A DNA stretch of 24,000 bases from the NCBI GenBank assembly GCA_035528035.1, contig DATKZI010000043.1, positions 27,332-51,331 on the forward strand. The letters are read 5' to 3'. The DNA comes from Candidatus Bathyarchaeia archaeon. Lineage in GTDB: Archaea > Asgardarchaeota > Heimdallarchaeia > JABLTI01. Under the pieces are notes generated by a model, which was not told the origin of the DNA, did not search any database, and saw nothing but the letters and a program-made list of their open reading frames with translations. The translations under genes were made by a program, and so were the position numbers. Numbering within the stretch: the first letter of the stretch is position 1; every line of letters begins with the position of its first letter. Positions 1 to 24,000 of the stretch are shown here, in pieces.

Positions 1-365
1 AGAAACACAAAATAAAATTGTGTTGAGAGATAGATTTTAAAATCAGGGAAATTTGCAATAATTTTTTGGATAAATCCCGTATAGATATTTACTAAAACTA
101 ATACTACAATTATTGTAATCGTAAGTAATGCAAGAATTAGTGTTAACATTCTATCAAAATCAAAAGCAATCAATATTAGATTTATTGCTAACATGGAATA
201 GAAAACTACTCCAATAATATTCATATAACCTGTGTCAACAGTATTATCGGGATTGTTGATTCCACCACGTCTGTTATTAAGTATCATTTGCGTTAGAAAT
301 AATACTAATGTTGTAATAAATGTGGGAATTAAAAGAATCATTGATGAGAATGAGCGAATGACCAT
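1..365 (-). CDS. Partial CDS (5' part, continues past window start): multi-pass membrane protein of unknown function
   Basis: Absent from the ORF track because it has no stop inside the window. I translated the reverse frame by hand and it is open from 467 down to 1 (>150 codons) in AT-rich DNA. The first ATG is at 365-363 (MVIRSFSSMILLIPTFITTLVLFLTQ...), with an alternative TTG at 467-465. It contains three helix-length hydrophobic segments. The + strand ORF 232..504 looks like its shadow. Confidence 0.5.
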   Translation of the reverse strand, partial: MVIRSFSSMILLIPTFITTLVLFLTQMILNNRRGGINNPDNTVDTGYMNIIGVVFYSMLAINLILIAFDFDRMLTLILALLTITIIVVLVLVNIYTGFIQKIIANFPDFKIYLSTQFYFVF

Positions 366-711
366 TCTATCCTTATACTCTTTCGTATCTGAATCTTCCT
401 GTTTAGATTTCCTTTCAATAATTATAGTTTCTATTTTCGCGTCAGAAGCATGTTCTTCCTCAGTCAAATTTAATCACCATACACAAGAAATAATCTTCTA
501 CTAAAAAAAGATTCTTCATAAGGTAAATAAGATTAAAAAAATCTTTTTTCGAATTTTTGGACATTTTAGTGAGAAAGTATTGTGAAAGAAAATGATAGAA
601 ATATTTAAAAATAGACAAGAAGATATTCTCATTAGTATAAGAATTTGTTCTTATACTAAAAAAACTCACTTCCCCGATAAGTGAGAAAAAAAAATCGCGG
701 TAGAGTTTAAA

Positions 712-1158
712 ATGTTCGCAGAATTAATGACAAGTACCATTAAAGAGCGAGAATTAAGGATACGAGAATCCTTAGAACGAAAGAAAGGTACAAGAGGAAG
801 AAAGAAAAGCAAAAAAACAATCAGAGTTCAAGAGCTTATAATGGATCTTCTCTATGTAAATAAAAGATTAATGCGTTCTTCAGAAATTCGAATCGCTGTC
901 GGAAGACGAGTAAAGGGACTAAGTAATTATCTATTTTTTTCAGCCTTAATGGATTTACAAACGCAAGGGTCAATCATTAAGAAGAAGAATTTGTTAAATA
1001 TGAAGTATACTTTCTATGCTCTTTCAGATATAGAACGCGATCAAAGACTTAGAGATGTTCTCCCAAGAGACCAATTAAGTGGCATTGAATTGAGATATCT
1101 TGCTACTTTATATCAAATGGAAAAGGACTTAATCTTCCCAATGAGATTCCTTTTCTAA
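712..1158 (+). CDS. Small basic hypothetical protein, possibly a winged-helix DNA binder
   Basis: 148-aa ORF with a Lys/Arg-rich N-terminus (ERKKGTRGRKKSKK). The following ~70-aa segment has helix-turn-helix-like character. It ends just before a T9 run. No family was recognised with confidence. Confidence 0.55.
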   Translation: MFAELMTSTIKERELRIRESLERKKGTRGRKKSKKTIRVQELIMDLLYVNKRLMRSSEIRIAVGRRVKGLSNYLFFSALMDLQTQGSIIKKKNLLNMKYTFYALSDIERDQRLRDVLPRDQLSGIELRYLATLYQMEKDLIFPMRFLF

Positions 1159-1162
1159 AACA

Positions 1163-1171
1163 TTTTTTTTT
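1163..1171 (+). terminator. Oligo-T (T9) archaeal-type termination signal after the 712..1158 gene
   Basis: Nine consecutive T begin 5 nt after the stop codon and are followed directly by A9 (an 18-bp T9A9 palindrome). Archaeal RNA polymerase terminates at oligo-T tracts. Confidence 0.4.
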
Positions 1172-1308
1172 AAAAAAAAATAAGCTCTTGATTTTTCATT
1201 TTTATAAAAAAAATTCCTTTTTAAGGATATAAAGTTAGATTAATTACTGAGTAATTGTAATAATATAGTGGTAAGTCAATCTTGTAGATTGGTACCCGGA
1301 GATTATTG

Positions 1309-1971
1309 ATGCCCCCTGATTATAAAAAATTATACGAGATAGTTTGCGACCTTTATTCAGACACAGATCATTTCTATTATGGTCAATGGGATGAAACTTT
1401 CTATACTTTGCGAGTTTTCGAAACTTGTAAAACCTTAATTAGAAAAACTAACGCAAAAGTAGAAGAAGAATTTATTCTTACAGCAGCAATTTTTCATGAT
1501 GTAGGAAAAACAATCCTTGATACAGAAGAGAAGATAAAAGAAGAATGGGATAAACATCCTATTTATGGTGCAGAAGTAACTCGTAAAATATTAAAAGAGC
1601 AAGGATTTGAAAACGAATTTATAGAGCAAGTAGTTTATCTTGTTAAACATCATGATGATCGTCCAAGTAAAGTGGAAATGGTTCGAACACATGAATTAAA
1701 AATTCTGCAAGATGCTGATCTATTAGCTGACCTTGGATTAGCGAGTTTTGTTAGACCTTTTCTTTATAGTGGTAAAAATAAACGAAAAACAATTGATAAT
1801 GTAAATTACATAAAAGCAGAACGACCAAGTAATGGCAACATATCAAAAGAAAATCTCTATAAATTGAATCTTAATGTGTCAAAAAAGATAGCTAGTAAAT
1901 TAATTCGAGAAGCTAATAAACTGAATAATAAAATCTTCAAACTTACACAATCAGAACTTTTAGATGAATAA
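1309..1971 (+). CDS. HD-domain metal-dependent phosphohydrolase
   Basis: Contains the H...HD...D signature (AAIFHDVGK, then VKHHDDR and QDADLLADLG). The ATG at 1309 is preceded by cggaga; the track start at 1306 is a TTG one codon upstream. Confidence 0.85.
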   Translation: MPPDYKKLYEIVCDLYSDTDHFYYGQWDETFYTLRVFETCKTLIRKTNAKVEEEFILTAAIFHDVGKTILDTEEKIKEEWDKHPIYGAEVTRKILKEQGFENEFIEQVVYLVKHHDDRPSKVEMVRTHELKILQDADLLADLGLASFVRPFLYSGKNKRKTIDNVNYIKAERPSNGNISKENLYKLNLNVSKKIASKLIREANKLNNKIFKLTQSELLDE

Positions 1972-2044
1972 AAATAGAAATGACAATCAGCCTTTCTAAA
2001 ATACTTTATATTTGCAAGTAATGATAATCAATTGGTTGATTTAA

Positions 2045-2893
2045 ATGAAAGCATTTATTTCTGTTGATCTAGAAGGATTACCGTTTGTGGTAATACCAGG
2101 GCAATTAAATTTGAAAGGCTCATTATATGATGAAGCTCGTGAGATTGCTACTGAAATTACTCTTGCAGCTGCTCATGAATTAAAAGAAAATGGTTTTGAG
2201 CAAATATTAATTGCTGATAGTCATGGACCGATGGTCAACATAAAAGTAAATGACTTGCCTGAATATGTGGAAATCATTAGAGGAAATCCACGACCAACTA
2301 GTATGGTATTAGGTGTAGAAGAATGCGATGTAGCAATTTTTCTAGGCTATCATGCGAAATTTGGTACTGCTAAATCAACTTTTGATCATACATATAGCGG
2401 AGCAAGTATTCATCAAGTTAAGGTAAATGATATCCCTGCAAGTGAATTCCTTTTAAATGCCTATGTTGCTGGTGAATATAATGTTCCTGTAATTCTTGTA
2501 GGTGGAGAAAATCAACTTTTAAAAGATGATGTTGAAAAGTTTACTCCTTGGGTTGAAACAGTACCATTTAAACAATCATTTAGTCAATTCTCTTCCAGAA
2601 GTCCAAGTATGAAAAAAATTATCACTGAATTGCAAGAGAAAATTAGAATAGCAGTTAATAATTTCAAGAATAAGAAAACAAAACCACTAAAGGTCACTAA
2701 AGAAATTATTATGAGTATTACTTTTCGTACATCAATATTAGCTGATATAGCAGAATTATTACCTTTCATTAAACGCCTTGATGGTTTAACAGTTGAATAT
2801 AAAGCAAAAGATATGATTGATGCTTACAAAATATTTCAATTGTTAGTAACAGCTGCAGGTGGCATAAATGCATATATGAATAGTATACAATGA
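2045..2893 (+). CDS. Peptidase M55 family D-aminopeptidase (DppA-like)
   Basis: MKAFISVDLEGLP..., ADSHG, FLGYHAKFGT and LNAYVAGEYNVPVILVGG align closely, from memory, with Bacillus DppA blocks (MKLYMSVDMEGISG, NDSHS, FLGYHA, LNAYVAGYYDVPV). Confidence 0.8.
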   Translation: MKAFISVDLEGLPFVVIPGQLNLKGSLYDEAREIATEITLAAAHELKENGFEQILIADSHGPMVNIKVNDLPEYVEIIRGNPRPTSMVLGVEECDVAIFLGYHAKFGTAKSTFDHTYSGASIHQVKVNDIPASEFLLNAYVAGEYNVPVILVGGENQLLKDDVEKFTPWVETVPFKQSFSQFSSRSPSMKKIITELQEKIRIAVNNFKNKKTKPLKVTKEIIMSITFRTSILADIAELLPFIKRLDGLTVEYKAKDMIDAYKIFQLLVTAAGGINAYMNSIQ

Positions 2894-2918
2894 AAAATAG
2901 GATAACTGGATTAGTTGC

Positions 2919-3734
2919 TTATTTTTCTTTTAAATTATCTTTCATCTGGACAAAACTAAAGCAACTTGGAATATGCGAATCATATACTCCATGAGCATTC
3001 AGTGACCAACCATGATGTTTTTCTTCCGAATAATCCTCTGTTGAGAGAGATTGAAATCGGGAGAAATTTATACGTAATTCATCATTGATTTTTGGTTGAT
3101 ATTTTTTACCAAATAGAGATGTAAATCCATTCCAAGGAAAAGCCAATTCTACAGTCCATCCAATATCACGATCTGAGGAATCATTAATTGTTCCTTGTAC
3201 CTGAACAGCTGTTTTTAATCCAGGAAAATCCCAATCCATAAAAGCCCATCTTTTTCCTCTAGGATGTTTCTTATAACGAAGAATATCTTGGAATCCACCT
3301 AAAATATCTACATTTCTCTTGAGAAGATCAAATTCAGAACAATTAAATCTACTTTCTTTTGTATATGCATCTTGCCAGATATAGAATACCTCATAAATTG
3401 TCCCTAAAGCATTAATTTGAAATTCATAATAACATTCATCACCAGCAATAAAGAGTTCAATATCATTTTCGGTATAAATTTGTGAATCCCTATCGTTTAA
3501 ATAAGCTTGAACATTTGGTTCCTCCACCCAAAATGCTACATAGAAATAAGAAGAATCCCATAAAGTAGCAATCTTGGTTTGTAATGAAGCAGATCGTCCA
3601 GAGACAAGTTCAACTAAATTAGCTTTTGGAGCATGAATCCACACTTTCTTCTCGAGATTACCATCAATGATAATTGGAGAATTAATATGAAAACATGAAT
3701 AATGTGCAACTTTATCCTCAGAACAACCGTACAT
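2919..3734 (-). CDS. Carbohydrate-binding family 9-like (CBM9/DOMON-type) domain protein
   Basis: IIIDGNLEKKVW, TKIATLWDSSYFYVAFWVEEPNV, NDIELFIAGDECYYEFQINALGTIYEV match the characteristic CBM9_1-like pattern. No N-terminal signal peptide is evident. A gaggt Shine-Dalgarno-like box lies 8 nt upstream of the ATG. Confidence 0.7.
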   Translation of the reverse strand: MYGCSEDKVAHYSCFHINSPIIIDGNLEKKVWIHAPKANLVELVSGRSASLQTKIATLWDSSYFYVAFWVEEPNVQAYLNDRDSQIYTENDIELFIAGDECYYEFQINALGTIYEVFYIWQDAYTKESRFNCSEFDLLKRNVDILGGFQDILRYKKHPRGKRWAFMDWDFPGLKTAVQVQGTINDSSDRDIGWTVELAFPWNGFTSLFGKKYQPKINDELRINFSRFQSLSTEDYSEEKHHGWSLNAHGVYDSHIPSCFSFVQMKDNLKEK

Positions 3735-3829
3735 AACAATACCTCAGAAAATAGTTTATTGCTTAAAATTAATTTAAAAAATAAATACTTATTGGAAAAA
3801 GCGAAGAGAAAATAAAATGAATGGTAAAT

Positions 3830-4696
3830 TTATTGTAAATTCGTTAATTGTAAGCTTAAATCCCATAGCTCTCTATGCAATTTCTCATTTTTAGCAAAGT
3901 CAGAGATTTCCTTCAATTTACCATTCTGGAAATATTTACCAGTAATATTTGCTAACTCTGGGGATGATGCCAAATAAATAGCTGTTTTTGCTGCTTTTGA
4001 TGGACTATGAGAAAGTGGAAACAGTAACACCAAAGAAATTTTCATCAATAATGTTGTTTTCCCAAAATTGCTTCGAGTAAAACCGGGAGTATAAGTATTT
4101 ACAGTAACATCAAAATCTTTGAGTTGTTTTGCTAATTCTTGGGTGAACATTATGTTGTATAATTTTGATTCCCCATAAGCACCAAAACTTGAAAATTTCC
4201 TCGTCTCCCAATTGTAATCAGATAAAGACCATTTTTTTATTGCAGCATAGGCTCCCGAACTAACATTGATTATACGAGAAGGTGCACTTTTCTTCAGTAA
4301 ATCTAATACTAAATTTGTTAAAAGAAAATAACCCAAATGATTTACCGCAAAAGTTGTTTCAATATTATCTTCTGTTAATAATTTCTTATTATTCATTAGA
4401 CCATGATTATTTACAAGAAGATCCAATCGAGTATATTTCTTCTTAAAGTCAGTTACAAATGATCGAATTGACTTTTGTGAAGCAAAATCACAAATTAATA
4501 AATCAAGGGTATCTTTTCTTGTAGAATTTTTTATTTCTTCTAGTGCTAACAGTCCTTTCTCTTTATTACGAACAACCATAACAACATGAGCACCTAATTC
4601 AACCAATTGACGTGTGGTTTCCTTACCTACACCTGAATTTGCTCCTGTAACAATACAAATTTTATTTCTCAAAGTATTATTAATCATTTTTATCAA
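3830..4696 (-). CDS. Short-chain dehydrogenase/reductase (classical SDR)
   Basis: TGANSGVGK (TGxxxGxG), NNHG (NNAG-like) and YGESK (YxxxK) are present. The track start at 4696 is TTG; an in-frame ATG at 4687 (MINNTLRNKICIVTGA) is an equally likely start. Confidence 0.9.
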   Translation of the reverse strand: MIKMINNTLRNKICIVTGANSGVGKETTRQLVELGAHVVMVVRNKEKGLLALEEIKNSTRKDTLDLLICDFASQKSIRSFVTDFKKKYTRLDLLVNNHGLMNNKKLLTEDNIETTFAVNHLGYFLLTNLVLDLLKKSAPSRIINVSSGAYAAIKKWSLSDYNWETRKFSSFGAYGESKLYNIMFTQELAKQLKDFDVTVNTYTPGFTRSNFGKTTLLMKISLVLLFPLSHSPSKAAKTAIYLASSPELANITGKYFQNGKLKEISDFAKNEKLHRELWDLSLQLTNLQ

Positions 4697-4943
4697 AGAT
4701 ACAAATAATACTAGTTTCTTATTATTATTGATTAAATTTTTAATAAAAAAGAAATATTAGGACCTAAATGTACTGCCATTTCTAAAATAAGCTAGATTGT
4801 CTATGCTTGAAAAAATGTGAAAAACATGATTTATTTGAACAACCTGAAGAACATCACAAAGATAAGATTGTATTCTATCAAAGAGAGAAGAAATAATGTA
4901 AAAGAGAAGTCTTATTAGGTTGTAAAAGGGACTATAACTTAAG

Positions 4944-5435
4944 ATGTCAAAACAAAGATGGAAAAAATTCGAATTAGGTATGAGTTATCTTGAGAAGCAT
5001 GGTTTGGGTTTGATTTACTGGACGCAAGATGGTGAAAAACTCGTTTTCAAATCAGGTGCAGCTTTTAAGAGTTTAGAAGAAGAAACCCTTTCAAAACCTT
5101 ATAAAATAAAGCTGACTGAAGATAATAAAATCGTAGAATTAACTGAAGAATTTATGAACCGCTTTGAGATAAGCACTAAATTAGATTTACAAAGATTAAT
5201 GAGGATTTGTTCAATTTTATTAACTGATTTTAGTGGACCCATAGAGGAAGATACACCAAAAAATCATCTCGAGAGATTAAAGAATAGGCTTAAAAAATAC
5301 GTAAAAAATGAAAATGAACAATTAATTCAAGGATTTTTGGGATTTGAAGCAATTATGGGTTATAAAGAACAAATTGCTTTAGAAGATTATAATCAAGCGG
5401 CAAAATTAATGAATGGATTATACAAATTATGGTAA
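4944..5435 (+). CDS. Hypothetical protein
   Basis: 163-aa ORF with protein-like, charged and helical composition. No family was recognised. Confidence 0.55.
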   Translation: MSKQRWKKFELGMSYLEKHGLGLIYWTQDGEKLVFKSGAAFKSLEEETLSKPYKIKLTEDNKIVELTEEFMNRFEISTKLDLQRLMRICSILLTDFSGPIEEDTPKNHLERLKNRLKKYVKNENEQLIQGFLGFEAIMGYKEQIALEDYNQAAKLMNGLYKLW

Positions 5436-5928
5436 TGCAAAATTATTTTCAAGACTGAAAGAAATGCTTTCATATATTCTTTATTTTTCCTTTTCTATTG
5501 ATGGTGTTTTTATGATCGTTGATGATAAAGTAATCTTGAAAGAATTAGCTGAAGATTTTATTGGAATTTTAGAAAGTTGTGACGAAGAGAAATTCCAAGC
5601 AATCTGGCACCCACAAGCGATTAGGTTTGGATTGGGAAATGCTAATGAATTAATGACGATGAATAAAGAAGAAATGATAAAATATTCTCTGACTGGTTTA
5701 AGGAATCTTAAAAAGCAATTACCCAGCTCTGAAAGTATTAAATTTACTATTAAAGAAATACTTGACATTAAGTGTTTAGAGGGTGTTATTGGTTCTGTAT
5801 TGGTTAAATGGCAAATGAATCTTCCTGGTTCTGTCGGTACCCATCAAACCTTCATCCAATTTGCTAAGCATGAAAATAAATGGGTAATAGTAAACGTTCT
5901 TGACAAAGGTATTGAAGAAATAGAGTAA
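5413..5928 (+). CDS. Hypothetical protein, possibly an NTF2/SnoaL-like fold
   Basis: 171-aa ORF overlapping the upstream gene by 23 nt. The first 33 codons are hydrophobic and low-complexity, so the internal ATG at 5512 (MIVDDKVILKELAEDF...) is a plausible true start. The fold assignment is only an impression from the alpha+beta pattern. Confidence 0.55.
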   Translation: MDYTNYGNAKLFSRLKEMLSYILYFSFSIDGVFMIVDDKVILKELAEDFIGILESCDEEKFQAIWHPQAIRFGLGNANELMTMNKEEMIKYSLTGLRNLKKQLPSSESIKFTIKEILDIKCLEGVIGSVLVKWQMNLPGSVGTHQTFIQFAKHENKWVIVNVLDKGIEEIE

Positions 5929-5937
5929 ATTAATTTC

Positions 5938-6648
5938 CTATGATAATTTTCGCAAACGGATGAAAAGAAATCGTGGTTCTGTAATTAAATTTTCATATAT
6001 TACAGGATCAATTTCTTTTGCTTCTGGGACTGGGAAAGGTTCAAGTAAAACATCTACATAGAAATTATTTTTCTTAAAAATAGCAAAGATATTCGCTAAG
6101 GTTCGATGGTAATAGCTTACTTTGTATGGTTTTCCTTCAATTTGCCAAGTATCCTCATAGAGTTCTTTTGTAAAATAATTTGTCTTTTTGTGCCATAACC
6201 AATCAGCATGTGGATGGTGTATGGAAATCACAATTGAACCATCATCTTTGAGTATTCTCTGGAATTCTTTAAAGACAGGTAACCAATTATCTATATAATG
6301 CAAAACTAAAGAAGCAACTATAATGTCAAAGGATTTATCCTCTGTAAAAGTCAATGGTTTTGATATATCAGCAACTAGAATTTCAGCTTTAGTTCCTATT
6401 CGTTCTTTAGTGTATGCAACCATCCTTTCACTAATGTCACAGGCTACAACCGAAGCTTTCTGACCGAGCAACCATTCAGTAAGATTGCCACCACCACAAC
6501 CAACTTCAAGGACATGCTTGTTTTCAGCTTCACCAATAAGTGTGATAATGTTAGGACGATTATAAAGAGCATTATGAATGTTACTTTCATTTTTTTGGAT
6601 ATAGGCTTCTCCCATTGTATCATAATCTTTAGCTGGATTGGCTTTCAT
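5938..6648 (-). CDS. Class I SAM-dependent methyltransferase
   Basis: Motif I VLEVGCGGG, an acidic post-I residue (VVACDIS) and motif II-like FDIIVASLVLHY are present. Confidence 0.9.
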   Translation of the reverse strand: MKANPAKDYDTMGEAYIQKNESNIHNALYNRPNIITLIGEAENKHVLEVGCGGGNLTEWLLGQKASVVACDISERMVAYTKERIGTKAEILVADISKPLTFTEDKSFDIIVASLVLHYIDNWLPVFKEFQRILKDDGSIVISIHHPHADWLWHKKTNYFTKELYEDTWQIEGKPYKVSYYHRTLANIFAIFKKNNFYVDVLLEPFPVPEAKEIDPVIYENLITEPRFLFIRLRKLS

Positions 6649-6798
6649 TGTTATTCAGATTAATGATTATATAACACTAAAAAAATCTTTTGAAAAAATT
6701 AATAGTTATAAAAAAGTACCAAAATGATGATTAGAATCTTTTATTAAGGTGAAAATCAAAAAAAAGATAGAAGAACTACAAAAAAAGGTTGAGTTTGC

Positions 6799-7182
6799 AT
6801 GAAAGTTTCAATCACTACTCTGGAAGACTATGGATTCTTATTAGCATTTTTTGGTGGAATAATAACATCAGTTATGGCTTTACTTAGTTTTATAGTAAGT
6901 GTCGCTAAAGCTCACATACATTGGTTTTTTGGGGCAGGATTTATAGGAATAGCTAATCCAATTGCTGGATCTATAATTTCTTTAATTTTTGGCATATTTG
7001 CATTATTAATTGGTATGAAATTATTCTCAAGTAAAATCAATGATATTGTCTCACGAATAGATACTATAATCATTTCAATAATATTAATAGTGATAAGCAT
7101 TATTGTTATTGGTTTTGGTGGATTGATTATTTTAGTAGGTGCAATATTGTTATTGATTTATCGATTAAGATCAACAAATTAA
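6799..7182 (+). CDS. Small integral membrane protein (about 4 TM segments)
   Basis: 127-aa ORF that is almost entirely hydrophobic and Gly-rich helix-length segments. An aggttga box lies upstream of the ATG. Confidence 0.7.
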   Translation: MKVSITTLEDYGFLLAFFGGIITSVMALLSFIVSVAKAHIHWFFGAGFIGIANPIAGSIISLIFGIFALLIGMKLFSSKINDIVSRIDTIIISIILIVISIIVIGFGGLIILVGAILLLIYRLRSTN

Positions 7183-7249
7183 TCTTCAATATAGTTATAA
7201 ATTCCTAGAATGATTATTTAGCTACTATTAATTTAAGGAAGGAACTATC

Positions 7250-8239
7250 TTGAAAGTGCTAGTAGTACGACCTACTTTAGCTGAAATAATCGAAGAACAT
7301 AAAGATTCTTTATCGGAAAGTGTAGAAATCATCACACCTAATGAAGGCTCTGATGAAGAAATAGCACAATTGATCACCGATGTTGATATTATTGTTTGTA
7401 CGCGATTGTCAGCAGACGCAGTAATCAATGCTAAAAAATTGAAACTGATTCAAAAAACTGGTGCTGGAGTAGATGCAATGCCTTTCGAGGTAATTAAAGA
7501 AGAGATATATGTAGCAAATACTGCAGGGGCAAATCCAGTACCTTTAGCAGAAGGAGCAATAGCTCTTCTAATGAGTCTTGCGAAACGAATTGTAAGTAGG
7601 CATAATTTATTCCCTGATAGGGACTCTCAAAAAGGAACAGAAATTAGAGGAAAAAATCTAGGGATTATAGGAATGGGAAGTATTGGAGTGGAAATAGCTA
7701 AACGTATGAGCTCTTTTGAGATGAATATTTTAGCTATAAAGAGACAACCAACTGAAGAATTAAAAGAAAAATTAGGTTTAAAATTCCTTGGGGGACCCGA
7801 GGATCTTGATTATTTATTAACTGAATCAGATTTTATTATATTGACAGTTCCATTAACACCACAAACTCGTGGGTTGATAGGTGAACGAGAATTACAGCTA
7901 ATGAAACCTACTTCTTATATTATCAATGTTGGACGTGCAGCATTAATACAAGAAGAACCCTTCTACAAAGCATTAAAAGAGGAAAGAATAGCTGGAGCTG
8001 GTATTGATGTTTGGTGGACACCTCATTGGTGGGACACCATCTGGAAACCTCATAATGATAAACCAGCTAATTATCCTATATGGGAATTGCCAAATGTGAT
8101 AGCTACTCCTCATAATATTGGATTTACAGAAAAAACGATTCACTCTGATAATGCCATAAAAATAATTATTGAAAACATCAATCGTATTGAGAAAGGTTTG
8201 CCTCCACTAAATACCGTTGATAAAGAATTTCAATATTGA
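7250..8239 (+). CDS. D-isomer-specific 2-hydroxyacid dehydrogenase family, NAD-binding
   Basis: GIIGMGSIGVEIAKR (GxGxxG), NVGRAALI and ATPHNIG blocks are present. The start is TTG, preceded by aaggaagga. Confidence 0.9.
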   Translation: MKVLVVRPTLAEIIEEHKDSLSESVEIITPNEGSDEEIAQLITDVDIIVCTRLSADAVINAKKLKLIQKTGAGVDAMPFEVIKEEIYVANTAGANPVPLAEGAIALLMSLAKRIVSRHNLFPDRDSQKGTEIRGKNLGIIGMGSIGVEIAKRMSSFEMNILAIKRQPTEELKEKLGLKFLGGPEDLDYLLTESDFIILTVPLTPQTRGLIGERELQLMKPTSYIINVGRAALIQEEPFYKALKEERIAGAGIDVWWTPHWWDTIWKPHNDKPANYPIWELPNVIATPHNIGFTEKTIHSDNAIKIIIENINRIEKGLPPLNTVDKEFQY

Positions 8240-8254
8240 AATTCACTCTAATTA

Positions 8255-8821
8255 TTATTTTGAAAGTTTAGAATGACGAAAACAATCAGTTGTATGATCA
8301 TTAACAATACCTATAGCTTGCATAAATGCATAGATGATTGTTGGTCCTACAAAGGTAAAACCTCTTTTTTTCAAATCTTTACTAATTGTCTCAGATAATT
8401 CTGTTTGAGCTGGAATTTCAGCACCTGTTTTGCAATTTGTTTGAATTGGAACATTATTTACATAATTCCAGAGATACTTATCAAATGATTCAAACTCTTC
8501 ACGAATTTTTAAAAAAGCTTTAGCATTTGTTACTACCGAACGAATCTTTAGTTTATTCCTAATAATCCCAGGATTCTCGAGTAATTTCTGAATTTTCTCT
8601 TCATTATATTTAATTATTTTATTGTAATCAAAATTATCAAAAGCTTGGCGATAATTTTCACGACGTTCTAAAATAGTTCTCCAGGATAGACCTGCTTGAG
8701 CTCCCTCTAAAACAAGAAATTCAAATAAAATTCTATCATTATGAATTGGAACACCCCATTCTAAATCATGATAATCATTATACAATTTATCAGTTCCAGC
8801 CCAAAAACATCTTTGTTTCAA
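8255..8821 (-). CDS. tag: DNA-3-methyladenine glycosylase I
   Basis: RCFWAGTDKLYNDYHDLEWGVPIHNDRILFEFLVLEGAQAGLSW, RENYRQAF, KKRGFTFVGPTIIYAFMQAIGIVNDH are near-colinear, from memory, with E. coli Tag. The start is TTG. Confidence 0.92.
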   Translation of the reverse strand: MKQRCFWAGTDKLYNDYHDLEWGVPIHNDRILFEFLVLEGAQAGLSWRTILERRENYRQAFDNFDYNKIIKYNEEKIQKLLENPGIIRNKLKIRSVVTNAKAFLKIREEFESFDKYLWNYVNNVPIQTNCKTGAEIPAQTELSETISKDLKKRGFTFVGPTIIYAFMQAIGIVNDHTTDCFRHSKLSK

Positions 8822-9001
8822 ATTATAACACCAGTATATACTTTTGATTGTTTTTATAATTAGTTTTGTATAGTATGGAATTTTCTATTATGAATTTGTT
8901 GTTTTACATCAATATGATTGACACGTTATCAAAAAGTCGTAATATTATTACAAAAAAAATTTAAAAAAAACTAAAGGTCTATGTATAAGAAGAAACTATA
9001 A

Positions 9002-9211
9002 GTGTTAATATGGAAGTTGCCTATAATGAATTCTAATGTAAAAACACACATTGCTGAGGAAAAAATATTATTAAGAGAGTATCTTGAAAAAATAGGCATA
9101 AAAGATATAGAAAAATATACTATTTTAGTTAACGGTATAATCGTTAAACCGGATATTATGATCGAGAAAGATGATGAGATAATCGTTGTTCCAATCTTGA
9201 AAGGTGGATAA
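9002..9211 (+). CDS. ThiS/MoaD/SAMP-like beta-grasp protein with C-terminal Gly-Gly
   Basis: 61-69 aa depending on start (GTG 9002 or ATG 9026). It ends ...DDEIIVVPILKGG-stop. The internal VNGIIV and the D-E-I-x-V-x-P-x-x-G-G tail are typical of ThiS/MoaD-type sulfur carriers and small archaeal modifier proteins. Confidence 0.7.
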   Translation: MLIWKLPIMNSNVKTHIAEEKILLREYLEKIGIKDIEKYTILVNGIIVKPDIMIEKDDEIIVVPILKGG

Positions 9212-9232
9212 ATTAAAGTTAAAAAGGTTGAG

Positions 9233-9264
9233 AGGCCGAAAAGGAAGAGGTTAAATTTCGACCT
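9233..9264. terminator. Hairpin between convergent genes, a possible bidirectional terminator
   Basis: aggccgaaa (9233-9241) pairs with tttcgacct (9256-9264): 9 bp with one mismatch and a 14-nt loop. It is unusually GC-rich for this intergenic DNA. Confidence 0.3.
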
Positions 9265-9270
9265 TATGAA

Positions 9271-10164
9271 TTAATGTTTTGTGTCAAGTAACCAGTCTTT
9301 GTTAAAAGCGCCAATATAACCAATGGTTAAGGTTTTACTACCAACAAAATTAGCCACTATTGAACCTGTTTCTTGAATAATGATTTTCTTTCCTTTGGGA
9401 TTATTTTCCTTCATATAGAAAGCAATTTGTTCAGCTGCTTCAGGCCAACGCGTGTGTCCTATGAAGAGATAATCACTTTCACCATTCAGATTTTTAAGAG
9501 CTAAAGAACCAAATTTTTTCATCTGCCTAATAATTAGTTCATCATCAGCGCGAATTTTACCTTGAACAGAGATTTGACCATCAACAAATTCTACAATAGG
9601 TTTTACTTTAAAGAAATCAGCTAAGAATTTTTTTGTTTTAGGAACTCTACCAGTTCTCACAAGATTTTCAAGAGTAAACATTATTCCGGCATAGTTAACT
9701 TGTGACAACCATTCAACGATTTTAGTGTTTATTTCATCAAAAGAATGACCATTTTGAGCCATGATTGCTGCCTCTAATACAACTGAAGCTAAGCCAACAC
9801 CTGTAACATTCGAGTTATAAATACTGATTTCTTTGTCTGGAAAATGTTGATTTACAACCACTTTAGCATTTGGAGCTATAGGGGAAAGATGATCAGATAA
9901 AAAAATACCAATTGCTGAATCTACTTTCTGTAAAGCACACTCAAAGCATTTATGAATAATTCCGGGGGAGGGAGTAGATGTTGTAGGAAGCTCATAAATA
10001 GCTCTTGAATAATATTCATCTAAAGTCAATTCACCATCCACACCACATGAACAAAAAACTTTGTCCGAAAAAATAACTTTGGTAGGAATGATGGTTATAT
10101 TATATTTTTTAATATACTCGATTGGTAAATCGCAAGTATCATCAGTTATTATAGCTATAGACAT
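9271..10164 (-). CDS. DegV family fatty-acid-binding protein
   Basis: The N-terminus MSIAIITDDTCDLPIEYIKKYNITIIPTKVIF and the 297-aa length are typical of DegV. An aaggaga box lies upstream of the ATG. Confidence 0.88.
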   Translation of the reverse strand: MSIAIITDDTCDLPIEYIKKYNITIIPTKVIFSDKVFCSCGVDGELTLDEYYSRAIYELPTTSTPSPGIIHKCFECALQKVDSAIGIFLSDHLSPIAPNAKVVVNQHFPDKEISIYNSNVTGVGLASVVLEAAIMAQNGHSFDEINTKIVEWLSQVNYAGIMFTLENLVRTGRVPKTKKFLADFFKVKPIVEFVDGQISVQGKIRADDELIIRQMKKFGSLALKNLNGESDYLFIGHTRWPEAAEQIAFYMKENNPKGKKIIIQETGSIVANFVGSKTLTIGYIGAFNKDWLLDTKH

Positions 10165-10350
10165 AATGAGTAATTCTCCTTATAGTTAGGAATAAATGGA
10201 AATTTGCACTTTCTAGGAAAGTGGAACAAAAACAAAATACATTTACTAGTATATTAAAATAATAGTTTGAATCATAAAATGAGTAAACTATAAAGAAAAA
10301 AAGTAACTTTATCATATACAAATAGCTTTTTAATTAAAAATGAAATTTCT

Positions 10351-11451
10351 TTGACTCATTGTATACTAATGGTGACATTTATGGTAGCTGTGAAAGCAAT
10401 ATCCTCTGATGAAGTATTTCAAGAATGGGTTAGTAAAGCTGATATCAATACTTTGAAAAAATTCTATGAAAGAAAGAAAGTAGATTTCAAGCGGGATCAC
10501 GTTTCTGCTGTCGAAACGGTTTACAATGTCTCTAAATTTATAGTGATTTATTTTGAGAAAAAAATTCCTGATACATTTACTGGAAACACTGAAGTAAAAG
10601 TAGAAAAAACAACTGTAGATGAATTAGATAGATACAAATTCTATGATTTTAAAAACAGGAGAGTTGATTTTGATCAGTGGAAGGAAAAATCAATTTCCGT
10701 TCCAACCATAAGCAGTTTGCAATCATCTGATTGTCCAAAATGCTATGGAACAGGTAAAACAAAATGCGAAACCTGTGGAGGCACCGTTACAATCAAATGT
10801 GATAAATGTGATGGCAGTGGAAGAATTGGTTGTAGTAGTTGTAAAGGTAATAGGACCTTAATTACAAGTATTGATGTATATGATGCAGAGAACAAAAAAA
10901 CCAAAACGGAGATTAAAATTCCTTGCCCTCAATGTTCACATACAGGAACCATTACATGTACAAAATGCAATGGAGCGAAAATAATCTATTGTAGAAATTG
11001 TACTGGAGGAGCAAATACTTGCAAGGTATGTAAGGGGTATGGCATAATTTACAATTTCAAATATGAACCTGTGCCTTTTATCACAAGTAAAAAGAGAGCC
11101 ATGGTTTTCTATAAAAAAGATGTCGAGAAATTTATTGACAAGAAAGAAGTTGAGCAACTTCTAAATTCTCGAGAGATAGAAGGAATAGCAATTCAAAATC
11201 CAGATGAATTGACTCAAACAAGATTACTACCTGAACTAAATTACTGGACTGCTGAAGCAGATAAAATATGTAATGAAGCGAGGAAAACTTACAAAGATTT
11301 AATGAAGAGCAAACAAATACAAACAAATCAAAAAATCATGGTTTTTCCTGCATTGCAATTACGCTGTAGAAGTGTAAAAGGAAAGAACTTTGAAGTTTTC
11401 GGAATTGGCACATCTGAAAGTTTTGTAGTTTTAGATGATGGTTTCAAATAG
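10351..11451 (+). CDS. Multi-zinc-finger protein with eight CxxC motifs (DnaJ-CR-like CxxCxGxG repeats) flanked by unassigned domains
   Basis: Block 1 is CPKCYGTGKTKCETCGGTVTIKCDKCDGSGRIGCSSCKGN. Block 2 is CPQCSHTGTITCTKCNGAKIIYCRNCTGGANTCKVCKGYG. The track start is TTG 10351; ATG 10369 and ATG 10381 (the latter preceded by ggtga) are alternatives. Confidence 0.8.
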   Translation: MTHCILMVTFMVAVKAISSDEVFQEWVSKADINTLKKFYERKKVDFKRDHVSAVETVYNVSKFIVIYFEKKIPDTFTGNTEVKVEKTTVDELDRYKFYDFKNRRVDFDQWKEKSISVPTISSLQSSDCPKCYGTGKTKCETCGGTVTIKCDKCDGSGRIGCSSCKGNRTLITSIDVYDAENKKTKTEIKIPCPQCSHTGTITCTKCNGAKIIYCRNCTGGANTCKVCKGYGIIYNFKYEPVPFITSKKRAMVFYKKDVEKFIDKKEVEQLLNSREIEGIAIQNPDELTQTRLLPELNYWTAEADKICNEARKTYKDLMKSKQIQTNQKIMVFPALQLRCRSVKGKNFEVFGIGTSESFVVLDDGFK

Positions 11452-11481
11452 AAATCATATTTTATTTACGATAGGATAATA

Positions 11482-11510
11482 AATTGGCTTTCTTTGAAGC
11501 AAAGCCAATT
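11482..11510. terminator. Perfect 10-bp hairpin between convergent genes
   Basis: aattggcttt (11482-11491) pairs with aaagccaatt (11501-11510) across a 9-nt loop, followed by gttttct. It lies between the stops at 11451 (+) and 11552 (-). Confidence 0.4.
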
Positions 11511-11551
11511 GTTTTCTAATTCAAAATATAAAACTGATGCTTATATAAAAC

Positions 11552-12625
11552 TCAAATATTAGAATCCTCGTCTGTTTTACTTTTGAAGACTTTATCCTTG
11601 AGTTCTTCACTTTTCTTGACTATACTGGAATAAATTTTATCTGTTTTTTCATCGAATGATTTTATCAAAGATTTAGATGTTTGACTTAAATTTTCCTTGA
11701 TACGTGAAGTGGCTTTTTTCTCAGGATTAGGCGTTACAGCTTCTATAAAAGTAATAGGAAGAGTATGGACATCACAAGGATAAGATCTATTTGGATTAGA
11801 AGCATAACCCTCATCCTTTAACCAAGTTTTGGCAGAATTATAAGCTTCATCAATTAAGAATTCTGATTTCGAGAAATCATGTGGTCCTACATTTACACAA
11901 TAAGGCGGTGGAATGATTATTAGCTCAACTTTATCTTTGTATAATTGAATATCAGTTGCTAATTGTCTATTAAGAAGAAAGATGAAACTACGTATGAGAA
12001 TTTCCATAACATTTTTTGGTTCTTGATCTGAAGATGGAACACCAATCGGAAAAACAACTATCCGACCAGCACCTAATCTAACAGCTGTAGAGATTGGCGC
12101 ATTGTTAATTATCCCACCATCAACCAATAATCGATCATTCATATGTAATGGAGGAAACACACCCGGAATTCCTGCGCTTGACATTAAAGCTTCTATTGCT
12201 AACCCTTTGTTAAAAACTACCTCTTCGCCACATTTGATATCAGTGCTAATAATATACAAGGGAATTTTAGTTTCTTCAATGCGTGTAAAAGGAAGATGTT
12301 CAGTAATTAATTTACGTAAATTTTTTGGTGAAACTAAGTGTAAACCAGAAGTTGTGAGATTTACTACAGGTGTAACTGGTGAAGGAGGAAAAACATCCCG
12401 CATTTTGATACTACGCCAAATTCGTTCAATAGCATTTACTCCCTCTAAAGTTGGATTATAGGCATACATTGCACCATTTAAACTTCCAACAGACGTACCT
12501 AAGACCATGTCAGCTTGAATATTGTGCTCTACAATAGCCCTTAGAGCACCAACTTCAACAGCGCCTAAACTAGCACCACCTGAGAAAACAAATGCTGTTT
12601 TTGAATTAAATGTATAACCTTCCAT
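11552..12625 (-). CDS. Patatin-like phospholipase
   Basis: Glycine-rich oxyanion motif FSGGASLG (res 14-21), nucleophile elbow G43-T-S45-V-G47, and catalytic Asp in LVD169GG. The Lys/Ser/Glu-rich C-terminal ~70 aa is unassigned. Confidence 0.9.
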   Translation of the reverse strand: MEGYTFNSKTAFVFSGGASLGAVEVGALRAIVEHNIQADMVLGTSVGSLNGAMYAYNPTLEGVNAIERIWRSIKMRDVFPPSPVTPVVNLTTSGLHLVSPKNLRKLITEHLPFTRIEETKIPLYIISTDIKCGEEVVFNKGLAIEALMSSAGIPGVFPPLHMNDRLLVDGGIINNAPISTAVRLGAGRIVVFPIGVPSSDQEPKNVMEILIRSFIFLLNRQLATDIQLYKDKVELIIIPPPYCVNVGPHDFSKSEFLIDEAYNSAKTWLKDEGYASNPNRSYPCDVHTLPITFIEAVTPNPEKKATSRIKENLSQTSKSLIKSFDEKTDKIYSSIVKKSEELKDKVFKSKTDEDSNI

Positions 12626-12816
12626 AAAGAGATAATATTATTTACTCATTTAATAAGTTCTTTATTTTATAGAAAATGGGCTGTGTAAGCATGATGCTTC
12701 TAAGCAAAAAACTAACAAGATTAGTATCATCATTAATTTGGCAATAAAAATAAGTAAGACAATAGAACAAAAAAATCAATTATAATAAAACGAAATAAAG
12801 ATAATAGAAAAGTAAA

Positions 12817-12847
12817 TGGTGGCCGGGAACGGATTTGAACCGCCGAC
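12817..12847 (-). repeat. Orphan copy of the tRNA-Pro 3' end (att-like direct repeat, distal copy)
   Basis: tggtggccgggaacggatttgaaccgccgac matches 14879-14909 at 30 of 31 positions in the same orientation. The single difference (12828 a vs 14890 g) corresponds to tRNA position 65. Confidence 0.85.
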
Positions 12848-12911
12848 AATTAAACTATAATATAATTGTTCTTTAAAAATAATTGAAAGTTAAAGAGCAT
12901 GTCAACAAATA

Positions 12912-13547
12912 TTATACGATGAGTTTATTTTTGTTTTTACTTATTATTTCTAAAATCTCTTGTACTATTTGAACAACTAATGTTGAAGGGTTGCTAGCTA
13001 GAGATAGTAGTTCAACCCCTAAATCGCTATGTTTCTTATTCAATTTAATAGCATTTTTCATAGCATTATTTCTGTTATTAACGAGAATATCAAAATAATC
13101 CTTCGACTTGGTATAATTCAAAATATTTTTGGTTAACTTTTCAAGTAAATCTTTTGTTGAAATTCTTTGGTCATAATAAATATAATGTAATAAATACCAT
13201 AATTCGAAACAGGGATTTGACAAACATAAATTAATGTTATTTTTTTGAGCTAATTTACTAGCGTCTGAAATATTTTGTAAAGTATTCTTATCAGCATCAA
13301 AAACACACCAGACTTGATCTCCATATTGGAAGTCAATACCATATTTTTGTATTTGACTTAAAGCAAATTTCACCAGATTTTTCGGATCAGTGACATTTGT
13401 TTTTGGCGTTAGAATCTCAAGTCCATTATTTCGAGCTCTATATCTTCCAAAATAGATCCTCTCGGTTTTTTGACCCTCGCAAATCAATAAGATTTTGGTG
13501 ATTTGTTTTCGAAGATTAGCTTTTCTGGAAGAATATCCTTTTGCCAT
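12912..13547 (-). CDS. RloB-like protein (Toprim-type acidic pattern), AbiLii-like
   Basis: N-terminal ILLICEGQKTERIYF, VWCVFD84AD86KN and SNPCFELWYLLH are present. The ATG at 13547-13545 directly abuts the upstream TAA at 13550-13548. Confidence 0.85.
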   Translation of the reverse strand: MAKGYSSRKANLRKQITKILLICEGQKTERIYFGRYRARNNGLEILTPKTNVTDPKNLVKFALSQIQKYGIDFQYGDQVWCVFDADKNTLQNISDASKLAQKNNINLCLSNPCFELWYLLHYIYYDQRISTKDLLEKLTKNILNYTKSKDYFDILVNNRNNAMKNAIKLNKKHSDLGVELLSLASNPSTLVVQIVQEILEIISKNKNKLIV

Positions 13548-14783
13548 TTAACCAAACCCATTTTCTTTTATGAAAGGTAAAGCACCATATCTTCCTGCTA
13601 GATATCCTCGCTCAATATCCTTATCCTTTCTGGGACTAAATTCTATTAAGGAATATAGTTCTGTACTACCTTTTTCTTCATTTTTTTCAGTGAACCATAT
13701 TTGATCTCTTCTGAATATTGTTTGATCTAACAAATTTGTATTATGTGTAGTAAATATCAGTTGGGCATTTGTTTTATTTTGAATTTTATTATGAAAGAGA
13801 TTGATTAGAAATAAATTTAATTTATGATGTAATTTTACCTCTAGTTCATCTATAACAAGAATCCGTCCATTTTCTAATGCGTCTAACCATAGACCAATTA
13901 GCGAAAACAACCTCTTCGTTCCCTCAGATTCCTCTGTAAAGTAATCAAAAACTACTCCTTTATGCGAGGTTTTAATATTGATTTCTTCTAATGACAAAGT
14001 TTTTGCTATATTAATAAAACTTTTAATTTCAGGTGGTAAAGATTCTGGGATTTTCTCTAATAACCTTAAATTTACCTCAATGTCTTCTAATGCTAAATCT
14101 GCTTCTGCTAATGCTTTTAATATTAGTTCTTTGTTCTTGGATTCCTTTTCAATAAAAGCAATGGTTGGTCTCTCAGATCCGATGGGTTGATATGGTCCAA
14201 TAAATTGCAATTGATTCTTAAACCAATCAAAGACAGGAAAAACTTCTTGATAATTCTCTTGTGTAGCTTTTGATAAATAGAGAGTATTCTCAAGTGTTCT
14301 TTCAGCTATGAAGTTTTGAATGGTTTTATCTCTAGTAAATTTAAATTCAGTATTTATTCTCTCAAAGAGTAATGCACGTCTGTTATTTTTATACCAATAC
14401 AGTGATTCTTCTAAAACTTTTATGCCATTAAAAGCAATTGTATAAGCATATTTAATCTCATTTTGAATAAAGATAATTTGAAATCTGGTTGGAATTTGTA
14501 AACAAGCTTTGTCTAATTTAAAGGGCTCATATTTTATACCTTGACCTTTTTGATGGTTATGAGAGTTTAATACAAGGGCTTTTAGAAAGTAAAAAGCCAT
14601 CAGAATATTACTTTTACCTGAAGCATTTGCTCCATAAATTACTGCACTTCGAAGTAGATTGTCAGATTTCAAAACAGAAGTGATTAAATTATCTTCCAAA
14701 GATAAATCCTTAGAAGCAATCATACTAAAAGTGACTTTATCTTTTATTGACCGATAATTTTCAATACTAAATTCAATTAACAA
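13548..14783 (-). CDS. AAA_15/AAA_21-type (ABC/SMC-like) ATPase, AbiLi-like
   Basis: N-terminal MLIEFSIENYRSI, Walker A G51ANASGKS58, Walker B-like ILVIDELEVKLHH, and FTTHN are present. The start is TTG with ggcggtg upstream. Confidence 0.9.
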   Translation of the reverse strand: MLIEFSIENYRSIKDKVTFSMIASKDLSLEDNLITSVLKSDNLLRSAVIYGANASGKSNILMAFYFLKALVLNSHNHQKGQGIKYEPFKLDKACLQIPTRFQIIFIQNEIKYAYTIAFNGIKVLEESLYWYKNNRRALLFERINTEFKFTRDKTIQNFIAERTLENTLYLSKATQENYQEVFPVFDWFKNQLQFIGPYQPIGSERPTIAFIEKESKNKELILKALAEADLALEDIEVNLRLLEKIPESLPPEIKSFINIAKTLSLEEINIKTSHKGVVFDYFTEESEGTKRLFSLIGLWLDALENGRILVIDELEVKLHHKLNLFLINLFHNKIQNKTNAQLIFTTHNTNLLDQTIFRRDQIWFTEKNEEKGSTELYSLIEFSPRKDKDIERGYLAGRYGALPFIKENGFG

Positions 14784-14878
14784 ATTAAAACACCGCCTAA
14801 GGACAAATTTTGTGGTTTTTTCACAAAAATTAAGATTAAAATAGTCACTGATACTATTTAAAGATTATGGAAAGAAAG

Positions 14879-14909
14879 TGGTGGCCGGGGACGGATTTGA
14901 ACCGCCGAC
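14879..14909 (-). repeat. Proximal copy of the 31-nt direct repeat, the functional 3' end of tRNA-Pro
   Basis: It covers the encoded CCA, discriminator A, the 3' acceptor strand, the whole T arm and 3 nt of the variable loop. Confidence 0.85.
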
Positions 14910-14917
14910 CACTTAGT

Positions 14918-14960
14918 AATCTGCTGGTGGGACTCATCCCGCTACTATTAGCTTTCCAGT
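14918..14960 (-). other. tRNA intron with canonical hBHBh' splice motif
   Basis: The central 4-bp helix pairs tRNA 32-35 (UUUG) with intron CAGA and includes one G-U. The two 3-nt bulges are G36-G37-A and U-U-A38. The outer helix is intron CUGG/CCAG. Confidence 0.8.
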
Positions 14961-15074
14961 CCCAAACCAAGTATCATACCGTGCTAGACTACCCGGCCTT
15001 CTCTTGTGCTTTGCTAAGCATTCTTTTTTGAGTTTTTTCTGATTTTTGAATCTTTCGTTAGCTTGCTGATAATC

Positions 15075-15287
15075 TTATTCGTCATCTAAACCTTTATCCA
15101 ACCATGTGCTATTCATATGATGTTTTTGACTGATAGGACATCTTACAAAATATTTAACACGATTTGAATATACTTCGTCACTTTCTATTAATTCTACACA
15201 ATCTATACAATAGTATTTTTCACAATCAAAACACCATTGTAAATTTTTCTCTTTCCCACATTTCGCACATTTTTCTTTTAATGCCAT
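15075..15287 (-). CDS. Small cysteine-rich zinc-binding protein (B-box-like or cross-brace spacing)
   Basis: 70 aa with C7-x2-C10-x8-C19-x2-C22-x4-C27-x2-C30, then C50 and H56/H57. Confidence 0.6.
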   Translation of the reverse strand: MALKEKCAKCGKEKNLQWCFDCEKYYCIDCVELIESDEVYSNRVKYFVRCPISQKHHMNSTWLDKGLDDE

Positions 15288-15491
15288 TATTATCAGATTC
15301 CTTAATTACGATATTTTATTTTAAATACTTTATTAGAATCTAAAAATGCAAGAACTCTCCAAGGTAATTCGCGAATGGAACCTAAATTAAATTATTTTTT
15401 CACCAAAAGTCAATATATTCTAACTTTTCATCTTATAGAAAAACTTTTATTTTTTGAATTTGTTTTTTATTTGATTTAGGGGTTTTATATT

Positions 15492-16799
15492 ATGAATTCG
15501 TCCAGTAAAATATACACGTTAATTTTTATTTTCATTTTTTCATTACAAACTTGTTTTCCAATTTCTGCACAAACTAGCTCATTTTTCCCCATAACTTGGA
15601 ATAGCCCAATACTGTTATCATCTCCTGATATTCCAAGCACTTATCCCAATATTGTAGTAGATACAAACAATAAAACATCAGTGGTTTGGATTGGCAAAAT
15701 TGGTTATAGTGAAAAGGTAAATTATAGATACAGAAATAATTTTAATAGTTGGTCAGCTATTCAAGATATTTCAACTACAGTAGGTGTTTATGCTACCCCA
15801 GAAAAATGTTCGATGATTTTAGACAAATCCAATATAGTACATGTAGCGTGGTTGAATAGTAATTATGATCTTTATTATCGATACTTAAATGGAACTATTT
15901 GGTCTAATTCCCAAATTATCGCGGGATTAAATAACTCTGGTAGTTTTTCATTAGCCTCCTTTTTGGATGGATCAATTGTTTTTGTTTGGAATACCATCTA
16001 TAATACTAGAAACCAATTATTTTCTCGTTGTTTCTATCCTCAATTTAATAATTGGTCAGACATAATCCAAATTACTAAAAGTAAAGGTAATTGTAAATAT
16101 GTTGATATCGCCATTGATTCTACTGATCAAGCTCATTTAGTTTGGGTTGAGGAAATAGCTTCCCCCTATTTTTCAGGGATTAAATATCAAACATTTAACA
16201 AAACATACACATTTACTAATGAAACAAAAATCAGCACTTTAGATGATGAAGAATATGATAATCCATGCATAGCTACTGATAGCTTAAATAATGTACATAT
16301 AGCATGGGAAGAAAAGGTTGGCTATCCTAGCTATGAAAGGGGATTAGTTTACAGATATCAAAATAACGGAAGCTGGAGCTCAAAGAAATATTTCGATCTT
16401 TATGGTAGCGCAACGAATCCGGTTATTATGTGCGATTCCAATGATCTTTTACATCTCCTATGGTCGGAATATAATTCTTTGATTTACAATCAAATAGGAG
16501 AAAATGGCTTGCGTTCTGATTATGATTTTGTTATAACACAATGTGGAGGAACTATACCAGATATGGTTGTAGACGACAACAATATTGTACATATACTCTA
16601 TTCTGCTGATGAATCTGCATCTGAACCAACCTATTATGGAATTAATTATATTGTAGGCATGAGAACTGTTTTGGAGCCCACAACACCTCCAATTAGTATA
16701 TCAATAAACCTTTCATTTCAAACAATCTTCCTCATGATTTTTGGGATAAATTCAGCAATCAGTATAGTTATAATTTATAAAAAGAAAAAGAACTCATGA
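15492..16799 (+). CDS. Secreted, C-terminally membrane-anchored protein with seven internal repeats (probable beta-propeller)
   Basis: Signal peptide (IYTLIFIFIFSLQTCFPISAQ). A motif recurs seven times at ~45-55 aa spacing: TSVVWIG, VHVAWLN, IVFVWNT, AHLVWVE, VHIAWEE, LHLLWSE, VHILYSA. Most copies are preceded by a D-x-x-(N/D) turn and followed by Y-R-Y...W-S. A C-terminal TM segment and a KKKK stop-transfer follow. An agggg box lies upstream of the ATG. Confidence 0.85.
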   Translation: MNSSSKIYTLIFIFIFSLQTCFPISAQTSSFFPITWNSPILLSSPDIPSTYPNIVVDTNNKTSVVWIGKIGYSEKVNYRYRNNFNSWSAIQDISTTVGVYATPEKCSMILDKSNIVHVAWLNSNYDLYYRYLNGTIWSNSQIIAGLNNSGSFSLASFLDGSIVFVWNTIYNTRNQLFSRCFYPQFNNWSDIIQITKSKGNCKYVDIAIDSTDQAHLVWVEEIASPYFSGIKYQTFNKTYTFTNETKISTLDDEEYDNPCIATDSLNNVHIAWEEKVGYPSYERGLVYRYQNNGSWSSKKYFDLYGSATNPVIMCDSNDLLHLLWSEYNSLIYNQIGENGLRSDYDFVITQCGGTIPDMVVDDNNIVHILYSADESASEPTYYGINYIVGMRTVLEPTTPPISISINLSFQTIFLMIFGINSAISIVIIYKKKKNS

Positions 16800-16992
16800 A
16801 TCATATGAAGATGAAGAATCAGGTTACCCAATCGCTATTTTATTATCAACAGATAATACAGAAGAAACTATACAGATCAACATAGATGACTATTCGAATG
16901 TTTTCCTTAGGAATTATAAATTGGAGGAAAAAACCAAAGCTGCAATCGCTTCGTATAAAGCTAAGTATAGAAAATCTCTAAAACAAGATTAG
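16774..16992 (+). other. Start-less 72-codon ORF in the +1 frame, probably the displaced C-terminal tail of the 15492..16799 protein
   Basis: The frame opens immediately after TAA 16771-16773 and overlaps the A5-G-A5-G tract (16779-16790). It has no ATG/GTG, and its only TTG is near the 3' end. It reads FIKRKRTHESYEDEESGYPIAILLSTDNTEETIQINIDDYSNVFLRNYKLEEKTKAAIASYKAKYRKSLKQD and is followed by the hairpin plus T7. Confidence 0.4.
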
Positions 16993-16997
16993 GCTCA

Positions 16998-17028
16998 AAA
17001 GGGAGGTAAATTCTCCTTTTCTTTTTTT
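16998..17028 (+). terminator. Stem-loop plus T7 terminator-like element
   Basis: aaagggag (16998-17005) pairs with ctcctttt (17013-17020): 8 bp with one G-U and a 7-nt loop, followed by c + ttttttt (17022-17028). Confidence 0.5.
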
Positions 17029-17083
17029 ACTAATCTTACTTCATGATACTATTAATTAACTCCTCTAGTGTCACCTAGTGTTA

Positions 17084-18481
17084 TTATTTAGCTTTAGGAT
17101 ACTCTTCTATAGGAATAATAGGTTCAATTGGCAACTCTTCTTCTTGAATTCCACTTTTAATTAATTTTTGTGATTCCCTTAAGTTCTTTTTAACAACTTT
17201 GCTGATTACCAAAGGAAGTAACCCTGCTATAGGATATGCAACCATTGCAATTGGAAATAGCATTGCATCCAGAGCTGTAAAAGCTAAACCGCCAAGCAAA
17301 GTTCCCGTAGCTCTCATAGCTCTTTGTCCTGTTTGCAGAAGACCCAAAGTCTTTCCTCGATGTTTGGGCGGTATCCATTCAAACAAAAAGCTATTCCAAG
17401 CAGCTGAGGGTGTCATAGCAAAGAAATATCTTAGTATAAAGAAGAAACAGGTGAGATAAAACATATCATGGCTGCCTGCAAGCCAAATACCTATTGCTGC
17501 AGGTATCACTGCTGTCCAGAAAATTACTACCACTACATCTTTACCCCATTTTTCAGCGATAAAGGCAATTAGTAGATAACCGGCTGAGAGAGCTAACCAA
17601 TTTAGAGAATTCAACCATGCCCAAGCCATGAAATGGGCTTCAAAAATATAATTAAAATGAGTGTAAACATATGCTCCTACAAAAGGAATTGCCACCCCAC
17701 TAGTAAAACCCATCAACATTCGTCCAATCCCAAAACTTCCTTGCACTAAGAGAATAGATTTCAATCCTTTCTTTTCATCCGCGAATGCAGTAAAATCATC
17801 ACCACTTTTTTCAGAAAGTTCTTGAGCATAATCGATCTCTCCTTTAGGGGATTTTTCAGCAATTAATTTTAATGTGAAAATTAGGATCAATGCTATTACC
17901 CCAAAAATAGCCATGATAGTAAAGACCCAATCATATCCTAGAATGGGGAAGGTCAATAAAAACATACAAATAATAGGGGCGGAAGCACTTGCCAAACCTC
18001 TCGAAACCATATTCCAAGTTAATCCCTTCGTTCTATGCTTCCCTTTACCAGTTTCATTAGCAATAAAAGCATTAGTGGAAATCATCATTAATTGTTGCCC
18101 TATAGCAAACAAGCAGTAAAATAGTATAGATAAACCATAATTATCTACTCGAGTAAAAGCAACAGCTGAAACAATAATGGATAAGAGACCTATAATCATG
18201 CCTGTGCGTTTAAATTGTATATCTACTAGAAATCCCAAAATAAAGATAATGACCATTGAAGCATACCCTCCTATGGAGAGTACTAAACCGTATTTTTCAT
18301 TTGTCCACCCTTTTTCATCAAATGCAAATGGTATAATCAGTGTACTAAATGATTCTTCAAAAATTCGATAGAAAAAACTAACTGTAATGATATTACGCAA
18401 AATCCCTTTATGATTTCTACCGTTGAAATTAGAATCAATTGCTGATGAAGGTTCTGTAGGGGCGTTAGTTTTCATAGTCAC
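17084..18481 (-). CDS. Major facilitator superfamily transporter
   Basis: 465 aa with about 12 hydrophobic helices in two halves separated by a charged central loop. The loop 2-3 motif is GFLVDIQFKRTG (MFS G-x-L-x-D-x-x-G-R-K/R-like). Confidence 0.88.
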   Translation of the reverse strand: MTMKTNAPTEPSSAIDSNFNGRNHKGILRNIITVSFFYRIFEESFSTLIIPFAFDEKGWTNEKYGLVLSIGGYASMVIIFILGFLVDIQFKRTGMIIGLLSIIVSAVAFTRVDNYGLSILFYCLFAIGQQLMMISTNAFIANETGKGKHRTKGLTWNMVSRGLASASAPIICMFLLTFPILGYDWVFTIMAIFGVIALILIFTLKLIAEKSPKGEIDYAQELSEKSGDDFTAFADEKKGLKSILLVQGSFGIGRMLMGFTSGVAIPFVGAYVYTHFNYIFEAHFMAWAWLNSLNWLALSAGYLLIAFIAEKWGKDVVVVIFWTAVIPAAIGIWLAGSHDMFYLTCFFFILRYFFAMTPSAAWNSFLFEWIPPKHRGKTLGLLQTGQRAMRATGTLLGGLAFTALDAMLFPIAMVAYPIAGLLPLVISKVVKKNLRESQKLIKSGIQEEELPIEPIIPIEEYPKAK

Positions 18482-18624
18482 TATAAAACATTCAATGAGA
18501 ATTTAACGTTTTTGCTAATTTTAATTAATTGTCCTCAACATAATCCTATTTTTAAATAAAAGTTAAAACAAGGTAAACTAATAGTCAATTAATAGTCTAA
18601 ATTGTTAAGGATCATGGTAGAATT

Positions 18625-19944
18625 ATGGATTCCGTTACTAATCTTATAGAAATTACTCATAATGAATCACTCAAGATAATTCTACAATATGAACAATCTT
18701 CCCAGACTGTGCGTTATTTTTTACGAAAGCATTTAATCGATTATTTTTTTTCTGATGAGATTGCAGCAAAAATCCAAGCAGTGGTTGTTGGTATTGTACG
18801 GTATCAAAATACTATTAATTTTATTTTAAATCGAACTGTACCAAAAAACATACTGCAACAACTCTCTATAGCTGATATTGCTAGTATTAAAGTAGCGATT
18901 TTTGAATTACGTTGGCAGAAGATTCCTATCCAAGATATAGCACCATTGGTTAAGATAGATGTCAAATACCTTACTATTGCACTAAATCTCAATCTAAATG
19001 CTAATGTTAAAACATTAAACCAAGAGAATCAAATAAGTATAATATATTCACATCCAACCTTCCTTGTTCATACATTAATTGAGAAATTGGGAAAACCTGA
19101 GGCTGTTTCTCTTATGGAGAAAAATAATACCCAAGCAATAGCATATCTTAGAGTAAATCAATTACTTCAAGACAGTGAATCCATATTAAACTCAATAATT
19201 ACCAAAGGAGTAATTTTAGAACAAGATAAAGATCTACCATTTCTTTATATTATTAAAGAGGGATTGCAAACAGTTGTTAAGACTGATGCTTTCAAAAAAG
19301 GTCAGATATTCATTCAAGATAAAGCAAGTGTTACAGCAGTAAAAGCACTTAATCCTAACCCGGGAGACTTTATTTGGGATGCTTGTGCAGCTCCTGGAAT
19401 GAAAACTCATCTATTATGGGAATTAATGAAAAGACAAGGTCAATTAGTGGCAAGTGATATTAATGACAAAAGATTACAAGAAGCACAACAACGGTTTCTA
19501 TCGTATAATTGTAAGGGAATTGAATGGATGCAAGCTGATGCTTCAATTACCTTTATACCTAAAATTAAAAAAATCCTGATTGATGCTCCTTGTACTTCAA
19601 CCGGTATTATTCAAAGCCACCCCTCATACAAATGGCGTTTAAACAAGAATTGGTTATTTTCTATCATGACTATTCAGAACAAAATATTAGACGGAATAAT
19701 TTCAAATTATTCCAATCAACCAGGAACGGAAATTCTTTACTCCACATGCTCAATATTACCACACGAAGGCGAAAATCAAATTGATTCGGTTTTGGAACGA
19801 TTTGATAATCTTGAGCTTTTAGACGGACCTACTATTGGACAAAAAGGATACCTTAATTTTAAATGTACTAATAAAGTTCGCAGGCTATTTCCTCATATTC
19901 ATAACACAAATGGTTTTTTTATCGCCCATATGAAAATTATTTGA
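18625..19944 (+). CDS. NOL1/NOP2/Sun (RsmB-like) RNA cytosine-C5 methyltransferase with N-terminal NusB-like region
   Basis: SAM motif DACAAPGMKT, motif IV DAPCTSTG (catalytic Pro-Cys), motif VI YSTCS and the C-terminal NGFFIA are present. Confidence 0.9.
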   Translation: MDSVTNLIEITHNESLKIILQYEQSSQTVRYFLRKHLIDYFFSDEIAAKIQAVVVGIVRYQNTINFILNRTVPKNILQQLSIADIASIKVAIFELRWQKIPIQDIAPLVKIDVKYLTIALNLNLNANVKTLNQENQISIIYSHPTFLVHTLIEKLGKPEAVSLMEKNNTQAIAYLRVNQLLQDSESILNSIITKGVILEQDKDLPFLYIIKEGLQTVVKTDAFKKGQIFIQDKASVTAVKALNPNPGDFIWDACAAPGMKTHLLWELMKRQGQLVASDINDKRLQEAQQRFLSYNCKGIEWMQADASITFIPKIKKILIDAPCTSTGIIQSHPSYKWRLNKNWLFSIMTIQNKILDGIISNYSNQPGTEILYSTCSILPHEGENQIDSVLERFDNLELLDGPTIGQKGYLNFKCTNKVRRLFPHIHNTNGFFIAHMKII

Positions 19945-20084
19945 AAAAAAATTGGTATCGTAAAATGATCGCTTTAATTTTAAATTAATAGGTTAATTAT
20001 TAATTCATTAACTTGATAAATTAAAAGATAATTTTATATAGAAAAAAGAACCATTTTTGCTAAAAGTTAGGAAGTAATTCACAA

Positions 20085-20531
20085 ATGCCAATTTTAAGAG
20101 CAACTACTGTTGAATCTATTATGATAAAACCTGCTTTTGTTGATATTAATGACAATATTGTCCAAGTAGCAAAAATGCTACTCCAAACAAAAAAAGGATG
20201 CGTTTTTGTAACTAATCACGATAAAGCAGTAGGAATAATCACAGATAGAGATTTTCAACGTTATATTGTTAAAGAAGCTGGAATGATATCTTCAACTAGT
20301 ACAGCAAAAGAATTTATGATATCACCAGTAATAACCATTCGAAAAAACGCCTCAGTTGAAGAGGCTGATCAATTAATGCATAAAGAAAAAATACAACGTT
20401 TGGGTGTAATTGAAAAAGCTAATCCCAATATAATAATTGGATTGCTTGATTATAACGCAACACATGCTGAGCTTATCACGAAATTTGCTAAATCATTGAT
20501 TAATCGTGAACAATATTTTAAAAGAGAATGA
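20085..20531 (+). CDS. CBS-pair domain protein
   Basis: Two CBS-type units are present (VGIITDRDFQRYI; IQRLGVIEK...IIGLLD). The length of 148 aa is typical of stand-alone CBS pairs. Confidence 0.85.
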   Translation: MPILRATTVESIMIKPAFVDINDNIVQVAKMLLQTKKGCVFVTNHDKAVGIITDRDFQRYIVKEAGMISSTSTAKEFMISPVITIRKNASVEEADQLMHKEKIQRLGVIEKANPNIIIGLLDYNATHAELITKFAKSLINREQYFKRE

Positions 20532-20532
20532 A

Positions 20533-20541
20533 TTTTTTTTT
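20533..20541 (+). terminator. Oligo-T (T9) termination signal after the CBS gene
   Basis: Nine consecutive T start 2 nt after the TGA stop. Confidence 0.45.
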
Positions 20542-20599
20542 CCTTTCTTATCTTTTAATGATTTCATGATGGAAAATTAAAATATTAAAAAATTCTAAC

Positions 20600-20953
20600 C
20601 TATTCTAAGAATTTTGTTGGAATGGTTGGTTTGGGTGTTTTTATTACTAAGAAACGTAAATTTTCGTTATACCTATTAAACCAACAATGAACAATATTTT
20701 TTGGACTTTCTATCAAAGTATCTTTATCTACTTCTTTTTCCTCAACACCAATGAGAACAATTCCTTTTCCTTCAAGCACATAAAATATAACATCTTCTGG
20801 TGTGATATGCTTCCTTAATTTCTCACCAGGCTCCAAAGTTATTTGTATGATTATCGCATTTGGATCATCATATAATTTTCTTGAATCTACACCATGAGGA
20901 TTTTGGTATATTTCTTTCTCAAAAGGCTTTATTGTTTTCATAGCTATGCACAT
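20600..20953 (-). CDS. Cupin-fold protein
   Basis: LEPGEKLRKHITPEDVIFYVLEGKG and NIVHCW match the two cupin motifs, though with an incomplete His set. The in-frame ATG at 20941 (MKTIKPF) is an alternative start. Confidence 0.75.
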   Translation of the reverse strand: MCIAMKTIKPFEKEIYQNPHGVDSRKLYDDPNAIIIQITLEPGEKLRKHITPEDVIFYVLEGKGIVLIGVEEKEVDKDTLIESPKNIVHCWFNRYNENLRFLVIKTPKPTIPTKFLE

Positions 20954-21150
20954 TTGAATTTATTATTGAACTGATTTTATAAATGCCGCTTTAATTATAA
21001 CACAAAAAAGTATTCTGTAAGTTAGATTGTAAACCAGAAATAACTCCTTTAATTCAATTTACAAAGATATATTTCCTTTTTGTTCTTCACCCAGAGATAA
21101 TGAAAATTTTAAAAGGAACAATAGATTAACCTTCTTGAAGTAGAGGTACC

Positions 21151-22251
21151 ATGATGAAGAAATTTAATGTACCAATTGTAGTATTAGCCATTTTTTATAT
21201 TTTTAATATGATAATGATTACTTTGATTGCTATGAATTTTCAATCATATGATATAATAAGTAAGATTATTCTACTTATACCAATTATAATGGTTACATTA
21301 ACATTGTTTTCTTTGGGTGATTTTTATGAATGGATGATGTTGGTAGAGAATAGAAAACTACGTTTGGCATTAGTTATTATATTCAGAACCAGTTTTCTAA
21401 TAAGCAGTCTAGCAGCATCAAGTGGAACAATCATTTATCTTGCTCTATTCTTTAATTTCAGTAATTTTCTAATTGCTGATCTAATAGGTTATCTCTTTAT
21501 TGATCTCATTCTCAATGCATATATTGTTTTGGCAATTATTTCCCTAGGATATTCAGGCGCATATAGAACCACTCCTGACAACATTCATCGATTAGAGCTT
21601 TTAGCATCAACAAATGTTTTTAGTAAACAAATGGAAAAATTTGACAATTTACTTGAGGAATATGCTTTAGGGGTAACAGATGATTTATGTTTGATTTATT
21701 TTTCAGAAGTAGTTGATAAAATAGCGCATCCAAATAAGGACAAAGAATATTATACTATTATGACAGGAGCTTTTTCATTGATTTTCAGAAAAACTGTTTT
21801 AGGAGACTATTATTCTAGAGAATTTCGAAAAAGCATAAGATTTCCGGGTAAGAGAATTAATGATTTTTTGGTTATAGCAAAACCATTTGCTATTCTTTTT
21901 CCTGATAAGGTAGGTGTATTTAGAGATTATACTTCTGCAAATTTAAGAAGAAAAAAGCTAAAGGTTGCTAAAGAACTTATTAATATAATAGAAAAGGAAA
22001 CAATTGAAATTTCTAAAACCAGCGGAATAACTGAACGTGTTGAAAAACTTAAACCTTTTATGAAAGACATTAAAGAAATCAGAGCACTAATACAAAATTC
22101 AAAAGAATTTGATATTGATGAATTAATGAAAATAAGTAATCTAAGTAAAGATGAAATTAGTGAAATTAGTAAACATCTAGATCGCGATGTATATGGAAAT
22201 AAACTTTTGACTAATACCAAATACTTAGCTATTCTTACAAAATTAGTTTAA
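21151..22251 (+). CDS. Hypothetical membrane protein (N-terminal ~150 aa multi-TM region plus ~215 aa soluble region)
   Basis: 366-aa ORF with an agaggt box upstream. The N-terminal half is hydrophobic and the C-terminal half is charged and helical. No family was recognised. Confidence 0.7.
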   Translation: MMKKFNVPIVVLAIFYIFNMIMITLIAMNFQSYDIISKIILLIPIIMVTLTLFSLGDFYEWMMLVENRKLRLALVIIFRTSFLISSLAASSGTIIYLALFFNFSNFLIADLIGYLFIDLILNAYIVLAIISLGYSGAYRTTPDNIHRLELLASTNVFSKQMEKFDNLLEEYALGVTDDLCLIYFSEVVDKIAHPNKDKEYYTIMTGAFSLIFRKTVLGDYYSREFRKSIRFPGKRINDFLVIAKPFAILFPDKVGVFRDYTSANLRRKKLKVAKELINIIEKETIEISKTSGITERVEKLKPFMKDIKEIRALIQNSKEFDIDELMKISNLSKDEISEISKHLDRDVYGNKLLTNTKYLAILTKLV

Positions 22252-22432
22252 ATGCCTTCATATCAAATGGGTCACATTCTAAACAAAGTGTAGAATAAGG
22301 TGATCTATTTTTCTGCAATAGAAATAATTAGTGTATTGTTTTTCACTTGAAGTATATTCTACATCAAGAGAAAGAGAAAAAGTGTAAAACTCATGAGAAA
22401 AATTTTTTTCCCTTTAATCGTTTAGATTGTAA

Positions 22433-23302
22433 GTGAAAACTTTGGTTAAATTTCAAAAGATACGTCGTATCTCATTGACTATTTTCTTTTCTTCAATTTT
22501 CTTTTCAGCAGTAGTAATTATTTATATTCAAAACTATAATAATAAACCAGGTCCCTATACTTACCCTAATAAGTGGCAATTAGCTCTATTTGATGATTTT
22601 ACCAGTCCTTCTTTAGACATGAATATTTGGAGCTATAACTACCCCTATGATTGGCCTCATGAAGGACATACCCACAATCATCAAGCTTATATGGATGAAG
22701 CTAATGTTCTTCTAGAAAATGGTTTCTTACGTTTAATAGGTGAAAATAAACACCATCCAAATGCTCCTGAACCAGAATACGCTTTCGGGAAGTATTTAAC
22801 CTATAATTACACTGCAGGGGCAATAAACACTCGAGAGAAGTTTAATTTCACTGGCGGGTATATTGAGGGAAGATTTCGAATGCCTGCAACACGAGGTTTT
22901 TGGCCAGCTTTTTGGATGCTAAAAGACGCTGAAATAGGATTGCCTGAAATAGATATCCTTGAAATTTTATCATCCAGTCCAAATACTTTGTATACCACGG
23001 TTCATTATGGTCATTCTTGGTCCTCCTACAAATCGTATGGTTGGATGTCTGTAAATCATCCAGACCTGTCATTAGATTTTCATACTTATGGAGTTGAAGT
23101 AACTGAATCTACTCTGAAATGGTTTCTTGATGGAAAACGAATTGGTATTATTTTTAGAGATAAATATTGGCTTGAACAATGCACAGATCTCTTTGTTATT
23201 ATTAACCTAGCAATTGGTGGGTGGGAAGTTAATCCTGATACTACTACTATTTGGCCGGCTTACTTTGATTGCGACTGGATAAAGGTTTGGCAATTAATTT
23301 AA
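22433..23302 (+). CDS. Glycoside hydrolase family 16 (beta-glucanase/laminarinase-like) with N-terminal signal anchor
   Basis: The catalytic E-x-D-x-x-E motif is in GLPEIDILEIL, preceded by GFWPAFWML. The N-terminal hydrophobic segment is ISLTIFFSSIFFSAVVIIYI. The start is GTG. Confidence 0.88.
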   Translation: MKTLVKFQKIRRISLTIFFSSIFFSAVVIIYIQNYNNKPGPYTYPNKWQLALFDDFTSPSLDMNIWSYNYPYDWPHEGHTHNHQAYMDEANVLLENGFLRLIGENKHHPNAPEPEYAFGKYLTYNYTAGAINTREKFNFTGGYIEGRFRMPATRGFWPAFWMLKDAEIGLPEIDILEILSSSPNTLYTTVHYGHSWSSYKSYGWMSVNHPDLSLDFHTYGVEVTESTLKWFLDGKRIGIIFRDKYWLEQCTDLFVIINLAIGGWEVNPDTTTIWPAYFDCDWIKVWQLI

Positions 23303-23365
23303 TTTATTTTTTACCCATTTTCTTATTATTCGTTTTATAATACTCAAATTTTCGTAAGGAAATGA

Positions 23366-23581
23366 AATGGATTTTTCTGGTTTATACGCGCACCACCATC
23401 CCATTTAAGTGAATTTATTGATTTTATTTGGGATATTTGCCCAAAATATGATCTTTATTTCCTAGATTATCGTTACTCGCAGCTTTATGGATTATGGGAT
23501 CAAACATTTGATGTTGAACATAAAAAATGGAAACTCAATTATGATTTTATGGTTAAGGATGTTTTGAATAAAATCCTCTAA
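23366..23581 (+). other. Start-less 71-codon ORF, possibly a frameshifted or remnant small gene
   Basis: The frame is open from just after TGA 23363-23365 to TAA 23579-23581 (…HLSEFIDFIWDICPKYDLYFLDYRYSQLYGLWDQTFDVEHKKWKLNYDFMVKDVLNKIL). There is no start codon near its 5' end. A 13-codon ATG ORF (23367, MDFSGLYAHHHPI-stop) sits in another frame over the same 5' region. Confidence 0.25.
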
Positions 23582-23770
23582 TAAACATTATTACTGAAAA
23601 ATGAACTTTGAAACACTAAAGGGGTATTTTCTAAAGTATGATAAAGTAGATATTGAATATAATATCTAGCATTATACTTTAATATTGATTTTAATCACAT
23701 CATTTTTTAAAAATTAGAGAAAGAAATTAGAGTAGAGTGGATGAAAAAAAAGAGAGAGAAAAGAATAATA

Positions 23771-24000
23771 CTATTTTCTTTTCTTAATAAATAATGAAAT
23801 TAGAGCAAATGCAGCAAATAAGGATATGATAATATTCAAAGATAGTTTATCAGAAGTTGTTTGACTGGGTGTAGGTGGATGGTCTTCTGAATCTAGTGGA
23901 TCTGTTCCAGCTAAAATTTCTTCTCCATCTGTGAAACCATCGTCGTCTGAATCTTCATCGTTAGGATTTGTTCCAGCAAGATATTCCTCTCCATCTGATA
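23771..24000 (-). CDS. Partial CDS (3' end): surface protein with thrombospondin type-3-like acidic Ca-binding repeats and a C-terminal TM anchor
   Basis: Hand translation of the reverse strand gives ...[75 protein letters not shown]-stop (TAG complement at 23771-23773). It is missing from the track because its start lies outside the window. Confidence 0.75.

Follow-up and report, generated by a model that had tools for sequence, protein, structure and literature searches.

The window, by which we mean the whole stretch of 24,000 nucleotides analysed, carries an intact proline tRNA gene, a displaced copy of the 3' end of that gene and, between them, an operon of two genes. The features are listed in Table 1.

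Table 1. Features at the tRNA-Pro locus, in window coordinates
Feature	Position	Strand	Basis or remark
Patatin-like phospholipase, host flank outside the cassette	11552-12625	-	Pfam Patatin, 6.2e-28
T-rich flank past attR	12791-12816	-	resembles first 26 nt of cassette after tRNA (14853-14878)
attR, displaced partial tRNA 3' copy (30/31; U65)	12817-12847	-	repeat search
Cassette, 2,031 bp, AbiL operon with its own promoter region	12848-14878	-	bounded by both repeat copies
abiLii, 211-aa RloB-family (TOPRIM-like) protein	12912-13547	-	Pfam, PADLOC, motifs
abiLi, 411-aa ABC-type ATPase, TTG start	13548-14783	-	PADLOC, Pfam, motifs
Promoter region: palindrome TTTTGTG-N7-CACAAAA (14808-14828) and TATA-like box TTTAAATA (~14855-14862)	14808-14862	-	
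attL, working 3' end of tRNA-Pro (positions 46-76)	14879-14909	-	repeat search
tRNA-Pro(UGG), intact, encoded CCA, with intron	14879-14998	-	Rfam RF00005 and sequence reading
tRNA-Pro exon 2 and CCA	14879-14917	-	
tRNA-Pro intron, 43 nt	14918-14960	-	
tRNA-Pro exon 1	14961-14998	-	

The two repeats are direct, lie 2,062 bp apart and agree at 30 of 31 positions, just as the initial annotation had described them. No third copy of the 31-mer occurs in the window, even at three mismatches, and none of 100 shuffled sequences gave a match. In a repeat search, the pair lengthens to 39 nt (12809-12847 and 14871-14909; 92%). A fainter likeness runs about 25 nt further beyond the CCA, between the T-rich flank and the start of the cassette, with 18 of 26 matches, gaps included, and a score reached by 80 of 5,000 shuffles. 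Hence, the duplication continues, in degenerate form, past the CCA. A similar continuation is present in the related locus L026 (54 of 5,000 shuffles). The T-rich flank is probably the native terminator region of tRNA-Pro.

The copy that we call attL covers variable-loop positions 46-48, the T arm, the 3' acceptor strand, the discriminator A and the encoded CCA. It belongs to an intact tRNA gene, in line with what had been proposed. Briefly, positions 1-71 of Rfam model RF00005 align to the minus strand from 14882 to 14998 at 47.3 bits, and the anticodon loop contains an insertion of 46 nt relative to the model. The anticodon, read from the sequence, is UGG, and the acceptor and T arms fold. 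The intron occupies the canonical 37/38 position. It forms a textbook bulge-helix-bulge, in which 4-bp helices (UUUG/CAGA and CUGG/CCAG) accompany 3-nt bulges (GGA and UUA) that hold both splice sites. Note that ARAGORN, run over the window, reported no tRNA because of this intron. The distal copy, attR, differs solely at tRNA position 65, where U replaces C opposite G49; this too had been noted initially. No tRNA body lies upstream of attR. Its edge at tRNA position 46 is sharp, and similarity beyond is at chance level. Split tRNA halves were ruled out as an identity for such fragments, which begin at positions 40-46 rather than 38 and have no leader.

Only two real open reading frames lie between the repeats, both on the minus strand. 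The remaining frames of at least 25 aa are short overlaps, none above 70 aa. AbiLi matches the PADLOC profiles AbiLi (2.9e-96) and AriA (8.4e-33), and Pfam AAA_21 (4.4e-35) and AAA_15 (1.4e-11). Its translation contains a Walker A motif (GANASGKS), a Walker B motif (ILVIDE) and an H-loop (TTHN). The N-terminal sequence MLIEFSIENY is kept in homologues that start with ATG. Gene callers start AbiLi at a downstream ATG, giving 391 aa instead of 411. The ATG of abiLii abuts the TAA stop of abiLi. AbiLii matches Pfam RloB over its full length (2.5e-40) and PADLOC AbiLii (2.4e-27), and carries the motifs CEGxKTE and FDAD. An AAA_15/21 ABC ATPase adjoining an RloB-family protein is the gene pair of an AbiL system. 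AbiLi is presumed to be the sensor and AbiLii the nuclease effector and, judging from the genes, the operon would have anti-virus defence activity. PDB sequence searches with either protein returned nothing useful.

The promoter palindrome lies 42 nt upstream of the AbiLi start. Six loci from different archaea have a TATA box and a palindrome (TTTGTGA-N5-TCACAAA) in common ahead of AbiLi, and the palindrome may be an operator or a 5'-UTR hairpin.

Apart from the operon, the cassette consists of non-coding ends of 95 and 64 nt, and hence has no room for integrase fragments. No recombinase domain was detected between the repeats with Pfam or PADLOC, and there is no integrase, transposase or split-integrase fragment. 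The original description of the segment as an ATPase gene and an RloB-like gene alone is thus borne out by profiles and reading frames. The SSV-type arrangement is also absent: what adjoins the att copies is the AbiLi promoter leader and the 64-nt tail, rather than int(N) or int(C). The only frames that run into the att copies are spurious (54 aa at most).

Divergence and boundaries in a sister lineage

A closely similar cassette is present in a sister lineage, represented by L003 and L009. The cassettes are 91.9% identical over 2,102 nt, compared with 81-85% in the flanks. Synonymous divergence from L009 (NG86 dS) is 0.25 for AbiLi and 0.18 for AbiLii, against 0.64-1.01 for nine flanking genes. 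The adjacent patatin gene, with a dS of 0.67, is at host level. In the non-coding leader (95 nt), about 16% of positions are different, which agrees with the dS of the cassette. Homology to L009 begins within the tRNA 3' segment (window position 14901) and ends some 16-20 nt beyond attR. Outside these limits, the left flanks bear no relation to each other, and the neighbours on the right stand in a different order. Low divergence of the cassette, in different surroundings, indicates horizontal movement. Since the same 2.03-kb unit, devoid of an integrase, is found in both lineages, it must have travelled either in this form or inside a composite element, as a module with att copies as its exact limits.

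Base composition does not set the cassette apart. The comparison with the flanks suggested at the outset (GC, GC3, tetranucleotide and codon usage) gave no separation between cassette and host. Hence, any donor must have been closely related, unless the insertion happened long ago.

In L009, the cassette sits between two partial tRNA copies, each retaining 25-26 of the 31 positions. The tRNA-proximal copy, 46 nt long and decayed, lacks a tRNA body and lies 385 nt from the contig end. A complete tRNA in decay was considered for this copy and rejected, since similarity extends over only about 46 nt and the score of the upstream part is at chance level (18 of 200 shuffles reach it). A putative reading of the arrangement is that a second element pushed the L009 cassette inwards.

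Cassettes behind tRNA-Pro in related lineages

The patatin gene is a kept neighbour of tRNA-Pro across the clade. They are separated by 2.3-9.7 kb in the window, L025, L026, L004 and L008. On the 5' side of tRNA-Pro, the window encodes a 435-aa protein for which no homologue was found besides itself. What follows the tRNA varies. In L004, tRNA-Pro is followed by a DegV paralogue and a 38-nt copy of the tRNA 3' end. In L008, a CBS-domain gene precedes the copy. L026 and L027 contain both in tandem, in the order tRNA-Pro, DegV, copy (29/31), CBS and copy (26/31). In L025, tRNA-Pro has no duplicate. In L015, where the tRNA is 94.8% identical, unrelated genes come next; the two proteins encoded downstream have no Pfam or PHROG match. 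Across the cassettes, units span 0.6-2 kb and hold one gene or one operon, and all three types are co-oriented with the tRNA. Arrays contain two cassettes at most, and the window a single one. Such varied or missing cargo in relatives, together with low divergence ending at the att copies, upholds the earlier proposal of an insertion bracketed by att sites.

The DegV cassette behaves similarly to the AbiL cassette. The encoded protein shares only 33-39% identity with resident DegV. Between L026 and L004, the cassette gene has a dS of 0.13, while host genes give 0.63-1.24. The tract of low dS includes a 193-aa gene past the last att copy (dS 0.21), and hence some exchange of the island is not bounded by att. 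The tRNA-proximal end of this cassette holds a truncated reading frame, as expected of a decayed larger element.

Defence islands of other archaea contain AbiL homologues, with type I R-M, CBASS and Shedu genes as neighbours. L010 and L011 have a tRNA immediately followed by a tyrosine integrase gene, with the AbiL pair about 1 kb away from the latter. A search of L010 for another copy of the tRNA 3' end found none, making this an integrase-bearing AbiL locus without defined boundaries. Homologues are also encoded on 190 bacterial plasmids, with identities below 45%.

We also searched more widely for copies of the att sequence. An exact 27-mer gave no match in 185,579 species genomes, a set of representatives from which the host lineage is absent. 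A looser 23-mer gave one, in an unrelated Salinibacteraceae tRNA. Seven matches were found in JGI metagenomes, and only L014 and L015 are Asgard-like tRNA-Pro genes. The other five are bacterial tRNAs, or unrelated fragments, with the same 3' end. Scans of IMG/VR with both att variants, and with relatives of AbiLi, returned nothing. The 31-mer is therefore no generic repeat, in keeping with the initial annotation. No integrase gene was apparent in five lineages out to about 10 kb from tRNA-Pro. There was no sign of a circular junction, and an empty site of the same species was not found: all seven contigs with an identical patatin gene have the same neighbours, cassette included. In no relative does tRNA-Pro directly abut the distal flank of the window. 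Hence the predicted empty site, with tRNA-Pro immediately before the patatin gene, did not materialise; the nearest case is L025, where the two are 4.3 kb apart.

Origin of the cassette

The observations to be explained are the repeat, the intact tRNA, the gene content, the lack of an integrase, low divergence bounded by att copies and varied cargo in relatives. We suggest that the segment is an AbiL operon, acquired horizontally by site-specific insertion at tRNA-Pro, as a cassette that resembles a cis-mobilizable element (CIME), carries no integrase and is mobilised in trans. We put the probability of this at about 50%. Under this scheme, an att site on a small circular DNA, itself a postulated intermediate, would recombine with the 3' end of tRNA-Pro(UGG). 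Integration would regenerate the tRNA, at attL, and leave the displaced 3' end as attR. A tRNA-Pro-specific integrase, presumably supplied from elsewhere by a helper element or a composite neighbour, would excise and insert whatever lies between two att copies. Repeated use of the site could then stack a short array, with the newest cassette beside the tRNA and the most decayed att copies the oldest. In a variant of the same scheme, the cassettes would be precise leftovers of composite elements. The initial annotation had left two options, a remnant trimmed down to its cargo or a minimal unit moved in trans. The data lean towards the latter, with a composite, att-delimited module as the alternative.

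A trimmed remnant is a less probable alternative. Here, a larger element with its own integrase entered at tRNA-Pro, an internal deletion left only the AbiL cargo, the att copies are inert and the unit is immobile. The AbiL pair near a tRNA-adjacent tyrosine integrase in L010 and L011 fits such an origin. So do the truncated frame in the DegV cassette and the failure to find a helper integrase within about 10 kb in five lineages. Furthermore, decay to att-flanked units without an integrase is documented (PMC5704250; 10.1101/2020.12.28.424599). However, the 2.03-kb unit has identical ends in two lineages, although synonymous divergence between their chromosomes is 3-4 times that of the unit. 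Trimming must thus predate the transfer, unless it stopped at exactly the same base pairs on two occasions. The AbiL cassette is also clear of pseudogene debris, with just the 95-nt leader and the 64-nt tail, and three different cargoes share the same minimal format.

A bolder version of mobilisation in trans is that tRNA-Pro serves this Asgard clade as a dedicated capture platform, similar to an integron. Circles bearing a promoter, one gene or operon and, as their recombination site, nothing more than a copy of the tRNA 3' end would be inserted, stacked, shuffled and lost by means of a recombinase encoded in the chromosome or by a helper. AbiL for defence, and the DegV paralogue and the CBS gene as accessory metabolic cargo, would thus circulate between lineages in minimal form. 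We offer this as speculation and consider it rather unlikely.

Insertion by homologous recombination of the host, with no integrase at all, we judge unlikely. According to this explanation, the 31-57 bp of tRNA 3' end and terminator suffice, and a single crossover of the Campbell type inserts a circularised cassette. The direct repeats would then permit deletion, and DNA would pass between related cells by whatever exchange exists. Several observations are compatible with this: no recombinase near the site in five lineages, degenerate duplication past the tRNA end, and a repeat length that varies by event (31, ~38 and ~46 nt). In addition, the tract of low divergence between L026 and L004 that passes an att copy suggests exchange of the island, and strain-level recombination tracts adjoin the tRNA. 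Against it, the proximal edges of the repeats are sharp, and lie at sublocations typical of tRNA-targeting integrases (with identity that begins in the anticodon stem or the variable loop and reaches the tRNA 3' end). Moreover, the same tRNA is targeted every time, not any shared sequence. We know of no evidence for efficient recombination on about 30 bp of identity in Asgard archaea, which also counts against this explanation.

The distal tRNA fragment could instead be functional, as a terminator, a processing signal, or a tRNA-derived decoy or guide for the AbiL nuclease, or be left over from a local tRNA duplication. We think this very improbable. PARIS, a related system of ATPase and TOPRIM protein, does cleave host tRNA (PMC11464382), and each cassette ends in a fragment followed by a T-rich run, a possible terminator. 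However, DegV and CBS genes, which are unrelated, are followed by the same fragment, and so AbiL has no exclusive link to it. The farther a fragment lies from the tRNA, the more it has decayed towards A+T (29/31, then 26/31, in L026; 25-26/31 in L009), and hence the fragments are not under selection. For these reasons, a decoy tied to AbiL was dropped. The complementary 5' acceptor strand needed for a minihelix is absent nearby, and tandem tRNA duplication does not fit either, since the intervening genes differ between copies.

Finally, the chance that a chimeric join at the 31-nt repeat created the arrangement is negligible: the L002 contig begins 70 nt upstream of the tRNA, and those of L009 and L003 stop shortly upstream of the cassette, but identical junctions occur in independent assemblies from different samples and pipelines (L001 and L002; L003 and L009 in the sister lineage), the L002 break matches the start of a strain-variable tract at 15069 rather than the repeat, and the repeat is far shorter than the assembler k-mer (apparently 141, from the contig names).

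Asgard archaea are the closest prokaryotic relatives of eukaryotes. Gene flow among them is poorly understood, and few large elements have been described. At the locus described here, a complete defence system moves between lineages as a 2-kb unit, with a tRNA-derived sequence as its sole recombination site, and the same tRNA gathers other tiny cassettes in related lineages. If a recombinase acting in trans is responsible, this would be an archaeal counterpart of cassette capture in the style of CIMEs or integrons. Mobile cargo in archaeal MAGs could then be found from partial tRNA 3' ends behind tRNA genes. Such cargo escapes island finders that rely on integrases and, in this instance, the intron hid the tRNA itself from ARAGORN. 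Should the repeats prove to be inert, the locus would be a decayed island of the ordinary kind.

Comparison with known systems

As in other tRNA-targeted islands, the locus has a repeat, a regenerated tRNA and signs of horizontal origin; the internal integrase is missing. Such content had initially been thought unusual. It is less so, being known in bacteria from CIMEs and from remnants of tRNA islands. Small, clean and recurrent cassettes of this type in Asgard archaea are new.

CIMEs, and their accretion, are documented for bacteria in streptococcal ICE/IME families (Pavlovic 2004; Bellanger 2011; reviewed in PMC5704250). By definition, they keep attL and attR and lack genes for integration and transfer (PMC5704250), and this is what the present cassette does. 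CIMEs and the present units share att sites at a tRNA 3' end, tandem arrays split by att copies, and proposed mobilisation via the integrase of another element at the same site. Accretion is likewise apparent in the tandem of L026 and L027, and in the L009 cassette between two partial copies. However, CIMEs are bacterial, are usually decayed ICEs or IMEs several kb long, and spread by means of conjugation. The units described here have an Asgard host, measure 0.6-2 kb, hold one gene or operon and have no helper within about 10 kb in five lineages.

Tycheposon islands of Prochlorococcus contain partial tRNAs, with older elements pushed inwards (Hackl et al., 10.1101/2020.12.28.424599). Specific tRNA anchors, partial tRNA copies between insertions, and leftover cargo without an integrase, defence genes included, are common to both systems. 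Tycheposons differ in having tyrosine or serine recombinases, replication modules and many intact copies. The present cassettes are much smaller, and no intact parent with an integrase is known.

Among archaea, Heimdallarchaeum elements integrate at tRNAs, including aloposons, CRISPR-Cas modules and the virus HeimV1 (PMC8813620), and arrays of integrated elements that re-use one site have been reported (PMC6563490). The archaeal (Asgard) host, the tRNA target and defence modules as mobile cargo are all shared. Unlike our cassettes, those elements span tens of kb and carry integrases or giant genes. For Thaumarchaeota, cryptic integrated elements have been reported down to a size of 2.6 kb, and these possess an integrase by definition.

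Integrons resemble the proposed system in promoter-proximal stacking, and in single-gene units that end in a recombination site, encode no recombinase and rely on one in trans for movement. Here, however, there is no IntI, attI or folded attC. The repeats are tRNA 3' ends, and each cassette has its own promoter, seen in the window as a TATA box and palindrome.

With respect to cargo, AbiL/RloAB, PARIS and OLD-family systems all pair an ATPase with a TOPRIM protein in defence (PMC11464382, PMC13064643). The order of an AAA_15/21 ABC ATPase followed by a TOPRIM-like RloB protein, and strong matches to the AbiLi and AbiLii HMMs, place the operon with AbiL/RloAB. Cleavage of tRNA has been shown for PARIS only.

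A proline tRNA gene and a second copy of its 3' end

Two sequences of 31 nucleotides, in direct orientation, flank the AbiL unit of the window. The initial annotation interpreted these as traces of insertion at a tRNA 3' end. This reading holds, and the finding is real; best supported is that a small att-carrying unit, with no recombinase of its own, would insert site-specifically at the 3' end of tRNA-Pro. Positions, orientation and identity (30/31) of the pair were confirmed in the window, as was, by reading the sequence, the sole mismatch (the distal copy has U for C65, facing G49). A match was obtained in 0/100 shuffles, and a repeat finder lengthened the pair to 39 nt. Past CCA, beyond the repeat, a degenerate likeness over ~25 nt has 18/26 matches, a score reached by 80 of 5,000 shuffles. 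The window has no third copy, with up to 3 mismatches permitted. The 31-mer is not generic, as the att sequence is absent from IMG/VR and from 185,579 species genomes, except for one unrelated bacterial tRNA.

No tRNA was detected in the window by ARAGORN. The Rfam tRNA model matched end to end (47.3 bits), its anticodon loop interrupted by 46 inserted nt. The sequence itself reads as tRNA-Pro(UGG), split at 37/38 by an intron of 43 nt, which explains the ARAGORN miss. A canonical bulge-helix-bulge (helices UUUG/CAGA and CUGG/CCAG) marks the intron, with both splice sites in 3-nt bulges, and the acceptor and T arms gave the expected fold. Note that tRNA-anchored island searches of Asgard MAGs, if resting on an equivalent ARAGORN run, would overlook such sites.

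Features of the window and of related loci
Locus	Position	Strand	Feature
Window	14879-14909		tRNA-proximal 31-mer
Window	12817-12847		distal 31-mer
Window	14879-14998	-	tRNA-Pro(UGG); Rfam match 14882-14998
Window	14918-14960		tRNA-Pro intron
Window	14808-14862		TATA-like box, palindrome TTTTGTG-N7-CACAAAA
Window	13548-14783	-	abiLi; 411 aa, TTG start; PADLOC AbiLi 2.9e-96, Pfam AAA_21 4.4e-35
Window	12912-13547	-	abiLii; 211 aa; Pfam RloB 2.5e-40, PADLOC AbiLii 2.4e-27
Window	15069-17908		2.8-kb tract differing from L001
Window	15075-15287	-	70-aa Zn-ribbon ORF
Window; L009	10307-12668; 2503-4950		patatin and Zn-finger-protein segments
L009	378-408		tRNA-proximal partial copy
L004	2762-4148		intron-less tRNA-Pro(UGG), 1.28 kb with DegV gene, 38-nt tRNA 3' copy
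L008	228-957		same tRNA as in L004, 0.62 kb with CBS-domain gene, copy
L026/L027	L026 3327-5281		tandem: tRNA, DegV, copy (29/31), CBS, copy (26/31)
L025			tRNA-Pro with intron, no duplicate
L015			94.8% identical tRNA, then two unrelated genes without Pfam or PHROG match
L014	~880-988		tRNA-Pro(GGG)-like gene with intron
L020	308-348; 2992-3032		41-nt direct repeats (40/41)
L010	6722-7788		26-nt duplication (6722-6747, 7694-7719)

An AbiL operon without integration genes

The 2,031 bp between the copies hold two abutting genes on the minus strand, abiLi and abiLii. Motifs of the ATPase (Walker A, Walker B and H-loop) and of RloB (CEGxKTE and FDAD) are present. There are no further ORFs above 70 aa between the repeats, and only 95 and 64 nt at the two ends are non-coding. 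Hence, integrase, excisionase and SSV-type split integrase fragments are excluded, and the integrase-less, two-gene content first described is upheld. AbiL is grouped with PARIS and OLD, defence systems that pair an ABC-ATPase with TOPRIM (PMC11464382, PMC13064643).

The 95-nt leader carries a TATA-like box and a palindrome. Hence, the cassette is a self-contained transcription unit. A TATA box and, 40-55 nt ahead of the AbiLi start, the palindrome TTTGTGA-N5-TCACAAA are kept in six loci from very different archaea (the window, L009, L020, L010, L021 and L022). The conserved palindrome is likely an operator or a 5'-UTR hairpin.

Groups with AbiLi homologues (54-69% identity) include Woesearchaeota, Methanosarcinales and Altiarchaeales, and archaeal homologues adjoin type I R-M, CBASS and Shedu genes. 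AbiL homologues are also found on 190 bacterial plasmids. At the AbiL loci L010/L011, the pair adjoins a tyrosine integrase positioned after a tRNA. At another, L020, AbiLi is 69% identical to that of the window, and the pair lies with a 176-aa HNH-motif gene between 41-nt repeats that are not tRNA-derived. This segment is immediately upstream of hsdM. L020 is thus a second integrase-less, repeat-flanked AbiL insertion.

Separately, the tyrosine integrase of L010 directly follows an intron-containing tRNA. A duplication of the 5' end of this tRNA brackets a LAGLIDADG plus HTH gene, the 3' end of which overlaps the tRNA 5' end.

Related units and cassettes at tRNA-Pro

The same AbiL unit is carried by the sister lineage, in L009 (a Heimdallarchaeota-labelled MAG) and L003. 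For the unit, identity with the window is 91.9% over 2,102 nt; in flanking DNA, it is 81-85%. By the Nei-Gojobori method, dS is 0.25 (abiLi) and 0.18 (abiLii), compared with 0.64-1.01 for nine flanking genes, and ~16% of positions differ in the non-coding leader, in line with the cassette-gene dS. Judged by these divergences, the chromosome split is three to four times as old as the common ancestor of the unit. Between the window and L009, homology starts within the tRNA 3' segment and runs to ~16-20 nt beyond the distal copy. On the left, the L009 sequence is unrelated, and a decayed tRNA fragment of 46 nt lies there that lacks a tRNA body; on the right, neighbours are reordered. Since both lineages have the same minimal unit and ends, with a younger ancestor, the unit travelled integrase-less or as a precisely att-delimited composite module. 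The main rival, an inert trimmed remnant, is weakened because two lineages hold the same minimal form. The att copies of L009 are more decayed (25-26/31) than those of the window (30/31), which suggests more recent acquisition by the window lineage.

Directly adjoining the distal copy, the patatin and Zn-finger-protein segments are swapped between the window and L009, without inversion. No repeats were found at the segment borders.

Relatives' loci were scanned for degenerate tRNA 3'-end copies (see table). The distance from tRNA-Pro to patatin is 2.3-9.7 kb, and the linkage is kept in all lineages. Hence, the cassettes are insertions into a conserved neighbourhood. Within ~10 kb of tRNA-Pro, no integrase was found in five lineages. 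The resident DegV has a paralogue in the cassette, at 33-39% identity; for this cassette gene, dS in the L026/L004 comparison amounts to 0.13 (host genes, 0.63-1.24). In L026, the most decayed copy is furthest from the tRNA, which fits serial integration with newer arrivals beside the tRNA. Distal copies of L004, L008 and L026 share G at a T-loop position that is A in their tRNAs, fitting a common attP variant.

The low-dS tract of L026/L004 extends over a 193-aa gene beyond the last att, and the DegV cassette retains a truncated ORF beside the tRNA. Hence, decay occurs to some extent, and part of the exchange is not confined by att copies. Integrase-free homologous recombination, acting on the 31-57 bp repeat, is a possible alternative to site-specific insertion.

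The tRNA-Pro(GGG)-like gene of L014 has the same 3' end except GGTCACCA. L009 carries this variant too, in its tRNA-proximal partial copy, a hint that the target may not be restricted to a single tRNA-Pro isoacceptor.

Host context and known elements

Assembly error is unlikely, as is a functional role for the tRNA fragment. Two independent assemblies cover the locus; L002 is identical to the window across a 13.5-kb overlap and L001 is 99.8% identical. All contigs with identical patatin (7/7) share neighbouring genes, including the cassette. The 39 differences from L001 all lie in one tract, 16 of them in 15069-15105, the C-terminus of the Zn-ribbon ORF. Outside it, 13.5 kb leftward (including tRNA and cassette) and 4.7 kb rightward are the same. 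Starting 70 nt 5' of the tRNA, the tract looks like strain-level recombination, and L002 breaks at window 15068 because the tract begins there.

The labels on homologues of the flanking patatin read Heimdallarchaeota, Asgard group, Lokiarchaeum or Promethearchaeum; in one NCBI MAG, the label on the identical protein is Bathyarchaeia. On 30% G+C and the intron-bearing tRNA, the host is an Asgard-type archaeon, assigned to that level only. The initial annotation had proposed comparing cassette and flank composition, and no difference emerged (tetranucleotide correlation to the window 0.969 versus a median of 0.964; GC3 0.20-0.24).

The locus would gain in significance if a recombinase acting in trans, and ongoing exchange of cassettes, were demonstrated. 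Elements that target tRNA genes are already known from this host group (PMC8813620). The window unit agrees with the framework of CIMEs (cis-mobilizable, att-flanked elements without integration genes) and accretion (PMC5704250), and with tycheposon tRNA-island dynamics (10.1101/2020.12.28.424599). We conclude that the locus is a variant within a known category of element, rather than a new category.

Follow-up and report, generated by a model that had tools for sequence, protein, structure and literature searches.

A candidate antiviral module of two genes, of the AbiL (RloA/RloB) type, lies in a Heimdallarchaeial genome, and the account given here of its identity, possible mechanism and likely mode of arrival is probably right as a whole. 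The pair is an ordinary member of the widespread AbiL system, which combines an ATPase with an RloB nuclease-like protein. Its sole unusual feature is its setting: the two genes stand alone on a 2-kb, integrase-less insert at the end of a tRNA-Pro gene. Positions refer to the window, the whole 24-kb stretch of DNA that was analysed.

The first gene (13548-14783, minus strand) encodes an AbiLi-type ABC ATPase of 411 aa with a TTG start, recognised by Pfam, PADLOC and its motifs. It matches Pfam AAA_21 (4.4e-35) and AAA_15 (1.4e-11), the PADLOC AbiLi model (PDLC02335; 2.9e-96, 320 bits) and the PADLOC AriA model (8e-33). Judged by its sequence, the protein is an ABC-type ATPase of the AAA_21/AAA_15 kind, with Walker A, ABC signature, Walker B and H-loop all conserved. 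Walker A is GANASGKS (residues 51-58, with G51, K57 and S58), the ABC signature is E285-S-x-G-T289, the motif ILVIDELEVKLHH (residues 308-320) includes Walker B D312-E313 and H319, Q341 is a further motif residue, and FTTHN (residues 344-348) includes the H-loop H347. Across 110 ATPase homologues, G51, G56, K57, S286, G288, D312, E313, H319 and Q341 are conserved at 100%, H347 at 99% and S58 at 90%; the remaining motif residues reach 98-100%. A PDB sequence search with the ATPase returned nothing meaningful, and NCBIfam gave no useful name. The start at TTG 14783 is supported by the N-terminus MLIEFSIENYRSI, which is kept across the 110 homologues, and by a conserved GGTG 8 nt upstream in Heimdall relatives. 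This GGTG, invariant in four aligned Heimdall sequences, is part of GGCGGTG (14791-14797, minus strand), a Shine-Dalgarno-like motif 8 nt before the TTG. A metagenome gene caller chose a later ATG, yielding a 391-aa ATPase.

The second gene (12912-13547, minus strand) encodes an AbiLii/RloB-family protein of 211 aa, a putative Toprim-like metal-dependent nuclease identified through Pfam and PADLOC. The Pfam RloB profile (PF13707) is matched over positions 1-195 of 195 (2.5e-40; 139.2 bits against a cut-off of 31.5), and the PADLOC AbiLii model (PDLC02337) at 2.4e-27; besides AbiLii, no PADLOC model, AriB included, matches at E <= 0.1. With HMM E-values from 1e-27 to 1e-96 for the two proteins, chance resemblance is ruled out. 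The earlier note had placed the pair in AAA_15/21 plus RloB, labelled AbiLi/AbiLii; the Pfam and PADLOC searches agree, and its ORF coordinates and quoted motifs, all on the minus strand, are exact for both proteins. The RloB motifs are LLICEGQKTERIYF (residues 20-33, containing E24), VWCVFDADKN (residues 79-88, containing D84 and D86) and SNPCFELWYLLH (residues 110-121), and the conserved residues include E24, G25, E29, D84, D86, S110-N-P112, E115 and W117. Pairs of the AbiL/RloB kind abound, with 13,899 clusters formed at 50% identity; among the top 150 of the 13,899 RloB representatives, the protein is stand-alone and about 160-245 aa long, with one exception of 334 aa.

The earlier note also likened the pair to an OLD/Gabija-type ATPase-Toprim nuclease split into two polypeptides. 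This reading is plausible and had been published before (Burman 2024, PMC11464382; FEMS review 2026, PMC13064643). D84 is invariant in the RloB family, and E24 and D86 are each conserved at 90% or more. In an AF2 model of the RloB protein (pLDDT 90), E24 follows beta-1 (strand 17-23) and D84/D86 follow beta-3 (strand 78-84) of a beta-alpha-beta-alpha core, the places expected for the Toprim motifs; judging by this topology, the acidic residues may cluster as a metal site. No significant Toprim/OLD match came from Foldseek or hhalign. Foldseek searches of the PDB with full and core-only RloB models returned generic Rossmann-like folds, so the Toprim fold is kept as putative; the single significant match in a viral Foldseek library is an RloB-like protein (2.7e-10, TM 0.72). 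Alignment by hhalign to the Toprim domain of P2 Old places EGxKTE/FDAD on EGKTE/ADCD in one register, with a score that is not significant; the homologue search for building the OLD-Toprim profile yielded just five near-identical fragments. PDB sequence searches with RloB profiles gave nothing meaningful.

Gene pairing is strict. The ATPase TAA (13550-13548) directly abuts the RloB ATG (13547-13545) in the same frame, exactly as had been noted, and of 171 related loci, 168 have the ATPase gene immediately before the RloB gene. On sequence grounds the components of an AbiL system are complete, with AbiLi and AbiLii genes adjacent and co-oriented; a resistance phenotype is reported for the lactococcal AbiL alone. 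Related pairs occupy mobile or variable contexts. A 63%-identical pair adjoins a type I restriction-modification system (hsdM, hsdS, hsdR) as well as SduA_C, a gene of Shedu type. Another relative has Cas4-like, HNH and integrase genes in its neighbourhood, and AbiL pairs are cargo of 5.25-kb Klebsiella plasmids and of prophages, including a Lactococcus prophage annotated for abortive phage resistance. The neighbours in the present 24-kb window are housekeeping-type genes and form no defence island. Viral contigs contain only distant RloB relatives (at most 33% identity over the whole protein) and no copies of the tRNA-Pro fragment, and no virus or plasmid donor of the cassette was found.

The host is archaeal, as had been proposed: the closest RloB protein (92%) comes from a Candidatus Heimdallarchaeota MAG, and the neighbouring tRNA gene has an intron. 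Relatives in the archaeal subclade are 45-92% identical and belong to Heimdall, Methanosarcinales, Methanotrichaceae and Methanomassiliicoccus. The novelty of an archaeal occurrence had been overstated, since AbiL in Asgard genomes was previously tabulated with DefenseFinder, including a Gerdarchaeales pair of 211 aa and 407 aa (Leao et al. 2024). A literature search likewise gave no functional test of an archaeal AbiL, in line with what the earlier note had said.

The integration target is a tRNA-Pro(UGG) gene with encoded CCA (14998-14879, minus strand), which forms the attL side of the insert and carries a 43-nt intron (14960-14918) at position 38/39. Default ARAGORN reported no tRNA here, a result overturned by Rfam (RF00005, 47.3 bits) and by ARAGORN with introns allowed, which calls tRNA-Pro(tgg). 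The 3' end of this gene, comprising the T-arm, the acceptor 3' strand and CCA, is the left copy of a 31-nt direct repeat (14909-14879, minus strand). The right copy, on the attR side (12847-12817, minus strand), is an orphan tRNA-Pro 3' fragment identical to the left one at 30 of 31 positions, and it is the one further match to the tRNA 3' end in the window at up to four mismatches. The description of the cassette as tRNA-flanked is accurate on one side, where the intact tRNA-Pro(UGG) stands; the other side has merely the 31-nt copy. The claim that the pair is the sole cargo is borne out, with just the two AbiL genes between the tRNA-derived repeats.

The whole cassette (12817-14878, minus strand) measures 2,062 bp, equal to the repeat spacing of 2062 nt, and comprises the putative promoter, the palindrome, both genes, a tail of 64 nt and, last, the tRNA fragment. 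Its putative promoter is the TATA-box-like TTTAAATA (14855-14862, minus strand), which lies within the block TTCCATAATCTTTAAATA, invariant across all aligned Heimdall cassette copies. About 25 nt past the TATA box and 42 nt ahead of the start codon lies the palindrome TTTTGTG-AAAAAAC-CACAAAA (14808-14828, minus strand), a candidate operator or 5'-UTR hairpin. The pattern TTGTG-N7-CACAA has this one match in 24 kb, against 0.06 expected, and is equally placed in archaeal-clade loci of Heimdall, Methanosarcinales and Methanomassiliicoccus. As in a tRNA-targeting element, there are repeats at both ends; an integrase of its own is absent, and among all ORFs of at least 90 aa in the 24-kb window there is no Phage_integrase or transposase match. 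The boundaries are tRNA 3' fragments and apparently not imperfect palindromes of attC type, which, with no integrase in the window, sets the structure apart from an integron with IntI and attI. In base composition the cassette shows no sign of foreign origin. The predicted empty-site junction reads CCCCGGCCACCA then TTTACTTTTCTATTATC, and the predicted circle junction TTAATTGTCGGCGGTTCAAATCCGTYCCCGGCCACCA then CTTTCTTTCCATAATC.

The AbiL unit is known from three Heimdall lineages. Two loci, L085 and L086, carry it with the identical repeat spacing of 2062 nt, and the homologous unit in a third, L005, measures 2122 bp; no integrase was found among the L005 ORFs examined. Compared with their L005 counterparts, the two AbiL proteins show 78% and 66% identity, the flanking DegV 33%. 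In a distant Heimdall MAG, the AbiL cassette sits at the same tRNA within an array in which tRNA-Pro fragments divide five mini-cassettes from one another. These Heimdall cassettes are 0.3-2.1 kb long, hold 0-2 genes each and include no recombinase gene. Beyond this group, AbiL pairs lie between long target duplications at about 15 unrelated loci, while about 90% of loci are without such repeats. The duplication-bounded units are 2.06-3.5 kb long, lack an integrase, have duplications of 23-327 nt and occur in unrelated lineages; the duplicated targets are either tRNA genes or gene 3' ends, for example those of uvrA and clpB. Many contigs of about 2 kb with close homologues were considered as excised circles and rejected: L084 spans from the tRNA interior to just short of the next repeat, and L210 is without tRNA fragments. 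Among contigs with the flanking patatin gene or 70-aa gene, every long one has the cassette, and no empty-site variant of the same strain appeared.

These observations raise a further idea, which is tentative and less likely than not to hold. The Heimdall tRNA-Pro(UGG) gene might be a cassette-capture site, at which integrase-less, promoter-carrying units of 0.3-2.1 kb, ending in tRNA-Pro 3' fragments of about 32 nt, are inserted serially beside the tRNA by a recombinase acting in trans. One of these units would be the AbiL pair, exchanged between distant Heimdall lineages, and AbiL pairs might commonly travel as minimal att- or duplication-bounded cassettes. A duller alternative is that the Heimdall units are what decay has left of integrated elements that were once larger. 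Similar architectures have been described: in tycheposon islands (preprint), nothing but incomplete copies of the target tRNA stands between units, and the most recent insertions lie closest to the tRNA itself; defence genes between long direct repeats of their target were reported previously (Furuta 2010, PMC2853133). In the passages covered of Asgard mobile-element papers, no mini-cassette arrays are reported (Wu 2022; Valentin-Alvarado 2024). The Heimdall units resemble tycheposon islands in being parted by partial target-tRNA copies. Cis-mobilisable elements without their own integrase are another comparison; from both, the Heimdall units differ in their very small size (0.3-2.1 kb, 0-2 genes), the absence of a recombinase and their Asgard host.

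The closest known system is AbiL of Lactococcus lactis, which also has the ATPase first and an RloB-type partner second; both the AbiLi and AbiLii models match the Heimdall pair. The Heimdall pair differs in being archaeal, in belonging to an archaeal subclade with its own conserved TTGTG-N7-CACAA palindrome, and in lying in a chromosomal tRNA-Pro cassette and not on a plasmid. RloA and RloB are restriction-linked ORFs of Campylobacter jejuni type I restriction-modification loci and the source of the Pfam RloB name. The present protein belongs clearly to Pfam RloB, and a 63%-identical relative adjoins hsdM, hsdS and hsdR; the Heimdall pair itself, by contrast, stands alone, with no restriction-modification system in the window. 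Lactococcal AbiL confers phage resistance, with no known trigger or target (PMC13064643), and has been grouped with PARIS as an ABC ATPase plus TOPRIM system (PMC13064643, PMC11464382). PARIS (AriA ABC ATPase and AriB Toprim nuclease) shares with the Heimdall pair a split AAA_15/21 ATPase and a separate small putative Toprim effector, and by analogy it is the most likely mechanistic template, with a sensor ATPase, a released nuclease and tRNA cleavage. The effectors differ: the Heimdall one is RloB and not AriB, which is of DUF4435/OLD type, and AbiLii and AriB show no sequence similarity and superpose poorly in structure (FEMS review, PMC13064643). OLD (P2 Old, class 1) and Gabija GajA (class 2) have an ATPase of the same family as the Heimdall protein, and the spacing from EGxxE to DxD is similar (60 residues in RloB, 55 in P2 Old). 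These proteins unite ATPase and Toprim in a single polypeptide, whereas the Heimdall pair consists of two ORFs.

The AAA_15/21-family, ABC/Rad50-like ATPase probably oligomerises and would serve as infection sensor and effector regulator. The RloB protein, with a Toprim-like acidic site (E24, E29, D84, D86, E115) in its beta-alpha-beta-alpha N-terminal core, is the probable effector, a metal-dependent nuclease. If the pair works as PARIS, OLD and Gabija do, its ATPase would restrain the nuclease until a virus-derived trigger leads to its ATP-dependent release or activation; the freed nuclease would then cleave RNA (e.g. tRNA) or DNA, and virus production would stop, an outcome that may be abortive. 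Translation across the abutting stop and start codons would supply AbiLi and AbiLii in fixed proportion. The putative promoter travels with the AbiL genes, and the conserved palindrome at the transcription start probably controls it, possibly through autoregulation. The 2.06-kb integrase-less cassette would have arrived by recombining with the tRNA-Pro(UGG) 3' end, a step presumably carried out by a recombinase in trans.

The strict pairing and translational coupling would also suit a selfish addiction module, in which the nuclease is the toxin and the ATPase the antidote, cells that lose the cassette are killed, and defence is a side effect. A promoter palindrome is an element of a type found in autoregulated toxin-antitoxin operons, AbiL pairs are cargo of tiny plasmids, PARIS acts as a toxin-antitoxin pair (PMC13064643), and the 15 or so independent loci with long target duplications recall the signature of selfish restriction-modification systems (Furuta et al., PMC2853133). 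Lactococcal AbiL, however, was isolated through its phage-resistance phenotype (PMC13064643), and defence and addiction are not mutually exclusive. As the main explanation, addiction is unlikely.

Considerably less probable is the proposal that the ATPase and the Toprim-like nuclease are the cassette's own mobility machinery, acting in a homing- or transposition-like manner with wide staggered cuts that leave long duplications. It would account for the size range and varied duplications of integrase-less units in unrelated lineages, and for a window free of integrase and transposase genes. Yet most AbiL loci, about nine in ten, have no repeats, the att-like structure suits a tyrosine recombinase in trans, and OLD or Toprim nucleases are not known to act as integrases. 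The Heimdall array, moreover, has AbiL-free cassettes between the same tRNA fragments, which places the recombination function outside the AbiL pair. A housekeeping DNA-repair pair like RecF (ABC-like ATPase) and RecR (Toprim protein), suggested by the weakly RecF/SMC_N-like P-loop region and the housekeeping-type neighbours, is scarcely credible, given that the RecF match spans about 23 residues (18.6 bits against a cut-off of 172), the pair is patchily distributed and moves horizontally, being carried on plasmids, on prophages and in restriction-modification islands, att-like repeats enclose it here, and between lineages the cassette is far better conserved than the host's own gene beside it.

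As a defence system, the Heimdall AbiL pair adds little, belonging to a common family whose ATPase-Toprim reading is published and whose Asgard members are catalogued. As a compact, promoter-carrying pair in the archaeal lineage closest to eukaryotes, it is a clean candidate for testing, for a first time, what a non-bacterial AbiL does. The cassette, the five-cassette array and the recurrent long duplications point to a simple, testable route by which small defence modules may move with no recombinase gene of their own. If cassette capture at tRNA-Pro(UGG) proves true, it would mean that defence genes are shuffled in an integron-like way among the archaea related to eukaryotes.

The two genes lie on the minus strand exactly where the earlier note had placed them: the AbiLi-type ATPase gene at 13548-14783 (411 aa, TTG start) and the RloB gene at 12912-13547 (211 aa). 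The ATPase TAA (13550-13548) directly abuts the RloB ATG (13547-13545) in the same frame. A script check finds the reported motifs at the right residues: GANASGKS (51-58), ILVIDELEVKLHH (308-320) and FTTHN (344-348) in the ATPase, and LLICEGQKTERIYF (20-33), VWCVFDADKN (79-88) and SNPCFELWYLLH (110-121) in the RloB protein, whose E24, D84 and D86 are correctly numbered. Judged by conservation, TTG is the true ATPase start, because the N-terminus MLIEFSIENYRSI is kept across 110 non-identical homologues and a GGTG 8 nt 5' of the TTG is invariant in Heimdall relatives. On the contigs of the source metagenome, automatic annotation starts the gene at a downstream ATG, giving an ATPase of 391 aa; this call drops the conserved N-terminal 20 residues, which the TTG start restores.

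Pfam and PADLOC profile searches bear out the reading of an AAA_15/21 ATPase paired with RloB as AbiLi/AbiLii. The ATPase matches AAA_21 (4.4e-35), AAA_15 (1.4e-11) and AbiLi (2.9e-96), with lesser PADLOC matches to AriA, PDC-M12A, HEC-01A, mad3 and GajA; the 211-aa protein matches RloB (2.5e-40; 139 bits, cut-off 31.5) and AbiLii (2.4e-27). Across 110 homologues of the ATPase, conservation is 98-100% at Walker A G51, G56 and K57, signature E285, S286, G288 and T289, Walker B D312 and E313, H319, Q341 and H-loop H347. Outside these motifs, residues 392-411 (window 13548-13610) hold a block, Y394-x-x-G397-R-Y-G400-A-x-P403, conserved at 86-100%, a candidate contact with the RloB partner. Among 85 diverse RloB members D84, W117 and A162 are invariant, and E24, G25, T28, E29, D86, S110, N111, P112, F114, E115 and H121 are at least 90% conserved. 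The RloB family is very large (13,899 cluster representatives at 50% identity in a profile search, E <= 1e-3), and the best 150 of these 13,899 are nearly all stand-alone proteins of ~160-245 aa. In 168 of 171 loci from genomes and metagenomes, the gene directly 5' of RloB is that of the ATPase.

The further proposal of a split OLD-type ATPase-Toprim nuclease is plausible: the acidic residues are placed as Toprim motifs, but no significant Toprim or OLD profile or fold match was obtained. The AF2 model is confident (pLDDT 90, pTM 0.86), with a core of beta(17-23), alpha, beta(43-46), alpha, beta(78-84), alpha, beta(106-111), alpha and a helical domain C-terminal to it. In it E24 comes just after beta-1 and D84-x-D86 ends beta-3; these are the places of the Toprim Glu and DxD, which favours a Toprim assignment. 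Hhalign against P2 Old sets LLICEGQKTE on LLVEGKTE, and a greedier alignment also pairs FDAD with ADCD without a shift of register; the probabilities are 0.4-2.4%. Glu and DxD are spaced 60 residues apart in RloB and 55 in P2 Old. Weak Pfam matches to OLD-like_TOPRIM and Toprim appear in 2 of 57 relatives. Foldseek against the PDB gave no match at E <= 1e-3 for the full model or its 113-residue core, both returning generic three-layer alpha/beta folds alone, and PDB sequence searches were empty; structurally, only an RloB-like protein of a phage matches significantly. The model is consistent with a Toprim protein, which is not thereby demonstrated. An ATPase plus Toprim reading of AbiL is the published view (Burman et al. 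2024, PMC11464382), and predicted AbiLii has been superposed on OLD nuclease with 123 of 206 residues aligned in a 2026 review, which finds AbiLii without similarity to AriB and the mechanism of AbiL not known (PMC13064643).

Neighbours of related pairs lend support to a defence role. A 63%-identical pair has a Shedu-type gene and a type I restriction-modification system as direct neighbours, and genes for Cas4-like, HNH and integrase proteins are found close to another relative. Pairs are carried as cargo by 5.25-kb Klebsiella plasmids and also occur in prophages of Klebsiella and Lactococcus and on 37 viral contigs. By analogy with PARIS, OLD and Gabija, the most likely mechanism is that the ABC ATPase would sense infection and control a putative Toprim-like RloB nuclease: a trigger would cause the nuclease to be activated ATP-dependently, so that nucleic acids are cut and virus production stops. 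That the pair serves mainly as a selfish addiction module is a rather improbable alternative to this defence mechanism.

The closest RloB protein (92% identity) belongs to Candidatus Heimdallarchaeota MAG GCA_016927615.1, whose locus is syntenic with the window (patatin, DegV, ThiS-like and adenine glycosylase genes). G+C is ~30% across the whole window, with no compositional break at the pair. The adjoining tRNA contains a 43-nt intron of archaeal type, which makes default ARAGORN miss it and return no tRNA for the window; intron-aware ARAGORN finds tRNA-Pro(UGG) at 14998-14879 (minus strand, encoded CCA), and Rfam gives a tRNA at 14998-14882 (47 bits). In a related MAG the intron occupies the same position and is 31 nt long. 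The description of the cassette as tRNA-flanked needs qualifying: one side is an intact tRNA-Pro(UGG), and the other merely a 31-nt copy of its 3' end (T-arm, acceptor 3' strand and CCA) at 12847-12817 on the minus strand, 30/31 identical to 14909-14879. With up to 4 mismatches allowed, this repeat has no further match in the window. From one CCA end to the other the unit measures 2,062 bp, and the ATPase and RloB genes are indeed its sole cargo. No integrase or transposase family match was found among ORFs of at least 90 aa in the 24-kb window.

The cassette brings its own putative expression signals. The block TTCCATAATCTTTAAATA starts almost directly after the tRNA CCA and includes a TATA-like box (14862-14855, minus strand); a palindrome, TTTTGTG-AAAAAAC-CACAAAA (14828-14808, minus strand), sits at the expected transcription start, and the GGTG precedes the TTG. 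All are invariant in 4 aligned Heimdall sequences. TTGTG-N7-CACAA occurs once in the 24-kb window (0.06 expected). The palindrome keeps its position in loci of the archaeal clade from Methanosarcinales, Methanomassiliicoccus and unbinned contigs, where the upstream DNA otherwise differs. As TTTGTG-N7-CACAAA it lies between TATA box and ATPase start in several phyla (window, L004, L005, L008, L034, L084-L092, L106, L210, L211); bacterial relatives have other palindromes at the corresponding place. This palindrome is likely an operator, possibly autoregulatory, and the translationally coupled pair would be transcribed from its own putative promoter and operator.

The same cassette recurs in other Heimdall genomes. 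In the L085/L086 loci, from a closely related Heimdall MAG, host proteins are 83-88% and AbiL proteins 91-92% identical to those of the window, and the repeat spacing is again 2,062 nt; the left repeat is a decayed tRNA remnant with unrelated DNA upstream. With the AbiL cassette and DegV as reference, the patatin gene and the adjacent 366-aa gene of L085 (2574-4950, against window 10351-12625) are inverted in both order and orientation. The 366-aa gene encodes DnaJ-type CXXCXGXG zinc-finger repeats, and the window patatin weakly matches PADLOC phospholipase effector models (7e-9).

In a second Heimdallarchaeota MAG (L005, JAUWKS010000024.1, 4200-9063), tRNA-Pro(UGG) is followed by five copies of its 3' ~32 nt, forming an array of five mini-cassettes and then a DegV gene. 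The units are 306 nt (empty), 2122 nt (AbiL pair), 603 nt (ArsR/Csa3-like HTH gene), 847 nt (220-aa membrane protein) and 849 nt (60-aa plus 174-aa pair), none with an integrase. Cassettes without AbiL genes are bounded here by the same tRNA fragments, which argues against the pair being its own mobility machinery, a reading we regard as very unlikely; entry into tRNA-Pro would instead use site-specific recombination supplied in trans. Least plausible of all is a RecF/RecR-like repair pair. Compensatory changes in the three distal fragments (T-arm GCGGA...TCCGC against CCGGA...TCCGG in the resident tRNA) indicate a different tRNA-Pro allele, which would follow if incoming units each carried an att copy of their own. 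L084, a 2,136-bp contig with a pair 77% identical to the window's, like that of L005, begins inside the tRNA and passes directly into the AbiL cassette, the 306-bp unit being absent; close relatives thus differ in the cassettes that stand beside the tRNA. The AbiL proteins of window and L005 share 78% and 66% identity, whereas the flanking DegV proteins share only 33%. This contrast favours lateral transfer of the cassette into the same tRNA of distantly related lineages, with the caveat that the DegV genes compared may not be orthologues. Three mutually independent Logan short-read contigs from the strain of the window (L215, L216, L217) end at notable places: one exactly at the tRNA-Pro CCA, where the cassette begins (~14879), and two 3 nt into the intron (window ~14958). 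These ends resemble assembly-graph branch points at a junction polymorphic between strains, a suggestive likeness only.

Beyond archaea, AbiL pairs in unrelated bacteria are bracketed by direct repeats of 43-327 nt, 2.1-3.5 kb apart (L026, L065, L061, L139/L143, L018, L074, L128, L149, L161, L170, L206, L039), a space too small for an integrase. Of the 169 loci where the pair is complete and both flanks are present, 20 have the pair bracketed by significant direct repeats at a distance of 2.06-3.5 kb, or ~15 independent cases after removal of duplicate loci and one tandem duplication; chance predicts ~0.2 such loci with the E-value cut-off applied. The repeats duplicate the insertion target: the 5' 52 nt of tRNA-Glu (L026), 73 nt of tRNA-Arg(CCG) (L065), the 3' ends of uvrA-like (L139/L143) and clpB-like (L061) genes, both named from their translated sequence, and other gene ends. 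This pattern matches the 'insertion with long target duplication' described for restriction-modification genes (Furuta 2010, PMC2853133). Tandem units set apart by partial tRNAs also recall tycheposon-built tRNA islands.

The AbiL family was already known, and so were its gene pairing, its label as a defence system and the idea of a split OLD. AbiL in Asgard genomes has been tabulated with DefenseFinder, including a pair of 211 and 407 aa from Gerdarchaeales, within Heimdallarchaeia (supplementary data, Leao et al. 2024). For the integrase-less mini-cassette array at the heimdallarchaeial tRNA-Pro, the conserved palindrome of the archaeal AbiL clade and the recurrent long target duplications at AbiL pairs, no description was found in two papers on Asgard mobile elements (Wu 2022, Valentin-Alvarado 2024) or in the other literature searched. 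Rather than established findings, these three features are leads.
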